Of a stretch of DNA of 64,000 bases, positions 1 through 64,000 are shown in pieces. How positions within the stretch are numbered: the stretch's first letter is position 1; every line of letters begins with the position of its first letter. Under the pieces are notes generated by a model. The model did no database searches, had not been told where the DNA came from, and saw nothing but the letters and a program-made list of their open reading frames with translations. The DNA lies in contig JAZONF010000009.1 of NCBI GenBank assembly GCA_045654365.1, forward strand, positions 45,345 to 109,344, given 5' to 3'. Source of the DNA: Christensenellaceae bacterium. Its GTDB lineage: Bacteria > Bacillota > Clostridia > Christensenellales > Borkfalkiaceae. The position numbers were made by a program, and so were the translations under genes.

Positions 1-529
1 CGCAAATTCCGCCCTTTAAGTCGTTATATCCCTTAACTCCTGCACCAGAAACGGCTTGATAGGTTGAGTAAACCACTCTTTTAATCTTAAACGCTTCGTG
101 CAAGGGCTTTAACGCTACTACTGCTTGAATAGTAGAACAGTTGGGGTTTGCTATAATATTTTTATGCTTTTTAATATCTTCAGGGTTACACTCTGGAACG
201 ACCAAAGGAACGTTTTCATCTCTTCTCCAAGCACTTGAGTTGTCAATAACGAGAGTGCCTTGTTTAGCGAAGATAGGTGCATATTCTTTACTTATGTCGC
301 CACCCGCAGAGAAGAGTGCAAGGTCAGTTTTATATTTTTTTACGTTTTCTTTGTTGAGTTCGATTATAGTGTGAGGTTTACCCATGAAATCTATAACTTT
401 ACCTGCTGATTTTGCTGATGCAAAAAGGAAATATTCTTCCACAGGAAGATTTTTTTCTGATAAAACTTCTAAGAACTTACTGCCAACCATACCGGTTGCG
501 CCAACTACTGCTACGCTATACTTTTTCAT
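1..529 (-). CDS. asd: aspartate-semialdehyde dehydrogenase, N-terminal part (3' end runs off the window)
   Basis: Manual reverse translation from ATG at 529 gives MKKYSVAVVGATGMVGSKF... (Rossmann GxxGxxG) and ...IANPNCSTIQ... (active-site Cys motif). AGGAAG RBS upstream. Missing from the ORF track because it is open at the window edge. Confidence 0.85.
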   Translation of the reverse strand, partial: MKKYSVAVVGATGMVGSKFLEVLSEKNLPVEEYFLFASAKSAGKVIDFMGKPHTIIELNKENVKKYKTDLALFSAGGDISKEYAPIFAKQGTLVIDNSSAWRRDENVPLVVPECNPEDIKKHKNIIANPNCSTIQAVVALKPLHEAFKIKRVVYSTYQAVSGAGVKGYNDLKGGIC

Positions 530-702
530 GTTAGTACTTCCTAAATATATTATTTATTAAGTAGTTTATCAAAAAATATAAAAAATGTAAAGTTTTTTCT
601 ATTATATACCTAAATTTATTTGTAAAATTTTGCTTTTTAGTATAAACTATTTATATTGAAAATGCGTTTTAGTCTCGCTCTGCGAGAGAAAGGAGTGTAA
701 AC

Positions 703-1980
703 TTGGGTAAAGGCACTAGTAGACTCATAAACAAAATGCTTATGGGTTCGGAAAAATCAGAAGAATTTGCAAGAAATTCGTTACCCTCGAATAGGTGGGA
801 ACTTTTTTGGGATATCTTTAAGGGTAGTTTTGGTAAGTTGATAATTGCCAACTTACTTATTTTGCTTTTCTTTTTACCTTTACTACTGCTTTTTTATTTT
901 CGCTCTAACGTGGTGTCGTCATTTTCCTTTTTATATCCTTTTGCACAAGGGTTTGGCGTTGGTTATCAAGCACCCGTAACTATGCAGGGTTTTTCTGAAT
1001 ATATCAATCTTTCCTCAAATCTCGTTTCCTTTCTTTTTATGCCTCTCGTTATGATGGTGGGGGCTGTAGGGCTTTCGGGAGGCGCATATTTATTGAGAAA
1101 TATGGTGTGGACGGAAGGTGTTTTCGTTTCTAACGATTTTTGGAAAGGTATTAAACAAAACTATAAGCAAATAGTGGTTATTTCGCTTTTGTATTCACTT
1201 GTTTTTTACGTAACTATAGCAACGGCGTCTATTTCTTCTTATAGTATATCGGTTGGCTCGGGTGTTAAGTGGCTTTCCTACGTTTGTGAAGCTATATCCT
1301 ACGTTATTTTAGTGTATTATACTATTATGACGCTATTTATGATTGCTATGTCGGTAACTTATGATATTTCCGTTTTAAAGATTATCAAAAACTCATTTTA
1401 CTTTACCCTTGCTTTTTTACCACATAGTATAGTAATGTTGGTACTTGCGGGTGTTCCTTTTATTCTTTTGGCGTTAAGTGCAACTTCTTCAACCTTCTTA
1501 CTTCTCGTGTTGTTGTTGATTTTAGTAATTGGATTTTCTTTTACACTTCTAGCGTGGATGAACTTCTCACAATGGACGTTTGATAATTTTATTAACGATA
1601 AAGTTCCCGGTGCTAAAAAGAATAGGGGTATGTATCAAAAGGTTAATAGGCAAACTAATGAAAAAACGAAACTTCAATACAAGGCTCAATACGGTTTGAA
1701 AAATAGTCTAAATTCAAGACCTATTAAGCCTATTACCGACGAGGAGATTGAAATTGCAACGCTTCCTCAAAGTTTCAATAGAGAAGATATAATCAAGCTT
1801 AAAGAGAGTAAGCAAAACATGATTGAAGACCATAAGCGTTACGTTGAAGAACATATCAACGACGAGCAGTTCAAGATGACGGAAGAAGAGAAGAATAGAG
1901 AGACTGCCGAAAAAGAACGCTTAAAGAAAATTGAACAGGCGAAAAAGGCTTTAAGAAAGCACGAAAAACATAATAAATAA
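703..1980 (+). CDS. polytopic membrane protein, DUF624/YesL-like N-terminus, with a long Lys/Glu-rich C-terminal tail
   Basis: TTG start 7 nt after AAGGAG (690-695). N-terminus NRWELFWDIFKGSFGKLIIANLL resembles the YesL/DUF624 family. About 6 hydrophobic helices, then roughly 120 aa of charged, coiled-coil-like sequence. Confidence 0.5.
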   Translation: MGKGTSRLINKMLMGSEKSEEFARNSLPSNRWELFWDIFKGSFGKLIIANLLILLFFLPLLLLFYFRSNVVSSFSFLYPFAQGFGVGYQAPVTMQGFSEYINLSSNLVSFLFMPLVMMVGAVGLSGGAYLLRNMVWTEGVFVSNDFWKGIKQNYKQIVVISLLYSLVFYVTIATASISSYSISVGSGVKWLSYVCEAISYVILVYYTIMTLFMIAMSVTYDISVLKIIKNSFYFTLAFLPHSIVMLVLAGVPFILLALSATSSTFLLLVLLLILVIGFSFTLLAWMNFSQWTFDNFINDKVPGAKKNRGMYQKVNRQTNEKTKLQYKAQYGLKNSLNSRPIKPITDEEIEIATLPQSFNREDIIKLKESKQNMIEDHKRYVEEHINDEQFKMTEEEKNRETAEKERLKKIEQAKKALRKHEKHNK

Positions 1981-1985
1981 CTATT

Positions 1986-2020
1986 AAAACGCCGAGTCTT
2001 AGTTTGGACACGGCGTTTTC
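1986..2020 (+). terminator. rho-independent terminator
   Basis: AACGCCG (1988-1994) pairs with CGGCGTT (2011-2017), followed by a T run, directly after the stop at 1980. Confidence 0.6.
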
Positions 2021-2049
2021 AAAAAGATTAGATAAAAACAGGTGAAATT

Positions 2050-2925
2050 TTGGGTAAACTATATAAAACTTTAATATACGACAATCAATTTTCTTTATCT
2101 CTTTTAGATACGACGGATATGGTTAACGAAGCGATAAGAATTCATAAATTAACTCCCGTTTCCGCAGCTGCACTTGGCAGAACTATGACGGTGTGTACGT
2201 ATATGTCGTCTGGACTAAAAAACAGCAAGGACAAGTTATACGTAACCGTTGCGGGGGACGGTCCGCTTGGTAAAATTACCGTATGTGGTAACGGTGAACT
2301 CAAAATGAGAGGTACGGTTGATAATCCTTGTGTAGATATTCCCTTAAAGCCCAATGGTAAGTTAGATGTTGGCGGGGCTGTTGGAAGGGGTAGGCTTACC
2401 GTTGTAAAAAGCATGGGGCTTAAAGAACCTTACTCTGGCAGTGCAGAACTTATTACGGGGGAAATTGCCGAGGATTTTACTGCTTATTTTGCATATAGTG
2501 AACAACAACCTACAGCCATTGCTTTAGGCGTTAAAATAGGTGTTGATGGGAATTGTATAGGTGCTGGGGGCGTTATTTTAACCGCTCTTCCTTTTGCTAC
2601 GGAGGAAAACATCGTAAAAGCGGAAAATTTAATGCAGAATTTCAGTGATATTTCCACTAAAATTGAAAAGATTGGTATAGACGGCGTTATGAAGGAGTTT
2701 TTCGGTGAGGAAATAAAGGAAGAAGTCTCTAAATTTTCCCCAGAATATAAATGTCTTTGTTCGCAAGAATACGTTGAGGGGATATTACTATCACTTGGTG
2801 AGAAGGAATTGTTTGATATAATAGAAAAAGAAGGACAAGTAAAAGTTGACTGTGAGTTTTGCGACAAGGAATATCTTTTTGACCGTGAGAAGGTAGAAAA
2901 CTTACTTAAAAATGCTAAAAAGTGA
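2050..2925 (+). CDS. hslO: Hsp33 redox-regulated chaperone
   Basis: Full-length Hsp33-like sequence with the C-terminal zinc centre CLC...CEFC (YKCLCSQEY, VDCEFCDKEY). TTG start after AGGTGA. Confidence 0.85.
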   Translation: MGKLYKTLIYDNQFSLSLLDTTDMVNEAIRIHKLTPVSAAALGRTMTVCTYMSSGLKNSKDKLYVTVAGDGPLGKITVCGNGELKMRGTVDNPCVDIPLKPNGKLDVGGAVGRGRLTVVKSMGLKEPYSGSAELITGEIAEDFTAYFAYSEQQPTAIALGVKIGVDGNCIGAGGVILTALPFATEENIVKAENLMQNFSDISTKIEKIGIDGVMKEFFGEEIKEEVSKFSPEYKCLCSQEYVEGILLSLGEKELFDIIEKEGQVKVDCEFCDKEYLFDREKVENLLKNAKK

Positions 2926-4607
2926 TGAAAGACAATATAGTAGAATTTAAAAAAAGTTCAAAACTGTATCGCTCCTTGGCGAGAAGAAAGGTGGAAAACG
3001 GAGATTATGAAAGCGCTTTTGGTTTTTTGTTTTCCGCACTTTCCGTTTGTAAAAATCCTTATGAAATTTATGGCGATTTAGCAGATGCTTATTCGGAAAC
3101 GGGGCAATTTGAGAAGGCGGTTGAATATTGGTTCAAGTATCTTAATTCCGCTCCCGAAAACGACTGCTCTGTTGCATACGAAGAACTTGCCGTAAACTTT
3201 TTTTATCTCGATAAGTATTTTGAGGCGGGGTATTATCTTCATCGCAAAATAATAGCCGACGGTTTCGTATCTCGAGAGGGGCTTGGAGAGGAGATTGCTG
3301 AAGTTTTAACCACGGCAATAGACAAGGGTGCTTATCATATTGCATATCCTTTTGATAGGGCGGATTATTCATATGAGAAAAATCTTGGAAAAAAAGCCTT
3401 TAATATGGGGGATTATAGCACTGCAAGTAAGATTTACGATTCAATACCGATAGAGTGTATGGACGAGGAGAGTTTAGGTGATAAAGCCGTTGCCTTTTTC
3501 TTGCAAGGGGAGGAGGAAAAATCTCTTGAAACGAGCAAGCAATCCTTAAAGATAAAAGGCGCAAACCTAACTGCGTTTTGCAATTTATGTACTTACTATT
3601 TCAATAAAGGTGATAAAGAAAAATCGACTTTTTATTATAAAAAGGCGTTAGAGTGCTTTGATAATAGTACTGAACAAAGTTATCACGTTGCGTCTTGTGC
3701 GATAGAACAAGACGACCATGTCGTTGCAAACGAGTGCCTTGAGAGAATCGTTAACGAGCGAAAGTACGACGTTATAATGCGTTTTTACTATGCCGTTTCT
3801 TTAGTGAATTTAGGGGAATACGAAAAAGCAAAGGAACATTTTTCTTTTGCCTTAAGATTAAAACCGTTTGATAGAGTAATTAAATTTTACGTCAAGTTTT
3901 GCCAAAAACTTTGTCAGGGAGAAGAAAAAAGTTTTTCCTTACTACCGCTTAAATACCAAAAAGAATATCCCAATACTATAGAGAAGAAATTTAAGAAAAT
4001 TATTAAAGATTTAATTTCGGAAAAAAGGGACCTTTCTATCTTAAAAAAAGAGGAAAATTTAGACGCCTTAATATGGGGAATATTTTCTCAGGACGAGGTG
4101 ATAAATAAGGAAAGTGCAGTACTTTTATGGTTTGCAAAAAACATAAAAGGTTATAAAATATTAACGTCACTTTTGATGGATGGGGAAGTCCGTTCAGGTG
4201 TTAAGCGGGTAATAATTTATACACTAATTATATTTGGTTATAAGGAAAAATTCGGCGTTGTTGCGGGTAATAGATTTAAGAAAATAAAAAGGAAAAAAAT
4301 GCCTTTTGACAACGTAGATGATACCGGAGTTTTCGCTTCGGCTTACGCTACCATAATTGCGAGAACGGCGTTTTGGGAACTTGACGAAGATGAAAAGTTT
4401 GCCTCGTCAATTAAAAAACTCTATGAAAAGCATTTAGGTTTAATAATTGAAAGTGGTTTAACTTCTGAAGATTTAGCAGTTTTAGCAATATGTACTGCAG
4501 GTGTAGAAGAGGTAGAAAAAGGCAAGGAAATTTCCGCTATTTTCGGTGTTTCGTATTCTAAAATTAAAGGGGCAATTAGTATAGTTAAAGGAGAGAAAAA
4601 TGATTAA
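2925..4607 (+). CDS. TPR-repeat protein, function unknown
   Basis: ATG overlaps the hslO stop (TGATG). The N-terminal half has TPR-like repeats (YGDLADAYSETGQFEKAVEYWFKYL, LGEYEKAKEHFSFALRLKP). Confidence 0.55.
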   Translation: MKDNIVEFKKSSKLYRSLARRKVENGDYESAFGFLFSALSVCKNPYEIYGDLADAYSETGQFEKAVEYWFKYLNSAPENDCSVAYEELAVNFFYLDKYFEAGYYLHRKIIADGFVSREGLGEEIAEVLTTAIDKGAYHIAYPFDRADYSYEKNLGKKAFNMGDYSTASKIYDSIPIECMDEESLGDKAVAFFLQGEEEKSLETSKQSLKIKGANLTAFCNLCTYYFNKGDKEKSTFYYKKALECFDNSTEQSYHVASCAIEQDDHVVANECLERIVNERKYDVIMRFYYAVSLVNLGEYEKAKEHFSFALRLKPFDRVIKFYVKFCQKLCQGEEKSFSLLPLKYQKEYPNTIEKKFKKIIKDLISEKRDLSILKKEENLDALIWGIFSQDEVINKESAVLLWFAKNIKGYKILTSLLMDGEVRSGVKRVIIYTLIIFGYKEKFGVVAGNRFKKIKRKKMPFDNVDDTGVFASAYATIIARTAFWELDEDEKFASSIKKLYEKHLGLIIESGLTSEDLAVLAICTAGVEEVEKGKEISAIFGVSYSKIKGAISIVKGEKND

Positions 4608-5412
4608 AATTATTGATATTGACGCGCTTTTTGATAAATATATTTCCGATTACGTTTATAAAAATATAGGCAAAGTTAAGCCGGAGGAAATTGAAAATCA
4701 AATCCCAATATTATACGAGAAATTTGGCAAAGAAAAATTAGAAGAATTGGATGGTAAAACCCCAGAAACTTATTATTCTCTTGGCAGTGCTTCGGAACTT
4801 TTAGACGTGCTAAAAAAACACGTCGTATCGGGTGTTTCAGTGCCGGATTTTTTAGTGGAAGCAATCGCTAAAAAAACTAATGATGAAAAGGATTTTTATC
4901 TCGCGTTAAACGACGACGAAAGCGACGAATACATTTGCTATTTAATGAATATTTTATCCGATATGGATATAATTCCAACAAAAAAATATATGGAATTTTT
5001 AACGCTTGATTATCCTTATAACGTAAAGGAACTTGCGACGGAACTTTTATCTAAGAGAGCCGACGAGGTTAAAGAGGATATAATTGCAATATTTTCCGAG
5101 AGTGACGAGGAGAGTAAGGAACTTTTTTCTGAAATTTTATCCTATTCTAAAAAGGACGATAAAACTTTTGATATATTGACGTTACAGTTTGTTAAAAGGC
5201 GGGATAAAACGCCCTTATACGCAGGGTATCTTGCAAGGTTTGGTGACGAGAGGGCTTTACCCTTTTTAATGCAAGCGATAGAAGAGGAAAAAATTTCATA
5301 TTCCGACTTTGAAGAACTGCGTTTTGCTATCGAGGCTCTTGGCGGAACGTACGATAAGATAAGAGATTTTTCTTCCGATAGGTCGTTTAAGAAAATAAAA
5401 GACAATAAATAG
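4600..5412 (+). CDS. hypothetical protein with HEAT-like repeat at the C-terminus
   Basis: AGGAGAG RBS. Overlaps the upstream gene by 8 nt. ERALPFLMQAIEEE resembles HEAT/PBS-lyase repeats. Confidence 0.4.
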   Translation: MIKIIDIDALFDKYISDYVYKNIGKVKPEEIENQIPILYEKFGKEKLEELDGKTPETYYSLGSASELLDVLKKHVVSGVSVPDFLVEAIAKKTNDEKDFYLALNDDESDEYICYLMNILSDMDIIPTKKYMEFLTLDYPYNVKELATELLSKRADEVKEDIIAIFSESDEESKELFSEILSYSKKDDKTFDILTLQFVKRRDKTPLYAGYLARFGDERALPFLMQAIEEEKISYSDFEELRFAIEALGGTYDKIRDFSSDRSFKKIKDNK

Positions 5413-5529
5413 ACAAAATTAGGTTGCAATCACTAAAAATGAAGTTAAGTTTTTTGGTAAAAAAGCAACCTTTTTTATTGAATAAAAAATGCTACAAACG
5501 GAATAATAAAAGTAAGGAGGATTAATTTT

Positions 5530-5655
5530 ATGTCCAAAAAGAAAAAGAATAAAGTTAGAAAATTAACCGAAGAACAATACAACGAATATCTAATGGCGCT
5601 AAAGGATGAAGTCCCACCAGAAATCATTAGGGAAACGGAAGGTCAAGGAATTTAG
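5530..5655 (+). CDS. 41-aa small protein (MSKKKKNKVRKLTEEQYNEYLMALKDEVPPEIIRETEGQGI)
   Basis: Below the ORF-track cutoff. Strong AAGGAGG (5514-5520) lies 9 nt before the ATG, and a dedicated terminator follows immediately downstream. Confidence 0.55.
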   Translation: MSKKKKNKVRKLTEEQYNEYLMALKDEVPPEIIRETEGQGI

Positions 5656-5672
5656 GTATATTTTAAATAAAA

Positions 5673-5712
5673 GGAAACGGAAATTTGTTAGAAAAAAATT
5701 TCCGTTTTTTAT
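5673..5712 (+). terminator. rho-independent terminator
   Basis: AAACGGAAATTT (5675-5686) pairs with AAATTTCCGTTT (5696-5707), followed by a T run. Confidence 0.75.
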
Positions 5713-5741
5713 TGCAATTCTATTTGTTTTTATAGTATAAT
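5712..5741 (+). promoter_or_regulatory. sigma-A-type promoter (TTGCAA-18-TATAAT)
   Basis: TTGCAA 5712-5717 and TATAAT 5736-5741. The ORF-track ATG at 5740 sits inside the -10 box, so I moved the CDS start to 5773. Confidence 0.45.
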
Positions 5742-5772
5742 GTTAAAAGAAAAAGTTTTATCTGAGGAAAAA

Positions 5773-6912
5773 ATGATAGAGATTAAAAAAGTTACAACAA
5801 AGAGTGACATAAGAAAGTTTACCAAATTCCCTATAGATTTATATAAAGATTGTCCCTATTACGTACCGTCCATGGTGGCCGACGAGTTAGTTATCTTTGA
5901 CGAAAAAAAGAATTTAAGTTTAGAAGGAAACGAGATAGTAGGCTTTTTGGCATATAAAGACGGTGAGGTTGTAGGAAGGATTGCCGCTATAATCAACGAT
6001 AACGAAAACAGTAAGGGCGACACGAAATACATAAGATTTTCAAGATTTGAAGCGATTGACGATTTAGAAGTTTTTTCCGCTCTGCTTGGTGCGGTGGAAA
6101 ATCTTGGCAAGGAAAGAGGTTTTGACGTAATTCACGGACCTTGGGGATTTACCGACCAAGATAGAGAAGGCTTACTTACATATGGTTTTGATAAACGTAG
6201 CACCTATGCAACTAATTATTATTACGAATATTTCCATAAAAATCTTGAGGCGTTAGGTTTTGAAGATGAGTCAAAGTGGGTGGAATTTAAATTCAATATT
6301 CCTAAAGAACCATACGAGCGTATAATGAAGTTTGCCGAGAGGGTGAAAAACAAATATAGTTTTAGGGATTTGGCTGACGAAATATCGGTTAAAGATATTA
6401 TAAAAAAATACGGCATAAAACTTTTTGATACTGTGGACGAGTCTTACGGGCATTTGGACGGATACGTTCCTTTGACGGAAAAAATGCGTAATAACGTTCT
6501 TTCTCAATTTGGAACGATAGTTAATTCAAGATATATAAGCGTTCTTGTAGACGAAAACGACGAAGTTGCTGCTTTTGGTGTTTGTTTGCCTTCAATTTGT
6601 GATGCGCTTATTAAGAGTAGGGGAAAGTTGTTCCCTACGGGATTTATCGGAGTATTAAAGTCAATAAATAAGCCTAAAGAACTTGAGATGGCGCTTATCG
6701 GTGTAAAGAAAAAGTATAAAAATTTAGGTCTTAACGCAATAGTTATTGCAAGAATTATGTCAAATCTTATCAACGACGGTGTTGAGGCGATAGAGTCTAA
6801 TCCAATGCTGGAAACTAATTTTGATATTCAAAGACAATGGAAATTTGCCGAGTCAGAGATTGTTAAAAAACGCCAAACTTATAAAAAGGAAATAGGCTCT
6901 TTAATTAAATAA
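5773..6912 (+). CDS. GNAT-like acyltransferase family protein (putative)
   Basis: ATG at 5773 is preceded by GAGGA. The sequence has two acyl-CoA N-acyltransferase-like halves (EVVGRIAAIIND..., ALIGVKKKYKNLGLNAIV). Family recognition is from memory only. Confidence 0.45.
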   Translation: MIEIKKVTTKSDIRKFTKFPIDLYKDCPYYVPSMVADELVIFDEKKNLSLEGNEIVGFLAYKDGEVVGRIAAIINDNENSKGDTKYIRFSRFEAIDDLEVFSALLGAVENLGKERGFDVIHGPWGFTDQDREGLLTYGFDKRSTYATNYYYEYFHKNLEALGFEDESKWVEFKFNIPKEPYERIMKFAERVKNKYSFRDLADEISVKDIIKKYGIKLFDTVDESYGHLDGYVPLTEKMRNNVLSQFGTIVNSRYISVLVDENDEVAAFGVCLPSICDALIKSRGKLFPTGFIGVLKSINKPKELEMALIGVKKKYKNLGLNAIVIARIMSNLINDGVEAIESNPMLETNFDIQRQWKFAESEIVKKRQTYKKEIGSLIK

Positions 6913-6922
6913 TTAAAAAATT

Positions 6923-6954
6923 AGAACCCTTTCATTAGAAAGGGCTCTTTTTTT
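6923..6954 (+). terminator. rho-independent terminator
   Basis: AGAACCCTTT pairs with AAAGGGCTCT (one mismatch), followed by T7. Confidence 0.7.
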
Positions 6955-6976
6955 GCGTTAAATTGTGTTAATATTC

Positions 6977-7005
6977 TTGAAAAAAAAGACTTGTTATGAT
7001 ATAAT
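6977..7005 (+). promoter_or_regulatory. sigma-A-type promoter (TTGAAA-17-TGATATAAT)
   Basis: TTGAAA 6977-6982, 17-nt spacer, extended -10 TGnTATAAT ending at 7005, upstream of rnc. Confidence 0.5.
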
Positions 7006-7054
7006 TATACGAGGCAAGTTGTAAGTTGCCATAAGTCGTTTTAGGAGAGACTGT

Positions 7055-7762
7055 ATGATATTCGATATTATCGGAATAGAAAGTAAAATTGGATATGCCT
7101 TTAACGATAAAATGCTTTTGCGCAAATGTTTTACTCACTCTTCTTACGCAAACGAGCACGGGGGCGAGGATAACGAATTATTGGAATTTTTTGGAGATTC
7201 TATTATCCAGTTTGTCGTTACGGAATACCTATTTAATAACGCTTATGGGGACGAGGGGAAACTTACTGAAAAAAGAAAAAATATCGTTTCAAAAGAACCG
7301 CTTATTAGAGCAGTGAACAAACTTGATATAATGCAATACGCACTTCTTGGTAGAGGGCTGGAAAATAGGATAGGCGGTGACGATAAACTAATTTCAAGTT
7401 TGTACGAAGCTGTGTGTGCCGGTATTTATTTAGACGGCGGGCTTAGAGAAGTTAAGAAGTTCATTAAAAAGACTATCATTGCGAATTTCGAGCTGGAAAA
7501 TAAGCGATTGGAAAAGCAAAAAATTACAGACGATTCTAAAAGTGCTCTTCAAGAATACGTGCAAAAAAGAAAGTTGGGCACGATATCCTATCAAACGTTA
7601 ACTTGGTCTGGACCTGCGCATTTGCCGGAATTTAGGGTTGCGTCCTTATTAAATGGCGCAAGAATTGCGGAGGGCAAAGGTAAGTCCAAAAAAGAGGCGG
7701 AAAAGGCTTCAGCGAGAAAAGCTCTCGCATTATTAAAGAAACAGGAAGGTAAAGGAAAGTGA
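7055..7762 (+). CDS. rnc: ribonuclease III
   Basis: RNase III signature ELLEFFGDSIIQFVVTEYLF. C-terminal dsRBD (SKSALQEYVQKRKLG...GKGKSKKEAEKASARKAL). Confidence 0.9.
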   Translation: MIFDIIGIESKIGYAFNDKMLLRKCFTHSSYANEHGGEDNELLEFFGDSIIQFVVTEYLFNNAYGDEGKLTEKRKNIVSKEPLIRAVNKLDIMQYALLGRGLENRIGGDDKLISSLYEAVCAGIYLDGGLREVKKFIKKTIIANFELENKRLEKQKITDDSKSALQEYVQKRKLGTISYQTLTWSGPAHLPEFRVASLLNGARIAEGKGKSKKEAEKASARKALALLKKQEGKGK

Positions 7763-10700
7763 ATTTAGTAAAGGTAGAACTCTACGGATTTAAATCATTT
7801 GCGGATAAAGCGGAAATTAGGTTTGGTGATGGGATTACCGGTATCGTAGGACCTAACGGTTGTGGTAAAAGTAACGTTTCCGACGCAATTAGATGGGTGT
7901 TAGGCGAGCAGTCTGCTAAAAGTTTGCGTGGCGGTAGTATGCAAGACGTTATCTTTTCCGGTACGCAAAATAGAAAATCTCTTTCCTACTGTGAAGTTTC
8001 TTTACATTTTGATAATACTAACAAAATGTTCTCTCTCGACTATAACGAAGTTATAATTACGAGAAAACTTTACAGAAGTGGTGAGAGTGAATATTTTATC
8101 AACAAGCAACTTGCAAGGCTAAAAGATATAGTAGAACTTTTGCACGAGTGTGGAATAGGTAAAGAGGGGTATACTATTATCGGACAGGGCAAAGTAGAAG
8201 AAATTATGTCTGCTAAGCCTGAGGATAGAAGGCTCATTTTTGAAGAAGCAACGGGTATTGCAAAGTTTAAGACGAGAAAAAACGAATCGGAAAGAAAATT
8301 AGAACGTACTCACGAAAATATAGTTAGATATTCGGATATTTTATCCGAGATTGAAAATCAATTAGGGCCATTAGAGAAACAAGCGGAAAAAGCAAAGGAA
8401 TTTAACGCTTTATCAGAGGAGTTAAAACACCATGAACTTAACACTTACATTGCAAAGGTGGAGGGTGTCGCTTCGGCAAAAGAAAGGGTTGGAAACAAGA
8501 TAAAGGCTATTGAAGAGCAAACTTCTCTCCGTCAATCGGAATATGATTCTGCTCAGGCGGAATACGATAAAATTTTCACCGATATCGCTCTTGCAGACGA
8601 TAAATTGAGAAAATTAAACGATAAACTTATGGACAAGCGTGTAGGTATGGAAAAATCGCTTGGCGCAAATAAACTTTTTGAGGAAAAGATTACCTACTTA
8701 AATAGTCAAATTGAACGTTCTAAAAGGGAAATTAACGATAATATTAATCTTATTGACGAAAGTTCTTCTTCTTCGGCAGCAAACCTTTCTGAAATGCAAA
8801 AAATGAAGGAGGAATTATCTTCTCTTTCTAAAAAGGCGGACGAACTTTCTAAAAAGTTTATGACCGTTTCCGAAAAGATTTCTTTGGGTGAAGAACTTGC
8901 TAACGTAAGCCGTAAAAAGATTATAGAGTCTATCGAATCGTTATCAGATTTTAAACTTAACAAAGGGGCAAGAAGTGTAGAGAAAACTGCCCTTACTGAA
9001 AAACTTAGTGAAATAGAGGACAAGATTTCAAAACTCTCTTTTAACCGTGAAGAACTTTTTAATGCAAAGGAAAAAAGTGATAAAAATATTGACGAGTTAG
9101 ACCGTTCTGTTTTTGAATTTAAGAATAAAATCTCCGAAAAAGAAGACGAAGTTCGTTCTACTAATGAAAAAGAGGCGGAACTTGATAATAAAATTTATTC
9201 ACTAAATTCGGTAATAACTTCGTTAGTAACTAAGGATAACTTTTATAGAGGGTTAAAAGAAAATTACGAAGGCTATTCTAACGCCGTTAAACTTTTACTT
9301 ACTAAAGGAAAGTCGGACACAAGGGTTGGCGGTAAAATCAAAGGGGTAGTTGCTGAACTTATTAAAAGCGATAAAAAGTTAGATGTTGCTTTAGAAACTA
9401 CGCTTGGGGCGGCGGCTCAAAACGTTGTTACTGCAGATACTGAGGACGCTAAATTCTTAATTCAATACCTAAAGGAAAACCGTATGGGTAGAATTACCTT
9501 TTTACCCTTATCTTCGGTAAAACCGAGAGTTCAAAGCATAGAAGTAACTAACGCATTAAAAGAAACGGGAGTTTTGGGCGTTGCAAACAAGTTGGTAAAA
9601 TATCAGCCCGAGTTTGAAAACGTAATTTCCAATCTTTTAGGTAATACTTTAATAGTTGACACCATTGAAAATGCTACCAAAATTGCTAATAAATATCGCT
9701 TTGCCTTTAAGATTGTTACCTTAGAAGGTGACGTTTTCTCTACGCAAGGTGCAATGAGTGGCGGTTCGAGAAGAACGGACGTAGTTGGATTGCTTTCCGC
9801 AGACAGAAAGATTGAAGATAACGCTACTGAACTTGCTAAAAAGCGTTCAGAAATGGAAAAATTAAAGGCGGAAAAGGGCGAACTTAACGCTAAGAGGGAT
9901 AAATTCTTAGATGAACTCGGTATGCTTAACGACGTGTATAACGGCAAAAGGCAACAAGTAGTTATTGAAAGGGAAAAACAAAGCATAACGGAAAAGTCTC
10001 TTTCGGATATCGGTAGAGAAATTGAATCCACCGAATCTATTAGGGCGGAGATAATTGAAAAAATTGAAAAATTAACTGCCGAAATGGAAAATATTTCCGT
10101 TGGCGGTAAAAAACTTGAAGAAGATAGAGCGGAGGCAACTTCAAGCGCTGATAAGCAACAAGCAGAGTACGACGCTTTGAGAAAGGAAAGGGACGATTTG
10201 AGTTCAGAACTTACTTCTGCACAAGTTAAGATTACCGAGTTAAAGGCAAGTATATCCGCTTTAGAAAGCGATAACGAACGTTTGTTGAGCGTTAAATCGG
10301 AGGCTGAAAAAACTAATAGTGACCTTGAAAACAGCATAAAAGGCGCAGAGCAAATTATAGAAGAACTTAGACTTCAACAAGAAAAAGTTGCTTTCTCTAA
10401 GCAAGAACAGGACGAGGTTAACAAACTTCGTGAAGATATTGATAATATCGAAGTCTATAAAAAGGAACGCCGTGAGCAGTTGGAAAAGAATGCTGAAAGA
10501 AGAGAATATCTTTCTGAAGAACTTATCACTCTTTCTGAAAAACGCCATATTGAAGAAATTAATCTTACCAAGATTGACTCTGATTTAGAGCATATGGGTG
10601 AAAGTATTTATGAAAATTACGGCGAGGACTACGATTCTGCTCAAAAATATCGCGTGGAAAATTACGACGCCAAAGAGGGGGAATCTGAAATTGTAAGAAT

Positions 10701-11355
10701 TAGAAGAAAGCGTTCTTCCTTAGGTGCGATAAACGGTTCGGCTATTGACGACTGTATTGTTTTAAGACAACGTTTTGAAGAAATGACCGCTCAAAAAGAG
10801 GACCTTCAAAAGGCGGAAAACGACCTTAAAGAGGCTATTGCAAAGATTAAGGGAGAAATGCTTACCCAGTTTGACGAAGGCTTTGTTAAAATTAACGAAA
10901 ACTTCCAAAGAATATTCAAAGAACTTTTTGGCGGTGGTAGAGCAATGCTACAAATGGACTACACGCAAACGGATGACAAACTTGAGGCGGGCGTTGAAAT
11001 TATTGCAGAACCTCCGGGAAAGAAACTTCAAAAACTTTCTCTCCTATCCGGTGGTGAAAAGGCTCTTACGGCAATTGCAATACTCTTTGCAATATTAAGA
11101 CTTCGTCCAATGCCTTTCTGTGTGCTTGACGAGGTTGAGGCTGCACTTGACGAGGCTAACGTTGATAGATTTGCAAGATACTTGCAAAAATTCAGTAATG
11201 AAACTCAGTTTATTGTTATTACCCACAAAAAGCCCACTATGGAAAGGGCGGATTCACTTTTTGGCGTTACCATGCAAGAAAAGGGTGTAAGTAAACTTGT
11301 TTCCGTTAAACTTTCCGATATTTCTGAAATCGGTGACGGAGATATTGCTCTATAA
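7759..11355 (+). CDS. smc: chromosome partition protein SMC
   Basis: 1198 aa. N-terminal Walker A GPNGCGKSN, long coiled coils, hinge, C-terminal LSGGEKALTAIA signature and Walker B CVLDEVEAALD. GTG start overlaps the rnc stop. Confidence 0.95.
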   Translation: MNLVKVELYGFKSFADKAEIRFGDGITGIVGPNGCGKSNVSDAIRWVLGEQSAKSLRGGSMQDVIFSGTQNRKSLSYCEVSLHFDNTNKMFSLDYNEVIITRKLYRSGESEYFINKQLARLKDIVELLHECGIGKEGYTIIGQGKVEEIMSAKPEDRRLIFEEATGIAKFKTRKNESERKLERTHENIVRYSDILSEIENQLGPLEKQAEKAKEFNALSEELKHHELNTYIAKVEGVASAKERVGNKIKAIEEQTSLRQSEYDSAQAEYDKIFTDIALADDKLRKLNDKLMDKRVGMEKSLGANKLFEEKITYLNSQIERSKREINDNINLIDESSSSSAANLSEMQKMKEELSSLSKKADELSKKFMTVSEKISLGEELANVSRKKIIESIESLSDFKLNKGARSVEKTALTEKLSEIEDKISKLSFNREELFNAKEKSDKNIDELDRSVFEFKNKISEKEDEVRSTNEKEAELDNKIYSLNSVITSLVTKDNFYRGLKENYEGYSNAVKLLLTKGKSDTRVGGKIKGVVAELIKSDKKLDVALETTLGAAAQNVVTADTEDAKFLIQYLKENRMGRITFLPLSSVKPRVQSIEVTNALKETGVLGVANKLVKYQPEFENVISNLLGNTLIVDTIENATKIANKYRFAFKIVTLEGDVFSTQGAMSGGSRRTDVVGLLSADRKIEDNATELAKKRSEMEKLKAEKGELNAKRDKFLDELGMLNDVYNGKRQQVVIEREKQSITEKSLSDIGREIESTESIRAEIIEKIEKLTAEMENISVGGKKLEEDRAEATSSADKQQAEYDALRKERDDLSSELTSAQVKITELKASISALESDNERLLSVKSEAEKTNSDLENSIKGAEQIIEELRLQQEKVAFSKQEQDEVNKLREDIDNIEVYKKERREQLEKNAERREYLSEELITLSEKRHIEEINLTKIDSDLEHMGESIYENYGEDYDSAQKYRVENYDAKEGESEIVRIRRKRSSLGAINGSAIDDCIVLRQRFEEMTAQKEDLQKAENDLKEAIAKIKGEMLTQFDEGFVKINENFQRIFKELFGGGRAMLQMDYTQTDDKLEAGVEIIAEPPGKKLQKLSLLSGGEKALTAIAILFAILRLRPMPFCVLDEVEAALDEANVDRFARYLQKFSNETQFIVITHKKPTMERADSLFGVTMQEKGVSKLVSVKLSDISEIGDGDIAL

Positions 11356-11375
11356 ATTTTTATTTAGGTTTGAAA

Positions 11376-12272
11376 ATGGGATTATTTGCTAAAATTAAAA
11401 GCGTTCTTTCTAAAACGAAAGAGGGGCTTTCAAAAAAACTAAACGACCTTTTTGCCAAAAACAAACTTGGTGAAGAGTTTTACGAAGAGCTTGAAGATAT
11501 TTTAATTTCCTCCGACGTTTCCGTTTCTACCACTATGGAAATAGTGGAAGAAATCAAAGAAACTGCAATAAAAGAAAAGTGTAAAGATAAAGATTACGTT
11601 ATTAAGTTGCTTAAAGACGAACTTTTTGAAACTCTTTCTTATGCAGACCCTTTGGATATGAAAACACCTCTTATCATTATGCTTATTGGTGTTAACGGCG
11701 TTGGTAAAACTACTACTATAGGTAAGCTTGCTAACAAATTCGTGAAAGAGGGTAAAAGCGTTACTATCGCCGCTGCGGATACTTTTAGGGCTGCAGCCTC
11801 TGACCAACTTTCCGTTTGGGCGGAAAGGGCAAACGTTAGAATTGTTAAACACTCTGAAGGAGCGGATGCTTCTGCCGTTGTTTACGATGCAATATCTTCC
11901 GTTAAAGCAAAAAATACTGACGTTTTGATTATTGATACTGCTGGTAGACTTCACGTTAAGGTTAATCTTATGGAAGAACTTAAAAAGATTGACAGAGTTG
12001 TTAATAGAGAATATCCTGAAGCAAACTATAAAAAACTTATTGCTTTAGACGCTACTACGGGGCAAAACTCCTATAATCAAGTTCAAAGTTTTAACGAGGC
12101 GGTTGGCGTTGACGGTATCGTGTTAACTAAACTTGACGGTACGGCAAAGGGTGGATTTATAATTTCCCTTTCGTACGAATTAGAAATTCCCGTCGTTTAC
12201 GTTGGCGTTGGTGAAAAAATAGACGATATTGAAGATTTTAACGCTAAAGAATTTATTGAGGCAATGTTTTAA
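11376..12272 (+). CDS. ftsY: signal recognition particle receptor FtsY
   Basis: SRP-GTPase NG domain: GVNGVGKTTTIGKLA, DTAGRL, TKLDGTAKGG. ATG at 11376 preferred over the ORF-track TTG at 11370. Confidence 0.9.
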   Translation: MGLFAKIKSVLSKTKEGLSKKLNDLFAKNKLGEEFYEELEDILISSDVSVSTTMEIVEEIKETAIKEKCKDKDYVIKLLKDELFETLSYADPLDMKTPLIIMLIGVNGVGKTTTIGKLANKFVKEGKSVTIAAADTFRAAASDQLSVWAERANVRIVKHSEGADASAVVYDAISSVKAKNTDVLIIDTAGRLHVKVNLMEELKKIDRVVNREYPEANYKKLIALDATTGQNSYNQVQSFNEAVGVDGIVLTKLDGTAKGGFIISLSYELEIPVVYVGVGEKIDDIEDFNAKEFIEAMF

Positions 12273-12289
12273 AATGTTAAGATAAACGC

Positions 12290-12318
12290 TTGACAAACCT
12301 TTTTGAAACGTATATAAT
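12290..12318 (+). promoter_or_regulatory. consensus sigma-A promoter (TTGACA-17-TATAAT)
   Basis: TTGACA 12290-12295, exact 17-nt spacer, TATAAT 12313-12318, upstream of ylxM-ffh. Confidence 0.6.
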
Positions 12319-12321
12319 ACT

Positions 12322-12358
12322 AAGGTGTAAAGATAATTTACTTTACACCTTTTGTGTT
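12322..12358 (+). terminator. hairpin plus T-rich tail between ftsY and ylxM (ftsY terminator/attenuator or 5' stabiliser)
   Basis: AAGGTGTAAAG (12322-12332) pairs perfectly with CTTTACACCTT (12341-12351), followed by TTGTGTT. Confidence 0.45.
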
Positions 12359-12362
12359 AATT

Positions 12363-12662
12363 ATGGAAAAAAATTTAGAATATACTGAACTTTTTGAGGT
12401 TTATAAAGGGCTTTTAACTGATAAACAAAGGGAATTATTTTCTTCTTATTACCTTTTAGACTTGTCCCTTGCCGAGATTGCCGAGCAAGAGGGGAGTTCA
12501 AGACAAAGTGTTTACGACCAAATAAAAAAAGTTAAAACAAAATTGCTTGAGTATGAAAAAGTTCTTTCCTTAAAGGAAAGAAACGAGGAAATTAAGGCAG
12601 TTATAAGCGGGATTTCTGATATAGAAATCTATAATAAAATTTTAGAAATTATAGGTAGATAA
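12363..12662 (+). CDS. ylxM: YlxM/UPF0122 putative DNA-binding protein (sigma-70 region-4-like HTH)
   Basis: Conserved position immediately before ffh. LLTDKQRELFSSYYLLDLSLAEIAEQEGSSRQSVYDQIKK is typical of the family. Confidence 0.8.
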   Translation: MEKNLEYTELFEVYKGLLTDKQRELFSSYYLLDLSLAEIAEQEGSSRQSVYDQIKKVKTKLLEYEKVLSLKERNEEIKAVISGISDIEIYNKILEIIGR

Positions 12663-13972
12663 TGGCGTTATTTTCAGGTCTTTCGGAAAAACTTAATCAC
12701 ATATTTTCCAAACTGACCAAGCACGGTAGACTTACCGAGCTTGAAATAAAGACTGCTATGAGAGAAGTGCGAATTGCACTTTTAGAGGCGGACGTTAATA
12801 TTTCAGTTGTTAAGGAATTTGTGTCAAAAGTATCCGAAAGGGCTGTTGGGCAAGAAATATTAAAAAGTTTAAGTCCTACGCAACAAGTTATCAAGATTGT
12901 TAATGAAGAACTTATTGCGTTAATGGGGTCGGCAAACGCTAAACTTAACTTTTCCTCAAGTCCGTCGGTTATAATGATGGCGGGGCTTCAAGGTGCAGGT
13001 AAAACGACGTTAGTTGGAAAACTTGGTATGCTCCTTAAAAAGCAGGGAAGAAAACCGCTATTAATTGCATGTGACGTTTATCGTCCCGCAGCGATTAACC
13101 AACTAAAAGTAGTTGGAGAAAAGGCAGGGTGTCAAGTTTTTGAAAAGGGACAAGGCAATCCCGTTAAAATAGCGAAAGAGGGTGTTGCTTACGCTAAATC
13201 GTACGGTTTTGATACCGTTATTATCGATACTGCAGGTAGACTTCAGATTGACGAAGAGTTGATGAAGGAACTTGAGAAAATCAAAGCGGAGGTTAATCCT
13301 AGCGAGATTTTATTAGTCGTTGACAGTATGACCGGTCAAGTTGCGGTAGAGGTTGCGGATACATTTAATAAACGCTTAGAAGTCACCGGTTTAGTGTTAA
13401 CTAAACTTGACGGTGATACGAGGGGCGGTGCAACTCTTTCAATGAAAGCGGTTACGGGTAAGCCTATTAAATATTGTTCGGTAGGGGAAAAACTTGGCGA
13501 TTTAGAGCCTTTTTATCCCGATAGAATGGCTAACCGTATTCTTGGAATGGGGGACGTTTTAACCCTTATAGAAAAGGCGCAAGAGGCAATAACTGAAGAG
13601 GACGCTAAAAAAATGGAGCGTAAGTTTAGGGAAAACTCTTTTACGCTTGACGACTTTTTAGTTCAGTTTGAAACAATGAACAAGATGGGCGGTATAGGTT
13701 CTATTCTTTCAATGTTACCCGGTATGGGCGCAAAAATAAAGATTAGGGAAGAAGATATCGACGAGAAAAAGATGATAACCATGAAAGCGGTTATTCAATC
13801 TATGACTAAAAAGGAAAGGCTTAATCCTCAAATAATAAATTCTTCAAGAAAGATAAGAATTGCTAAGGGTAGCGGAACGAGTGTGCAAGAGGTTAATAGA
13901 GTTCTTAAACAGTTTGAGCAAAGCAAAATGATGATGAAACAAATGAAAAACAATAAATTGTTTAGATTTTAA
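12662..13972 (+). CDS. ffh: signal recognition particle protein Ffh
   Basis: GLQGAGKTTLVGKL, DTAGRL, TKLDGDTRGG, and a Met-rich M domain (MNKMGGIGSILSMLPGMG). Confidence 0.95.
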   Translation: MALFSGLSEKLNHIFSKLTKHGRLTELEIKTAMREVRIALLEADVNISVVKEFVSKVSERAVGQEILKSLSPTQQVIKIVNEELIALMGSANAKLNFSSSPSVIMMAGLQGAGKTTLVGKLGMLLKKQGRKPLLIACDVYRPAAINQLKVVGEKAGCQVFEKGQGNPVKIAKEGVAYAKSYGFDTVIIDTAGRLQIDEELMKELEKIKAEVNPSEILLVVDSMTGQVAVEVADTFNKRLEVTGLVLTKLDGDTRGGATLSMKAVTGKPIKYCSVGEKLGDLEPFYPDRMANRILGMGDVLTLIEKAQEAITEEDAKKMERKFRENSFTLDDFLVQFETMNKMGGIGSILSMLPGMGAKIKIREEDIDEKKMITMKAVIQSMTKKERLNPQIINSSRKIRIAKGSGTSVQEVNRVLKQFEQSKMMMKQMKNNKLFRF

Positions 13973-14000
13973 TATTTACAAATAAAGGAGAACAAAAAAA

Positions 14001-14294
14001 ATGGCAGTAAAAATGAGATTAACCAGAATGGGCGATAAGAAATCTCCCTTCTACCGTATCGTAATCATGGACAGCAGAGTAGCAAGAGACGGCGCATATA
14101 TTGACAAAGTTGGTCACTATAACCCCACCGCTCAACCTGCAGAAATCGTTATCGACGCAGAAAAGGCTAAAGATTGGCTTTCTAAGGGTGTTCAACCTAC
14201 CGACACGGTTAAAAACATCTTAGTTAACCAAGGTGTTTTACCTAAGCCCACTAAACTTTCACCTGCAAAAACCAAAGTCCGTAAATCTAAATAA
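14001..14294 (+). CDS. rpsP: 30S ribosomal protein S16
   Basis: MAVKMRLTRMGDKKSPFYRIVIMDSRVARDG... is canonical bS16. Confidence 0.95.
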   Translation: MAVKMRLTRMGDKKSPFYRIVIMDSRVARDGAYIDKVGHYNPTAQPAEIVIDAEKAKDWLSKGVQPTDTVKNILVNQGVLPKPTKLSPAKTKVRKSK

Positions 14295-14317
14295 TTAAGA
14301 TTTAAGGAGATAGTCAG

Positions 14318-14560
14318 ATGATAGAACTTATTAAATTCGTGGTTGGCAGTTTTGCTGAAAAACCCGAATTGATTGAATACGACGTAAACGACGACGGAAG
14401 AGAAGTTACCGTTACCATTACGCTTGAGGCAAGTGATATGGGAAAGGTGATCGGTCGCCAAGGCAAGATTGCTAAGGCACTTAGAACGCTCGTTCGTGCA
14501 GGTTCACAAAAAGAAAATAAAAAATACGTTATTGAAATTAAGGAGCGTGGGGAAATATAA
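14318..14560 (+). CDS. khpA: KH-domain RNA-binding protein (YlqC/KhpA)
   Basis: 80 aa with a GxxG KH motif (VIGRQGKIAKALRTL). Conserved position after rpsP. Confidence 0.85.
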   Translation: MIELIKFVVGSFAEKPELIEYDVNDDGREVTVTITLEASDMGKVIGRQGKIAKALRTLVRAGSQKENKKYVIEIKERGEI

Positions 14561-14585
14561 TTTCCCCATTTTCCTTCCGTGAAAA

Positions 14586-15095
14586 ATGCAGGAAAAATTT
14601 AGAATTGGGCTTATAGTTAAGCCACAAGGTGTAAAGGGTGAAGTAAAAGTACAGCCCTTAACCGATAATATTCAACGATATAAAAAACTTAATAACGTGT
14701 TTATTGACGGCGTGTCCTTTAAGGTTATAAACGTTAAGATTGCGGATGGATTTTGCATCCTTCTATTATCTGGCGTTGCCGATAGAGATAGTGCCGAACT
14801 TTTCCGTGGAAAATATTTAGAGGTGGAAAGGGAAAACGCCTTACCTCTTCCCAAGGGAAGATATTTTATAGCCGATATTATAGGTTGTAAAGTTGTTTTT
14901 GACGACGGAATGCCTCTTGGTGAAGTGGTTGACGTTACTTCTGCCAAAACGGATATTTTTACCGTTAAAACGGTTAGTAATAAGACGGTTAGATTTCCCT
15001 TTTTAAAAGATTTAACTCTTTCTATTAGTGTGCAAGAAAAAGTTATTGTTTTACAAAGGAAAAGATATTTAGAGGTGTGTTGTTATGAGGATTGA
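14586..15095 (+). CDS. rimM: 16S rRNA processing protein RimM
   Basis: GLIVKPQGVKGEVKV N-terminus and PRC barrel. Conserved rpsP-rimM-trmD synteny. Confidence 0.9.
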   Translation: MQEKFRIGLIVKPQGVKGEVKVQPLTDNIQRYKKLNNVFIDGVSFKVINVKIADGFCILLLSGVADRDSAELFRGKYLEVERENALPLPKGRYFIADIIGCKVVFDDGMPLGEVVDVTSAKTDIFTVKTVSNKTVRFPFLKDLTLSISVQEKVIVLQRKRYLEVCCYED

Positions 15096-15756
15096 TATTT
15101 TAACTCTTTTCCCAGAAATGTTTACCCCTCTTTCAACGAGCATTATCGGAAGAGCCGTTAGTAATAATAAGTTGGAAATAAACGTTTGCGACATTAGACA
15201 GTACACTTTAGACAAGCACAAAAAGTGTGACGATGCTCCTTTTGGTGGTGGCGCAGGTATGGTAATGATGCCACAACCTATTGCCTCTGCAATAGAGGAT
15301 ATTGACCCCGAGCATAATGCTTGGCGTGTTTTTATGTCGCCAAGAGGTAGAGTTTTTAACCAAAAAATCGTTCTTGAATACGCTAAAAAAGATAGATTAT
15401 TACTTCTTTGCGGGCATTACGAGGGGGTTGATCAAAGGGTTATAGACCTTTATATAGACGAAGAATTGTCAGTTGGAGATTTCGTTCTAACGGGTGGTGA
15501 AATTCCCGCAATGGCGGTTACTGATGCCGTTTCGAGATACGTTAGCGGTGTTATTAAAGAACAATCTTTAGAGCAGGAAAGTTTCTCATCGGGGTTATTA
15601 GAGTATCCTCAATATACAAGACCTCAAGAATTTAAGGGGATAAAAGTTCCTAACGTATTAACGAGTGGAAATCACGGCGAGGTGGACAAATGGAGGCTTG
15701 CTCAATCCATTGAAATCACCAAAAAAAATCGCCCTGATTTATTAGAAAAAAAGTAA
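15085..15756 (+). CDS. trmD: tRNA (guanine37-N1)-methyltransferase
   Basis: MRIDILTLFPEMF..., GHYEGVDQRV, LTGGEIPAM motifs. Confidence 0.95.
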   Translation: MRIDILTLFPEMFTPLSTSIIGRAVSNNKLEINVCDIRQYTLDKHKKCDDAPFGGGAGMVMMPQPIASAIEDIDPEHNAWRVFMSPRGRVFNQKIVLEYAKKDRLLLLCGHYEGVDQRVIDLYIDEELSVGDFVLTGGEIPAMAVTDAVSRYVSGVIKEQSLEQESFSSGLLEYPQYTRPQEFKGIKVPNVLTSGNHGEVDKWRLAQSIEITKKNRPDLLEKK

Positions 15757-15757
15757 A

Positions 15758-16591
15758 ATGCAACATTTACAATGGTTTCCAGGGCATATGACGGCTGCCG
15801 TTCGCATGATGGAGGAAAATCTCAAGGCGGTTGACGGCGTTATGATGGTTTTAGATGCGAGAGCACCGAGAGCGTCAATTAACAATAAACTGTCAAAAAT
15901 GTTTTCAGGAAAGAAAATTTTATACGTTTTGAATAAAAGCGACCTTATCTCTCAAGCGGACGCTATGCGTACTGTAAAGGAGTTTGCAAAAGAGGGTAAA
16001 ACTGCCGTTTCCGTTTCAGCAATGGATAAACGTGCGGTTGATTTGCTTTACTCTGAAATCTTTAACCTATTGAAAGACAAGGTGGAAAAATATAAATCTA
16101 AGGGCATATTTAAGCCCATAAGAATAATGGTTACAGGTATTCCTAACACGGGAAAATCCACCATTATAAACGCCCTTTGCGGTGGCAAAAAAGCCGTTAC
16201 GGGCAACAAGGCTGGTGTTACTAAAGGTAAGCAATGGGTGCGCATTAAAGAACTTGAACTTCTTGATACTCCGGGTACTATGCCACCTGCGTTTGAAAAC
16301 CAAACTTTGGCAAAACACCTTGCTTATATCGGCTGTATGAACGACGCGAATATTGATTTTAACGACCTTGCTTTTGAACTTATCGCAGAACTAAAAGAAA
16401 AATATCCACAACTATTAAAAGATAAGTATTCTCTTGACGATTTGGACGTTGAAACTTTAGAGATTTTCGACGGGATTTGCTTAAGAAGAGGCTTTTTAAG
16501 ACGTGGTGGTGAATATGATTACGAGCGTTGCGCTACGGCAATTATAGACGATTTAAGAAAGGGTAGAATAGGGAAAATAATATTCGACTAA
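15758..16591 (+). CDS. rbgA: ribosome biogenesis GTPase A (YlqF)
   Basis: Circularly permuted GTPase: MQHLQWFPGHM, LNKSDL, GIPNTGKST, DTPG. Confidence 0.9.
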   Translation: MQHLQWFPGHMTAAVRMMEENLKAVDGVMMVLDARAPRASINNKLSKMFSGKKILYVLNKSDLISQADAMRTVKEFAKEGKTAVSVSAMDKRAVDLLYSEIFNLLKDKVEKYKSKGIFKPIRIMVTGIPNTGKSTIINALCGGKKAVTGNKAGVTKGKQWVRIKELELLDTPGTMPPAFENQTLAKHLAYIGCMNDANIDFNDLAFELIAELKEKYPQLLKDKYSLDDLDVETLEIFDGICLRRGFLRRGGEYDYERCATAIIDDLRKGRIGKIIFD

Positions 16592-17199
16592 TGGATAAAT
16601 TTGAGCACGAAAGAGAACTGAAAAAATTAGGCTATAACTTAATTGCAGGGGTAGATGAAGTGGGGAGAGGCCCGCTTGCAGGACCTGTTGTTTGTTGTGC
16701 CGTTATTATGCCCGAAGATGACGTTATCGACGGTGTTACGGACAGTAAAAAACTATCCGAAAAAAAGAGGGAAATTTTAGCCGAATTGATAAAGGAAAGG
16801 GCAATTTCTTATTGCATATATGAAGTTTGGCAAGAGGAAATTGACGAGATAAATATTTTGCAAGCGGTAAAAAAGTGTATGACTTGTGCTGTGCAGGGCT
16901 TAAAAGTAGCACCTGATATAACTATAGTTGACGGAGTTGACACGGGCTTAGCAATAAATGCAAAATATGTTGTGAAAGGCGATTTGAATAGTTATACCGT
17001 TGGGTGTGCTTCTATAGTTGCAAAAGTTTACAGGGATAAACTTATGGAAGAATACGCTAAAGAATTTCCCGAATACGGCTTTGAAAAGCATAAAGGTTAC
17101 GGCACTAAAGCGCATATAGATAAAATCAAGGAGATTGGACCTTGCAAATTGCACAGAAAAACTTTTATAAAAAATTTTTGGGTAAAAAAGGCGAAATAG
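16591..17199 (+). CDS. rnhB: ribonuclease HII
   Basis: GVDEVGRGPLAGPVV active-site motif, DSKKLS, HKGYGT. Confidence 0.9.
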   Translation: MDKFEHERELKKLGYNLIAGVDEVGRGPLAGPVVCCAVIMPEDDVIDGVTDSKKLSEKKREILAELIKERAISYCIYEVWQEEIDEINILQAVKKCMTCAVQGLKVAPDITIVDGVDTGLAINAKYVVKGDLNSYTVGCASIVAKVYRDKLMEEYAKEFPEYGFEKHKGYGTKAHIDKIKEIGPCKLHRKTFIKNFWVKKAK

Positions 17200-17507
17200 A
17201 GGCGGTTAAATATTTGTCCGCAAACGGCTATAAAATTTTAGATAGAAATTTTAAGACGCATATAGGTGAGATTGACGTTATTGCCTTAGAGCAAGATACA
17301 GTATGCTTTATCGAGGTAAAGACGAGGACTTCATCAGATTATGGCACACCGGCAGAAGCAGTTAATGAAAAAAAACAAGATAAATACTATTTGGTTGCCG
17401 AACAATATCTGCTTAAAACAAAAAAAACTGAATTCCCTTGTCGATTTGACGTGGTGGAAATTGAGGACGGTAAAATTAATTTAATAAAAGATGCGTTTTC
17501 ACGTTAA
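17142..17507 (+). CDS. yraN: YraN-family (UPF0102) endonuclease-like protein
   Basis: [33 protein letters not shown]...FIEVKTR motif. The start is uncertain (ATG 17142 overlaps rnhB by 58 nt; TTG 17178 is possible). Confidence 0.75.
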
Positions 17508-17605
17508 AACAGTTGCCAAAACAAAAAAAATATGATATTATTATAGACGCTTCGGACGTTCCTCTTGAAAAGCAACGAACGTTTAGTATACTAGGAGGTA
17601 TTAAA

Positions 17606-17953
17606 ATGAGCACTATTATCGATGCAATTAATCAGGAAAACTTGAAAGAATCGATTCCCCAATTCAATGTTGGTGATACCGTTAAAGTAATGGTAAAAGT
17701 TATCGAAGGCGAAAGAGAAAGATTACAAGCTTTTGAGGGAATAGTAATCGCTAAAAAACACGGCGGAATTTCAGAAACCTTTACGGTTAGAAGAGTTTCC
17801 TTCGGTGTTGGCGTAGAAAAAACTTTCCCCATCCACTCGCCCAAGGTTGCCGACATTCAAGTAGTAAGACATGGTAAAGTACGTCGTGCAAAACTCTACT
17901 ATTTGAGAGAAAGAACGGGTAAAGCGGCTAAAGTTAAGGAAATGGCAAGATAG
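17606..17953 (+). CDS. rplS: 50S ribosomal protein L19
   Basis: [13 protein letters not shown]...FNVGDTVKV...[17 protein letters not shown] is canonical bL19. ATG 17606 follows AGGAGG (17593-17598). The ORF-track 5' extension from 17513 is rejected. Confidence 0.93.
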
Positions 17954-17961
17954 TCAAACTA

Positions 17962-17997
17962 AAGAACTTACCAAAAAGGTGGTAAGTTCTTTTTTTA
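17962..17997 (+). terminator. rho-independent terminator
   Basis: AAGAACTTACC (17962-17972) pairs with GGTAAGTTCTT (17981-17991), followed by a T run. Confidence 0.8.
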
Positions 17998-18105
17998 CTT
18001 TCAAATATCTTATGGAAATTGTTTACTTTTCTTCCTATTTATTATATAATAAATAAATATAAGTGTAATTATAGGGTTTTTATTTCTACGAAGGCGGTTT
18101 GAGTA

Positions 18106-19617
18106 ATGATTTCAAAAATAAACAGTTTTGCATTATACGGTTTAGAAGGGAAAGCGGTGGAGATTGAGGTTGATATCAATAACGGTTTGCCTTCCTTTGA
18201 AATCGTCGGTCTTGCAGATACTACGGTAAAGGAATCGAAGGAAAGAGTTCGTTCTGCTATAAAAAATAGTGGCAGAAACTTTCCTACAAAAAAGATTACT
18301 GCAAATTTTGCCCCAGCAGATATAAAAAAAGAAGGCTCTGCGTTTGACCTTCCTTTGGCAATCGGTTTATTAAAAGCATCGGCGCAAATTTTAGCCGAAA
18401 CGGAGGATACTGTTTTTCTTGGAGAACTTTCCTTAGATGGAAAACTTAGAAAAATAAACGGAGTACTTCCTATACTTATAGCGGCAAAGGAAGAGGGGTT
18501 TAATAAATTTATTCTTCCTTTTGAAAATGCTGAAGAAGCATCTTTCGTTAAAGGAGTTGACGTTTATCCCGCAAAAAGTTTAAACGAGGTTATAGACCAT
18601 TTATCAGGGTTAAAGGTTATAGAAAAGGTTGCCACAAAAGATTACTCTTCATTAACCGTTAAAGACGTTTACGATTCGGATATGTGCTACGTAAAAGGTC
18701 AAGCGGTGGCAAAGCGTGCGCTTGAGATTGCCGTTTCTGGTGGACATAATATCTTGTTTGTCGGTGCACCTGGCACGGGAAAGACCATGCTTGCAAAGTG
18801 TATTCCGACTATTATGCCGGATATGACCTTTGAAGAGGCTCTTGAAACTACCAAAATTCACTCTGTTTCAGGCGTGTTAAAATCTTCTGACGGAATTGTT
18901 TATAGGAGACCTTTTAGAACTCCACACCATACAGCGTCAACACCTGCGTTGGTTGGTGGCGGTGTAAACTCAAAACCGGGTGAAATAAGCCTTGCTCATA
19001 ATGGCGTTTTATTTCTTGACGAAATGCCGGAATATTCGAGAGCAACGTTAGAATCATTACGCCAACCTTTAGAGGATGGTGTTGTGACTGTTACGAGAGT
19101 TCAATCTACCGTTACCTATCCCGCAAACTTCGTTTTGTGCGGAAGTATGAATCCTTGCCCTTGCGGAAATCTTGGTAGCGAAGAAAAAGAGTGTGTGTGC
19201 ACCCCTTCTCAAATTTCAAGATACAAGGCAAAAATTAGCGGACCTCTTTTAGATAGAATTGATATTCAAGTTGCCGTAGACGAAGTTAAATATGCTGAAC
19301 TTACTTCTGAAGAAAGGGGAGAAAGCAGTGCTGACATTAAAAAGAGGGTAAATAGGACTAGGCTTATTCAGAAAAATAGATTTGAAAAGGACAATATACT
19401 TACTAATGCCGATATGGGTGAAAGGCAAATTGCAAAATATTGCAAACTTTCTAAAGAGTGTGAAAAACTTTTGGAAACTTCATATAAGACGTTACACTTA
19501 TCACCTAGGGCACGCAGTAGAATAATTAAGGTCGCAAGAACTATTGCTGATATGGACCTTTGTGAAGATATAGGAGTTAAGCATCTTTTAGAGGCTATAA
19601 GTTATAGGCACGGTTAA
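18106..19617 (+). CDS. comM: YifB/ComM-family Mg-chelatase-like AAA+ ATPase
   Basis: N-terminal Lon-protease-like domain, Walker A GAPGTGKTMLAK, Walker B VLFLDEMPE, C-terminal Mg-chelatase subunit ChlI-like region. Confidence 0.88.
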   Translation: MISKINSFALYGLEGKAVEIEVDINNGLPSFEIVGLADTTVKESKERVRSAIKNSGRNFPTKKITANFAPADIKKEGSAFDLPLAIGLLKASAQILAETEDTVFLGELSLDGKLRKINGVLPILIAAKEEGFNKFILPFENAEEASFVKGVDVYPAKSLNEVIDHLSGLKVIEKVATKDYSSLTVKDVYDSDMCYVKGQAVAKRALEIAVSGGHNILFVGAPGTGKTMLAKCIPTIMPDMTFEEALETTKIHSVSGVLKSSDGIVYRRPFRTPHHTASTPALVGGGVNSKPGEISLAHNGVLFLDEMPEYSRATLESLRQPLEDGVVTVTRVQSTVTYPANFVLCGSMNPCPCGNLGSEEKECVCTPSQISRYKAKISGPLLDRIDIQVAVDEVKYAELTSEERGESSADIKKRVNRTRLIQKNRFEKDNILTNADMGERQIAKYCKLSKECEKLLETSYKTLHLSPRARSRIIKVARTIADMDLCEDIGVKHLLEAISYRHG

Positions 19618-19618
19618 T

Positions 19619-20692
19619 ATGAAATATACGGAAAAGGAATTATGTCTTATTTGGCTCGATAGTTTCATTGGGCTTGAATATAAGCATAAAGCGTATTTAT
19701 ATAATAACCTCGGTGAGGTTAAAGGCATTAGGTCCTTTATACAAAATAACGCCGAGTATATCAAAAGGGAAATAGGGGAAAACAACTATTCCACTCTCCT
19801 TAATTCTGCTAACGCTGAATATTTAGATTTTGTTTTAGGTGAGTTGAGAAAGAGTGAAGTTAGGGTGATTACTATTGATTCAGAAATTTATCCACCTTTG
19901 CTTTTACAAACGGATATTCCTCCTTTGGTGTTATATGCGAAAGGCAATATAGAACTACTCAATACGCAATGCTTTGCGATGGTTGGTAGTAGAAAAAGTT
20001 TACCCTTATCTATAAAATCAGCAGAAAAGTATGCCATTGCATTATCTGACGCGGGGTTAACCTTAGTTACGGGGATTGCTGAAGGCGTAGACAAAACTGT
20101 AATAGAATCAGCGTTAAATACGGGGAAAATTATTTCCGTTATTGCGGGTGGATTCAACCATATATATCCCGCAAGTCACACTTCTCTTTTTGAAGAAGTA
20201 TGTAAAAAAGGTCTTGCTATTTCCGAACATAGTTTAGACGTTGTTCCGCAACCTTATTTCTTTCCTGCAAGGAACAGAATAATTGCAGGGCTTTCAAAAG
20301 GTACGCTTGTCGTTAGCGGTGCAAAAAAGAGCGGTACTAAGTATACCGCTACCTTTACCGAAGAGTATGGTAGAGATTTGTTTGCTATTCCGTATAACGT
20401 AGGTGTGGCTTCGGGTGAGGGTTGTAACGAATTAATTAAAATGGGAGCACACCTTACCGATACGCCAGACGATATTTTGGACTTTTACGGTCTAACTAAG
20501 TTAGAAGAAGAGATTGTCTATACCGAAGAAGAACGTATCGTGCTTTCGGCACTTGATGGCGGAAGTTTACACGTGGAAAAAATTAGTGATATAACCGGCA
20601 AAAAACCGTTTGAATTAACCGCTATACTAAGTGCGCTTGAAATTAAGGGCGCAGTAGCAAAGGTTGGTGCAAACGTTTATTCTAAGATATAA
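19619..20692 (+). CDS. dprA: DNA-processing protein DprA
   Basis: Rossmann-like DprA core (MVGSRKSLPLS..., TGIAEGVDK..., ARNRIIAGLS) and a C-terminal winged-helix-like domain. Confidence 0.88.
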   Translation: MKYTEKELCLIWLDSFIGLEYKHKAYLYNNLGEVKGIRSFIQNNAEYIKREIGENNYSTLLNSANAEYLDFVLGELRKSEVRVITIDSEIYPPLLLQTDIPPLVLYAKGNIELLNTQCFAMVGSRKSLPLSIKSAEKYAIALSDAGLTLVTGIAEGVDKTVIESALNTGKIISVIAGGFNHIYPASHTSLFEEVCKKGLAISEHSLDVVPQPYFFPARNRIIAGLSKGTLVVSGAKKSGTKYTATFTEEYGRDLFAIPYNVGVASGEGCNELIKMGAHLTDTPDDILDFYGLTKLEEEIVYTEEERIVLSALDGGSLHVEKISDITGKKPFELTAILSALEIKGAVAKVGANVYSKI

Positions 20693-20709
20693 GAGACTTG
20701 GAGGATTAA

Positions 20710-22872
20710 ATGCAATTAATTATAGTAGAGTCGCCACATAAGGCAAAAACGATAGAAAAATTCTTAAAGGGCGACTATAAAGTTGATGCGTCTAAAGGAC
20801 ACGTGAGAGATTTACCCGTAAACCGTATGGGTATTAAAATAGATAATAATTTTGAACCTTTTTATGAGATTTCTCCCGATAAAAAAGAGGAAATTAAAAG
20901 GCTTAAAAATCTTGCAAAAAAAGCAGACACAGTTTATCTCGCAACTGACCCTGATAGAGAGGGGGAGGCTATTTCTTGGCACTTAGCAGAAGTTTTAGAA
21001 CTTAAAAAGAATAATATAAATAGAATTGTTTTTAACGAAATTTCCGAAAAGGCTGTTAAAAACGCTCTTGCTAATCCAAGAAATATCGATATGGCTTTAG
21101 TTGACGCTCAGCAAGCAAGAAGAGTTTTAGATAGATTAGTGGGTTATAGTGTTTCACCTGCGGCAAGTTCAAGGCTTAACGACAATCTTTCTGCTGGTAG
21201 AGTTCAGTCGGTAGTATTAAAAATGGTTGTGGATAGAGAACGTGAGATTATGGCGTTTAAACCGCAAGAATACTGGAACTTAAAGGCGGAAGTTATGCCA
21301 GAAAATAAAAGTTCGTTTAAGGTTCTTCTCATTGAAAAAAACGGAAAAAAATATAAGCCGTCTAACGAAGAAGAGGCGTTAAACGTTGAAAAAACACTTT
21401 TAACATCTCCATTTTACGTTGCTTCCGTAAAAAAATCAGTAGTTAAATCACACGCCCCAGCACCCTTTATTACAAGTACTTTGCAACAAGACGGCTCAAT
21501 AAAACTCGGCATTTCTGCACCTAAGGTTATGCAGATAGCGCAAAGACTTTATGAAGGTGTAGAAACACCTAACGGAAACGTGGCGTTAATTACCTATATG
21601 AGAACGGACTCGGTTAGAATCTCTGCCGATGCTCAAAGAGAGGCGCTTGATTTCATTAAGAAAAATTACGGCGAAGAATATGCGCCTACTAAGCCTAACG
21701 TGTATCGTTCTAAAAAAGATGCGCAGGACGCACACGAGGCTATTCGTCCTATCGACGTTAATAAAACTCCAGAAAGCGTTAAATCTATTTTAGATAAAGA
21801 CCAATATAGGCTTTATAAACTTATTTACGAAAGATTCTTAGCATCGCAAATGACTGAGGCAAAATACGATAGCGTTGTTGTTGACGTTAAGAGTGGTGAA
21901 TATTTATTTAGAACGAGTGGCAAGACTTTGCTTTTTAAGGGTTACACCGTAGTTTACGACGATACTAAGGCTGATGATGAGGACGAAAACAACGCTATGT
22001 TGCCACCTCTTACCGAGGGTGAGGGGCTTAAGTTATTAAAACTCTTAAAAGAACAAAAGTTTACCAAACCCCCAGTAAGATACACTCAAGCAACGTTAGT
22101 TAAAACAATGCAAGATAAGGGGATTGGGAGACCTTCTACTTACGCCACCATTATAGGTAAACTAACGGATAAAAAGAGAGAATATTTAAGAGAAGAGAAA
22201 AAACACTTAATCCCTAACGAGATAAGTTATTCCTTAATAGATTTCCTTGTTAAATATTTCCCTAATATTATGCAAATCGACTTTACCGCTAAAATGGAAG
22301 ATGATTTGGACGAAATAGGAGAGAACGGTAAAGATTGGCATAAACTTATTGCAGATTTTTACGAGCCGTTTGAAAAACAACTTAGAGATTCTAAAATGAC
22401 CGACGTTTTGTGTGATAAGTGTGGAGCACCAATGATTATTAATAGCGGTAAGTATGGCAATTACTATGCTTGTTCAAATTATCCCGCTTGTAAGAATATT
22501 AAATCGGTTAATGAAAAGGTTGCAATACCTACCGAAATGATTTGCCCTAAGTGTGGCGGAATGATGGTGGAAAGGCAGGGTAAATTTGGAAAATTCCTTG
22601 CGTGCTCTAACTATCCTAAGTGTAAGCATACCGTTAGTATGACGGAAAGCGTTGGTACTTGTCCTGATTGCGGTAGACCAACAAAGAAGATGACTAGTAG
22701 AATGGGTAAAATATTCTATGGTTGTTCGGGCTACCCAGAGTGTGGCTTTATGAGTTGGGATATGCCAACAGGGGAAAGGTGTTCAACTTGTGGAGCATTT
22801 ATCGTTAATGTAGACGGTAAAAATATCTGCTCTAATAAAAAGTGCAAGAGTTTGGAAAATGGAAAGAGTTAA
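20710..22872 (+). CDS. topA: DNA topoisomerase I
   Basis: TOPRIM N-terminus (LIIVESPHKAKTI, ATDPDREGEAISWH), active-site region ITYMRTDS, and four C-terminal CxxC...CxxC zinc ribbons. Confidence 0.95.
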   Translation: MQLIIVESPHKAKTIEKFLKGDYKVDASKGHVRDLPVNRMGIKIDNNFEPFYEISPDKKEEIKRLKNLAKKADTVYLATDPDREGEAISWHLAEVLELKKNNINRIVFNEISEKAVKNALANPRNIDMALVDAQQARRVLDRLVGYSVSPAASSRLNDNLSAGRVQSVVLKMVVDREREIMAFKPQEYWNLKAEVMPENKSSFKVLLIEKNGKKYKPSNEEEALNVEKTLLTSPFYVASVKKSVVKSHAPAPFITSTLQQDGSIKLGISAPKVMQIAQRLYEGVETPNGNVALITYMRTDSVRISADAQREALDFIKKNYGEEYAPTKPNVYRSKKDAQDAHEAIRPIDVNKTPESVKSILDKDQYRLYKLIYERFLASQMTEAKYDSVVVDVKSGEYLFRTSGKTLLFKGYTVVYDDTKADDEDENNAMLPPLTEGEGLKLLKLLKEQKFTKPPVRYTQATLVKTMQDKGIGRPSTYATIIGKLTDKKREYLREEKKHLIPNEISYSLIDFLVKYFPNIMQIDFTAKMEDDLDEIGENGKDWHKLIADFYEPFEKQLRDSKMTDVLCDKCGAPMIINSGKYGNYYACSNYPACKNIKSVNEKVAIPTEMICPKCGGMMVERQGKFGKFLACSNYPKCKHTVSMTESVGTCPDCGRPTKKMTSRMGKIFYGCSGYPECGFMSWDMPTGERCSTCGAFIVNVDGKNICSNKKCKSLENGKS

Positions 22873-24166
22873 GGTTATAGGTGCAGGGCTTGCTGGGTGC
22901 GAAACTGCATATTATCTTGCAAGAAAGGGAATAAAGGTTGACCTTTTTGATATCAAGCCAAAGAGGTTTACTCCCGCACACAAGTCGGAAAACTTTGGAG
23001 AATTAGTTTGTTCTAATTCCTTAAAGAATAATGACGTTTACGGCAATGCTGCGGGGCTTTTAAAAGAAGAACTTAGACTTATGGGTTCGCTAACTATGGA
23101 GGCGGCGGATAAAACTAAAGTTCCCGCTGGTGGTGCTTTAGCAGTAAATAGGGAAGAGTTTTCTAAATACATTACCGAAAAAATTAAAGCGCAGGAAAAT
23201 ATAACCGTCTATTCAAAAGAAGTTAGTGAAATTGATTTTGACGAATATACCGTCGTAGCAACTGGACCGCTAACGACGGATAAACTTTCAAAGTTTATTG
23301 CCGATAAAATTGGCGGAGGCTTGTATTTCTTTGACGCATCTGCACCGATAGTTGAGTTTTCTTCTATTGATATGAGCGAAGCGTTTTTTGGAGATAGATA
23401 CGGAAAAGGTGACGGTGACCATATAAACTGTCCTATGAATAAGGAACAGTACGAGGAGTTTATCTCGCTACTTGAAAGCGCAGAAAGAGTGGAACTTAAG
23501 AGTTTTGAAAAGTCTCAGGTGTTCGAGGGGTGCATGCCGATTGAGATTATGGCGTCAAGAGGTAAGGATACCTTAAGATTTGGACCTCTAAAACCCGTTG
23601 GGCTTGACGACCCGAGGACGGGTAGATGGGCTTACGCCACCTTGCAACTTAGAAAGGAAGACAAAGAGGGAACTATGTATAATTTAGTTGGTTTTCAAAC
23701 CAACCTAAAGTTTGGCGAACAAAAAAAGGTTTTCTCAGTTGTTCCCGCACTCAAAAATGCAGAATACGTTAGATACGGAGTTATGCATAGAAACACCTTT
23801 ATTAATTCCCCAAAGGTTTTAGATAAAGATTTTTCTATGAAACAGCATAAAAAAGTGTTTTTTGCTGGTCAAATAACGGGTGTCGAGGGCTACGTTGAAA
23901 GTGCAGGTAGCGGGCTTATTGCGGGAATTTATCTTGAAAAGTTGATTAAGGGTGAAAAGGCTGTGCCTTTGTCAGATAAAACCGTTTCGGGTGCGTTAAT
24001 AAAATACATAACGACGGAAAATGAAAATTTTCAACCTATGAACGCAAACTTCGGTATTTTACCCCCGCCCGACGTGATGACGAGGGATAAGGCGTTAAAA
24101 AAGAGATTGCAGGCGGAGAGAAGTTTAATTGAAATCCAAAAGTTTATTAAGGAGATGAATATATGA
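22859..24166 (+). CDS. trmFO: methylenetetrahydrofolate--tRNA-(uracil54-C5)-methyltransferase TrmFO
   Basis: GAGLAGCE FAD motif, VCSNSLK, GQITGVEGYVESAGSGL. Conserved position after topA. Confidence 0.92.
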   Translation: MERVKVIGAGLAGCETAYYLARKGIKVDLFDIKPKRFTPAHKSENFGELVCSNSLKNNDVYGNAAGLLKEELRLMGSLTMEAADKTKVPAGGALAVNREEFSKYITEKIKAQENITVYSKEVSEIDFDEYTVVATGPLTTDKLSKFIADKIGGGLYFFDASAPIVEFSSIDMSEAFFGDRYGKGDGDHINCPMNKEQYEEFISLLESAERVELKSFEKSQVFEGCMPIEIMASRGKDTLRFGPLKPVGLDDPRTGRWAYATLQLRKEDKEGTMYNLVGFQTNLKFGEQKKVFSVVPALKNAEYVRYGVMHRNTFINSPKVLDKDFSMKQHKKVFFAGQITGVEGYVESAGSGLIAGIYLEKLIKGEKAVPLSDKTVSGALIKYITTENENFQPMNANFGILPPPDVMTRDKALKKRLQAERSLIEIQKFIKEMNI

Positions 24167-24696
24167 CGGAATTTAAGGGAACGACGATATGTGCCGTTAA
24201 AAGAGATGGGAAAACGGCAATCGCAGGTGACGGACAAGTTACCATGTCACAGTCTATAATATTTAAAAACAACGCAGTAAAAGTTAGAAGAATTCACGGA
24301 GGTAAGGTGTTATTCGGTTTTGCTGGTGCAGTGTCGGACGCTTTTGCCCTTTCTGAAAGATTTGAGGAAATGTTAAATAAATATTCTGGAAATCTTATGC
24401 GCAGTGCCGTTGAACTTGCGGAACTTTGGAGAAGCGATAAAATGAGAAAACTTGAGGCAATGATGATTACCGCCGATAAGGATACTCTTTTAATCGTTTC
24501 AGGTACTGGTGAAGTTATTGAGCCTGAAGAGGGCGTATGTGCTATAGGTAGCGGTGGAAATTACGCCTTAGCAGCAGCAAGAGCGTTAATACAAGAAACA
24601 AACTATTCAGCAGAAGAGATTGCAAAAAAGGCATTGCATATAGCAAGTGAAATTTGCGTGTTTACAAACGACCATATTACTTGTGAGGTTTTATAA
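24163..24696 (+). CDS. hslV: ATP-dependent protease subunit HslV (ClpQ)
   Basis: N-terminal ...GTTICAVKRDG... (catalytic Thr) and GSGGNYALAAARAL. Confidence 0.92.
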   Translation: MTEFKGTTICAVKRDGKTAIAGDGQVTMSQSIIFKNNAVKVRRIHGGKVLFGFAGAVSDAFALSERFEEMLNKYSGNLMRSAVELAELWRSDKMRKLEAMMITADKDTLLIVSGTGEVIEPEEGVCAIGSGGNYALAAARALIQETNYSAEEIAKKALHIASEICVFTNDHITCEVL

Positions 24697-24706
24697 GGAG
24701 AGTAAA

Positions 24707-26014
24707 ATGAATTTATCACCTAAACAAATAGTCGCCCAATTAGACAAATATATAATTGGACAAAAGAGTGCAAAAAAGGCCGTTGCAATAGCACTTCGTA
24801 ACCGTTATAGGAGAAGTATGCTTACCTTAACGGAGATGGAGGAAATAACTCCTAAAAATATCATTATGAAAGGACCAACCGGTGTTGGTAAAACGGAAAT
24901 TGCAAGAAGGCTTGCTAAATTAGTGGGTGCGCCTTTTATTAAGGTGGAGGCAACAAAATATACTGAGGTTGGCTACGTTGGACGTGACGTTGAGTCAATG
25001 ATTAGAGATTTGGTAGAGTGCTCCGTTAGGTTAGTAAAAGAAGAGCGTTTTAAGAAGGTAACTGAAAAAGCAGGTGTTATAGTTGATAAAAAGCTTGCGT
25101 CTATTGTTGCTGGTGTTAGAAAGGCGGATAGAGGGGAAACACCAGAGCCCATTTTTGAGCAGAATATTTTGGAAGGCTTAAAAAAGGGCTATTACGATAA
25201 CGAACTTATAGAAGTTGAACTTGCTGACGTAGCTAAACCTATGGAGTTAATTCCCGGTGGTGCGGAAATTAGCATAGGCAATATATTTGGCGATTTAATG
25301 CCTAAAAAACGTAAAAAAAGAAAACTCCCCGTAAAAGAGGCGAGAAAACTTTTGCTTGAAGAAGAGGCGGATAAATTAATAGATAAAGACTCTGTTAATG
25401 AAGAGGCGATTAGAAGGGCAGAGCAAGAGGGTATAATCTTTATCGACGAAATTGATAAAATTGCCGCTAAAGGTGCTAACAGTAGCGGACAAGACGTTTC
25501 AAGAGAAGGTGTTCAAAGAGATATTCTTCCTATAGTTGAAGGCTCAACGGTTATGACTAAGTACGGGGCAATTAAAACGGATTATATTTTATTTATTGCG
25601 GCGGGGGCATTCCACGTTTCAAAGGTTAGCGATTTAATCCCAGAACTTCAAGGTAGATTTCCTATTTTAGTGGAACTCAACAGTTTATCAAAGCAAGACT
25701 TTATCGATATTTTAACCACACCGCAAAATGCAATAACTTTGCAATACGCAACTTTGCTTAAGGTTGATGGCGTAGAATTAAAGTTTACCGACGAGGCTAT
25801 TGAAGAGATTGCTACTCTTGCTGAAAGTATGAACGCAACGAGTGAAGATATTGGTGCAAGACGACTTCATACCGTTATGGAAAACCTTTTAGAGGACGTT
25901 AGTTTCGAGGCGGACGGAGAAAAAGCGAAAGAGGTTGTTATCGATAAAAAATACGTTGAGAATAAGTTCGGAAAAGACTTAACTAAAAAAGATTTCAAAA
26001 AATATATTCTTTAA
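24707..26014 (+). CDS. hslU: ATP-dependent protease ATPase subunit HslU (ClpY)
   Basis: MNLSPKQIVAQLDKYIIGQ..., Walker A GPTGVGKTEIARRLA, IIFIDEIDKI, SRQ/ sensor regions. ATG 24707 follows GGAGAG. The ORF-track extension from 24647 lies inside hslV. Confidence 0.93.
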   Translation: MNLSPKQIVAQLDKYIIGQKSAKKAVAIALRNRYRRSMLTLTEMEEITPKNIIMKGPTGVGKTEIARRLAKLVGAPFIKVEATKYTEVGYVGRDVESMIRDLVECSVRLVKEERFKKVTEKAGVIVDKKLASIVAGVRKADRGETPEPIFEQNILEGLKKGYYDNELIEVELADVAKPMELIPGGAEISIGNIFGDLMPKKRKKRKLPVKEARKLLLEEEADKLIDKDSVNEEAIRRAEQEGIIFIDEIDKIAAKGANSSGQDVSREGVQRDILPIVEGSTVMTKYGAIKTDYILFIAAGAFHVSKVSDLIPELQGRFPILVELNSLSKQDFIDILTTPQNAITLQYATLLKVDGVELKFTDEAIEEIATLAESMNATSEDIGARRLHTVMENLLEDVSFEADGEKAKEVVIDKKYVENKFGKDLTKKDFKKYIL

Positions 26015-26026
26015 GGAAAAACGGAT

Positions 26027-27280
26027 ATGATTAATATACCAAAAGGAACAAAAGACGTATTACCAAAGGATAGTTATAAGTGGCAGTATATTGAAAAGGT
26101 GGCAAGAGAAACTGCAAAGCAGTTTGCCGTTTCGGAAATTAGAACTCCAACTTTTGAACACACTGAGGTTTTTTTGAGGGGCGTTGGCGAAACGACAGAT
26201 ATTGTTAATAAAGAAATGTATACATTCTTGGATAAAGGCGATAGAAGTATTACCTTAAAACCCGAGGGTACTGCAGGGGTTGCAAGAGCGTTTGTAGAAA
26301 ACGGATTGTATTCAGGTGCTCTTCCTTGTAAACTTTTCTACATAACGCCATGTTTTAGATATGAACGTCCACAAGCGGGTAGACTTAGAGAGTTTCATCA
26401 ATTCGGAGTGGAAATTTTAGGTAGTTCTTCTCCCGTTACTGATGCCGAAACCATAATCTTAGCAAAAACCTTTTTAGATAATTTAGGGGCTAAAAACGTT
26501 ACGTTATACTTAAACAGTATAGGTTGTCCTGATTGTAGGAAAAAGTACGGAGAGGCGTTAAAACAGTATTTAAGCGATAATTTTGATAATCTATGCCCAC
26601 TTTGTAAAGATAGGTTTTCTAAAAATCCTATGAGGGTTTTAGACTGTAAAAATGAAGATTGTAAGGAGTTAACAAAAAATGCTCCAAGCATTTTAGATTA
26701 TATTTGCGAGGACTGTTCTAACCACTTCAATGCCGTTCAAAATTTACTACAAATATCTAACGTGGAGTTCAAGATTAACGCTAATATCGTTAGAGGGCTT
26801 GATTATTACACAAAGACGGTGTTTGAATTTGTTTCGGAAAATATCGGGGCACAAGGTACGGTTTGCGGTGGCGGAAGATACGACAGATTAGTATCGGAAT
26901 TTGGTGGACCAAACGTTCCCGGTATCGGTTTTGCAACGGGAATTGAAAGACTTTTATTGCTTTTAGAAAATACGGGAGTGGAAATTCCAAACGACAATAA
27001 AGTTAAAATCTACTTTGCACCTATGGGCGAAAAAGAGGCGGAAAAAGCGTTTGAACTTACCACTATGTTAAGAAAAGAGGGAATTATTTCTGAAACCGAC
27101 CATATGGGGAGAGGGATAAAGGCTCAATTCAAGTACGCAGATAAAATAGGTGCAGAATTTGTTGCAGTTATTGGTTCTGATGAACTTGAAAAGGGCGTTT
27201 TAACGGTAAAAAATATGAAAGACGGCGTTTCAGAAATTGTTAGTTTTTCTGACCTTACTTCATACATTAAGAAAAGATAA
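26027..27280 (+). CDS. hisS: histidine--tRNA ligase
   Basis: Class II aaRS motifs (FRYERPQAGRLREFHQ, GGGRYD, GFATGIERL). Only 12 nt from the hslU stop, so there is no leader. Confidence 0.93.
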   Translation: MINIPKGTKDVLPKDSYKWQYIEKVARETAKQFAVSEIRTPTFEHTEVFLRGVGETTDIVNKEMYTFLDKGDRSITLKPEGTAGVARAFVENGLYSGALPCKLFYITPCFRYERPQAGRLREFHQFGVEILGSSSPVTDAETIILAKTFLDNLGAKNVTLYLNSIGCPDCRKKYGEALKQYLSDNFDNLCPLCKDRFSKNPMRVLDCKNEDCKELTKNAPSILDYICEDCSNHFNAVQNLLQISNVEFKINANIVRGLDYYTKTVFEFVSENIGAQGTVCGGGRYDRLVSEFGGPNVPGIGFATGIERLLLLLENTGVEIPNDNKVKIYFAPMGEKEAEKAFELTTMLRKEGIISETDHMGRGIKAQFKYADKIGAEFVAVIGSDELEKGVLTVKNMKDGVSEIVSFSDLTSYIKKR

Positions 27281-27714
27281 TGAAAGAGGTTGCTAAAGTT
27301 GTAAAAACCGAGCAAGATTATAGCGTGGTTTACGTTGAAAAGAAGGATGAGTGTAGCAAATGTGGAATGTGCTTATTTCCTCAAAACGCTAAGGGCGTGG
27401 AGATAAATGCAGTTAATCACATAGATGCAAGAGTGGGGGACACCGTTATAATCGAACTTAGTGAAAAAGGTAAACTATTAGGCGTTTTTCTTGCTTTTGT
27501 AGTTCCATTACTTTTTATAGGTATATCCTTTTTAGTAAACGCTTTAACTTTTAGAAACGACATATTCACCTTAGTTTTGGTGCTTTGTCTGGTGGTAGTA
27601 TGGTATTTAATTCTTCCTTTAATTGATAAAAAGATAAAGGAAAAAAAGGATTATCGAGCCCAAATAATTTCATTGATAAATGATAAAAAAATTAATAACA
27701 TAGAAAATAATTAA
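27280..27714 (+). CDS. RseC/MucC-family (SoxR-reducing-system-type) small membrane protein
   Basis: N-terminal beta region with a CSKCGMC cysteine cluster, [10 protein letters not shown], then two TM helices. This layout matches RseC. Confidence 0.65.
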
Positions 27715-27728
27715 CAGGAGATAAAAAA

Positions 27729-28979
27729 ATGATTGATTATTCAGCAATTAAGAACACTGACCCAGAAGTTTACGCAAGTATTAAAAAAGAACTTGCAAGA
27801 CAAAGAAACAACATTGAACTTATTGCAAGTGAAAACTTTGTTTCAGAAGCAGTTTTAAACGCTGCAGGTAGCGTGCTTACCAACAAGTATGCTGAGGGAT
27901 ATCCCGGAAAGAGATATTACGGCGGTTGTCACTGTGTTGACGAAGTTGAAACTCTTGCAATAGAACGTGCAAAACAACTTTTTGGTTGTGACCACGCTAA
28001 CGTTCAACCCCACAGTGGTGCAAACGCAAACTTTGGTGTTTACTTTGCAGTACTTCAACCTGGTGATACCATTTTAGGTATGAGCCTTGCTCACGGTGGA
28101 CACTTAACTCACGGAAGTCCTGTAAGTGTTTCTGGTAAATATTTTAACAGTGTTGGTTATGGTGTTTCTCAAGAAACCGGGACTATCGACTATGATGAGT
28201 TGGAAAAAATTGCATTAGAGGTTAAACCTAAAATAATCGTTTCAGGCGCATCTGCATATCCCAGAGTTATAGATTTTAAGAGAATTAGAGAAATTTGTGA
28301 TAAAGTTGGCGCATATATGATGGTTGATATTGCGCATATTGCAGGTTTAGTTGCGGCAGGTTTACACCCCAGCCCCGTTCCATATGCAGACTTTGTTACT
28401 ACTACCACTCATAAGACTTTAAGAGGTCCAAGAGGCGGTATGATTATGTGCAAGGAACAATATGCTAAACTTATTGATAAGGCTATTTTCCCTGGTACAC
28501 AAGGCGGTCCTTTAATGCATATTATTGCTGCAAAAGCCGTTGCTTTCGGTGAAGCGTTGAAGCCTGAATTTAAGGAATATCAAAGAAGAGTAATGGCAAA
28601 CGCTAAGGCTATGAGTGAAAAATTCGTTGAACTTGGTATTAATCTCGTTTCGGGCGGAACTGACAATCACCTTATGCTTTTAGACCTTTCTGGTTTAGAC
28701 GTTACAGGTAAGGAACTTGAAAACATGCTTGACCAAGTTAACATTACTCTTAACAAGAACGCAGTTCCTTTCGACCAAAGAAGTCCTTTCATCACCAGTG
28801 GTGTTCGTATCGGTACGCCAAGCGTTACTTCAAGAGGTTTTAATGAAGAAGACTGCGCTAAGATTGCTGAACTTATCACTATGATTATTAGAGAAAAAGA
28901 AGGCGCTTTTGATAAGGTTAGAGAAGAAGTTGCTAAATTAATAGCAAAATATCCCCTTTATAGTGGAGAAGAATTATAA
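27729..28979 (+). CDS. glyA: serine hydroxymethyltransferase
   Basis: [24 protein letters not shown]-lysine motif [14 protein letters not shown]. Confidence 0.96.
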
Positions 28980-29004
28980 AAATTTGCGTTGGGAGGAAAT
29001 TTAA

Positions 29005-29691
29005 GTGGAAACCTTTGACAGAGTTAAACTCTTAATAGGAGAGGAAGGTTATAATAAACTTAAGTCCTCCCACGTTTGTATTTTCGGGGTTGGTGGTGTT
29101 GGTGGTTTTATTGCTGAGGCTCTCGTTCGCAGTGGCGTTGGTGAAATTACCATTTTTGATAACGACCAAGTTTCTTTGAGTAATTTAAATAGACAAATTA
29201 TTTCTACTAAAGAAGTTGTAGGAAAGTCTAAGATTGACGTCGCAAGGGAGAGGTTTTTATCAATAAACCCTAACCTTAAAATACACACTAACAACGTTTT
29301 TTATCTCCCCGAAAATGCAAACGAATACTCTTTTTCTAACTTCGATATTGTAATTGATGCAGTTGACACGGTTACTGCCAAAATTGAAATTATTAAAAGG
29401 GCAAAGGATCTTGGAGTTGAAGTTATATCTTGTATGGGTACGGGTGGAAAATTAAACCCTTTACTCTTAAGGGTTGCAGACATAAAAGATACAAAAGTTT
29501 GTCCTCTTGCAAGAGTTATGAGAAGAGAACTTAAAAAAAGAGGAATTGATAAACTTAAGGTAGTTTATTCTGAAGAAGAACCAAAGGGTGATTCTTCTAA
29601 AGAAAAGCAACCGCCGTCAATGATATTCGTTCCGGGTACAGCGGGATTAGTTATTGCAAGCGAAGTTATTAATTATTTAATTAAAAGGTAA
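29005..29691 (+). CDS. tcdA: tRNA threonylcarbamoyladenosine dehydratase (ThiF/E1-like)
   Basis: GVGGVGGFIAEALVRSGVGEITIFDNDQVSLSNLNRQ nucleotide-binding motif. GTG start after GGGAGG. Confidence 0.8.
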   Translation: METFDRVKLLIGEEGYNKLKSSHVCIFGVGGVGGFIAEALVRSGVGEITIFDNDQVSLSNLNRQIISTKEVVGKSKIDVARERFLSINPNLKIHTNNVFYLPENANEYSFSNFDIVIDAVDTVTAKIEIIKRAKDLGVEVISCMGTGGKLNPLLLRVADIKDTKVCPLARVMRRELKKRGIDKLKVVYSEEEPKGDSSKEKQPPSMIFVPGTAGLVIASEVINYLIKR

Positions 29692-29695
29692 AGTT

Positions 29696-30232
29696 ATGAA
29701 GTTTTTAATTGCATCAGATATTCACGGTTCTGCATATTATACGAAAAAAATTCTCTCCATTATGGAAGAGAAGAACGCCGATAATTTAGTTTTATTAGGT
29801 GATATTTATAATCACGGGCCAAGAAATCCTTTTCCTATTGAATATAATCCTGGAGAAGTTGCGACTTTATTAAATTCTATTAAAGATAAACTTATAGTTA
29901 TTAAGGGAAACTGCGATAGTGAAGTGGATAAAATGATTTCTGAATTTGATTTCTTTGAAAATTCCATTATCGTTAGTGGAGATAAAACGGTGTTCTTAAC
30001 ACACGGCCACATTTATAATAAAGACAGTTTGCCTAAAACTAAGTTTAATGCGGTTATTTACGGGCATTTTCATACAGGGTTTATAGAAGAGAAAGATGAA
30101 ACTGTAGTTGCAAACTCAGGTTCTGTTTCTCTGCCTAAAAATGGAACACCATCTTCATATATTATTTTGGAAGATGGCGTTTTAAGTTTGTTTGATATTG
30201 ATGGTAATTTAATTAAGGAAAAAGATTTGTAG
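29696..30232 (+). CDS. YfcE/MJ0936-family metallophosphoesterase
   Basis: DIHGS, GDIYNHGPRN, GNCDSEVD, THGH, GHFH calcineurin-like motifs. Confidence 0.8.
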   Translation: MKFLIASDIHGSAYYTKKILSIMEEKNADNLVLLGDIYNHGPRNPFPIEYNPGEVATLLNSIKDKLIVIKGNCDSEVDKMISEFDFFENSIIVSGDKTVFLTHGHIYNKDSLPKTKFNAVIYGHFHTGFIEEKDETVVANSGSVSLPKNGTPSSYIILEDGVLSLFDIDGNLIKEKDL

Positions 30233-30241
30233 GGAGATATT

Positions 30242-33217
30242 ATGCTATCTGTAAAAAACTTAGTTAAAATATATAAAAGCAAGGGCGGTGTAATAGTTAA
30301 CGCTCTTGACGGAATTAATATAGACTTTCCCGAAAAGGGTATGGTCTTTTTGCTCGGTAAGAGTGGTTCTGGTAAATCTACCCTTTTAAACGTTACGGGT
30401 GGATTAGATATCCCTACGAGCGGTGAAGTTATCGTTAAGGGTAAAAGTAGTAAAGACTTTGCTCCTTCCGACTGGGATAGTTATAGAAATACCTACATAG
30501 GTTTCGTATTCCAAGAGTATAATATTTTGGACGAATTTACCGTTGAACAAAATATTGCGCTTGCACTTCAGTTGCAAAATAAAAACAATGATATTGAAAG
30601 GGTAAATGAAATTTTAAGAGAAGTTGACCTTGAGGGATACGCTAAAAGAAAGCCCAACACTTTATCCGGTGGACAAAAGCAAAGGGTTGCTATTGCAAGG
30701 GCGCTTATAAAAAGTCCCGAAATTATCATGGCGGACGAGCCTACGGGCGCACTCGATTCAGAAACGGGTAAACAAGTTTTTGATACGTTAAAGAAACTTT
30801 CATTATCGAGATTAGTCATCGTTGTTTCTCACGATAGGGATTTTGCCGAAACTTACGCTGATAGAATTATTGAGCTTGAAGATGGTAAGGTTATTGAAGA
30901 TAATTCAAGGGAAATTATAGAGGAAAACACCGCTATCGAAAACGTAAGTTACTTAGATAACGATACTATAACCGTTAAGGACTGGAAAAAACTTTCTAAC
31001 GAGGATATTAAGCGCATAATTTCCGTTATGAGTCAAAACGAGGGTGAAACGGTTATCACTAAGGACCAGAAAGAAATTACGGAAATTAAGAAAACGCATA
31101 AAAAGACGAATACTGTTAAAGCCTTTAGTCCGACAAAAAATAAGCAAGTTAGTTATAATGGTGAATCGGCAAAGTTTATTAAATCAAAATTGCCTTTTGT
31201 TCACGCTTTTAAGGTGGCTTTAGGGGCAATAAAAACTAAACCTATTAGGTTGGTTTTTACCATATTATTATCAATTCTTGCCTTTACCTTTTTTGGCGTT
31301 GCCTCAACCTTAATGCTTTATAGTCCAAGATATTCAATGTCTACCGCTTTTGAAAATTCCGAATTTAGCGCATACGTTATTGAAAAGGAATATCAAGCGC
31401 AAAACGTTGTGCAGTATTTGGATGCTAATTATAAATTAGTATCGGAAGTAAGTGGGACTATGGAGTTTAGGGGTGCATATTCTGAAGAAGATATTCGCCT
31501 GTTAAACGATAACTCCTACGGTATGAACTTTTCTGGACTTATTGATTTTGGCTATTATAAACATATTGAAGGCGGTTTTGAAAGCGATTACTACACGGGT
31601 AGAAGTTTCATATTACAAAATCAAGCCATTTCACTAAATGACCAATATTTTTATTGCAATGATAACGTCAGTGGATTTTATGACGGGGGAGAACAGTCTT
31701 TATTAGACAGAGGTTTTACTTTGCTCGGTGGTAGATATCCCGAAAAAGCCAACGAAATTGCTATTTCCGAATATCATTTTGGTTTTTTCGAAAAGGCGAT
31801 TTATTCTGATATTGATGAAGTTGACGATATATTAGGAAAAGAAATTACTATAAGTGATTTTAAATTAACTGTAACGGGTGTTTATAACGTTGGCAACTTC
31901 CCCGAGAAGTTTGACGTGTTGAGAAATGTTAACGAAATTATTAATTTAACCCCAACAGAGAGGGAAAAGTTAGTAATAGAACTTGTTGATTTCGTTTCCT
32001 GTTCATTTCACTCGGTTGTGTTCGTTTCACCAAGCTTTTATGAAACGTATAGGGGACGGTTCGTTGAGCCGTCTTATAGAAGTGGGCTTGGTATAAATAT
32101 AGGTAACTCTCGACCTGAAATAAGTCCTGTCAAAGCAAGCGATAACATTACGGCTTACACGAAAAATTCCGTTTGGCAGTATGATGATTTGTTTACTTTT
32201 GTTGATTTTGATGGAAACGTTATAGAAGAAGACTTTGGTAAGCAGGATTTATACGTTAACGCATCGTTGCTTCATAATGCTATAGTCAATGCAGTAGGTG
32301 AGTATATTGCTTATCTTCCTAATGCGTCAGATTATCAAGAGGTAATTGATATTGCTAAAAAAATTACCAGTACTTGGAGTTCGCTAACTAAGGAAGAATA
32401 TATTTCTTGCTTAAGAGCCTTTAGGGAACTTAATATAAATTACTTAAATAACAGTGGTGTTTCAAGAAAAAAAGTAATAAAGAACGTTGACGGTGAAAGT
32501 ATAGAAATCGTAACAAAGGGCTTTTATATAAGTGAATGTAAATCAACTTACTCAATTCCATTTATTTCCGACGAGGTTTTTGACGAACTTGCTTTGACAA
32601 TGGAAGAGTATTTTACTCAAAATGATTCACATTATATTATAGTTTTAGATTTTGAGCCTGACGTTAAAGCGCAAAAGTACGGAAAACTAATTAGTTTAAC
32701 TGACGGTAGTTATAAGCAAGCATACTACGTTTTAGGTCAATTTTCTAATTTTAATAACCGAATTAAAAATTCCGTTTATGATTTTAGCAAACAAATTACT
32801 GATACTATTGACTTATTAAAAATAATATTCTCTGTTATAACAGGCGTTTTTGCCGTGTTTGCTTCGTTAATGCTATTTAACTTTATTTCGGTATCTATTT
32901 CTTCTAAGACGAGGGAGATAGGTATTCTAAGGGCTATAGGTGCAAGGGGGATAGACGTGTTTAAGATTTTCATCTTAGAAGCACTTATGATAACTGGAAC
33001 ATGTTTTATATTATCAACAGTCGCCTCCCTCGTTATTTGTAGTTTAGCAAACAAATCGTTGATTGGTAGTATGATTGGTATGTCGGTATTGAATTTTGGC
33101 GTGTTAAGCGTTTTAATGCTACTTGCAATGACCGTGTTTATTTCTTTTGTGGCAACCTTGTCACCGGTAATAAAGGCATCTAAAAAATCACCCGTAGACA
33201 GCATTAGGTCGTTATAA
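30242..33217 (+). CDS. fused ABC ATPase / FtsX-family permease (MacB-like architecture) with very large extracytoplasmic domain
   Basis: N-terminal NBD (GKSGSGKST, LSGGQKQRVAIARAL, IIMADEPTGALD), TM1 around aa 336-359, roughly 500 aa non-hydrophobic domain, C-terminal FtsX three-TM module (REIGILRAIGARG). Confidence 0.85.
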   Translation: MLSVKNLVKIYKSKGGVIVNALDGINIDFPEKGMVFLLGKSGSGKSTLLNVTGGLDIPTSGEVIVKGKSSKDFAPSDWDSYRNTYIGFVFQEYNILDEFTVEQNIALALQLQNKNNDIERVNEILREVDLEGYAKRKPNTLSGGQKQRVAIARALIKSPEIIMADEPTGALDSETGKQVFDTLKKLSLSRLVIVVSHDRDFAETYADRIIELEDGKVIEDNSREIIEENTAIENVSYLDNDTITVKDWKKLSNEDIKRIISVMSQNEGETVITKDQKEITEIKKTHKKTNTVKAFSPTKNKQVSYNGESAKFIKSKLPFVHAFKVALGAIKTKPIRLVFTILLSILAFTFFGVASTLMLYSPRYSMSTAFENSEFSAYVIEKEYQAQNVVQYLDANYKLVSEVSGTMEFRGAYSEEDIRLLNDNSYGMNFSGLIDFGYYKHIEGGFESDYYTGRSFILQNQAISLNDQYFYCNDNVSGFYDGGEQSLLDRGFTLLGGRYPEKANEIAISEYHFGFFEKAIYSDIDEVDDILGKEITISDFKLTVTGVYNVGNFPEKFDVLRNVNEIINLTPTEREKLVIELVDFVSCSFHSVVFVSPSFYETYRGRFVEPSYRSGLGINIGNSRPEISPVKASDNITAYTKNSVWQYDDLFTFVDFDGNVIEEDFGKQDLYVNASLLHNAIVNAVGEYIAYLPNASDYQEVIDIAKKITSTWSSLTKEEYISCLRAFRELNINYLNNSGVSRKKVIKNVDGESIEIVTKGFYISECKSTYSIPFISDEVFDELALTMEEYFTQNDSHYIIVLDFEPDVKAQKYGKLISLTDGSYKQAYYVLGQFSNFNNRIKNSVYDFSKQITDTIDLLKIIFSVITGVFAVFASLMLFNFISVSISSKTREIGILRAIGARGIDVFKIFILEALMITGTCFILSTVASLVICSLANKSLIGSMIGMSVLNFGVLSVLMLLAMTVFISFVATLSPVIKASKKSPVDSIRSL

Positions 33218-33236
33218 TAATTAAGGTGAATAAATT

Positions 33237-33267
33237 AAAAAGGGAAACTTTTTGTTTCCCTTTTTTT
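33237..33267. terminator. bidirectional rho-independent terminator between convergent genes
   Basis: AAAAGGGAAAC (33237-33248) pairs with GTTTCCCTTTT (33254-33264). An A run lies on one side and a T run on the other. Confidence 0.8.
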
Positions 33268-33268
33268 A

Positions 33269-34696
33269 TTAAATCTTATTTATTGAATTTGTCATTGAGT
33301 TTGTTTTTGACTGGTTGCCGTATTTATCTATTTCCATTTTACTCTTTTCGCCGTGAGTTAAGCACCCAGCACCACCGATACAACCGCCAATACAAGCCAT
33401 ACCCTCGATAAAGTTTCCATCAAACATGCCCTTGTTAAGTTTAAGAAGGGCAACTCTGCAAGCCTCTATTCCATCACAAACAACGGGTTTAACTTGGAAA
33501 TCTACGTTTTGTTCTTTAATGGCGTTTATAACTGCCTCTGTTAAACCACCACTTCTTGCAAATATCCTGCCAAAAGGTGAAGAGTTTTCAATCTCTCTTT
33601 CCTCTAAAGAGTTGAGTTCAATTTCTCTACTGTCAAATAGGGCTTGAAGTTCTTCAAACGTGATAACTACGTCAACGTAAGGCTTAACGCTATCTTTTAG
33701 CCTTTCTTGTTTTTTTGCCGTGCAAGGTCCTATAAATATGACTTTGCAGTTTGGAGTTTTTTCTTTGAGAAGTTTTGCAAGTTCCGCCATAGGGGAAAGA
33801 TTTGTTGATACGTGCTTTAAAAGGTTGGGGAAATTTGTTTCAACGTATTCAACAAATGCAGGGCAACATGAACTTGTTAAAAACCCTTTTTCTGCAAGTT
33901 CTTTAGCCTCTTTTAAGGCAACTATATCTGCGCCAAGGGAAACCTCTAACACCTTATCAAAGCCTAACTCGTATAGCCCGCTATAAACTTGACCAAGTTT
34001 TGCGTACGAAAATTGACTTGCTATAGATGGCGCAACTATTGCGTAGGTAGGAACGCCATTTTCTTTGCAGTTCGTTTGACTGTTCTTTAATAACTTAACG
34101 GCGTCAATTATGTAAGATTTATCCATTATTGCTCCGAAAGGACATTGATAAACGCACGCTCCACACTGAATACATTTTGAATCGTCTATTTTTGCAGCCT
34201 TTTCTTCGTTCATAGAAATGGCTTTTAATTTACAAGCGTTTTGGCAGGGACGTTTACGACTTATTATCGCAGTGTAAGGGCAAACCTTTGCACACGCCCC
34301 GCATTCTTTGCATTTAGATTTGTCTATATGCGCTACGTGATGGTGGTCAAAAGATATTGCGCCAAACTTACACGCATCTTCGCAACGGTGGGCTAAACAA
34401 CCTCTACAAGCGTTCGTAACTTCAAAACCGCCTACGGGACATTCGTCACAAGCAATTTCTATAATTTCTATAACGTTAGAGTTTTCTCTATCTCCGCCCA
34501 TCGCAATTTTAACTCTTTCGCTTAAGATTGCTCTTTCTTTATATACGCAACAACGCATAGTAGGTTCTTTCCCTGGAACTATCGTCGTTGGAATATTGAG
34601 TAATTTTTCCAACAATTTATCTTCCCAAGAAAGGCGGGCAACTTCTTTTAATACTTTGTATTTTAAATGCTGAACTTTTGTGTCGAATTTATGCAT
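33269..34696 (-). CDS. [FeFe]-hydrogenase-like protein (ferredoxin-type N-terminal clusters + H-cluster domain)
   Basis: Two CxxCxxCxxxCP motifs (CKECGACAKVCP, CIQCGACVYQCP) plus extra Cys clusters. H-cluster-type motifs TSSCCPAF, GPCTAKKQE, GMACIGGCIGGAG. Confidence 0.75.
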   Translation of the reverse strand: MHKFDTKVQHLKYKVLKEVARLSWEDKLLEKLLNIPTTIVPGKEPTMRCCVYKERAILSERVKIAMGGDRENSNVIEIIEIACDECPVGGFEVTNACRGCLAHRCEDACKFGAISFDHHHVAHIDKSKCKECGACAKVCPYTAIISRKRPCQNACKLKAISMNEEKAAKIDDSKCIQCGACVYQCPFGAIMDKSYIIDAVKLLKNSQTNCKENGVPTYAIVAPSIASQFSYAKLGQVYSGLYELGFDKVLEVSLGADIVALKEAKELAEKGFLTSSCCPAFVEYVETNFPNLLKHVSTNLSPMAELAKLLKEKTPNCKVIFIGPCTAKKQERLKDSVKPYVDVVITFEELQALFDSREIELNSLEEREIENSSPFGRIFARSGGLTEAVINAIKEQNVDFQVKPVVCDGIEACRVALLKLNKGMFDGNFIEGMACIGGCIGGAGCLTHGEKSKMEIDKYGNQSKTNSMTNSINKI

Positions 34697-34800
34697 TTTA
34701 ATCTTCCTTCATTTAATTCTCGGTAAATTATATCATAAAAAAAATGCCTTTACAATTAAATCGTAGCCTTTTTTATAAATTATATTATAGATAATTATGG

Positions 34801-34833
34801 AAAATAAAAAGACAAACAATTTTGTTTGTCTTT
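34801..34833 (-). terminator. rho-independent terminator after rnfB
   Basis: AAAGACAAACA (34808-34818) pairs with TGTTTGTCTTT (34823-34833). A T run follows on the minus strand (34801-34810). Confidence 0.75.
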
Positions 34834-34853
34834 AATTATAATATAGTTATAAA

Positions 34854-35675
34854 CTAAATTTCCCAAATGCACTTTCTTGGGCATTTATTAGCGCAAATTT
34901 TACATCCAGTACACTTTTTATAATCAATTACTGGTATATTGTCGTTCATAGTAATTGCGCCTGAGGGGCAGTTTTTTGCGCATATTCCGCAACCTATACA
35001 ACCTTTTTCACACGCACCCATAACTTCTTTGCCACGACAATGTGTGGAGCATGCAACGTATACTTTAGAAGATTTTGGAATAAGTTCAACAATTTTTTTA
35101 GGACAAGTTTTAACGCAAAGTCCACACGCCTCGCAAAGAGCCTTGTTTGCTACTGCAACGTGGTTTTTTACTTCAATAGCGTGATAGGGGCAGACCTCTA
35201 CACATGAACCGCTCCCAAGACAACCTGTGGGGCAAACCTTTTTACCACCTTGAAAGTTTGACTGCGCAATACAACCGTCGTTGCCAAAATATTCAAATTT
35301 ATCCTTACATCTATCACCCCCGGCGCAGTGAACAACAACGTAACGTTCTTCTTCTGCAGAAAAGGGGATATCTAATATTTTAGCGATTTTTGCTTTTCCC
35401 TCGTTTGAGGTTGGACCACAAGAAGATAATTCTGCTCTGCCTTCAGACAACGCTTTAGCAAAGTCGCTACATCCTGCATATCCGCAACCGCCACAGTTTG
35501 CACCGGCAAGATGCTCCGATATTGCTTCGGCTTTTTCGTTTGGTTTAACGTAACAAATTTTAGAAACGAGAACGATAAGCACTGCAAAAATTACTGCTAC
35601 TACTGCAACTATTGCTATAACTAATAGTAGTTTATTTACGTTTATTGAATTTGCATTTAGCATTAAATAATTCAT
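34854..35675 (-). CDS. rnfB: Rnf complex subunit B (polyferredoxin)
   Basis: N-terminal TM helix, CGGCGYAGC cluster motif, several CxxCxxCxxxCP ferredoxin motifs. Last gene of the rnf operon. Confidence 0.88.
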   Translation of the reverse strand: MNYLMLNANSINVNKLLLVIAIVAVVAVIFAVLIVLVSKICYVKPNEKAEAISEHLAGANCGGCGYAGCSDFAKALSEGRAELSSCGPTSNEGKAKIAKILDIPFSAEEERYVVVHCAGGDRCKDKFEYFGNDGCIAQSNFQGGKKVCPTGCLGSGSCVEVCPYHAIEVKNHVAVANKALCEACGLCVKTCPKKIVELIPKSSKVYVACSTHCRGKEVMGACEKGCIGCGICAKNCPSGAITMNDNIPVIDYKKCTGCKICANKCPRKCIWEI

Positions 35676-35687
35676 TGTTAAATCTCC

Positions 35688-36299
35688 TTAAATAAGGGCA
35701 AACACGTAGAAAGCCATTGCTATAAAGCAAGCGGCTATCATTGCTATAGGAAAGCCTTTTAGATGCTTATTAATTGGAAGTCTTGAAATCTTTTCTCTAA
35801 GACCGCTCATTAAAACTATTGCAACGGTAAATCCAACGCCTGCAAATAATCCGTATAAAACCGCATATCCTAAGCCCATTTGTGCAGGAGAGGAAAGTCC
35901 TATTATTGATGCCATTTGGTTATGGTCGATAACAAGCTCGGCAACGCCGAGTACGGCGCAGTTAGTGGTTATTAAGGGTAAATATATTCCCATTGCATTA
36001 TATAGGGTAGGAGAGTACTTTTTGAGCGCCATCTCTATCATTTGAACTAAACCTGCAATTACGAAAATGAAAACGATAATTTCCATAAACTCTATGTCGT
36101 AAGGGTCTAAAATCAAAGTGTAAATGGGATAGGTGATTAAACAAGTTATCGTCATAACGAAGGTAACTGCAATACCCATACCGAGTGCGCTCTTAAAGTC
36201 CTTGCTAACGCCGAGGAAAGGACAGATTCCGAGGAATTGTACTACGACGAAATTGTTAATAAATACGGCAGAAACAATAATCAATATAAATTCAGTCAT
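35688..36299 (-). CDS. rnfA: Rnf complex subunit A
   Basis: MTEFILIIVSAVFINNFVVVQFLGICPFLG is canonical RnfA/NqrE-like. ATG 36299 follows GGAGG. The ORF-track extension to 36347 overlaps rnfE. Confidence 0.9.
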   Translation of the reverse strand: MTEFILIIVSAVFINNFVVVQFLGICPFLGVSKDFKSALGMGIAVTFVMTITCLITYPIYTLILDPYDIEFMEIIVFIFVIAGLVQMIEMALKKYSPTLYNAMGIYLPLITTNCAVLGVAELVIDHNQMASIIGLSSPAQMGLGYAVLYGLFAGVGFTVAIVLMSGLREKISRLPINKHLKGFPIAMIAACFIAMAFYVFALI

Positions 36300-36300
36300 C

Positions 36301-36969
36301 TTATTTTTCCTCCGAAATTTCGCTTGACGTTTGGTTTTTGCTTGCAACTAAATCAGCGTATTTTTTTATTTTTTGTTTTTTACCGATAACCCCTTCGGCA
36401 AGGCTAAATAACGCAATAAATAAACCGTATGTAAAGAAAGAACCTGCACTTGAAGAGAAGAATCCGATAGTGAAATCCCATAGTTGAATTCCAAAAATAC
36501 TGCCACTACCTAAAATTTCTCTAAAAGCACCCATAAGGGTTAAAGCGAGCATAAAGCCTATTCCCATAAAAAGTCCGTCTAAAATAGAGGCAACGGGGGA
36601 GTTTTTACTTGCAAAACTTTCTGCCCTTGCTAATATTACACAGTTTACTACGATTAGGGGAAGATATAGTCCTAAAACTTCGTATGCGTCTGGAAGAAGT
36701 TTGTCTAACAACAATCTAACTATCGTTACGAAGGTTGCAATTATTAAAACGAAGGCTGGTATCCTAACTTGAGAAGGTATTGCCTTTCTCAAAAGAGATA
36801 CTAACAAGTTACTGCAAATTAAAACGAAGGTAACGGCAAGTCCCATATAAATACCGTTCATTGCCATTGTGGTTAGAGCAAGAGTGGGGCAGGTGCCGAG
36901 CACGAGTTTTAACGTGGGGTTTTGAGTGATAACGCCGTCAACGGCGATTTTTCTAAAATTAGTTTTCAT
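36301..36969 (-). CDS. rnfE: Rnf complex subunit E
   Basis: NPTLKLVLGTCPTLA, LPLIVVNCVILARAE motifs (RnfE/NqrD-like). Confidence 0.9.
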   Translation of the reverse strand: MKTNFRKIAVDGVITQNPTLKLVLGTCPTLALTTMAMNGIYMGLAVTFVLICSNLLVSLLRKAIPSQVRIPAFVLIIATFVTIVRLLLDKLLPDAYEVLGLYLPLIVVNCVILARAESFASKNSPVASILDGLFMGIGFMLALTLMGAFREILGSGSIFGIQLWDFTIGFFSSSAGSFFTYGLFIALFSLAEGVIGKKQKIKKYADLVASKNQTSSEISEEK

Positions 36970-37558
36970 AATTTTCCCCCAAATATTTTATTACACAGTT
37001 TACTGCGTTGTTAGCGGCGTTTGCCGACATTGTTGCGCCCGTTATAGGGTTAGAGTTAACTGCGCTTTCGTTGGTGGAAAAAAGTTCCCCCTTTTCGTAA
37101 GCCTCAGTAACGTCAAAAAGTTCAAAATTACCATAAAAAGATGCGGTAAGTTTACTCATTAACGTTTGTTTTTCATATCCGTCCAAGATTACTTTTTTAA
37201 TTGAAAGCACTCCGTTAGAATTTTCCTTTACACTTATCCAAAGTGAAATAGTGCCACCTTTATAACCTTCTTTACCCGTAGACTTAAAAAGAAGATAACT
37301 TTCATTTTCGTTAACCTGAACTTCATAGATGCTGTCAATAGAACCTTCGTCGTATTCAATAGAGCCTTCTTCTCCGTTAAATACCGTATTGTAAAGTTCA
37401 ACTTCACCATAGATTTTTTTGATTGCTCTATCAGTTCTTTCTTTGTCAGAAACGTGCAAAATATCGCTTAATATTGAAAGTGATGCACCCGATATGCATA
37501 TAATAATCAAAAGGGTGGAAATACATCTAAACCAGATGTTAGAAAAAAACTTTTTCAT
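36959..37558 (-). CDS. rnfG: Rnf complex subunit G (FMN-binding)
   Basis: N-terminal TM anchor. C-terminal flavinylation-type motif ITGATMSANA (S/TGAT). Confidence 0.85.
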   Translation of the reverse strand: MKKFFSNIWFRCISTLLIIICISGASLSILSDILHVSDKERTDRAIKKIYGEVELYNTVFNGEEGSIEYDEGSIDSIYEVQVNENESYLLFKSTGKEGYKGGTISLWISVKENSNGVLSIKKVILDGYEKQTLMSKLTASFYGNFELFDVTEAYEKGELFSTNESAVNSNPITGATMSANAANNAVNCVIKYLGENYEN

Positions 37559-37561
37559 TTT

Positions 37562-38557
37562 TTATTTTCCCTCCTTTGATTTTTTATTCTTAACGTAACC
37601 AAAGGGTTTATTTACGATAAATTTATCGATTAAAGGAACTAATAAGTTCCCAAGTAAAATTACAAAGGAAACTACTTCGATTTTTGTTGCAAATCTAAGC
37701 CCTGCGGTTAATAGTCCCAAAAGGATAAAATATATAACGTTGCCTAAAATGGTGTTTGGTGAAGTGGTATAATCGGTTGCCATAAAAAATGCACCGAGTA
37801 TTAATCCGCCCGATAAAATGGAGGGGAGGAAATATGCAAAATTAAACCCAAACAAGCAAACGCTAAATAATCCCGTTACTGCAATATAAATAAGTGGGTA
37901 AATAATGTTAATAATTTTCGTGCAGGCAAGATAGATTGCGCCTAAAACAAGTGCTATTTTACATGTTTCGCCTATACAGCCTGCTAATCCCGTGCCGAGA
38001 AGTAAATCTAAAACGGAAAGAGAGGGGAGTGAGCCGTTGCCCATAAGAGAAGTTAAAACGGTTGCCCCAGTAGTTGGCGTAGAGGTAGACGTTATAGGAG
38101 CAATGGACGGCATTGCCCAATTACTCGCCATAACCGCAGTAAAAGACATAAATGCAAAAACTCTGCCTGCGATGGCGGGATTAACGAGATTTTTACCCGT
38201 TCCACCAAAAATCATTTTAACTACTATAATTGCAAACACGCTTGCAAACACGGGAACGTATAGGGGCGTTTGAGAGCCCATACACATACCAACTAATAAA
38301 CCCGTTACGCAAGAAGTAAAGTCAAAATCGTTGGTTATTTCCTTAAATGACTTTTTTAGTATAAGATTATATACGTATTCGCTTGCAACGGCAGAAAGGG
38401 TGGATACTAATAAAATTAGAAGTGCGTTTATTCCAAAATAAACAATACCCATTATGCATGCGGGAAGAAGTGCTATGCATACTCTTGCCATTATACCTTT
38501 GGTCGTTCTCGGTGCTTTTATATGCGGAGAGGGGGAATATGTAAGTAATTTATCCAT
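37562..38557 (-). CDS. rnfD: Rnf complex subunit D
   Basis: SPSPHIKAPRTT N-terminus, polytopic membrane protein, TGATVLT-type FMN site. RnfD/NqrB-like. Confidence 0.9.
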   Translation of the reverse strand: MDKLLTYSPSPHIKAPRTTKGIMARVCIALLPACIMGIVYFGINALLILLVSTLSAVASEYVYNLILKKSFKEITNDFDFTSCVTGLLVGMCMGSQTPLYVPVFASVFAIIVVKMIFGGTGKNLVNPAIAGRVFAFMSFTAVMASNWAMPSIAPITSTSTPTTGATVLTSLMGNGSLPSLSVLDLLLGTGLAGCIGETCKIALVLGAIYLACTKIINIIYPLIYIAVTGLFSVCLFGFNFAYFLPSILSGGLILGAFFMATDYTTSPNTILGNVIYFILLGLLTAGLRFATKIEVVSFVILLGNLLVPLIDKFIVNKPFGYVKNKKSKEGK

Positions 38558-39848
38558 TTTTCTTCATCTCCTTAATTTTTCCTTTAGCATAAACAATGCT
38601 TTGTACAAGTGACCTTTTTGCTGGGCAGTTATAAGTACAAAGTCCGCATTCAATACAGTTCATTGCACCGTATTTTTGTGCCTTTTCAAAATCTCCCGCA
38701 ATGGCGTTTGATTCAATATACATAGGCATAAGTCTCATAGGACAATTTTTTGCACATAAACCGCAGTTGATGCAGTTGGTAGGTTTGCTCGTATTTGTTT
38801 CTTTTAAAGTTAGGCATAAAATACCGCTATCGGTTTTTCTCGTGTAGTGGTTTAGAGTTACTAACGCTCTTCCCATCATAGGTCCGCCGGCAACAACCTT
38901 AATAACGTCCTCATCTTTTCCTCCGCAAAATTCAATTAGTTCTTCTACGGGAGTTCCTAAGGGGGCAAGAATATTTTTAGGCGTTTTTATTCCTTTACCA
39001 CTTACGGTTATAACCGTTTCAGTAAGGGGTTTATTGTGTTCAATCGCCTCGTAACAAGCAATTAAAGTTTTAACGTTTTGAACGCAACAGTCAATGTCAA
39101 AAGGCATTTTGCCTACGGGAACTTTTCTACCGGTAGTAACGTAAATTAAATGTTTTTCGCTACCCATAGGGTATTGCTTTCTTAAAACTACAACGTCAAT
39201 ATCGTCGTACTTAGAAAATAATTCTATTGCCTTAGGCTTGTTTGCCTCAATACCGAAAACTACACGTTCAATACCTAACGCTTTAGCAACGTATTTTATA
39301 CCTTTATAAATGTCTTCAGTGCGCTCAATCATAAGTCTATAATCGCACGTTAGATAGGGCTCGCACTCTGCTCCGTTAACAACGAGCGTGTCTAACTGGT
39401 GATTGGGTGAAAGTTTAATAGCCGTAGGAAAACCCGCACCACCTAAACCAACGATTCCGGCTTGCCTTATTCTTTCAATTAACGTTTTCGTATCAAAGTT
39501 TTCAACGTCGTTAAATAAAACTTCTTCATCCTTAAAATCGTTTTCGATAATAACGTGATTTAGGTTTTGACCTAAGCCGTTTACTATGTTTTTAATTTCC
39601 GTAACCGTTCCCGAAACTGAGGCGAAAACGTTTGCTGAAAGAGCACCGCTTGCTTCTCCGATAAGTTGTCCTTTCTTTACGTGTTCGCCCACTTGAACTA
39701 TTGGGATGGCGGGAGCACCGATATGTTGGGACATGGAAATATACACCGTTTTTGGCGGTGTTATTCTTTCGATAGGGGAATCTTTAGAAAGTTTAGTTCC
39801 TTTAATTTTACTACCGTAAGGGTAGCGTTTTGCTTTTATAAAACTCAA
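38550..39848 (-). CDS. rnfC: Rnf complex subunit C
   Basis: GIVGLGGAGFPT NADH/FMN-binding motif and two CxxCxxCxxxCP motifs (CINCGLCAKNCP, CIECGLCTYNCP). TTG start 6 nt after AAGGAG. Confidence 0.9.
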   Translation of the reverse strand: MSFIKAKRYPYGSKIKGTKLSKDSPIERITPPKTVYISMSQHIGAPAIPIVQVGEHVKKGQLIGEASGALSANVFASVSGTVTEIKNIVNGLGQNLNHVIIENDFKDEEVLFNDVENFDTKTLIERIRQAGIVGLGGAGFPTAIKLSPNHQLDTLVVNGAECEPYLTCDYRLMIERTEDIYKGIKYVAKALGIERVVFGIEANKPKAIELFSKYDDIDVVVLRKQYPMGSEKHLIYVTTGRKVPVGKMPFDIDCCVQNVKTLIACYEAIEHNKPLTETVITVSGKGIKTPKNILAPLGTPVEELIEFCGGKDEDVIKVVAGGPMMGRALVTLNHYTRKTDSGILCLTLKETNTSKPTNCINCGLCAKNCPMRLMPMYIESNAIAGDFEKAQKYGAMNCIECGLCTYNCPAKRSLVQSIVYAKGKIKEMKKNG

Positions 39849-39884
39849 TTTTATCTCCTTTTCTCTCGTTAAGAGTTTTATTTA

Positions 39885-40400
39885 TCATATATTCACGGAA
39901 AGGGTGGGTAATCTCTTTATCGCAATATAAACGGTTAAACCCGTTATCGTTCCACCTAACACGCCTATTATGGCGAGATAGGGAATATATACTAAATACC
40001 CAACCGTGCCCGTGATTAAACAAAATACAACGTTTTGCAAGGTTATATTAATTACCGCTCCACATATGCTTGTTGATATTATGCTAACTTTCTTACTGTA
40101 GCGCAATATAATTATTTCAACTATGAGCGCAATAATTCCTGACGGTAACGAATACAAAATTGCCGAAAAATTACCGATAAATAAACTGCCCAGCACAACT
40201 TTTGTAATTAAAGTTATAAATCCGTGTGCTGGAGATATGGTAATCACCGACAGTAAAATAAAAATATTCGACACACCCATTTTTGCACCGGGAATAATTA
40301 ACGGTGGAAATAGACTTTCAATGTAAAAGGCTATTAACGCAAGGGCGGAATATAGTGCGGTGAAAGTTATTTTTTTTATTTTAACGTTAGTCATAGCCAC
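39885..40400 (-). CDS. Gx-transporter family membrane protein (heptaprenyl diphosphate synthase component-I-like)
   Basis: 171 aa with 5 TM helices and the PGAKMGVSNIF motif typical of this family. Overlaps the upstream NusG-II gene. Confidence 0.65.
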   Translation of the reverse strand: MAMTNVKIKKITFTALYSALALIAFYIESLFPPLIIPGAKMGVSNIFILLSVITISPAHGFITLITKVVLGSLFIGNFSAILYSLPSGIIALIVEIIILRYSKKVSIISTSICGAVINITLQNVVFCLITGTVGYLVYIPYLAIIGVLGGTITGLTVYIAIKRLPTLSVNI

Positions 40401-40878
40401 CTCCTATAATCGGTGGTTCGGGTAGAGAAACGTTTGTTATTGGAACAATAATTAAATTATGTGGAGCGCAATAAATTACTCCCTGTTTTGAAATGGCAGG
40501 CTCGTATATGCAATCTTTTGAAGAGGAGCAAGTAGAATCAACCATTACGACGGAATTACTTAATGCGCTATATCTAATAGTGTTGTAATCGCTTTTTTCT
40601 GAATTATAAAAGATTGTAATTTGACATTTATCCTTGTCTATTTCAACAAAATCTCCTAAATCTTCTGAATAAGTAAATTCTTGGTTTTGATAGTAAAAAG
40701 ATAAAACTTCCTTATTATCAATTAGTACCTTAAAACCTTTTGACTGGGTTCTTTGAGGAATAATTATGAAAAAAAGAAAAAGTAAAAATATTGTTAAAAG
40801 CAGAAAAAGATATATAAAAATATCGTTAAATTCAAAGGCTTTCCTTTTTTTTATTTTATCAAAAATAATGTTTTTCAA
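40387..40878 (-). CDS. NusG-domain-II-containing (DUF1312-like) membrane-anchored protein
   Basis: N-terminal TM anchor, then a beta-rich domain ending in ...CIYEPAISKQGVIYCAPHNLIIVPI. The family usually pairs with the Gx transporter. Confidence 0.6.
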   Translation of the reverse strand: MKNIIFDKIKKRKAFEFNDIFIYLFLLLTIFLLFLFFIIIPQRTQSKGFKVLIDNKEVLSFYYQNQEFTYSEDLGDFVEIDKDKCQITIFYNSEKSDYNTIRYSALSNSVVMVDSTCSSSKDCIYEPAISKQGVIYCAPHNLIIVPITNVSLPEPPIIGGGYD

Positions 40879-40896
40879 TTTATCCCTCTAAAAAGG

Positions 40897-42183
40897 TTAA
40901 TCAATATTTTTTGGACAAACTTTTATTATCCTAAGTAGAGTCATTGCGAGAGAATAAACAAAGAGAACACTTAGTGAATAAATTCTCCAATCAAGAGTTT
41001 TTTGGAGCGCAAATATTGAAGATGCTACAACGGAAAATATAAGATTTGTAAGCATTAGAAAGTCTGCAAAGGTAATCTTTGTTGCTTTTAATCCTGATGC
41101 AGATAAAATTGCGCCTAAAATTAAAGTGCCGATAAATAAAAGATTTATTATGCAGGAGGGGATAAGTCCATATTTTATCGATAAATTACCACCTTCCATT
41201 TTAAAGAAATTGGTTACGTCTGCAAACGTGATAGTGAATAGGAAAAAGATTACGGTAAAAATTGATACCGTTATAATAATTCCCCAGCCGTATTTGTGAG
41301 ATATCTTTTTAATGTAATTTATAATTCTAACGTCACTGAAAGATTCAGAAGTGTCTTTACCTATTTTTGAAATATCAAAGAAAATAAATCTTAGTATGGT
41401 TAAAATTATTATCGTACCTAAAAGGATGGTCCAATAACTGAGGTAAACACGTTTAACCGTTCCTACAGCAACAAATAGAATTTGAGTTAAAATGGGGAGT
41501 AGGCTTAACGTAAAGCCTAAAAGAGCAGCGTCTAACACGCTTATTTTCTTGCTTATAGAGTTAAATGTTAATAGTGACAAAAATACTCCCGCAACGATTA
41601 TCGGCAAAATAACCTTAGATGACTTAAAGTTTACGATAAAACCACTTGATATAACTAAATATGAAAGGCAGGTTAGCGAGGCGGAAAAAAGAAATATTGC
41701 AAAAAACGTGTGGTTTTTAGTTAAAGTACGATAATATGCGTTTATAGAATTCTTCGTATAATAAACCTTACCCTTTTTTTCGTAGGGGTTAAAATACGCC
41801 GTTCTCATTACAGTTACGAAGAGCATTACTAAAAAGAATGCGCCTGAAACGAGCAGTTTAATCAAAGTAAAGGTTTTAGAAATAAATAAAACGTAAAAAG
41901 CGTAGATTAGCGAAGTTAACATGATTGCTATATTAGCAGGGTCAACAACGGTTAACTTTTGGTTTTTGCATTCGGCAAATGCGTAGGTAACGTAGATTAA
42001 TGAAAAGTATGCGCAAGCATAAATATTATATTTGGCGAAATTCCCAGTCATAAGACTGCCAAACACACCAAATCTTTCGCAACCGATAAAAAGCGTGGAT
42101 AAAATAGACGTTATAAATAACATCGGAATAAAGTGAAAATTCTTGAAAAATTTTGCTACGTAGCCGTTTCTCAGGTGATTCAT
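40897..42183 (-). CDS. polytopic membrane protein (roughly 12 TM), unknown function
   Basis: ATG at 42183 is preceded by GAGGAG. The ORF-track TTG at 42252 has no RBS. The sequence is almost entirely hydrophobic helices. Confidence 0.5.
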   Translation of the reverse strand: MNHLRNGYVAKFFKNFHFIPMLFITSILSTLFIGCERFGVFGSLMTGNFAKYNIYACAYFSLIYVTYAFAECKNQKLTVVDPANIAIMLTSLIYAFYVLFISKTFTLIKLLVSGAFFLVMLFVTVMRTAYFNPYEKKGKVYYTKNSINAYYRTLTKNHTFFAIFLFSASLTCLSYLVISSGFIVNFKSSKVILPIIVAGVFLSLLTFNSISKKISVLDAALLGFTLSLLPILTQILFVAVGTVKRVYLSYWTILLGTIIILTILRFIFFDISKIGKDTSESFSDVRIINYIKKISHKYGWGIIITVSIFTVIFFLFTITFADVTNFFKMEGGNLSIKYGLIPSCIINLLFIGTLILGAILSASGLKATKITFADFLMLTNLIFSVVASSIFALQKTLDWRIYSLSVLFVYSLAMTLLRIIKVCPKNID

Positions 42184-42394
42184 TTTTTGCTCCTCTGAGT
42201 ATAATACTTTTCTATACTTATATAGTATACTATATATTGCGTTTTTTTTCAAGCGTTTTGCATAAAAAGTAAAGGTTAAAATATGATAAGAAAGATGTTC
42301 TTTTTGTTAAAAATAATTGGATTGACAAATAAATACTTGATTATTTTACTTTGTTGGGATATAATAAAAGCAAGAAAAAAATGGAAGTAGTTTA

Positions 42395-43555
42395 ATGCAT
42401 ACAAAAGTGGATTTTAGCGGTAAACTGAATATTACCTTGACCGTTGCTTCAGGCGTGGAAAGCGTGCTTAAAAAGGAACTGCTTCGTTTAGGGTATCCCT
42501 CTGCTCCCGCAGTAAACGGTGCGATATCCTTTGAGGGGGACGCAAGTGCCGTTGCAAGATGCAACTTAAACTTGCGCACGGCGGATAGAGTTTATCTAAA
42601 ACTTGCGGAATTTCCTTGCGAAAGTTTTGATGAACTTTTTGAAGGGGTTAAGGCTATTTCTTGGGAGAACTATATTGACGTTAACGGTAAAATTCCCGTT
42701 AATGGAAAATGCGTTAAAAGCAAGATTTTTTCCATATCAGATAGTCAAAAAATAGTAAAAAAAGCAATAGCGGTTAGGCTTGGCGAAAAATATAAAACTA
42801 AATATTTATCAGAAAGCGGGAGTGTTTATCGTGTTGAGTTTTCTATATTTAAAGACGTTGCGTGCATTTTGCTTAACACGAGTGGCGACGGGTTACATAA
42901 GAGAGGCTATAGGGATTTGGTTGGAATTGCTCCGATAAAGGAAACACTTGCTTCGGCAATGGTGTTGTCGAGCGATTTCTATTATCAAAAGCCATTTGCC
43001 GACCCATTTTGTGGTTCGGGTACTATTGCCATCGAAACGGCAAGAATTGCCTTAAACATTGCCGGCGGTATGGGTAGAAAGTTTGATTTTGCTGATTGGA
43101 AAGGGTTTCCCGTGTCCTCGTTTGACGAGGCTTTTAGCGAGGCTAAAGATAAGGAAACGAGGGGTAGGAAAATTGAATTGTTTGCCTCTGATATTGATAA
43201 AAAGGCTGTTGCTCTTGCTAAAAGACACGCAGAAAGGGCAGGCGTTGCCGATAAAATCAAGTTTTCCGTTAAGGACGTAAAAGATTTTAGATGTGAACTT
43301 AAAAACGGCACGATAGTAACTAATCCACCGTACGGGGAGAGAGTTTACGATAAAAAAGAGGCGGAAGAATGTTATAAAGGGTTAAGAAAAGCCTTTGATA
43401 CTCTTGATAATTGGTCAATGTATTTGATAACTTCGGAAAAAAGGTTTGAAAAAATTTTTGGTAAAAAATGTGATAGAAATAAAAAACTCTACAACTCCAA
43501 TAGGGAGTGTAGGTTATATTATTACTACAAGAGCAAAGAGGAAAATAAATTGTAG
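42395..43555 (+). CDS. THUMP-domain class I SAM-dependent RNA methyltransferase (RlmL/YpsC-like)
   Basis: THUMP N-terminus, SAM motif DPFCGSGTIAIE, catalytic NPPYGER. Confidence 0.82.
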   Translation: MHTKVDFSGKLNITLTVASGVESVLKKELLRLGYPSAPAVNGAISFEGDASAVARCNLNLRTADRVYLKLAEFPCESFDELFEGVKAISWENYIDVNGKIPVNGKCVKSKIFSISDSQKIVKKAIAVRLGEKYKTKYLSESGSVYRVEFSIFKDVACILLNTSGDGLHKRGYRDLVGIAPIKETLASAMVLSSDFYYQKPFADPFCGSGTIAIETARIALNIAGGMGRKFDFADWKGFPVSSFDEAFSEAKDKETRGRKIELFASDIDKKAVALAKRHAERAGVADKIKFSVKDVKDFRCELKNGTIVTNPPYGERVYDKKEAEECYKGLRKAFDTLDNWSMYLITSEKRFEKIFGKKCDRNKKLYNSNRECRLYYYYKSKEENKL

Positions 43556-43777
43556 ACGGAAGAATTTTAACTCAAAAATTGATTAGATATGCCTTAACTG
43601 ACGGTGTGCCTCACAACTCTTATCTCCCCTTTACGGAAGGGATAAAGAGTATTATATTATGGATATTATCTTGGGTTAATACTGCAGTGTTTAAGGATGA
43701 TGAAGTTGGTAACAACGGCTTTATAGAATTTTTAAGTACCGTAGGCATTAAATAGGAATTTAATAAAGGAGTAAATT

Positions 43778-44791
43778 ATGAAAGTATTAGTTACTGGTGG
43801 AGCGGGATATATCGGTTCACACACCACGGTTGAATTGTTAAACGCAGGACACGAGGTTGTTTGTATTGACAACTTTATGAATAGTAAGTTTGAGGCGGTT
43901 AAACGTGTTGAAAAAATCACCGGAAAATCGGTAAAATTCTATGAGGGTGATATTAGGGATAGAGTAATTTTAGATAAAATTTTTACTGAAAATAAAATTG
44001 ATGCGGTTATCAATTTTGCAGGGCTTAAAGCCGTTGGCGAATCTTGCGCAAAACCTTTAGAATATTACGAAAACAACATTGAGGGTATGCTCGTTTTAGC
44101 GTTTGCAATGCGTGACCACAACGTTAAAAAGTTAGTATTCTCTTCTTCTGCAACCGTTTATGGTAAGCCGGAATCCGTTCCTATTAGAGAGGACTTTCCT
44201 CTTTCTACTTCTAATCCATACGGAAGCACTAAACTCTTTATTGAGTATATACTTAAAGACCTTTATAAGGCGGACCCTTCCTTTAACATTGCAATACTTA
44301 GATATTTCAATCCCGTAGGTGCTCACGAATCGGGACTTATTGGGGAAGACCCAAAAGGTATTCCAAACAATCTTTGCCCATACATTACTCAAGTGGCAGT
44401 TGGGAAGAGGGAATATTTAGGTGTTTTTGGTGACGATTACGATACTCCCGACGGAACTGGCGTTAGAGATTATATTCACGTAGTTGACCTCGCTAAAGGT
44501 CACGTTCTTGCCGTTAACAAGCTAACGGAAAACCCTGGTTTACTTATCGTTAACCTCGGTACTGGACAAGGGTATTCCGTTCTCGATATGGTCAAAGGTT
44601 TTGAAAAGGCAACTGGTAAGCCTATTCCGTATAAGATTATGCCAAGACGACCAGGGGATATTGACGAGTGTTATGCTGACCCTGCTTATGCGTTTGAGGT
44701 TTTAGGCTTTAAGGCGGAAAAGACTATTGACGATATGTGCCGTGACGCAATGAATTGGCAAACGAAAAACCCCAATGGTTACGACGACTAA
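43778..44791 (+). CDS. galE: UDP-glucose 4-epimerase
   Basis: [28 protein letters not shown] catalytic motif (YxxxK), RYFNPVGAH. Confidence 0.93.
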
Positions 44792-44808
44792 AAAATTTCA
44801 TAAAAAAT

Positions 44809-44847
44809 ACGGTTTTTTGCAAAAAATGGCAAAAAACCGTTTTTTTG
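44809..44847 (+). terminator. rho-independent terminator
   Basis: ACGGTTTTTTGC (44809-44820) pairs with GCAAAAAACCGT (44829-44840), followed by T7. Confidence 0.75.
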
Positions 44848-44932
44848 TTTCTAAAAATATTGCAAAAAATTAAAATTTGGTGTATTATTAAATTGTAAAA
44901 AACATCAAAATATTTAAAAAGTGGAGAAATCT

Positions 44933-46798
44933 ATGAGAAACGGATATTTGAAAATAGGCACTTTTTCACCTAAAATTAGAGTGTGTGACCTTGAATTTAA
45001 TAAGCAAAATATAATTTCGGCAATAAAAAATGCAGATAAAATGAACGTAGAAGTACTGCTTTTTCCCGAACTAACCTTAGTGGGTAGTACGGCAAAAGAG
45101 ATGCTCTATTCTCATTTGCTTTGTGAAAAGGCATTAAGTGCACTTATGGAAATCTGCCAAGAAACAAAGGAAATTTCCATTTTAAGTTTTATTGGTTTAC
45201 CTTTGATTTGCAACGGAATTGTATATAACGTTATAGCCGTGGTTAATAGAGGAAAAGTTCTTTGTTTTATTCCAAAAAAAGAGGTAAGGGATAGTAAATT
45301 TTCCGCTTTGAAGTCAACCATTTACGTTAATTTTTTTGGTGACGACGTTCCTTTGTGCGATAAAGTCATTTTTGTTGATAAAGATAATAAATTAGCAAGA
45401 ATTTCCATAGAGGTTGGGGAAGATTTATTTGCACCGATTACACCTTCAACTTATCACGTTTTAGCGGGGGCAAACGTAATAGTAAATTGTGGTGCTTTTG
45501 CGCATACGGTTGAAAGTGAGAATAGAATTACAAGCACTGTCGTTGCTCATTCAAAAAGGCTAAATATTGCATATGCTTTATGTACTGCTGGTGACGGGGA
45601 GTCTACTGGTGACGAAGTGTATAGTGGAAATAATTTAATAGTGCACAACGGTGAAATTTTATCAAGAAATAAACCTTTTGAGAGTGGGCTAAATAATGCT
45701 TTAGTAGACCTTGAAACAATAGAGATAAATAATAAAAATCATAAAGAAAATTCTAACGAATACCTATTTATAAATTACGATGCAAATAGGGATATTGAAG
45801 AGGGTAGAATTTACGAAAAATATCCCTTTATTCCCACGGATAAAAATGAGAAGGAAACGCTAAATTATATCTTGGATATCCAAGCGGAAGGACTTAAAAA
45901 GAGGGTGGAGCACACCTATTCTAAAAAGTTGGTTTTAGGTTTGTCGGGAGGTTTAGATTCTACCCTTGCTCTGCTCGTTGCAATGAGAACTATTAATAAA
46001 CTTAATAGACCGCTTAAAGATATTGTTGCCGTTACTATGCCTTGCTTTGGCACGACTTCAAGAACGCTTGAAAACTCTATAAAACTTGCTAAAATTTGTG
46101 GCGTAACTCTTAAAAAAATCGATATATCTAAAGCCGTTACAAGACACTTAAAAGATATAGGGCATTCGGGTAGTAAATACGACGCAGCGTTTGAAAACGC
46201 ACAAGCAAGGGAACGTACTCAAGTGTTAATGGATTTAGCAAATATGGAGAGTGGGTTAGTTGTTGGCACGGGGGATATGAGCGAACTTGCCTTAGGTTGG
46301 GCAACTTACAACGGTGACCATATGAGTATGTACGGTGTAAACGCTGGTGTTCCTAAAACGTTAGTTAAATTTTTGGTTAAAGTTTACGCTGAAAACTCAA
46401 AGCCAAAATTAAAGGCCGTTCTTTTAGATATAGTTGGCACACCCGTAAGTCCTGAACTTATTCCGTCAAACAGTCAAGAAATTACACAAAAAACGGAAGA
46501 TTTAGTTGGACCTTACGCATTGCACGACTTTTTCTTATACCACCTAATAAATAGAGGGCTTTCTCCTAAAAAAGTTTATTTTATTGCGGTAAACACTTTT
46601 AAGGGGGAATTTGATAACCATACTATAAAAAAATGGTTAGAAACTTTTATAAGAAGATTTTTCTCTCAACAATTTAAGCGTTCTTGCTTACCCGACGGGG
46701 TAAAAGTGTTTGATTTTTCTCTTTCACCAAGGGGAGGATTTAAGATGCCGTCTGATGCTATTGCTAACGTTTGGCTTGACGAAGTTAAAAGCATATGA
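44933..46798 (+). CDS. nadE: glutamine-dependent NAD+ synthetase (CN-hydrolase + NAD synthetase domains)
   Basis: N-terminal nitrilase-like domain (FPEL..., CxxL) and C-terminal PP-loop GLSGGLDST. ATG 44933 follows GGAG. Confidence 0.85.
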   Translation: MRNGYLKIGTFSPKIRVCDLEFNKQNIISAIKNADKMNVEVLLFPELTLVGSTAKEMLYSHLLCEKALSALMEICQETKEISILSFIGLPLICNGIVYNVIAVVNRGKVLCFIPKKEVRDSKFSALKSTIYVNFFGDDVPLCDKVIFVDKDNKLARISIEVGEDLFAPITPSTYHVLAGANVIVNCGAFAHTVESENRITSTVVAHSKRLNIAYALCTAGDGESTGDEVYSGNNLIVHNGEILSRNKPFESGLNNALVDLETIEINNKNHKENSNEYLFINYDANRDIEEGRIYEKYPFIPTDKNEKETLNYILDIQAEGLKKRVEHTYSKKLVLGLSGGLDSTLALLVAMRTINKLNRPLKDIVAVTMPCFGTTSRTLENSIKLAKICGVTLKKIDISKAVTRHLKDIGHSGSKYDAAFENAQARERTQVLMDLANMESGLVVGTGDMSELALGWATYNGDHMSMYGVNAGVPKTLVKFLVKVYAENSKPKLKAVLLDIVGTPVSPELIPSNSQEITQKTEDLVGPYALHDFFLYHLINRGLSPKKVYFIAVNTFKGEFDNHTIKKWLETFIRRFFSQQFKRSCLPDGVKVFDFSLSPRGGFKMPSDAIANVWLDEVKSI

Positions 46799-46854
46799 AC
46801 TTACTTGACAAAGTAGTTTTATAATAGTATAATAAGGATATAAGGAGATTAACT

Positions 46855-47055
46855 ATGGTTGCTTTATATATTATTTTATCGATAATAGGGGTAGCGTTTT
46901 TCGTGTGTTCGGGGATAGTTTGCGGTAGAATTTGCGCTACTATTATTAGAGATAAAAACCCAGATATGAACGAAGTTTTATGGTTTTGGTACGGATTTTT
47001 ATGTCAATGGATAGCAGTTTTATCAACTTCCGTTATAAAACCTAAAAATAAATAA
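46855..47055 (+). CDS. 66-aa two-TM membrane protein, unknown function
   Basis: AAGGAG RBS (46843-46848). Two hydrophobic helices separated by IIRDKNPDMNE. Confidence 0.5.
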   Translation: MVALYIILSIIGVAFFVCSGIVCGRICATIIRDKNPDMNEVLWFWYGFLCQWIAVLSTSVIKPKNK

Positions 47056-47064
47056 ATTATTTAT

Positions 47065-47093
47065 TTGACAATTTGTTTTTTTAATGATAAAAT
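47065..47093 (+). promoter_or_regulatory. sigma-A promoter (TTGACA-17-TAAAAT) driving the T-box leader
   Basis: TTGACA 47065-47070, 17-nt spacer, TAAAAT 47088-47093. Confidence 0.6.
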
Positions 47094-47099
47094 AAATCA

Positions 47100-47359
47100 A
47101 AGCGTTGATGAAGAGGCGTTTCTGCCGTAACCTTTTTAGAGAGTCGGTGTTTGGTGCAAATCGATAAGGGGTGCAGGCTCGTGTAACTTCGGAGCAGAAA
47201 GGAAGAAAGCCTAGAGTTGGTGATTAGAACCTTTCCGTGTATGCTACGATAGTGCAGAGGAATTGATAGATTCCGTAGAGTGGCGGTTTTTCGCAATTTG
47301 AGTGGTACCGCGGGCAGATTTTACCCGTCTCAAAGTAAATGCTTTGGGGCGGTTTTTTT
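47100..47359 (+). promoter_or_regulatory. T-box riboswitch leader (tRNA-sensing transcription attenuator), apparent specifier GUA (Val)
   Basis: Stem I base GAAG 47110-13 / CTTC 47187-90. AG bay AGAGAG 47138-43. Distal hairpin 47144-64 with a GGTGCAA loop. GTA-A at 47183-86 sits just 5' of the closing helix. Stem II 47197-202 / 47230-35. Stem III 47259-63 / 47270-74. T-box sequence AATTTGAGTGGTACCGCG 47295-312. Antiterminator with 7-nt bulge TGGTACC. A competing terminator is present. Confidence 0.88.
47324..47359 (+). terminator. T-box expression-platform terminator
   Basis: CCGTCTCAAAG (47325-35) pairs with CTTTGGGGCGG (47342-52), 11 bp including 2 G-U pairs, followed by T7. Its 5' arm is shared with the antiterminator 3' arms. 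Confidence 0.85.
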
Positions 47360-47376
47360 ATACCATAGGAGTTATT

Positions 47377-49662
47377 ATGGAGTTACTTGATTTAAAAATT
47401 AAGGAAATGGCGGAGCGTATAAGGGAGCTTCGTGAGATTGAGGGAAAAACTCAAGAGGAAATGGCTAAAAAGACGGACGTTTCTTTGGAAGAATACGTTT
47501 TGTGTGAAGAGGGTAAAAGTGACCTTAATTTTGCCTTTATTTACCGTTGCGCAAACGCACTTGGGGTAAACGTTACCGATATAATCGAGGGTTTTTCACC
47601 TAAACTTACTTCTTACACCGTTACGAGAAAGGGTAAAGGTCAAGAGATAGCAAACGCCCACGGTATGACTTATTATAACCTTGCTTATGCTTTCCAAAAT
47701 CGTATTGCTGAGCCTTTATACGTTAAAACCGTTTACGACCCTGAGGCGGAGAGAAAACCTATCGAGTGCACTACCCACGCTGGGCAGGAAATAGACATAG
47801 TAGTTTCCGGCAAACTTATGGTTCAAGTAGGAAAACATAGAGAAACACTTAACGCTGGTGATAGTATTTATTACGATAGTAGCACGCCACACGGCATGAT
47901 TGCAGTTGGTGGTGAAGATTGTGTGTTTTACGCAATAGTATTAAACCCATCTGGTGAGCCTATCCCAGACCTTGAGGGTGAAAGTGCAGTTGCTGGTAAA
48001 TCTATTAAAGCCGTTGCTAAGGATAGAGGGGATAGAATATATAAAAAGTACGTTGACGTTAAAGAGGACGAAAACGGTTATCCCTTAAAAATTAAATTTA
48101 AAAATACCGATAAGTTCAACTTTGCTTTCGACCTTGTTGACGCTATTGCTGAGCGTGAGCCTGATAAACTTGCAATGTTGCATGTTTCCAAAGACAAAAC
48201 GGAAAGAAGATTTACCTTTTCCGATATAAAAAAGGAATCAAATAGGTGCGCAAACTACTTTAAGTCGATAGGTGTTAAAAAGGGTGATAAAGTTCTATTA
48301 GTATTAAAAAGGCATTATCAATTTTGGCCTATTATGATGGGTTTAAACAAAATCGGCGCAATAGCAATATTAGCGTCTAACCAACTTCAGGAACACGATT
48401 TTGAGTATAGGTTTAAGTCCGCCGGTGTATCTACCGTAATTTGTACTGCCGACGGAGAGACTTATCGTCAAGCGGAACTCGCTATGGCTAAATACGGAAA
48501 GATGAAGCGCAAAATTTCCGTTAACGGCGAAATTTCAGGTTGGAGAAATTTTGACGAAGAGTATAAAATGTATAGTACTCATTTTGAAAGGACGGAAGAT
48601 ACCGCTTGCGGTAACGACCCACTTTTAATGTTTTTTACTTCTGGAACTTCTGGCTACCCCAAGATGGCAATGCATAACCATAAATATCCTTTAGGGCATT
48701 TCCACACAGCAAAATATTGGCACTCGGTTGATACTAACGGTTTGCATTTTACCATTTCTGATACCGGTTGGGCAAAGTCAATGTGGGGAAAACTCTATGG
48801 ACAATGGCTTGCGGAAGGCGCAATTTTCGTTTACGATTTCGATAGGTTTGATGCAGGGGATATTCTTCCTATGTTTGCTAAACATAAGATTACTTCTTTC
48901 TGTGCTCCACCTACTATGCTTAGAATGATGATTAAGCAAGATTTATCTAAATACGATTTATCCTCCGTTAAGCATATGACTACTGCTGGAGAAGCGTTAA
49001 ATCCCGAAGTTTATCGTCAGTTTGAAAAATTAACGGGACTTCAAATACACGAGGGTTTTGGTCAATCGGAAAGTACTATGATTTTAGGAAATATGATTGG
49101 CGCACCTCACAAGATTGGCTCTATGGGTAAACCTGCACCTATTTACGACGTTTCTATCGTAGATGCAGATTGTAAACCCGTTCCCGTAGGCGAGGTTGGT
49201 GAAATCGTTGTTAACGTATCTAAAGGTGCACCTTGCGGTTTGTTTACGGGTTATTATAACGACGAGGAAAAGACTAAAGAAGTTTGGCACGACGGATTTT
49301 ATCATACAGGCGATACCGCTTGGATGGACGAGGACGGATATTATTGGTACGTTGGTAGGGTGGACGACGTTATTAAATCGTCAGGCTACCGCATAGGACC
49401 TTTTGAAATTGAAAGCGTTATTATGGAACTTCCGTACGTTTTAGAGTGTGGCGTTTCGGCTGCGCCCGACGAAGTTCGTGGACAAGTTGTTAAAGCAAGT
49501 ATCGTTTTAGTTAAAGGTACTGAGCCTACTGAAGAACTTAAAAAGGATATTCAAAAATACGTTAAAGAAAGGACTGCTCCTTATAAGTATCCAAGAATCG
49601 TTGTGTTTAGAGATGAATTGCCTAAAACCACGAGTGGTAAAATTCAAAGAAACAAATTATAA
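47377..49662 (+). CDS. fusion protein: XRE-family HTH + cupin domain + medium-chain acyl-CoA-synthetase-type adenylate-forming enzyme
   Basis: ATG 47377 follows AGGAG. HTH (KTQEEMAKKTDVSLEEYVLCEEGK), cupin (HAGQEIDIVVSGKLMVQVG...GDSIYYDSSTPHGM), ANL motifs FFTSGTSGYPK, YHTGDTAW, GRVDDVIKSSGYRIGPFEIES, PKTTSGKIQRNKL. The ORF-track 5' extension from 47302 covers the T-box terminator and is rejected. Confidence 0.85.
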   Translation: MELLDLKIKEMAERIRELREIEGKTQEEMAKKTDVSLEEYVLCEEGKSDLNFAFIYRCANALGVNVTDIIEGFSPKLTSYTVTRKGKGQEIANAHGMTYYNLAYAFQNRIAEPLYVKTVYDPEAERKPIECTTHAGQEIDIVVSGKLMVQVGKHRETLNAGDSIYYDSSTPHGMIAVGGEDCVFYAIVLNPSGEPIPDLEGESAVAGKSIKAVAKDRGDRIYKKYVDVKEDENGYPLKIKFKNTDKFNFAFDLVDAIAEREPDKLAMLHVSKDKTERRFTFSDIKKESNRCANYFKSIGVKKGDKVLLVLKRHYQFWPIMMGLNKIGAIAILASNQLQEHDFEYRFKSAGVSTVICTADGETYRQAELAMAKYGKMKRKISVNGEISGWRNFDEEYKMYSTHFERTEDTACGNDPLLMFFTSGTSGYPKMAMHNHKYPLGHFHTAKYWHSVDTNGLHFTISDTGWAKSMWGKLYGQWLAEGAIFVYDFDRFDAGDILPMFAKHKITSFCAPPTMLRMMIKQDLSKYDLSSVKHMTTAGEALNPEVYRQFEKLTGLQIHEGFGQSESTMILGNMIGAPHKIGSMGKPAPIYDVSIVDADCKPVPVGEVGEIVVNVSKGAPCGLFTGYYNDEEKTKEVWHDGFYHTGDTAWMDEDGYYWYVGRVDDVIKSSGYRIGPFEIESVIMELPYVLECGVSAAPDEVRGQVVKASIVLVKGTEPTEELKKDIQKYVKERTAPYKYPRIVVFRDELPKTTSGKIQRNKL

Positions 49663-49672
49663 TTTAATTAAT

Positions 49673-49711
49673 AAAAAACCTCTTGAAACGTTTGGTTTCG
49701 AGAGGTTTTTA
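49673..49711. terminator. bidirectional rho-independent terminator between convergent genes
   Basis: AACCTCTTGAAAC (49677-89) pairs with GTTTCGAGAGGTT (49695-707). Flanked by an A run and a T run. Confidence 0.8.
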
Positions 49712-49733
49712 TATATTGTTAATTATTTTATCT

Positions 49734-50366
49734 TTATTCGTCTTGAGGAAAACTATTTTCTTTCTCAATCTCGGCGGGTGGTACGTCTGTTGATTTCTTA
49801 AATCGAATTTCTGCAACTATAATGGAACTCATAACGAATATTTCGTTTATAACGCCAGAGAAGGAGAAATATACGGAGTTATATATTAGCCAAAGCGCAG
49901 AAGAGGGGAAATTTAAGCATCTCAATTTATGCGGGTCTTTAAGTCCGTATCCTATGGTGGTAAGCGATTTTGCGATAATAGAAAAGATGCTCATTGTTAC
50001 CGCAAGGATAATCATTAGAGTGTAATTATTAGTCCTTTTAGCCATTTTGCTTACTAAACCTTTCCAAGTAAAAACTATCGTAACTATACCAGCAATTATG
50101 GTAAAAATGGTAAAACCTATAATCCAAGGTTTATTATCCTTTCCCTTTTTAACATTTTCGGCAAAAATGAAGTTTCTTATTATCCCGATAAAGTCCAAAA
50201 CCATACCGGTATATGCACCTAAGAAGAAATATTGCAAAACGAACATAAACGTTCCTAAAGTTTTGCAAAGCATTATCTTATAGTGCTTATTAAATTGTAC
50301 GGATATAGTCATAAAAAGTATACCAATAAAGCCTAAACCTTGCACGAAGATATCCCACCAAAACAT
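49734..50366 (-). CDS. YgjV-family inner-membrane protein
   Basis: 210 aa with about 6 TM helices. N-terminus GLGFIGILFMTISVQFNKH resembles the YgjV family. AAGGAG RBS. Confidence 0.55.
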   Translation of the reverse strand: MFWWDIFVQGLGFIGILFMTISVQFNKHYKIMLCKTLGTFMFVLQYFFLGAYTGMVLDFIGIIRNFIFAENVKKGKDNKPWIIGFTIFTIIAGIVTIVFTWKGLVSKMAKRTNNYTLMIILAVTMSIFSIIAKSLTTIGYGLKDPHKLRCLNFPSSALWLIYNSVYFSFSGVINEIFVMSSIIVAEIRFKKSTDVPPAEIEKENSFPQDE

Positions 50367-50505
50367 AATGCTTTCTCCTTTATTTATCCAAAAATATTAT
50401 AGGATTTGCTTATTTTTTTGTCAATAAAATTATACCGTATATTAGGGATTATTTTAAATGGGTAAAAAATGTTAAAAAAAATTAATAAATATTTCGTTAA
50501 AATAA

Positions 50506-50534
50506 TTGACATATAACCTAAGGTTATATATAAT
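50506..50534 (+). promoter_or_regulatory. consensus sigma-A promoter (TTGACA-17-TATAAT) whose entire spacer is a perfect palindrome (putative operator)
   Basis: TTGACA 50506-11 and TATAAT 50529-34. The spacer TATAACCT-A-AGGTTATA (50512-28) is an 8+8 perfect inverted repeat. Confidence 0.6.
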
Positions 50535-50614
50535 AGTTTCCGTTATTAAAGTTTAACTTTATTAAACTTTTTGTTAAAAATGCCTAAACTAAGTAAAAAT
50601 CCGAGGTGGAGATT

Positions 50615-51151
50615 ATGAAAATAGGTGAAAAGATAAAAAATTTACGACTGTTTTGTGAACTTACGCAAGAGGAACTTGCCGATAGGTGCGAACTAACTAA
50701 AGGATATATTTCTCAACTTGAAAACGATTTAACCAGTCCGTCTATTGCAACTCTTATAGATATTCTTTCGGCGCTACGAACGGACTTGAAGGAGTTTTTT
50801 TCCGACGTTGGTACGGAGGATAAGATTAGTTTTAATAAAAACGAGTTTATTGAAAAACAAGCAGACGGGTACGTTATAAATTGGCTTGCGCCAAACGGTC
50901 AAAAAAACACAATGGAGCCTATACATCTAAAACTTGATGCGGGAGCAAGTACGGACGAAGATATTCCGCACGAGGGGGAAGAGTTTGGCTACGTTATTAA
51001 GGGCGAAATAGCCGTGGTGCTTGGAAAAAGAAAGGTTAAAGTAAAAAAGGGCGAAAGTTTTTATTTTACTTCCAAATCAGTACATAAAATAATCAACGTT
51101 TCTAAGTCGGAAGCGGAAGTGGTATGGGTATCGTCCCCACCATCTTTTTAA
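50615..51151 (+). CDS. XRE-family HTH + cupin transcriptional regulator (PuuR-like)
   Basis: IKNLRLFCELTQEELADRCELTKGYISQLEN HTH. C-terminal cupin (HEGEEFGYVIKGEIAVVLG...GESFYF). ATG 50615 follows GAGGTGGA. Confidence 0.8.
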   Translation: MKIGEKIKNLRLFCELTQEELADRCELTKGYISQLENDLTSPSIATLIDILSALRTDLKEFFSDVGTEDKISFNKNEFIEKQADGYVINWLAPNGQKNTMEPIHLKLDAGASTDEDIPHEGEEFGYVIKGEIAVVLGKRKVKVKKGESFYFTSKSVHKIINVSKSEAEVVWVSSPPSF

Positions 51152-51168
51152 TGAAAGGAGAGGAAATT

Positions 51169-52683
51169 ATGGCAGATTATACTAATGAAAAAATAATAGA
51201 ATTGGTTGGTATTAACCGTACTTTTGACGACGGTGTGGTAGCCGTTGACAACTTTAATTTTTACGTACGTAGGGGGGAATTCGTAACCTTTTTAGGGCCT
51301 TCTGGTTGTGGTAAAACTACAACTCTTCGTATGATAGCAGGTTTTGATAAACCAACGGAGGGTAAAATTTTGCTTAACGGAAAGGATATAACAAACCTTC
51401 CGCCCAACCAACGTCCGGTAAATACCGTTTTCCAAAGGTATGCACTCTTTCCGCACCTTAACGTTTATGAAAATATAGCGTTTGGATTAAAACTTAGAAA
51501 GTACAAGGTAACTTATCAAGATGAAAATGGGAAAACCTTTAGTAAGGTAGAGAAACTTTCTAAAAAAGAAATTGATAAAAAGGTGGAAAAAGTTCTTCAT
51601 ATGGTTGACCTTGAGGGGTTTGAAAAAAGAAGTGTTTCCACGCTTTCGGGCGGTCAACAACAAAGGGTTGCTATTGCAAGGGCACTTGTTAACGAGCCGG
51701 AAATTTTACTTCTTGATGAACCTTTGGGTGCACTTGACCTTAAGATGAGAAAGGATATGCAGTTAGAGTTAAAAGAGATGCATAAAAAACTTGGCATAAC
51801 TTTTATCTACGTAACGCACGATCAGGAAGAGGCTCTTACTATGAGTGATACTATTTTAGTTATGAAGGACGGAGTTATTCAACAAATCGGTACGCCTACC
51901 GATATTTATAACGAGCCTAAAAACACCTTCGTTGCAAACTTTATAGGTGAAAGCAATATTTTCTCCGGCACTATGGTAGGTAAGAAAAAGGTTAAGTTTA
52001 TAGGAGCATCCTTTGACTGTGTTGACGATTTCCCTAAAAATGAAAAGGTAGATATCGTAGTTCGTCCTGAGGACGTTGCTATCGTTTCAGCAGAAGAGGG
52101 GCAGGCCACTGGTAAAATCATTAGTTCTATATTTAAGGGCGTGCATTACGAGATGGTAATGAAGGTTGGCAAGAACGAGGTAGTTATTCAGTCTACCGTG
52201 GAGCGAAAGGTTGGAGAAACAGTTTCTATCCGCATTGAGCCCGACAATATTCATATCATGGAAAAAGAGTTTTCTTCTAATAAGTACGATGGATATATAA
52301 CTAAAAAGAATACGGTTGTATTTGGTGACGGAGAGTTTGAGTGTGACGTTACTCAACTTTATCCCGGTTCTATTTTAGACGAAGAGGGATATTTAATTAC
52401 CGGTGATGGAGAAAAAATAGACCTTACCGACGTTGACGTTAACGTTGAGGTTGGCTTAAAAGATATTGAAATTTCCGACGACGCAGAAGAAGGTGGCGCA
52501 ATCGGTAATATAGTTTCTATAATCTATAAAGGAGACCACTATCAAGTTATAGTTAGGACGGACGAAGAGGAAGAAGATTACGTTTTAGATACTGAATATA
52601 CTTGGAACGAAAACGATAGAGTTTCCGTTATTATTCCTAAAGAAAAAATTAAACTTTCCTTAAAGCAGGAGATTAAAAGATGA
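51169..52683 (+). CDS. potA: spermidine/putrescine-type ABC transporter ATPase, extended form with second C-terminal TOBE-like domain
   Basis: GPSGCGKTTTLRMIAG, LSGGQQQRVAIARAL, LLLDEPLGALD. A first TOBE-like segment ends near ...IRIEPDNIHIM, then an extra roughly 130 aa with a second IYKGDHYQVIV...VSVIIPKEKI segment. Confidence 0.85.
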   Translation: MADYTNEKIIELVGINRTFDDGVVAVDNFNFYVRRGEFVTFLGPSGCGKTTTLRMIAGFDKPTEGKILLNGKDITNLPPNQRPVNTVFQRYALFPHLNVYENIAFGLKLRKYKVTYQDENGKTFSKVEKLSKKEIDKKVEKVLHMVDLEGFEKRSVSTLSGGQQQRVAIARALVNEPEILLLDEPLGALDLKMRKDMQLELKEMHKKLGITFIYVTHDQEEALTMSDTILVMKDGVIQQIGTPTDIYNEPKNTFVANFIGESNIFSGTMVGKKKVKFIGASFDCVDDFPKNEKVDIVVRPEDVAIVSAEEGQATGKIISSIFKGVHYEMVMKVGKNEVVIQSTVERKVGETVSIRIEPDNIHIMEKEFSSNKYDGYITKKNTVVFGDGEFECDVTQLYPGSILDEEGYLITGDGEKIDLTDVDVNVEVGLKDIEISDDAEEGGAIGNIVSIIYKGDHYQVIVRTDEEEEDYVLDTEYTWNENDRVSVIIPKEKIKLSLKQEIKR

Positions 52684-53540
52684 TTAAAGGAAAGATTATT
52701 GCTAAAACGCCGTTAGAAAAAAAGTTTAAATTAAACGGCAAAATAGGTTTTTCAAGAAAGCAACTTTGTATTCCTTACGGGTTATTTTTACTTCTTTTTG
52801 TTGCTCTTCCCTTATTACTTGTTGTTTATTATGCTTTTACGGGGGAAGATGGAAGTTTTGGTTTTGCAAATTTTATTGCTTTTTTTGGCGATACGACTAA
52901 ACTTTCTACCTTATTTATAAGTATATTAGTTTCTCTTGCCGTTACCGCTATATGTTTATTGATTGCTTATCCCGTTGCTTATATTCTTTCTAGAATGAAA
53001 GGCAAGTTTGCGCTTATATGTTTACTTTTATTCGTAACGCCTATGTGGATAAACTTCGTTTTGCGTGCAATGGCAATGAAGGAACTTTTATCACTTGTTG
53101 GTGTTCCTCTTGGTAACTTTGCAAGTTTAATCGGGCTTACCTATGACTTTTTGCCCTTTATGATTTTGCCTATATATTCAACGCTTATAAAAATGGATAA
53201 GAGTTTGGAAGAGGCGGCTTTAGACCTTGGCGCAAACAAGGTTAAGGTTTTTACTGATATTACTATTCCGCTTTCAATGCCCGGGATTATAAGTGGGGCA
53301 ATGATGGTTTTTCTTCCCGTAATGAGTTGTTACGTAGTTACCGATACCTTTAGTGGAAGCACGGGCTTTACCGTTATTGGTAAACTTATCGCTTGGTGTT
53401 TCTTAGGGGAGGGCGGTACGTTATCCGACGTTCATGGAGGTGCAACCATTTCTCTCGTTATGCTTATAATTTTATTCGTAACGATGATTGCTACAGGCGG
53501 ATTTAAAAGTGAAAATAGCGTTAGGGGGACTAATTTATAA
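52680..53540 (+). CDS. potB: polyamine ABC transporter permease
   Basis: Six-TM binding-protein-dependent permease with EAA-type loop (LEEAALDLGANKVKVFTDITIP). Confidence 0.85.
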   Translation: MIKGKIIAKTPLEKKFKLNGKIGFSRKQLCIPYGLFLLLFVALPLLLVVYYAFTGEDGSFGFANFIAFFGDTTKLSTLFISILVSLAVTAICLLIAYPVAYILSRMKGKFALICLLLFVTPMWINFVLRAMAMKELLSLVGVPLGNFASLIGLTYDFLPFMILPIYSTLIKMDKSLEEAALDLGANKVKVFTDITIPLSMPGIISGAMMVFLPVMSCYVVTDTFSGSTGFTVIGKLIAWCFLGEGGTLSDVHGGATISLVMLIILFVTMIATGGFKSENSVRGTNL

Positions 53541-54337
53541 TGAAAAAGTTTTTATCAGTTTGTTATATCTTATTAGTTCTCGCCTTTGTATATATTCCTA
53601 TATTTTTACTTATTTTTTACAGTTTTAATAAAGGTAAGGCGATAGGCAACTTTGAAGGTTTTTCGCTCGTGTGGTACGGAAAACTTGGCGAGATAAAAGA
53701 CGTTGTGGTTAACACCGTTGTTCTTGCGTTAGTTTCTGCAACGGTTGCTACCGTATTAGGTACTCTCGGTGCGATAGGAATTTTTTATAACAAAGGTAGG
53801 CTTGGTAAATCTATAAACGGTTTATCACAAATACCCGTAGTTAATTCTGAGGTTGTAACGGCTTGTGCGCTCGTTATGTTGTTTATTGCACTTGGTCTTG
53901 CGCACCGTTCTATGTTTGGTTTGTATATTGGACATATTATCCTATGTACACCTTTTGTAGTATTATCCGTTATACCCAAACTAAAACAAATGGACGGCAG
54001 TTTATATGAGGCTGCTTTAGATCTTGGTGCAACACCTACTCAAGCATTGTTTAAGGTTATTTTACCGGAAATTTTACCAGGAATTTTATCTGGTTTTATG
54101 CTTGCGATTACTCTTTCGCTTGACGATTATATTATAACGGCAACGCTTTCGCCACTTGATTTTGACACCATAAGTACCGCCGTATATAAATCCATTGCCT
54201 TAACTACGGATAAAGCGAGCGAAAGAATCCCCGTTTATCGTGCACTAACTACTATAATATTCTTACTCACCGTTTTAGCGGTGGTATTGATGAACCTTTC
54301 TTCAAAGAAGAAAAACCAAGAAAAAAGGGGTGCTTAG
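53540..54337 (+). CDS. potC: polyamine ABC transporter permease
   Basis: Six-TM permease with EAA loop (LYEAALDLGATPTQALFKVILP). Confidence 0.85.
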   Translation: MKKFLSVCYILLVLAFVYIPIFLLIFYSFNKGKAIGNFEGFSLVWYGKLGEIKDVVVNTVVLALVSATVATVLGTLGAIGIFYNKGRLGKSINGLSQIPVVNSEVVTACALVMLFIALGLAHRSMFGLYIGHIILCTPFVVLSVIPKLKQMDGSLYEAALDLGATPTQALFKVILPEILPGILSGFMLAITLSLDDYIITATLSPLDFDTISTAVYKSIALTTDKASERIPVYRALTTIIFLLTVLAVVLMNLSSKKKNQEKRGA

Positions 54338-54338
54338 T

Positions 54339-55862
54339 ATGAAAATTTTAAGAAGAGCGACCTCATTGTTTCTTGCAGTTTTATTTAGTATAGCCTTGTT
54401 TTGTTCCAATGGAATATCTTTGGTTAAGGCGGAGGAAAAAGTCGTAACTGTCTTTTCCGTTGAGGATTATATTCACGAGGCTGAGGACGATAGTGAAGAA
54501 GGTGTATTAGATGTTTTTGAAAGAGAAACGGGTATAAAAGTAAACTATCTTACTTTTGCAACCAACGAGGATATGTATAACGAATTATCTAAAGACCCTT
54601 ATGCTTGCGACCTTCTATGTCCTTCCGAGTATATGATAATGAAACTTATGGAAGAGGATATGATTCGTTCCTTCGACACTCCATATAACTTTAAAGAATA
54701 CGGCTCGCCCTATATTAAAGACGTATTTAAGGGGCTTAAAATAGGCGAGGGTGAAAATGTTCGTCCATTTATGAGTGAAGACGAAGAAACTTCTTATGCA
54801 GTCGGTTATATGTGGGGAACGGTAGGTCTTATTTATAATACTGCTCCTAAAGCGGGTGGGGAAATTACTGCTAAAGATTTATCGAGCTGGAGCAATATTT
54901 GGACGAATTTTACTAAAAAGGTTACTATTAAAGATAGCATTAGGGATTCATATTTTATAGCCCTTGCTTACGTTTATCAGGACGAATTGCTTTCTGCAAA
55001 GGAAGAATATTTAAGCGGTGGTGACGCTATTAAATACAACCAAACCTTAACAGAAATCTTTAACCGTACCGACAAAGAGAGTGTAAGAAAGGTGGAAGAG
55101 GCTCTATTAAACCTAAAGAATAATCTTTACGGATTTGAAGTAGATGCTGGTAAAAACGACGTTTTGACTGGTAAAATAAACGTTAACGTTGCTTGGAGTG
55201 GTGACGCAGTTTGTTCTATTGAAGAGGCTCTTTTTGACTTAGACGGTAACCTAAAGGACGAGCCGTTATATCTTGGATATGCAGTTCCTGAAGAGGGTTC
55301 TAATATTTGGTTTGACGGATACGTTATGAATAAAAACGCCAATTACGATAACGCAATAAAATTTCTTGATTTTATTGCAAGACCTGACGTTGCGGTGCTC
55401 AATATGGACTACACTGGCTATACGAGTTGTGTTGCTGGGGAAGAGGTGTTTGAATACGTTTTAGATTCTTACGATTCTGATGAGGGTGTTAAAGAATACG
55501 ACTTAAAGTATTTCTTTGACCCAACTCACGAGGGAGATGATTACGTAGTTAACGTAGAAGAATTATATCTTTCTATGTTTGAGGCACAATATCCAACGGA
55601 AGAAATTATTAATCGTTGTGCCGTTATGCAAAATTTTTCGGGAGAGGACCTTGAAAGGGTTAACGAGATGTGGAAAAAGGTTAAACTTATTACCCTTTCA
55701 ACGGAAACTATTATTCTAATTCTTCTAATTGCTCTGTTGGTTATTGCTTTTGCGTTGGTTGTAAAGTATAAAGAGTGGGTTTTTGAAAAGTTGGAAAAAA
55801 TATTCCCAAAAAGAAGAGAAAAGAGTAAATTAAAAGTAATAAAAGTAGAAAAAATAAAATAG
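54339..55862 (+). CDS. potD: polyamine-type substrate-binding protein, enlarged, with C-terminal TM anchor
   Basis: PotD-like core (VFERETGIKVNYLTFATNEDMYNEL, CDLLCPSEYM). N-terminal signal sequence. C-terminal hydrophobic helix TIILILLIALLVIAFALVV followed by a Lys/Arg-rich tail. Confidence 0.75.
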   Translation: MKILRRATSLFLAVLFSIALFCSNGISLVKAEEKVVTVFSVEDYIHEAEDDSEEGVLDVFERETGIKVNYLTFATNEDMYNELSKDPYACDLLCPSEYMIMKLMEEDMIRSFDTPYNFKEYGSPYIKDVFKGLKIGEGENVRPFMSEDEETSYAVGYMWGTVGLIYNTAPKAGGEITAKDLSSWSNIWTNFTKKVTIKDSIRDSYFIALAYVYQDELLSAKEEYLSGGDAIKYNQTLTEIFNRTDKESVRKVEEALLNLKNNLYGFEVDAGKNDVLTGKINVNVAWSGDAVCSIEEALFDLDGNLKDEPLYLGYAVPEEGSNIWFDGYVMNKNANYDNAIKFLDFIARPDVAVLNMDYTGYTSCVAGEEVFEYVLDSYDSDEGVKEYDLKYFFDPTHEGDDYVVNVEELYLSMFEAQYPTEEIINRCAVMQNFSGEDLERVNEMWKKVKLITLSTETIILILLIALLVIAFALVVKYKEWVFEKLEKIFPKRREKSKLKVIKVEKIK

Positions 55863-55869
55863 GTGAATT

Positions 55870-57159
55870 ATGATTAACTTAAAAGATTTTTTAGTTGGTG
55901 GCGAGGTTTTTTATACTAACGCTTTTCAAAAAGCAATAGATTATGCTTCTGAAACTAATCAAACGTTATTCGTTCCGTTTGGAGAATATCTTCTTGGCAC
56001 GGTGGAACTTAAAAGTAACGTTACAATTCAGTTTGAGGACGGAACTAAACTATTAGGTTCAAAAGATATAAACGACTTTGCAGAAGATAAAATTTTATCA
56101 GAACCTTGCTATCAAGACCTTTCACATAGTAGTTATTCTAAAACTATGTTTTATGCGTCTAACGTGAAAAACGTAACTCTTAAGGGTAGATTTGTGGTTG
56201 ATATGCAATCTGCTTGGGCACCCATGGAATCAACAAGGCGTGGGCATAGAGGAGCAAAAGTTATTTCTATTACATACGGTGAAAATTTGCGTTTTGAAGA
56301 TTTTCAGATATTAAATGCCACAGATATTGCAATTCTCTTAGGTGCTTGTAAGCAAATTTTTATTAGAGGACTATATATTAAAAGTCACATTGACGGAATT
56401 AGCCCAGACGGTTGCGAGGACGTTATTATTTCCGACTGTAATCTTTTCTGTGGGGACGACGCTTTAGTGTTTAAGACTTCGCTTTTCGACGGTGAAGTTC
56501 ACCACTTAAAAAGGGTTGCGGTTACTAATTGTATTATATCCTCAAGGTGCAACGCCATTAAGTTTGGAACGGAAAGTACGGGCGATATGAAGTACGTAAC
56601 TATTTCAAACTGCGTTATACACCACTCTCAATGTACAGGTATTTCTATAGAAAGTGTGGACGGGGCAAACCTTGAAGCGATAAATATTTCAGATATAGTT
56701 ATGGAAAACGTAACTTGTCCGTTGTTCATTGCGCTTGGTAAACGTATGCGTGCACCCGAGGGTACGCCCATTGGTAGCTTAAAAAATATTACCATTTCCA
56801 ACGTCTTTGCTGATAATAATGACGAAGTATATAAATCTATTGATTTTTATTACATTTACATTAAAGAGGGTAGTGAATACGAGAGAAACGGCTGTATTGC
56901 AAGCAGTATAGTAAATTTAACCGATAATCCTTTAGAAAACGTAACGTTAAATAACGTTCATCTTAAGGTGATGGGTGGAAAAACGCTTAAAGACGTTGAT
57001 TTTAAGGATAATCCAACGGGATATCCAACACATACAATGAACGGACTTGTGTTGCCTGCTTACGGTTTGTACGCTAAGGGGGTTAAAAATTTAAACCTAA
57101 ACAACGTTACTTTTGAAACTATTTTGCCCGACGAAAGAAAGGAATTAGTTATAGAATAA
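55870..57159 (+). CDS. glycoside hydrolase family 28-like (polygalacturonase-type beta-helix) protein, no signal peptide
   Basis: GH28-type motifs DGISPDGC, CGDDALVFKT, NAIKFGTES. Repetitive beta-helix pattern. Starts 7 nt after the potD stop. Confidence 0.7.
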   Translation: MINLKDFLVGGEVFYTNAFQKAIDYASETNQTLFVPFGEYLLGTVELKSNVTIQFEDGTKLLGSKDINDFAEDKILSEPCYQDLSHSSYSKTMFYASNVKNVTLKGRFVVDMQSAWAPMESTRRGHRGAKVISITYGENLRFEDFQILNATDIAILLGACKQIFIRGLYIKSHIDGISPDGCEDVIISDCNLFCGDDALVFKTSLFDGEVHHLKRVAVTNCIISSRCNAIKFGTESTGDMKYVTISNCVIHHSQCTGISIESVDGANLEAINISDIVMENVTCPLFIALGKRMRAPEGTPIGSLKNITISNVFADNNDEVYKSIDFYYIYIKEGSEYERNGCIASSIVNLTDNPLENVTLNNVHLKVMGGKTLKDVDFKDNPTGYPTHTMNGLVLPAYGLYAKGVKNLNLNNVTFETILPDERKELVIE

Positions 57160-57163
57160 AAAA

Positions 57164-57188
57164 ACTGCGTGCTGATTCAGCACGCAGT
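57164..57188 (+). terminator. GC-rich hairpin after the GH28 gene
   Basis: ACTGCGTGCTG pairs with CAGCACGCAGT, an 11-bp perfect stem with a 3-nt loop. The T tail is weak. Confidence 0.5.
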
Positions 57189-57206
57189 TATAAATTTAAA
57201 AGGATA

Positions 57207-57240
57207 AAAGCACCGCAAATTTACGGTGCTTTATATTTTT
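57207..57240. terminator. bidirectional terminator (serves rpmB on the minus strand)
   Basis: AAAGCACCG (57207-15) pairs with CGGTGCTTT (57224-32). Both flanks are T-rich. Confidence 0.65.
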
Positions 57241-57249
57241 AACTAAAAA

Positions 57250-57441
57250 TTACGCTCTTTCTACTTTACCGCTCTTAAGGCATCTCGTACAAACGTATTC
57301 TTTAGAAGTGCTACCATTTTCCTTTTTTACGGTAACCTTCTGAAGATTTGCTTCGTATAATTTGGGTGCCTTACGGTTAGAGTGGCTAACGGTGTTGCCG
57401 GAGAGTTTACCTTTTCCGCAAACGCTACATACTTTACTCAT
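57250..57441 (-). CDS. rpmB: 50S ribosomal protein L28
   Basis: MSKVCSVCGKGKLSGNTVSHSNRK... is canonical bL28. Confidence 0.93.
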   Translation of the reverse strand: MSKVCSVCGKGKLSGNTVSHSNRKAPKLYEANLQKVTVKKENGSTSKEYVCTRCLKSGKVERA

Positions 57442-57656
57442 ATCTTTATCCTCCGCTAATTTGGAATTTTTAATTTATTTTCACTCCAAATACTGTACCA
57501 CATAATTAAATAAAATGCAACAATTTTTAGTAGAAATCTTAAAAAAAACCTCTTAAAATATTTTTAGGAGTAAAAATTTAATTAATTTAAGTTAAAAGGT
57601 TGCAAAAAAGGAGAATATATTGTAAAATAGGTACAACGATAGAAGATGGGGTAGTT

Positions 57657-58007
57657 ATGTCTGTTAAAACAAACAACATTTACGGAAAGATAATAATATC
57701 CGATAAAACGGTTGAAAGATTCGTTTACCGTGTTGCACTTGACTGCTACGGTATAGTTGAATTTATTCCCGTTAATTTATGGGATTCTATAATAAGTTTT
57801 TTCAGATTCGGTTCGGAGGTAAAGGGCGTTAAAGTTCGTACTTCAGGGGACAGGATAGCTATAAACGTGTCCGTAATCGTAAAATACGGCGTTTCTATCA
57901 AAGCAGTTGTCGAGGCTTTAAAAGAATCAATAAAATACAAAGTTGAAAGATTTACCGGTATGATTGTTGACACCATTAACGTTAACGTTATGGGTGTTAA
58001 GAGATAA
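57657..58007 (+). CDS. Asp23/Gls24-family alkaline shock protein (YloU-like)
   Basis: GKIIISDKTVERFVYRVALDCYGIV... is typical Asp23. Conserved rpmB / yloU-yloV-recG synteny. ATG 57657 preferred over the ORF-track start at 57600. Confidence 0.8.
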   Translation: MSVKTNNIYGKIIISDKTVERFVYRVALDCYGIVEFIPVNLWDSIISFFRFGSEVKGVKVRTSGDRIAINVSVIVKYGVSIKAVVEALKESIKYKVERFTGMIVDTINVNVMGVKR

Positions 58008-58055
58008 TCTGGTATTTACATATAGAAATCTTCTTCATATAATTTGGAGTTAAAT

Positions 58056-59684
58056 ATGCAAAAAACTATTAACGGTGCAACGTTAAAATCAATGATAATA
58101 ACGGGGGCAAAACTTCTTGACGTAAACAAAGTCAACGTTGACGCTCTTAACGTTTTCCCCGTACCAGACGGAGATACGGGTACTAACATGTCTTTAACCA
58201 TACAATCGGCGGTTAAAGAAGTGGTTAATTGTAACAGTAATAAGATTGCGGACATTGCTGAGGCTGTTATCAAAGGTGCTCTCCGTGGCGCAAGAGGCAA
58301 CTCTGGAGTTATTACCTCCCAAATTATTAGAGGTATGTTCTCCGTACTTAAGAAAACGGAAGAGGTGGACGTTAAAACCTTTGCTCAAGCAATTATGACG
58401 GGTGCTGAGGTTGCTTACGGCGCAGTTACCGCTCCTAAGGAAGGTACTATGCTTACCGTTATCAGAATGATGGCGGAGCACGCTTCTTCTTGCTACCGTA
58501 AACAAAAGGATTTTGAAAGTTTCTTTACGGAAATTATAAATGCAGGAAACAAGGCTGTTGACCTTACTCCCAGTTTATTACCCGTTCTTAAGAAAGCCGG
58601 AGTGGTAGACGCAGGTGGTAAAGGACTTATGTTTATCTTTGAGGGTATGAATAAGGCTCTCTTGGGTGAGGTTGTTTCTGCTGAAAGCGTTGTTGGAAGT
58701 GTTTCTACGGGTGATACACTTATGGAACACGCCGACATAATGAGTTTAGGCGATATAGAGTTTGCTTATTGTACTGAGTTTTTCATTATTAACCTAAAGA
58801 AAAAGACTACGATGGCAGACATTGAAAGATTAAAACAATCTTTAATGGCTATTGGTGATTCGGTTATCGTTATTGGTGACCTTGAGTTTGTAAAAGTTCA
58901 CGTTCACACTAATAAACCGGGCGTTGCGCTTACTAAAGCCTTAGAACTTGGCGAACTTGATAAACTTAAAATTGAAAATATGTTAGAGCAAAATCGTGCT
59001 TTAATGAAGAAGTACGAAGAAGAGAAAAAGGAAATGGGCATGCTTGCTATTTCTGCTGGTGAGGGAATTTCTAACATATTTAAAGATATTATGGTAGATG
59101 CGGTTATTGAGGGCGGTCAATCAATGAACCCCTCGGCATCAGATATTGCAGACGCCGTTGCAAGAATAAACGCTGAAAACGTGTTCGTTTTCCCAAACAA
59201 TAAAAACATTATTCTCGCTGCAGAACAAGCAAAATCATTAGTCGAAAACAAACTTTTACACGTTATACCTACTAAGAATATTCCTCAAGGTTTTGCTGCT
59301 GCAATTGCATTTAACCCCGAACTTTCGGTAGACGAAAATAAGGCTAATATGATACACGCACTTGACACCGTTACCGTTGGTCAAGTTACCTATGCGGTTA
59401 GAAACACTTCGGTTAGTGGTTTCGATATTAAAGTTGGGGACGTTATTGGTCTTGATAATAAAAAGATTATTGCTTCTGGTAACGACGTTGGGTTGGTTAC
59501 GATTGACCTTATTGAAAAACTCAGAAGTGATGAAGAGATTATCACTATTTATTACGGGCAAGACGTTAAGGAAAAGGATGCTAACGTAGTAAAACAGATT
59601 ATTGCTGACAGGTATCCAGATTGTGACGTTGAACTTCACTACGGCGGTCAACCGATTTACTACTACTATATTGCATTAGAATAA
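58056..59684 (+). CDS. yloV: DAK2-domain fusion protein YloV
   Basis: N-terminal Dak2 domain (FPVPDGDTGTNM, GARGNSGVI) and C-terminal DegV-like/YloV domain. ATG 58056 follows GGAG. Confidence 0.88.
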   Translation: MQKTINGATLKSMIITGAKLLDVNKVNVDALNVFPVPDGDTGTNMSLTIQSAVKEVVNCNSNKIADIAEAVIKGALRGARGNSGVITSQIIRGMFSVLKKTEEVDVKTFAQAIMTGAEVAYGAVTAPKEGTMLTVIRMMAEHASSCYRKQKDFESFFTEIINAGNKAVDLTPSLLPVLKKAGVVDAGGKGLMFIFEGMNKALLGEVVSAESVVGSVSTGDTLMEHADIMSLGDIEFAYCTEFFIINLKKKTTMADIERLKQSLMAIGDSVIVIGDLEFVKVHVHTNKPGVALTKALELGELDKLKIENMLEQNRALMKKYEEEKKEMGMLAISAGEGISNIFKDIMVDAVIEGGQSMNPSASDIADAVARINAENVFVFPNNKNIILAAEQAKSLVENKLLHVIPTKNIPQGFAAAIAFNPELSVDENKANMIHALDTVTVGQVTYAVRNTSVSGFDIKVGDVIGLDNKKIIASGNDVGLVTIDLIEKLRSDEEIITIYYGQDVKEKDANVVKQIIADRYPDCDVELHYGGQPIYYYYIALE

Positions 59685-59689
59685 GCTTT

Positions 59690-59716
59690 AAGGGAAGAGA
59701 AATCTTCCCTTTTTTA
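59690..59716 (+). terminator. rho-independent terminator
   Basis: AAGGGAAGA pairs with TCTTCCCTT, followed by a T run. Confidence 0.7.
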
Positions 59717-59722
59717 CAAGAT

Positions 59723-61735
59723 ATGGAACTTTCAAAAATTCGTGGAATAAGTGAAAAAAGAGAAGAAGATTTACTCAAACTTGGCATAAAAGATACTTTT
59801 GATATGTCGAGGTTTTTTCCACGCTCTTATCTTGATTTAAGGAGTGTTCAGCCACTTAAATACGCTTACCATAACGACGTTGTGTTGACGGTTGGTAAGG
59901 TCGTTTCAGAGCCCATAAAAAGGTATTTTCGCCGTATTGATACGGTAAAGATTTCCTGTGAACAAGAGGGGCTCTTTTTTACTATAACGTGGTTTAACCA
60001 AAGTTACGTTGCAAGCAAACTAAAGGTGGGCGAGGAATACCTTTTCTATGGAAGAGTAAGAGTGGAAAACGGCAGTATTTCATTGACAAATCCTTCGTTT
60101 GAACTTTTGGATAAGGCTTATAGATTAAAGGGTATCGTTCCTCAATATAAAATTAAGGGAAATCTTAATCAAAAAGTAGTTAGAGATGCTTGTAGATTAT
60201 CCGTTGATATTGAAAAGCCGAAGAGTATAATACCTTACCCATTGATTAATAAATACGGTCTTTCAGACTTATATTTTGCCTACAGAGAAATTCATAACCC
60301 AACGTCGTTTGAAGGGGTGAAAAAAGCATCGGAAAGAATTGCTATTGAAGAATATTTTGCCCTTATTTCTGCCTTTAAGTATATTAAGGGTGGAAGGGAA
60401 CAAGTTAGAGTTAATAAATATAATGTTAGTTCAACTCAACTCGTGGAGTTTATATCAAAGCGTTTTGAGTTTGAGTTTACTGACGGGCAAAAAAGTGCAG
60501 TGAACGAAATTTTTGCCGACCTTACGGGGTGTAAGGTTATGAATAGGCTTATTCAAGGTGACGTTGGAAGTGGAAAAACGGCAGTTTCTTCTTGCGCAGT
60601 TTTCATGGCGGTAAAAAGCGGATATCAAGTTGCAATGCTTGCACCTACCGAAGTGTTGGCAAGGCAAAACTATAAAGTTCTTCAAAAAACCTTTCCTGAA
60701 TATAACGTAGCACTTTTAACGGGTTCATTATCCTCAAAAGAGAAAAAAGAGTTGAAAGAGGGCGTTAAAAATGGGGGGATTAATATTCTTTGTGGTACGC
60801 ACGCTATATTAGAAAAGGACGTTGAGTTTAAGAATTTATCGCTCTGCATTTGTGATGAACAACAACGTTTTGGCGTTGCTCAAAGGAGTAGTTTGTCAGA
60901 AAAAGGTGTTACGGCGGACGTTTTAGTAATGAGTGCAACGCCTATTCCAAGAACTTTGTCACTAATTTTTTACGGTGACCTTGACATTACTACTATTTCC
61001 GACAAGCCGAAAAATAGAATACCTATTCAAACGGGTATAGTTCCTACAGAAAAGTATAACGATATGCTTAACTTTATAAATAACGAAGTTAAAAAGGGTA
61101 GGCAAGTTTACTTTGTCGCTCCAAAAATCGAGGGGGACGAAGAGGGGGAAATTATATCCGTTACCGAACTTTTTGAAGAACTTAAAAGTAAACTTCCGAC
61201 CCTTAGAATAGGACTTTTACACGGTAAAATGAAGGAGAAGGAAAAACAAGCCGTTATGACCGCTTTTAAGGAGCGCGAAACGGATATTTTAGTTTCCACT
61301 ACCGTTATCGAGGTGGGGGTTGACGTTCCAAATGCATCGGTTATAGTTATATACAACGCAGAGCGTTTTGGGCTTTCACAACTTCATCAGTTGAGGGGGA
61401 GGGTTGGGCGTTCCGATATAAAAAGTTATTGCTTTTTACTCTCTTCGAAAAAGGAGGGTGAATCGATTGAAAGGCTTAAAATAGTTAGAGATAACGTAGA
61501 TGGTTTTAAGATTTCCGAATATGATTTTAAATTAAGAGGATCAGGGGATTTTATGGGCGAAAAGCAGAGTGGAAAGTTTATGACTGAACTCGGCAATTTG
61601 AACTATGGTACGGAGGCTATTTTTACCGCAAAAAAAATAAGTGACGAGGCGTTTGTTTCAGGTTTGATTAGCGACAATATTAAAAGCGTTGCTTTAGAAA
61701 AGTATGCAAAATTAAAAGACGTAATATTAAATTAA
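59723..61735 (+). CDS. recG: ATP-dependent DNA helicase RecG
   Basis: Wedge domain, helicase motifs GDVGSGKT, CDEQQRFGV (DEQH-type), SATPIPRT, QLRGRVGR. Confidence 0.93.
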   Translation: MELSKIRGISEKREEDLLKLGIKDTFDMSRFFPRSYLDLRSVQPLKYAYHNDVVLTVGKVVSEPIKRYFRRIDTVKISCEQEGLFFTITWFNQSYVASKLKVGEEYLFYGRVRVENGSISLTNPSFELLDKAYRLKGIVPQYKIKGNLNQKVVRDACRLSVDIEKPKSIIPYPLINKYGLSDLYFAYREIHNPTSFEGVKKASERIAIEEYFALISAFKYIKGGREQVRVNKYNVSSTQLVEFISKRFEFEFTDGQKSAVNEIFADLTGCKVMNRLIQGDVGSGKTAVSSCAVFMAVKSGYQVAMLAPTEVLARQNYKVLQKTFPEYNVALLTGSLSSKEKKELKEGVKNGGINILCGTHAILEKDVEFKNLSLCICDEQQRFGVAQRSSLSEKGVTADVLVMSATPIPRTLSLIFYGDLDITTISDKPKNRIPIQTGIVPTEKYNDMLNFINNEVKKGRQVYFVAPKIEGDEEGEIISVTELFEELKSKLPTLRIGLLHGKMKEKEKQAVMTAFKERETDILVSTTVIEVGVDVPNASVIVIYNAERFGLSQLHQLRGRVGRSDIKSYCFLLSSKKEGESIERLKIVRDNVDGFKISEYDFKLRGSGDFMGEKQSGKFMTELGNLNYGTEAIFTAKKISDEAFVSGLISDNIKSVALEKYAKLKDVILN

Positions 61736-61762
61736 AAAAAGCCTTGTGTTCAGGGCTTTTTT
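61734..61762 (+). terminator. rho-independent terminator
   Basis: GCCTTG (61741-46) pairs with CAGGGC (61751-56), flanked by A7 and T6. Confidence 0.6.
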
Positions 61763-61844
61763 GCTATTTATGTATAAAAAAACATTTTACTAATTTTATC
61801 AGGTATGATAAAATAAAAAGTAGATTAAATTTGAGGAATAGAAA

Positions 61845-64000
61845 ATGATTGAGTTAAGAAGTGTAAAGAAAATTTACACCACTAAAATTGGAGAAACGGC
61901 TGCGCTTGACGGTGTTAGTCTAACTTTCCCAAATAAAGGGCTTATTTTTATAACGGGTAAAAGCGGAAGTGGTAAAACTACAATGCTTAACGTTATTGGT
62001 GGTCTTGACGGGTTTGACGACGGTGAAATTATTATTGACGGCAGAAGTTTTAAGGATTTATCTGCAAAAGATTACGATTCCTATCGAAACACCTTTATCG
62101 GAGTCGTTTTTCAAGAGTATAATCTACTTCCTGAATACACTGTTGAAAAAAATATTAAAATCGCAACTGAACTTCAAGGGATAGATGCTACTGAAGAGGA
62201 GATTGACGTACTTCTTGAGCAAGTGGAAATTTTAGAATACAAAAAAAGACTTCCAAGTCAACTCTCCGGTGGACAAATGCAAAGGGTGGCTATTGCCCGT
62301 GCTTTAATTAAAGACCCGCACATTATACTTGCAGACGAACCGACCGGCGCACTTGATTCTAATACCGGCATACAGGTTATTGAAACGTTAAAAAAACTTT
62401 CAGAGGAAAAACTTGTTATTATAGTTTCGCACGACCTTGAACTTGCCGAAAAATATGCAGATAGGATTATCTCGCTTAAAGACGGAAAGGTTATTTCAGA
62501 CCAAACCGTATCGGACGTTGTGGTTGAGGGCGGAATTTACGAGGGGGAAAATTTCTGCGTTAAGTCGGGGGCAAAACTTACTGAAGAAGAAGGTAAAAAA
62601 CTTATTAAGGCAGTTGAAGACGGTAGGAAGATAGAAATTACCAAAAACCTTAAGATTAGGGAAAAAAGGGCAACGACGGAGGTTAAGGAGTCTATTAAAA
62701 AAACCAAAGAGAGAGAACTTGTTTCAAGTAAAATGAAATTTAAGTCGAGCGCATGGCTTGGTCTTAAATCATTAAGTGTAAAACCAGTAAGACTTATTAT
62801 AACTATTCTACTTGCGGTTATCGCTTTCGGGCTATTTGGGATTATCGACTCTGTTGCAACGTACGATAGACAAAAAATAATTTACTATAATCTTAAACAG
62901 TCTGGTTTTAACGCAATAGTTTCTTCTGCAAAATACGTTACGCCTTACGGTGACACGATGAATATGAAGTTTACCGATGAGGCTATTGAGCAAATAAATG
63001 CTGATACCGGGTATAAATTTAAGGGTGTTCACTATTTGGACGATAGAGGGGACACTACGGCTAGGGTTGCGGGAAAACACACCATTACAGAACTTGCTGG
63101 ATATTCTACTGCCGTAAGACAAGCTTATTATCACAAGTTTTTTAACGGACAAATTGAGTTTGATAGTAGTAAAATCTACAAAGAGACTGATGCGGACGGC
63201 AACGTAACCGAATATATTACGGAAAACGATTTTAACTATAAGATATTATACGGTACTTTCCCAAATAATAAAGATGCTTACGGCAATATAGATGAGTCAA
63301 AAGTAAACCAAGTAGGTATTTCCAGTTATCTTGCCGAGTGTATTTTGCAATATTGTGGACAGAGAGAATTTGGTAAATCAAGAGTTTTTACTATTTCTGA
63401 CCTAGTAGGTAAGTCGTTTACGTTGGATAATGGTAGAGTTTACACGATAAATTGTATTATCGATTGTGGTGAAATACCTGCTAAATATAATATTTTGAAA
63501 AACGACGAAAATGGTAAATATCAAAATGAATTCTTGGCTTTCTTGTATTCGGGAACTTACTTTAATATATTTACAGATACAGGGCATTTTGACTATCACT
63601 TAAAAAAATTTAATACCATTAAAACATACCGTATGCCTTCGGGAACGGGGACAATTAAAATTAACGAGATATCAACTACTAAACAAACCAAAAACGAGTG
63701 GTATAATATTTCCGATATACCTAATGGGAATTATTTAACCTTTGCAGAATCTTCTACTAAAATTGAAAACGGAGTGGAAGTTAAGGGTAACGTAGAAATA
63801 GGTAAAAGGCAAGTTTTGATTGACGCAAAGTATCTTGCGAGCCTATTTTCTATAGAATATGATAAGTTATGGGGTCTTGAAATTAGAGAAGAACTAAATA
63901 ATTACATTAACGTTATTCTTGATAAGGAAGTTAAAGTTGACAATAATATTATTAAAAAACCGCCTTATACTTTTGCCGAAAAAAGAAGTGCGTTAACTAC
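61845..64000 (+). CDS. second fused ABC ATPase / FtsX-type permease (paralog of 30242..33217), 5' 718 codons; continues past the window end
   Basis: Manual translation from ATG 61845: MIELRSVKKIYTTKIGETAALDGVSLTFPNKGLIFITGKSGSGKTTML..., LSGGQMQRVAIARAL, ILADEPTGALD, then TM1 (VRLIITILLAVIAFGLFGII). The frame stays open to base 64000. Missing from the ORF track because it is unterminated. Confidence 0.85.
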   Translation, partial: MIELRSVKKIYTTKIGETAALDGVSLTFPNKGLIFITGKSGSGKTTMLNVIGGLDGFDDGEIIIDGRSFKDLSAKDYDSYRNTFIGVVFQEYNLLPEYTVEKNIKIATELQGIDATEEEIDVLLEQVEILEYKKRLPSQLSGGQMQRVAIARALIKDPHIILADEPTGALDSNTGIQVIETLKKLSEEKLVIIVSHDLELAEKYADRIISLKDGKVISDQTVSDVVVEGGIYEGENFCVKSGAKLTEEEGKKLIKAVEDGRKIEITKNLKIREKRATTEVKESIKKTKERELVSSKMKFKSSAWLGLKSLSVKPVRLIITILLAVIAFGLFGIIDSVATYDRQKIIYYNLKQSGFNAIVSSAKYVTPYGDTMNMKFTDEAIEQINADTGYKFKGVHYLDDRGDTTARVAGKHTITELAGYSTAVRQAYYHKFFNGQIEFDSSKIYKETDADGNVTEYITENDFNYKILYGTFPNNKDAYGNIDESKVNQVGISSYLAECILQYCGQREFGKSRVFTISDLVGKSFTLDNGRVYTINCIIDCGEIPAKYNILKNDENGKYQNEFLAFLYSGTYFNIFTDTGHFDYHLKKFNTIKTYRMPSGTGTIKINEISTTKQTKNEWYNISDIPNGNYLTFAESSTKIENGVEVKGNVEIGKRQVLIDAKYLASLFSIEYDKLWGLEIREELNNYINVILDKEVKVDNNIIKKPPYTFAEKRSALT

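Follow-up and report, generated by a model that had tools for sequence, protein, structure and literature searches.

A T-box leader with a valine specifier controls an HTH-cupin-ligase gene probably devoted to isobutyrate activation in a Christensenellaceae bacterium

Here, we report that a stretch of 64,000 nucleotides from a Christensenellaceae bacterium (the 64-kb window, meaning the whole of the DNA that was analyzed) contains one T-box leader, that this leader presents a valine specifier, and that it controls a single gene encoding a helix-turn-helix (HTH)-cupin regulator fused to an acyl-CoA ligase. The leader anatomy, its covariation among related species, the fact that it is strictly linked to genes of this family, and the operon partners found in relatives lead us to consider it likely that the valine T-box governs an isobutyrate CoA ligase, whose product would be used for reductive carboxylation to valine.

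Results

A T-box leader precedes the ligase gene

The earlier note on this DNA, made from the sequence alone, had placed a promoter, a T-box, its helices, and a terminator upstream of the ligase gene. Each of these was found where it had been put, every coordinate in that note matches the sequence, and the T-box observation is confirmed. The features of the leader are as follows.

47065-47093, + strand: sigma-70-type promoter, TTGACA (47065-70), 17 nt, TAAAAT (47088-93), TG-extended, 11 of 12 matches
47096-47335, + strand: T-box leader (RF00230), 87.2 bits, E 1.4e-19, model positions 1-219 of 219
47102-47195, + strand: Stem I, with base pairs 47102-03/47194-95
47106-11 and 47191-96, + strand: Stem I K-turn strands, TGATGA and GGAGCA (sequence and covariance model, CM, alignment)
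47110-13/47187-90, + strand: register-fixing helix of Stem I, GAAG/CTTC
47138-43, + strand: AG bay, AGAGAG
47144-48/47160-64, + strand: Stem I distal hairpin, with a GGTGCAA-containing loop
47179-86, + strand: 3' side of the specifier loop, UCGUGUAA, with GUA at 47183-85 and the purine A at 47186 (CM alignment)
47197-47235, + strand: Stem II, GAAAGG (47197-202)/CCTTTC (47230-35) plus an upper helix
47236-47256, + strand: Stem IIA/B pseudoknot, IIA 47236-38/47246-48 and IIB 47242-44/47254-56
47259-63/47270-74, + strand: extra hairpin, GGAAT/ATTCC, an insertion relative to the Rfam consensus in the CM alignment
47283-86/47291-94, + strand: Stem III according to the CM, GCGG/TCGC
47295-312, + strand: T-box sequence, AATTTGAGTGGTACCGCG, part of the antiterminator region 47295-47334
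47297-302/47329-34, + strand: antiterminator helix A1 (sequence and CM alignment)
47303-09, + strand: 7-nt bulge UGGUACC, in which UGGU is the pairing partner of A73-CCA
47310-14/47324-28, + strand: antiterminator helix A2 (sequence and CM alignment)
47325-47359, + strand: intrinsic terminator, stem 47325-52 with 12 pairs (6 GC), T7 at 47353-59
47367-47371, + strand: ribosome-binding site AGGAG, 5 nt upstream of the start codon (ATG, 47377)

The leader is 280 nt long and of the transcriptional type, and nearly all the orthologous leaders have an equivalent TTGACA/extended -10 promoter about 25 nt upstream. The terminator arm 47325-35 overlaps the 3' arms of the antiterminator (47324-34), indicating that the two structures are mutually exclusive; the terminator forms in the minimum free energy (MFE) fold of the whole leader, and RNAalifold pairs columns 287-294 with 308-315. 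The gathering score of RF00230 is 93, and the window leader stands 6 bits under it; the default gathering scan of the window accordingly gave no match, and the T-box surfaced only with an E-value threshold. Orthologous leaders were found on either side of this score, with 101.6 bits in locus L012 and 81.1 bits in locus L031. We file the element as a T-box despite its sub-gathering score, with all the structural features other than the S-turn in place. At the S-turn site (AGUA/GAA) flanking the specifier, the CM aligned AGGCGUU and UCG with the consensus AaaAGUA and GAA, and the class consensus of the orthologues reads GAAGAGGGC...GTTTGTAG; this absence is a peculiarity of the class, the motif being common and not universal in T-boxes. 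Moreover, three non-canonical pairs lie above the specifier loop of the window leader.

Covariation supports the leader structure

Since single-sequence MFE folding of the leader was uninformative (z = -1.17), support for the structure was drawn from covariation, using 64 orthologous leaders and the antiterminator-state structure of 49 base pairs. Across these leaders 96.2% of the cells were paired, versus 36-49% when the partners were slid; 32 of the 49 pairs changed on both sides, and the covariation score was 0.401 versus 0.06-0.14 in the controls. None of 500 shuffles reached the observed values for pairing or covariation. The register-fixing helix of Stem I was 100% paired (three of four pairs covarying), all five pairs of the distal hairpin covaried, and both the AGAGA of the AG bay and the GGTG of the distal loop were nearly invariant. 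The lower helix of Stem II was 100% paired, with covariation at all six pairs and AU to GC changes in 10-29 sequences per pair, and the three pairs of the upper helix covaried as well. Stem IIA was paired in 99.5% and the IIB pseudoknot in 92.7% of the cells, the latter with two covarying pairs; the IIA/B element had not been listed in the earlier note. The hairpin at 47259-74, which that note had called Stem III, is real (99.1% paired, five of five pairs covarying), but the name belongs to the helix at 47283-86/47291-94 (98.8% paired, four of four pairs covarying). The antiterminator helices A1 and A2 were 98-100% paired and nearly invariant, and so gave no covariation evidence; GAGTGGTACC was invariant in 77 of 77 leaders.

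The specifier reads as valine

The proposed specifier, GUA in the GUA-A directly 5' of CTTC, is the one that the RF00230 alignment places at 47183-85, followed by A47186. Among about 80 related species compared, a T-box was present at every one of the 78 orthologous loci whose contig includes Stem I, and their specifiers were GUA in 76 and GUC in two, both valine codons. In the 64 aligned leaders G47183 and T47184 were invariant and A47185 was at least 90% conserved. These comparative sequence data settle the register as GUA. The two neighboring registers were rejected: at -1 (NGU), the first base varies as U, G, A, or C across species, giving the non-synonymous Cys, Gly, Ser, and Arg, and this register clashes with UGGU; at +1, the triplet would be UAA or UAG, which are stop codons. 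In TBDB, GUA (0.61) and GUC (0.29) are the two commonest valine specifiers, UGU is never used by cysteine T-boxes, and cysteine would require UGGA. The UGGU bulge, which needs A73, was invariant, and the tRNA-Val(CAC) gene found in the related locus L029 has A73, in agreement with the proposed compatibility with tRNA-Val. No tRNA genes were found within the 64-kb window, nor was a tRNA-Val(UAC) encountered in the DNA examined.

The controlled gene encodes a putative branched-carboxylate CoA ligase

The gene and its parts were assigned with Pfam, NCBIfam, PDB 3ETC, and an AF2 model.

47377-49662, + strand: cargo gene, 761 aa
47413-47589, + strand: HTH_XRE, aa 13-71
47770-47937, + strand: cupin_2, aa 132-187
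about aa 191-235, + strand: disordered linker
48142-49257, + strand: AMP-binding, aa 256-627, Pfam 210.5 bits
49405-49641, + strand: AMP-binding_C, aa 677-755, Pfam 76.5 bits
49674-49710, no strand assigned: bidirectional terminator hairpin, 16 pairs, flanking A and T runs, 12 nt past the ligase stop

The ligase motifs TSGTSGYPK, YHTGD, and the C-terminal SGKIQR are intact, and the ligase domain aligned end to end with MacsMa (3ETC) at 600.8 bits. In this alignment, the pocket is of the Macs type, with Gly at the position of Acs Trp416, the alternative Trp259, and conserved KYW and FGQ. With Gly at the gatekeeper position and the alternative Trp kept, the cargo ligase is probably not of the acetate type. 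Position 466, which may align with an acyl-pocket residue of Acs, was set aside and given no weight. The pocket residue roles are taken from the study of MacsMa, which prefers 2-methylbutyrate and rejects acetate (PMC10455477). The best NCBIfam model was MbcS, an enzyme that acts selectively on isobutyrate and 2-methylbutyrate (KM below 10 µM) and rejects acetate; the score of 438.6 bits against an equivalog cutoff of 850 places the cargo, by sequence, in a clade related to MbcS and not among its orthologues. With a score so far below this cutoff, the substrate is transferred from MbcS and MacsMa by analogy. The short branched-chain acid CoA ligase proposed in the earlier note gains support from these comparisons, and the protein most likely belongs to the Macs/MbcS clade and ligates CoA to short, alpha-branched carboxylates. 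The preference for isobutyrate is suggested by the valine T-box, the isoleucine-linked paralogue, and the operon partners.

The N-terminal 190 aa form a complete PuuR-type one-component regulator, with 26% identity over 187 aa to a stand-alone PuuR-like regulator encoded at 50606-51148 of the same window. The AF2 model of this module was only moderate (pLDDT 68.8), its fold matched generic HTH-cupins, including 1Y9Q, and a search by sequence found no close solved relative.

Gene neighborhood in the window and in related species

The ligase gene is monocistronic in the window: the T-box-controlled unit stops at the terminator at 49674-49710, toward which ygjV converges on the opposite strand. 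No vor, ilvE, or isoleucine-linked paralogue was found within the 64-kb window, and the close relative L081 likewise has the ligase alone. Also as had been claimed, hisS (26027-27280) has no leader; it starts 13 nt after hslU, and there was no RNA family match upstream of it.

The related loci are richer. Among the 63 with enough downstream DNA, a P-loop gene follows the valine-linked ligase on the same strand in 41 and VorB in 38, and after VorB come the beta and gamma subunits of the oxidoreductase (OFOR) and IlvE. The assignments of VorB (536.7 bits, cutoff 399) and IlvE (484 bits, cutoff 307) are both above the cutoffs, and about 40 related species have a valine operon with VorB-type OFOR and IlvE. 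A tandem paralogue under an isoleucine (AUC) T-box precedes the valine unit in 41 of 66 loci, with AUC in 41 of 41, and in related species a leucine (CUC) T-box lies on the adjacent leuA-like gene after the valine operon. The valine- and isoleucine-linked ligases form separate clades; at five ligase positions that discriminate between them, MacsMa carries the isoleucine-clade residue at three and the valine-clade residue at none. A third ligase copy, in L031, had no detectable T-box. Collectively, the operon partners and the isoleucine and leucine T-box neighbors in related species strongly support isobutyrate activation for reductive carboxylation to valine. This was the route put forward in the earlier note; it is supported by the VorB, OFOR, and IlvE genes of 38-41 of the 63 related loci, and the window itself offers neither vor nor ilvE.

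Discussion

In the mechanism that we propose, the promoter at 47065-93 would start the 280-nt leader, and Stem I would offer GUA to the anticodon of tRNA-Val. When this tRNA is uncharged, its free A73-CCA end would pair with the UGGU of the bulge, steadying the antiterminator (47297-334) and allowing RNA polymerase to read into the single downstream gene; when it is charged, the terminator (47325-59) would form instead. The ligase would then convert isobutyrate to isobutyryl-CoA, which a VorB-type 2-oxoisovalerate:ferredoxin oxidoreductase, acting in the carboxylating direction, may turn into 2-oxoisovalerate, to be transaminated by IlvE to valine; both enzymes would be expected to be encoded in the genome. 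Valine starvation would thereby turn on the salvage of isobutyrate, a product of fermentation that is plentiful in the gut and the rumen. The reductive carboxylation of isobutyrate and 2-methylbutyrate to valine and isoleucine in rumen and gut anaerobes has been classical labelling physiology since the 1960s, and isoacid assimilation is exploited in ruminant nutrition.

Other readings of this locus were weighed. The ligase might mainly make isobutyryl-CoA as a primer for branched-chain fatty acids, with the valine T-box sensing loss of the primer. MbcS plays this role in Staphylococcus aureus, and the window ligase stands without oxidoreductase or transaminase alongside; however, in most related species it is co-operonic with VorB-type OFOR and IlvE, between isoleucine and leucine T-box units, a layout of amino acid supply, and T-boxes read tRNA charging, which signals demand for the amino acid itself, so that we regard the primer role as unlikely. 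Activation of acetate, propionate, butyrate, or another small acid, with an indirect link to valine, would agree with the second-best NCBIfam model, PRK04319, of the acetate-CoA ligase family, and with the name acetyl-CoA synthetase given to some homologues in the sources. The Gly in place of the Acs gatekeeper Trp, the Macs alternative Trp, and the rejection of acetate by the two nearest characterized relatives speak against it, and paralogues under valine and isoleucine T-boxes call for two different branched substrates, making such an activity very improbable. A decayed T-box, or one read in a different codon register, hardly deserves credence: the sub-gathering score, the non-canonical pairs, and the missing S-turn consensus would fit decay, but this is largely refuted by an orthologous class that covaries strongly, keeps an invariant T-box core, and includes a member passing the gathering score (L012), and of the registers GUA alone stays synonymous from species to species, the cysteine codon UGU and the UGGU bulge being incompatible.

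The HTH-cupin module raises a further alternative, in which the main function of the protein is that of a transcription factor, the ligase or its acyl-adenylate serves as a sensor or co-repressor generator in the manner of BirA, and the T-box sets the level of the regulator. The completeness of the PuuR-type module agrees with this, the fusion has been retained across thousands of proteins, and 13 of the 18 residues discriminating valine- from isoleucine-linked paralogues lie in this module. On the other side, a conserved palindrome resembling an operator was not evident around the promoters of the orthologous loci, and the catalytic motifs, the Macs pocket, and the C-terminal domain have stayed intact, with about 78% conservation from family to family, suggesting that the enzyme activity is under selection. 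We consider a primarily regulatory protein improbable, and the regulatory reading is compatible with, and does not exclude, the enzymatic one. Tentatively, the cargo could be both enzyme and transcription factor, with isoacid salvage gated twice. The T-box would report demand, as uncharged tRNA-Val, and the HTH-cupin module would report supply or product, its ligand being isobutyrate, the adenylate or the CoA ester of isobutyrate, or valine, and would act on DNA as BirA does; the concentration of discriminating residues would then stem from ligand or operator specificities that differ between the valine and isoleucine systems.

For the preferred reading, a valine T-box on an isobutyrate CoA ligase serving reductive carboxylation, the specifiers act as built-in functional labels: they would assign valine and isoleucine roles to two paralogous clades of the HTH-cupin-ligase fusion and tie these clades to IlvE and a VorB-type oxidoreductase. 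This fusion is very widespread and lacks an annotation, and it is present in at least 546 species-level genomes of Clostridia from the gut and the rumen. The first step by which isoacids are assimilated into branched-chain amino acids thus gains concrete gene candidates, and the T-box regulon would be extended to carboxylate activation. A whole class of T-boxes lies slightly below the gathering score of Rfam and will be missed by annotation that relies on the threshold. No published description of a T-box on an acyl-CoA synthetase, isobutyrate, reductive carboxylation, or OFOR gene was found, an earlier mention being possible, and isoacid assimilation was not found connected with genes or with regulation, by a T-box or otherwise, in the literature searched. 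Such cargo is not mentioned in Wels 2008 or the TBDB paper.

Compared with known Bacillota T-boxes (RF00230; valS, and the leucine T-box of Bacillus subtilis ilv-leu), the window leader has in common the Stem I K-turn, specifier loop, AG bay, and distal loop, Stem II, IIA/B, Stem III, the 14-nt T-box sequence, the UGGN bulge, the exclusive terminator and antiterminator, and the commonest valine specifier. Its cargo sets it apart: in place of an aminoacyl-tRNA synthetase, classical biosynthetic operon, or transporter, there is a fusion of a regulator with an acyl-CoA ligase. The class also has an additional covarying hairpin that separates IIA/B from Stem III, lacks the S-turn consensus, and scores around or below gathering. 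MacsMa, from Methanosarcina acetivorans, shares the pocket Trp and Gly and prefers an alpha-branched acid, but it has neither HTH-cupin nor T-box, and at the discriminating positions it resembles the isoleucine-linked paralogue and not the valine-linked one of the window. MbcS salvages exogenous branched acids, but it feeds fatty-acid primers, handles both acids as a single enzyme, carries no fused regulator, and has no T-box reported. With regard to isoacid reductive carboxylation by VOR in rumen and gut anaerobes, the enzymes that this route needs (ligase, VorB-type OFOR, and IlvE) are encoded at related loci as a single string under T-box control, whereas the window itself is without the oxidoreductase genes. 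Among PuuR-type HTH-cupin regulators, the PuuR-like one of the window shows full-length homology to the N-terminal module, and BirA likewise joins a DNA-binding domain to an adenylate-forming enzyme, a resemblance by analogy and not by homology.

The T-Box Leader of the Ligase Fusion Gene

The earlier note had folded a complete T-box riboswitch with a GUA specifier at 47065-47379, and the sequence agreed exactly with this description. When the window was scanned against Rfam at default settings, which apply the gathering threshold, nothing was reported; with an E-value threshold instead, RF00230 (T-box) matched 47096-47335 across the entire model (87.2 bits, E 1.4e-19), though 6 bits below its curated gathering score of 93. 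In the covariance-model alignment, the specifier loop was UCGUGUAA (47179-86), with the proposed GUA at 47183-85 followed by the purine A47186, which abuts the 5' end of CTTC in the basal helix of Stem I, and the antiterminator bulge was TGGTACC. The hairpin labelled Stem III in the note (47259-63/47270-74) turned out to be an additional covarying one, and the alignment set Stem III elsewhere. The S-turn consensus beside the specifier was not retained across this T-box class. The window carries a transcriptional T-box of the ordinary sort, whose class stands out by the additional hairpin, the missing S-turn consensus, and Rfam scores close to the threshold.

Features of the leader and its cargo gene in the window
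47065-93: promoter, TTGACA, 17 nt, TG-extended TAAAAT
47236-56: IIA/B pseudoknot
47283-86/47291-94: Stem III according to the covariance-model alignment
47325-52: terminator hairpin of 12 pairs, then seven T
47377: ATG start codon, preceded by AGGAG, opening the 761-aa cargo protein (+ strand)
49674-49710: bidirectional terminator of 16 pairs, after the cargo stop codon

Most T-boxes of this ligase family scored just under the gathering threshold (78-87 bits versus 93, in 8 of the 10 loci scanned), for instance at 47096-47335 in the window and at 3015-3254 and 5650-5891 in the related locus L031; they will be systematically overlooked when annotation relies on the standard threshold.

Conservation, Codon Register, and Covariation

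Full-length relatives of the cargo protein number in the thousands. One genome per species was scanned, which gave at least 546 matching stretches, and 80 loci were retained; here, a T-box core was found about 100 nt upstream of the gene wherever upstream DNA existed. The aligned triplet was GUA in 76 of the 78 loci with Stem I on the contig and GUC in the other two (L045 and L056), both being valine codons, in agreement with the specifier originally proposed. The base after the specifier was a purine in all scored loci, and GAGUGGUACC was invariant. A tRNA-Val gene in the related locus L029 ends ...CUCC-A-CCA. The -1 register read UGU, GGU, AGU, or CGU depending on the species and was not synonymous; moreover, a UGGU bulge requires A73, while this register would need a U73 tRNA, and it was rejected on both grounds. 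Valine specifiers in the TBDB usage table are most often GUA (0.61) and next most often GUC (0.29), and UGU is never a cysteine specifier.

Covariation was analyzed in an alignment of 64 leaders, where RNAalifold gave 46 pairs and showed compensatory changes in 26. For a second test, the antiterminator-state structure was written out explicitly, with the IIA/B pseudoknot included. This structure paired in 96.2% of cells, compared with 36-49% in slid controls; 32 of its 49 pairs were changed on both sides, and the covariation score was 0.401, versus 0.06-0.14 in the controls. None of 500 shuffles reached the observed values. The register-fixing GAAG/CTTC helix was 100% paired, with three pairs covarying.

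The Cargo Protein

The cargo, described before as an HTH-cupin-adenylating-enzyme fusion, indeed contained all four domains (HTH_XRE, cupin_2, AMP-binding, and AMP-binding_C). Since the bidirectional terminator follows its stop codon and ygjV converges on the opposite strand beyond 49674-49710, the window T-box controls this gene alone. The ligase part aligned end to end with PDB 3ETC, the acyl-CoA synthetase MacsMa of Methanosarcina acetivorans (600.8 bits), an enzyme that prefers 2-methylbutyrate (PMC10455477). Both share an alternative pocket Trp (KYW), and the cargo has Gly at the position where acetate-specific Acs carries the gatekeeper Trp, the pocket roles being taken from PMC10455477. 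The top NCBIfam model was MbcS, at 438.6 bits, well short of the equivalog cutoff of 850; this enzyme takes 2-methylbutyrate and isobutyrate as substrates, with KM values below 10 uM, but not acetate, and isovalerate only poorly (PMC10026030).

The N-terminal 190 residues, encoded at 47377-47950, form a complete PuuR-type HTH-cupin regulator. In the AlphaFold model, the HTH and the cupin barrel were confident and a linker of about 45 residues was disordered; the top fold matches of the module were the V. cholerae HTH_3 regulator 1Y9Q and HppE. An invariant H134-x3-E138...H172 pattern, resembling the 2-His-1-carboxylate site at which HppE and similar cupins hold their metal, was observed in the module and also in a PuuR-like HTH-cupin regulator that stands alone, 1 kb downstream from the ligase gene (50606-51148). 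The latter is the nearest homologue of the module within the window (26% identity over 187 aa), and is followed by potA-, potB-, potC-, and potD-like ABC transporter genes (50606-55862).

Gene Context and an Isoleucine-Linked Paralogue

All ORFs of the 80 loci were clustered, and two layouts were found. Type A is a solitary T-box(Val)-ligase unit; besides the window, it was seen in the syntenic relative L081 (94% identity) and in many MAGs under the Christensenellaceae label. The labels of type B loci were Acutalibacteraceae, Oscillospiraceae, 'Eubacteriales', and some Christensenella/Catabacter; here, the Val T-box and ligase were followed on the same strand by a MinD/ParA-like P-loop gene, VorB (536.7 bits, cutoff 399), the beta and gamma subunits of a 2-oxoacid:ferredoxin oxidoreductase, and IlvE (484 bits, cutoff 307). 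In 63 loci the downstream DNA extended for at least 2.5 kb; of these, 41 had the P-loop gene and 38 had VorB. The MinD/ParA/CbiA-like P-loop protein (220 aa; 51 loci, e.g., L056:8286-8948) always lay between the Val-linked ligase and vorB and had no NCBIfam match; a small delta subunit of ferredoxin type may be encoded in the roughly 250 nt that follow its gene. In many type B Val leader promoters (e.g., L018, L019, L033, L046, and L054), AAGTTGTG was seen directly upstream of the -10 hexamer, and may be merely an extended -10 (TGTG) with an A-rich spacer or part of a regulator site.

A tandem fusion paralogue, which has a promoter and a T-box to itself, was found immediately upstream of the Val-linked gene in 41 of the 66 loci whose upstream DNA extended for at least 3 kb. 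Its aligned specifier was AUC (Ile) in 41/41, again with UGGU. Identity between the Val and Ile leaders is about 70%; leader and gene were therefore duplicated as one unit, the specifier being switched later. Just after ilvE, a Leu T-box (CUC; Rfam 105-128 bits) precedes a leuA-like gene, which places Ile, Val, and Leu T-box units side by side.

T-box units neighbouring the Val-linked gene in related loci
L012:3090-5647; L031:3015-5593; equivalent position in about 41 loci: tandem paralogue
L012:12731-12964; L078:11669-11905; L052:12718-12959; L039:11644-11889: Leu T-box

The protein clades separated cleanly, with 79% identity within Val, 76% within Ile, and 66% from one clade to the other. 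Fixed differences were limited to 18 positions, 13 in the HTH-cupin module and five in the ligase (N324H, A466G, M469L, M568L, and G571A). At these five, MacsMa, the 2-methylbutyrate enzyme, has the Ile-clade residue three times and the Val-clade residue never. One genome carried a third tandem fusion copy upstream of the Ile-linked one (L031:491-2947), with no T-box detected in the DNA available there.

Other Features near the Locus

A predicted membrane ORF of 66 aa (46855-47055) lies between nadE and the T-box promoter, behind a perfect consensus promoter of its own (12/12, 46805-33; whole region 46805-47055). It had no family match, and a 65-aa ORF occupies the matching position in L081. 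As pointed out before, hisS (26027-27280) has no leader: neither a T-box nor any other Rfam match was found upstream. It starts 13 nt after hslU (region 24647-27280), and given this gap and the lack of an Rfam match, the two are probably co-transcribed.

Proposed Mechanism and Alternative Explanations

The T-box mechanism is established (reviewed in PMC7583486). Here, uncharged tRNA-Val would bind the specifier and the UGGU bulge and stabilize the antiterminator, while charged tRNA would let the terminator form. The induced enzyme would most likely convert isobutyrate to isobutyryl-CoA, a VorB-type oxidoreductase would reductively carboxylate this to 2-oxoisovalerate, and IlvE would yield valine; the genome of the window would be expected to supply these downstream enzymes as well. 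The reductive direction is favoured because valine starvation would be the inducing signal, and oxidative decarboxylation would consume a valine precursor. What the analysis itself demonstrates is how the RNA is built, conserved, and covarying, which specifier it carries, and which genes are linked to it.

Decay of the T-box and use of a different codon register are both practically excluded. The ligase might instead prime fatty-acid synthesis, as in an MbcS-like role, which fits the solitary type A layout but not the operon partners that accompany the ligase in type B. The pocket and the Val/Ile paralogue pair make another substrate unlikely. It is possible that the fusion is mainly regulatory, a role compatible with the enzymatic one: the clade-discriminating residues concentrated in the HTH-cupin module point that way, but no operator-like element was seen near the promoters.

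With this finding, a pathway long known from physiology acquires gene assignments that can be tested directly, and attention is drawn to a widespread, unexplained enzyme-regulator fusion. No description of such T-box cargo was found in the full-text literature that could be searched or in two T-box surveys. We rate the T-box as of a kind already known, and its ligase cargo as a functionally informative new member of the regulon.

Follow-up and report, generated by a model that had tools for sequence, protein, structure and literature searches.

Enzymes joined in one chain to a helix-turn-helix (HTH) type domain are exemplified by BirA, PutA and NadR, in which the enzyme is adenylate-forming or metabolic and both the operator and the helix that reads the DNA are functional. 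The combination of an XRE-type HTH with a cupin is known from two groups of proteins. One comprises regulators of the PuuR type, including 1y9q, in which these two Pfam domains follow each other in this order within about 180-195 aa and the cupin holds a His...Glu...His site. The other comprises the non-haem-iron enzymes HppE, Psf4, HEPD and MPnS of phosphonate metabolism, which combine an HTH-like alpha-domain with a cupin and a His/Glu/His metal site; we know of no DNA-binding role of the HppE-type HTH-like domain, and a search of the literature on it returned nothing relevant. At the RNA level, T-boxes are a bacterial device, and the branched-chain T-box regulons of Firmicutes use the specifier, the UGGN bulge and the terminator in one common logic, with Val, Ile or Leu specifiers on genes of the matching pathway; the genes so controlled are those for an aminoacyl-tRNA synthetase, an ilv/leu biosynthetic enzyme or a transporter. 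It has also long been known that many gut and rumen anaerobes need 'isoacids' (isobutyrate, 2-methylbutyrate) for their branched-chain amino acids. Among described acyl-CoA ligases, Macs of M. acetivorans (MacsMa, 3ETC) prefers 2-methylbutyrate and depends critically on Trp259 (PMC10455477). MbcS of Staphylococcus aureus, a single-module monomer feeding lipid synthesis, is selective for 2-methylbutyrate and isobutyrate, is poor on isovalerate and has a role in primer supply (PMC10026030).

The locus described here lies in a window (the whole stretch of DNA that was analysed) of 64,000 nt. One unbroken ORF runs on the plus strand from the ATG at 47377 to the stop codon at 49660-49662, and this CDS (47377-49662), which is also supported by Pfam hits and homologue clusters, encodes a fusion protein of 761 aa. 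An AGGAG ribosome-binding site is located at 47367-47371, ahead of this start; a GTG at 47302, which would give a longer form, is inside the T-box and is unused by orthologues. The Pfam analysis detected HTH_19 (aa 13-71, E 2.9e-9), HTH_3 (aa 15-68, E 7.8e-7), Cupin_2 (aa 132-187, E 2.3e-12), AMP-binding (PF00501, aa 256-627, E 4.4e-62, 210.5 bits, cut-off 29.9) and AMP-binding_C (PF13193, aa 677-755, E 3.2e-21, 76.5 bits, cut-off 24.5), all above the gathering cut-offs, which confirmed the three-part layout of HTH, cupin and ANL enzyme in one ORF that the original prediction had read from the letters.

On the plus strand, the XRE-type HTH-like five-helix domain (aa 13-71; Pfam, AF2) occupies positions 47413-47589, the cupin beta-barrel (aa 89-190; Cupin_2, AF2 strands over aa 89-189, Foldseek) 47641-47946, the interdomain linker (aa 193-218) 47953-48030, the ANL N-terminal or adenylation domain (Pfam, NCBIfam, 3ETC match, motifs) 48031-49356 and the ANL C-terminal domain 49357-49659. 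The linker was recognised by its low conservation, its predicted disorder (AF2 pLDDT below 50 over aa 193-214) and the alignment of unfused ligases; its length is about 25 aa and not the 40 aa or so first estimated, as an unfused ligase homologue aligns from aa 219. The ANL core motifs are intact, comprising A3 TSGTSGYPK at aa 421-429 (48637-48663), A5 GFGQSE at aa 560-565, A7 YHTGD, of the form YxxGD, at aa 642-646 (49300-49314), the A8 hinge GRVDDVIKSSGYRIGPFEIES at aa 660-680 (49354-49416) and A10 PKTTSGKIQR with the catalytic Lys at aa 749-758 (49621-49650); the A3, A7, A8 and A10 motifs earlier quoted as marks of a complete ANL enzyme were all found among them. The motif search also located AKYW at 48709-48720 and DTGWAK at 48760-48777 on the same strand.

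The fusion is not peculiar to this assembly. Among the 120 best protein clusters listed (77-96% identity, 760-807 aa, nearly all 760-765 aa), the cupin and both AMP-binding domains are present in all and an HTH hit in nearly all, and the full-length fusion is encoded in all 80 of the species-level loci fetched. These 80 loci are the best species-level matches, all of them from uncultured gut and rumen Clostridia, and several hundred further relatives were matched by the scan. Full-length occurrence in these clusters and loci shows that the fusion is genuine and no product of a frameshift or an assembly artefact, and the search of the architecture across genomes showed that it is widespread. 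In the source databases the protein has no name beyond 'AMP-binding protein' or 'cupin domain-containing protein', and no published characterisation of the HTH-cupin-ANL architecture was found in the literature searched.

The N-terminal module also exists as a separate gene for a protein of 190-195 aa, which in three of five module-ligase pairs lies 3-4 nt upstream of an unfused ligase; a T-box with an Ile specifier stands ahead of four of these five split pairs. Of seven stand-alone homologues, two lack a ligase next to them, which implies that the module can function unattached and non-adjacent to a ligase; a free-standing regulator or enzyme accounts for these two no less well than an allosteric domain does. 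Pairwise identity of the fusion proteins is 0.61 in the HTH and 0.69 in the cupin, against 0.43 in the linker stretch aa 201-245, and reaches 0.90 in the ANL C-terminal domain, the best-conserved region of the protein. Judged from these alignments, the HTH and cupin domains are both under purifying selection.

Upstream of the gene, a promoter of the form TTGACA-17-TAAAAT with a TG extension (47065-47093, plus strand; 11 of 12 consensus matches) abuts a T-box leader, a tRNA-sensing transcription attenuator, at 47096-47335 (plus strand; Rfam RF00230, model positions 1-219). By pattern match, TTGACA-N17-TAxAAT promoters were likewise found ahead of the T-box in relatives, at 54 Val-type and 54 Ile-type leaders. 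The RF00230 match extends over the full model with 87.2 bits and E 1.9e-19; because this score is below the gathering score of 93, the Rfam scan at the gathering threshold was silent and the T-box is visible in E-value mode only. Some related leaders exceed the gathering score (L081, 110 bits; L011, 98 bits; L083, 97 bits), and, of 78 related leaders, 77 have the T-box motif upstream. The specifier codon is GUA (Val) at 47183-47185, followed by the purine A47186 and the helix strand CUUC; its register was set by the related leaders, in which GUA/GUC or AUC precedes a purine and the strand CUUC. A UGU (Cys) specifier suggested by the cmscan alignment was ruled out by these leaders together with the UGGU bulge. 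This antiterminator bulge, located at 47303-47306 and found in 77 of the 78 related leaders, pairs with NCCA at the 3' end of the tRNA (discriminator A), and a discriminator A73 is compatible with tRNA-Val and tRNA-Ile. A terminator hairpin with a U-run lies at 47325-47359 (plus strand); its stem has 12 pairs, 6 of them G-C, and the run after it reads TTTTTTT. The T-box that had been noticed upstream of the gene is thus borne out by the covariance model match, the specifier with its purine, the bulge and the terminator.

The related loci place the ligase in a pathway. In about 60 of the 80 loci two fusions lie in tandem; the upstream one stands behind an Ile (AUC) T-box and has 755 aa (Ile-type), and the second stands behind a Val (GUA/GUC) T-box and has 762 aa (Val-type). 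The genes downstream in the 80 loci encode a P-loop protein (63 loci), the POR_N/PFOR_II alpha subunit (57), the TPP beta subunit (50) and the POR gamma subunit (47) of an oxidoreductase, a class-IV aminotransferase (IlvE, 35) and a LeuA-like protein (19), and the LeuA-like gene has its own Leu (CUC) T-box in the two loci checked, L011 and L041. In the 64-kb window itself no homologue of the oxidoreductase, IlvE or the P-loop protein was detected by tblastn, so the pathway of the present gene is taken from the T-box and from relatives that show 75-84% identity. The family offers a concrete and testable genetic module for the isoacid route, with Val- and Ile-type acid-CoA ligases behind matching T-boxes together with a 2-oxoacid:ferredoxin oxidoreductase and IlvE. 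It differs from the Firmicutes T-box regulons in that the controlled gene would be an acyl-CoA ligase for fatty-acid salvage; a description of T-box control of acyl-CoA ligases was not found in the literature searched.

The closest solved relative of the ligase part is 3ETC, with E 3.2e-179 over aa 239-759. The counterpart of Trp259 of Macs, the alternative pocket tryptophan that gives the site its shape for small branched acids, is conserved in AKYW of the fusion protein; MacsMa is without the N-terminal HTH-cupin module and without a T-box, and it has Gly where the Val-type fusion has Ala466. Residue 466, which we take to be the equivalent of the acyl-pocket residue of Acs, lies in DTGW[A/G]K and is Ala in all 76 Val-type and Gly in all 61 Ile-type proteins. 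Besides Macs, three unfused ligases, two of them behind Ile T-boxes, also have Gly at this position. MbcS, which lacks the HTH-cupin module, has a selectivity that matches the presence of Ile and Val T-boxes, and of no Leu T-box, on ligases of the fusion type. From the Val/Ile T-boxes and the Ala/Gly466 correlation, taken with the pathway context and the relatives, the enzyme is most likely a short branched-chain fatty-acid:CoA ligase and its substrate most likely isobutyrate. A different use of the same activity would be to supply the branched acyl-CoA with which branched-chain fatty-acid synthesis for the membrane is primed, as MbcS does in S. aureus; MbcS (NF047394), a primer supplier (PMC10026030), is indeed the top NCBIfam model, and the window holds no oxidoreductase or IlvE. 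We consider this use highly improbable, because the match of 438.6 bits misses the equivalog cut-off of 850, the Val-specific T-box ties expression to tRNA-Val charging, and relatives cluster the gene with the oxidoreductase, IlvE and a LeuA that has a Leu T-box.

By analogy with BirA and PutA, the original prediction had proposed that DNA binding could depend on whether substrate or acyl-AMP occupies the ligase. On this model one protein would be ligase and repressor at once; its HTH would bind an operator, whether at the promoter of its own gene or at another site, and the binding would be switched by acyl-AMP, the substrate or a cupin ligand. Such a trigger enzyme would accord with HTH_19 and HTH_3 hits above the Pfam cut-offs, with the confidently predicted five-helix XRE fold (AF2 helices at aa 2-22, 26-32, 37-44, 52-62 and 66-71, pLDDT >90), with the XRE regulators 9k3w and 1y9q as nearest sequence-level PDB matches of the N-terminal module, with the overall purifying selection on the HTH, with the existence of stand-alone homologues, some without a neighbouring ligase, and with the precedent of FadD1 of P. 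aeruginosa, a ligase that acts as a DNA-binding regulator (PMC12754631). The helix that would read the DNA argues against it. The equivalent of the recognition helix is aa 36-46, SLEEYVLCEEG, and its exposed helix-3 positions 37, 38, 41, 42 and 45, where E, V, L, A, I and T occur, have an entropy of 2.45 bits in 76 Val-type and 2.55 bits in 61 Ile-type proteins; they are the least conserved positions of the protein, more variable even than the interdomain linker (1.63 and 1.46 bits, respectively).

As a control we used the neighbouring protein encoded at 50615-51151, which shares the HTH_3 and Cupin_2 layout, as had been predicted, and whose 120 orthologues (72-98% identity) are as divergent as the fusion orthologue set. 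In these orthologues the same helix positions have 0.00 bits and the recognition helix TKGYISQLEN is invariant, whereas SLEEYVLCEEG of the fusion varies freely at its exposed positions. In the alignment with regulator 9k3w, S-R-Q-T-I-N of that protein is replaced by S-L-E-E-Y-V in the fusion. At the Val- and Ile-type promoters no excess of inverted repeats over shuffles was obtained (z 0.47 and 1.38), and no conserved operator motif was seen at either paralogue's promoter in the related loci; inverted repeats noticed by eye around the -10 element of several promoters were dropped as operator evidence after the shuffle test. The acidity of the HTH (net charge -5.5 and -6.6 in the paralogues) was discarded as an argument against DNA binding, because the control regulator is acidic too (-4.9). 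Moreover, end-product control of transcription is already given by the T-box. The fusion thus departs from BirA-type trigger enzymes in its hypervariable helix and in having no detectable operator at the two promoters; the HTH appears to lack any evolutionary sign of reading DNA, the interpretation by analogy with BirA is not supported, and we regard a trigger enzyme as quite unlikely. In principle, rapid co-evolution with operators that differ between species could also produce a hypervariable helix. For annotation the case advises caution, as an 'XRE HTH' that passes the Pfam thresholds has no DNA-reading signature, while 1 kb further downstream a genuine regulator with the same domain layout has a perfect one.

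In their alignment, the two paralogues differ mainly in the N-terminal module. Of 33 positions that discriminate Val-type from Ile-type proteins, 22 are in the first 200 aa and 8 in the rest of the enzyme (516 aa), and the discriminating share of conserved columns is 18-30% in the module against 3% in the ligase N-domain. This density, the highest in the protein, argues for a specific, paralogue-dependent function of the module, and so speaks against its being a ligand-independent structural or oligomerisation appendage, the relic of a regulator gene fused to its target, that aids only dimerisation or stability of the ligase. HTH-cupin proteins are usually dimers or tetramers, which would suit an appendage of this sort, as would the decayed recognition helix and the disorder of the linker in the AF2 model. 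The cupin interior residues are nevertheless invariant across fused and unfused forms at 40-50% identity, and we hold the appendage to be unlikely.

His134, Glu138 (with Asp140) and His172 of the cupin are invariant in the fused and the stand-alone forms. The His/Glu/His triad is equally invariant in the control regulator and cannot separate a sensor from a regulator or an enzyme. When the AF2-predicted module was compared by Foldseek, the top matches were HppE (E 1.1e-13), Psf4, HEPD and MPnS, together with the regulator 1y9q; the matches are modest, with TM-scores of 0.34-0.50 (0.34-0.43 query-normalised) and identities of 12-23%, and the HppE-group enzymes are not fused to a ligase. It is conceivable, though improbable, that the module is an autonomous HppE-like unit, metal-dependent and catalytic or ligand-processing, which forms a two-activity machine with the ligase and might, for example, select, proofread or modify the branched acid or its adenylate. 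In a stricter form, the module would be a second catalytic domain, an HppE-like, metal-dependent cupin enzyme with a structural helical domain, and its substrate would be the acid, the adenylate or CoA ester of the acid, or the 2-oxoacid. The Foldseek ranking, the invariant His-x3-Glu...His triad plus Asp140, the clustering of discriminating residues close to the triad, and fusion or a 3-4 nt gene spacing, both typical for enzymes of one pathway, all point in that direction. Against it, the route from acid to amino acid requires no extra chemical step, the triad is kept just as well in a genuine regulator, and the structural similarity is modest. The hosts here, judged by their taxonomy, are most likely strict gut anaerobes, in which the O2- or peroxide-dependent chemistry of the HppE group is implausible. 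A second catalytic domain therefore seems to us a decidedly poor prospect.

We favour the inference that the N-terminal module is a ligand-sensing or gating unit. The comparative data favour the earlier suggestion of the cupin as an additional small-molecule site that may gate catalysis, although the allosteric gating itself we infer, as we do the substrate and the identity of the ligand; the full-length AF2 model, built on a shallow alignment of close homologues only, is poor (pLDDT 68, pTM 0.59) and gives no evidence of the module docking on the ligase. Taken as a whole, the locus may encode a T-box-gated isobutyrate-CoA ligase for valine with a small-molecule-binding module that does not read DNA, a reading whose chances we put at about even. 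Uncharged tRNA-Val would pair with the GUA specifier and the UGGU bulge and thereby block the terminator at 47325-47352. Salvage would then begin with the ligase, which would convert isobutyrate to isobutyryl-CoA, and continue with reductive carboxylation to 2-oxoisovalerate by the 2-oxoacid:ferredoxin oxidoreductase and transamination to valine by IlvE. The HTH and cupin would be a regulator-derived or HppE-like small-molecule-binding module and no working DNA-reading repressor domain, the helical, HTH-like part serving as a structural or interface domain and the His134/Glu138/His172 site binding a paralogue-specific ligand. Free valine, 2-oxoisovalerate or the acid itself are candidates for this ligand, and its binding would modulate the attached ligase, providing fast control at the protein level on top of the T-box.

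The two stacked sensory layers that had been envisaged for the gene can be retained in this form, as tRNA-Val charging sensed by the T-box and a ligand sensed by the cupin. If the cupin is a paralogue-specific ligand sensor, it would represent a new mode of regulating an adenylate-forming enzyme, with tRNA charging read at the RNA level and a metabolite at the protein level. The fusion could then be the first case of an ANL ligase equipped with its own allosteric cupin domain, one that tells Val-pathway from Ile-pathway ligands in agreement with its T-box, which we think more likely than an HppE-like catalytic unit. If the module is HppE-like and catalytic, the family would represent a novel type of ANL enzyme in which a cupin partner is built in, existing in fused and split forms.

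At the 3' end of the gene, an intrinsic terminator with a 16-pair stem and a T-rich tail follows the stop codon at 49674-49710 (plus strand). The fusion gene is monocistronic within the window, and the next gene, which is YgjV-like, is convergent to it.

The fusion protein, in which an HTH-like and cupin module is joined to an ANL ligase, is encoded by a single uninterrupted ORF of 761 aa, running on the forward strand from the ATG at 47377 to the stop codon at 49660-49662 and carrying the ribosome-binding site AGGAG 6 nt upstream of the ATG. The original prediction had read an XRE HTH, a cupin and an ANL enzyme in this one frame, and Pfam analysis confirmed the architecture: HTH_19/HTH_3 (aa 13-71), Cupin_2 (aa 132-187), AMP-binding (aa 256-627) and AMP-binding_C (aa 677-755) all scored over their curated cut-offs, and every predicted ANL core motif was found in the protein. 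Among the best 120 protein clusters (77-96% identity), the length of the fusion ranged from 760 to 807 aa, nearly all being 760-765 aa; the cupin and both AMP-binding domains were present in all 120, and an HTH match in nearly all. A species-level scan with one genome per species yielded 567 stretches encoding a relative, and each of the best 80, which were fetched, encodes the fusion at full length. All 80 loci come from uncultured Clostridia of the gut or rumen, under labels such as Christensenellaceae, Acutalibacteraceae and Oscillospiraceae. This conservation in clusters and loci rules out a frameshift or assembly artefact as the origin of the fusion. In the source databases these proteins bear no more specific name than 'AMP-binding protein' or 'cupin domain-containing protein'.

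The Rfam scan of the window at the gathering threshold gave no RNA family match. In E-value mode, RF00230 aligned over the whole model at 47096-47335 (87.2 bits, E 1.9e-19), 6 bits below the cut-off. A near-consensus promoter (47065-47093) precedes this element, a terminator hairpin with U-run (47325-47352) closes the leader, and 77 of 78 related loci have a T-box motif 5' of their orthologue, with the bulge UGGU in every case; the T-box proposed upstream of the fusion gene is thus upheld. A second terminator (49674-49710) follows the gene. Across the leaders the specifier register runs codon, purine, CUUC helix strand, and comparison of related leaders placed the specifier GUA (Val) at 47183-47185. 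The raw cmscan alignment had suggested UGU (Cys), which was rejected on the same comparison. We name the fusion paralogues Val-type or Ile-type after the specifier of their own leader, the window gene being Val-type. The Val-type leaders checked in three related loci (L002, L019 and, at about 5600-6000, L011) gave no match at the Rfam gathering threshold, and those of Ile-type and split forms exceed it with 97-110 bits. Because Val-type ligase T-boxes score just under the gathering score, standard annotation will miss such leaders.

In about 60 of the 80 loci, two full-length fusions stand in tandem and each is served by a promoter and a T-box of its own: an Ile (AUC) paralogue of 755 aa upstream and a Val (GUA or GUC) paralogue of 762 aa downstream, the latter orthologous to the window gene. 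Examples within the set L006-L080 are L011 (3362-5629 and 5992-8280), L019 and L041. The Val-type gene is alone in the window and its closest relatives, L001-L004. At L017 (491-2947) and L060 (579-3044), the same protein cluster is represented by a third ORF (818-821 aa), 5' of the Ile-type paralogue; no T-box motif was detected 5' of it, though the upstream sequence is short, and it may be a third paralogue.

The ORFs around the 80 loci were clustered and representatives annotated with Pfam, which revealed a conserved gene cluster 3' of the fusion. It comprises a CbiA/MinD-type P-loop protein (63/80 loci), the alpha (POR_N + PFOR_II; 57/80), beta (TPP_enzyme_C; 50/80) and gamma (POR; 47/80) subunits of a 2-oxoacid:ferredoxin oxidoreductase, a class-IV aminotransferase of IlvE type (35/80) and a LeuA-like synthase (19/80). 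No oxidoreductase or IlvE homologue was found within the 64-kb window. In both loci checked, the LeuA-like gene (HMGL-like + LeuA_dimer) at the cluster end lies behind a T-box of its own, whose specifier is Leu (CUC) (L011, T-box 12721-12952, 127 bits, gene 13002-14279; L041, about 12500-13100); the cluster therefore contains three different amino-acid-specific T-boxes. The P-loop protein (221 aa, L067 8285-8950), whose gene separates the Val-type ligase gene from those of the oxidoreductase, has a weak NUBPL/ParA-like match and may help to mature the Fe-S clusters of the oxidoreductase. As a consequence of the Ile-then-Val order, the Val T-box terminator stands mid-cluster, with the oxidoreductase and IlvE genes, which both branches need, lying beyond it.

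The closest solved structure to aa 239-759 was 3ETC, Macs of Methanosarcina acetivorans (E 3.2e-179). Macs prefers 2-methylbutyrate and has the alternative pocket tryptophan Trp259 (PMC10455477), which the window protein shares (within AKYW). The top NCBIfam model was MbcS, at 438.6 bits well under the equivalog cut-off of 850. MbcS is selective for 2-methylbutyrate and isobutyrate and poor with isovalerate (PMC10026030), a range that fits the occurrence of Ile and Val T-boxes, without a Leu T-box, on the fusion ligases; leucine would be reached from 2-oxoisovalerate via the Leu-T-box LeuA. Four ligase residues, 466, 469, 568 and 571, part the two types without exception, being Ala, Met, Met and Gly in 76/76 Val-type and Gly, Leu, Leu and Ala in 61/61 Ile-type proteins. 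At position 466 Macs has Gly, as in the Ile-type, whereas the window protein has Ala; Gly466 also occurs in three unfused ligases, two of them behind Ile T-boxes. This position, in DTGW[A/G]K, presumably corresponds to a wall residue of the acetate pocket in acetyl-CoA synthetase, and by that analogy the smaller Gly would be consistent with a larger C5 acid. From the Macs/MbcS kinship, the Val and Ile T-boxes, the paralogue residues and the pathway genes in relatives, we infer that the window protein is likely an isobutyrate-CoA ligase, feeding isobutyryl-CoA to 2-oxoisovalerate and valine, and to leucine via LeuA. A lipid-primer role, as for MbcS, shares the kinship part of this evidence; set beside the T-boxes and pathway genes, we regard it as highly improbable.

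The module is also encoded as a separate protein of 190-195 aa, with about 50% identity. Seven such genes were looked up at their loci. Five, those of Hydrogenoanaerobacterium saccharovorans, Ligaoa zhengdingensis and Zongyangia hominis among them, have an unfused ligase gene next downstream, at a spacing of 3-4 nt in three pairs and 26 or 124 nt in two. Four of the five pairs lie behind a T-box leader whose specifier is Ile (AUC), and the unfused H. saccharovorans ligase aligns with fusion aa 219-758 at 55% identity. Since the other two genes (L089 5001-5573 and L090 5001-5576) have no ligase beside them, the module may have a ligase-independent role. The gene after the module is a short-chain dehydrogenase in one of these and an RsmE-like methyltransferase in the other, and L089 keeps the upstream HAD hydrolase present at most split loci.

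Thirty-three positions are conserved within each paralogue type and different between the types. The first 200 aa contain 22 of them and the linker three; the ligase N-domain has eight and the C-domain none. Of the conserved columns, they make up 18-30% in the module versus 3% in the N-domain of the ligase. It is therefore chiefly the module, rather than the catalyst, that sets the paralogues apart, and this sequence pattern argues for a paralogue-specific task of the module, such as recognising a Val-pathway or Ile-pathway ligand.

AlphaFold modelling of aa 1-235, with an alignment of 49 stand-alone homologues, predicted, at pLDDT 82.7, a confident five-helix domain and a cupin barrel with a disordered tail (aa 200-235); the full-length model (pLDDT 68, pTM 0.59) is too weak to reveal whether the module docks on the ligase. 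A Foldseek search of the PDB placed HppE first (E 1.1e-13), then 1y9q (a Vibrio cholerae HTH_3 regulator), Psf4, HEPD and MPnS. Because the matches mix HppE-type enzymes with a regulator, the layout of XRE-like helices plus cupin has two known uses, in regulators and in enzymes of phosphonate metabolism; we know of no DNA-binding role for the helical domain of the latter. His134, Glu138, Asp140 and His172 are invariant in fused and unfused forms, and His-x3-Glu...His is the classical cupin metal site. This pattern is equally invariant in the window's stand-alone HTH-cupin protein (50615-51151), used here as control regulator, and thus cannot separate regulator from enzyme use. That the cupin is a second catalytic domain, as the HppE match might suggest, is improbable in our judgement. 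Mean pairwise identity among fusion orthologues was 0.61 for the HTH, 0.69 for the cupin, 0.43 for the linker stretch (aa 201-245) and 0.76-0.90 for the ligase; HTH and cupin are under purifying selection. It is unlikely that the module is a ligand-independent structural relic.

The claim that the HTH reads DNA was examined by evolutionary constraint, comparing entropies of the fusion orthologues with those of 120 control orthologues (72-98% identity, the same range as the fusion set). At the exposed helix-3 positions (37, 38, 41, 42 and 45 in the fusion; 29, 30, 33, 34 and 37 in the control) entropy was 2.45 bits in the Val-type and 2.55 in the Ile-type, versus 0.00 in the control. Glu, Val, Leu, Ala, Ile and Thr occupy these positions in the fusion, and the control recognition helix TKGYISQLEN showed zero variation over the 120 orthologues. 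The values for Val-type, Ile-type and control were 0.80, 1.04 and 0.25 bits over the whole HTH and 0.62, 0.54 and 0.85 over the cupin; linker (1.63 and 1.46) and ligase (0.45 and 0.54) apply to the two fusion types only. Helix 4 (DLNFAFIYRCA) is near-invariant within each paralogue. Judged from these patterns, the constraint on the fusion HTH falls outside the sites that DNA binding would need. The PbsX-family regulator 9k3w has S-R-Q-T-I-N where the fusion has S-L-E-E-Y-V. Besides the -35/-10 elements, no conserved motif was found in the promoter region of either paralogue, and inverted repeats at the promoters showed no enrichment relative to shuffles (z 0.47 and 1.38). The substrate-coupled, BirA-like DNA binding of the original prediction was not borne out by the helix-3 entropies and promoter searches; a truly bifunctional ligase/repressor is improbable, and the HTH annotation probably does not imply DNA binding. 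Net charge as a sign against DNA binding was dropped, the control regulator being acidic as well. The latter is PuuR-like, lies directly 5' of potA, overlapping the start of this potA-like ABC ATPase gene (51124-52683) by 28 nt, and is probably a polyamine-uptake regulator.

In the mechanism that we propose, valine scarcity would lead to transcription of the fusion gene through stabilisation of the antiterminator by uncharged tRNA-Val, which is established T-box behaviour; the T-box elements themselves were found in the window. The ligase would then activate isobutyrate, and the cupin would bind some small molecule belonging to the valine branch and modulate the ligase. Entry into the route, which consumes ATP, would thereby come under fast control at the protein level, much as feedback-regulatory domains act in other enzymes of branched-chain pathways. 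The cupin gating is tentative, somewhat short of an even chance, and we give the whole picture, Val T-box, isobutyrate-CoA ligase for valine and cupin gating, about even odds.

The single parts, a Macs/MbcS-type ANL ligase, a T-box and an HTH-cupin module, are already known. We did not find their combination described in the literature searched: a module resembling a regulator is either fused to a branched-acid ligase or translationally coupled to it, the paralogues occur in pairs under T-boxes that match them, Val and Ile, and the genes are set within a reductive-carboxylation cluster. Nor did that literature yield an already characterised family, an outcome for which the original prediction had allowed. 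With the fusion family, the dependence of amino-acid synthesis on isoacids in gut anaerobes gains a genetic basis that can be tested; the family is also a clear example of an HTH annotation probably without DNA-binding meaning.

A distant homologue from the representative library, P0169 (758 aa, module identity 41%), keeps the HTH-cupin module and has degenerate ligase motifs, with LQSYSYGMAK where TSGTSGYPK and PKDANGVV where PKTTSGKI are expected; it may be a catalytically dead ligase kept as a sensor. Directly past the ligase terminator in the window, and convergent to the ligase gene, a YgjV-family inner-membrane protein is encoded on the reverse strand (49734-50366); this protein could conceivably take part in the uptake of short-chain acids. 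An ORF for a hydrophobic protein of 66 aa (46855-47055), situated between nadE and the T-box, had no Pfam match; it is preceded by a 12/12 consensus promoter (46805-46833), and its coding sequence is also found 5' of the T-box in the close relatives L001 and L002.
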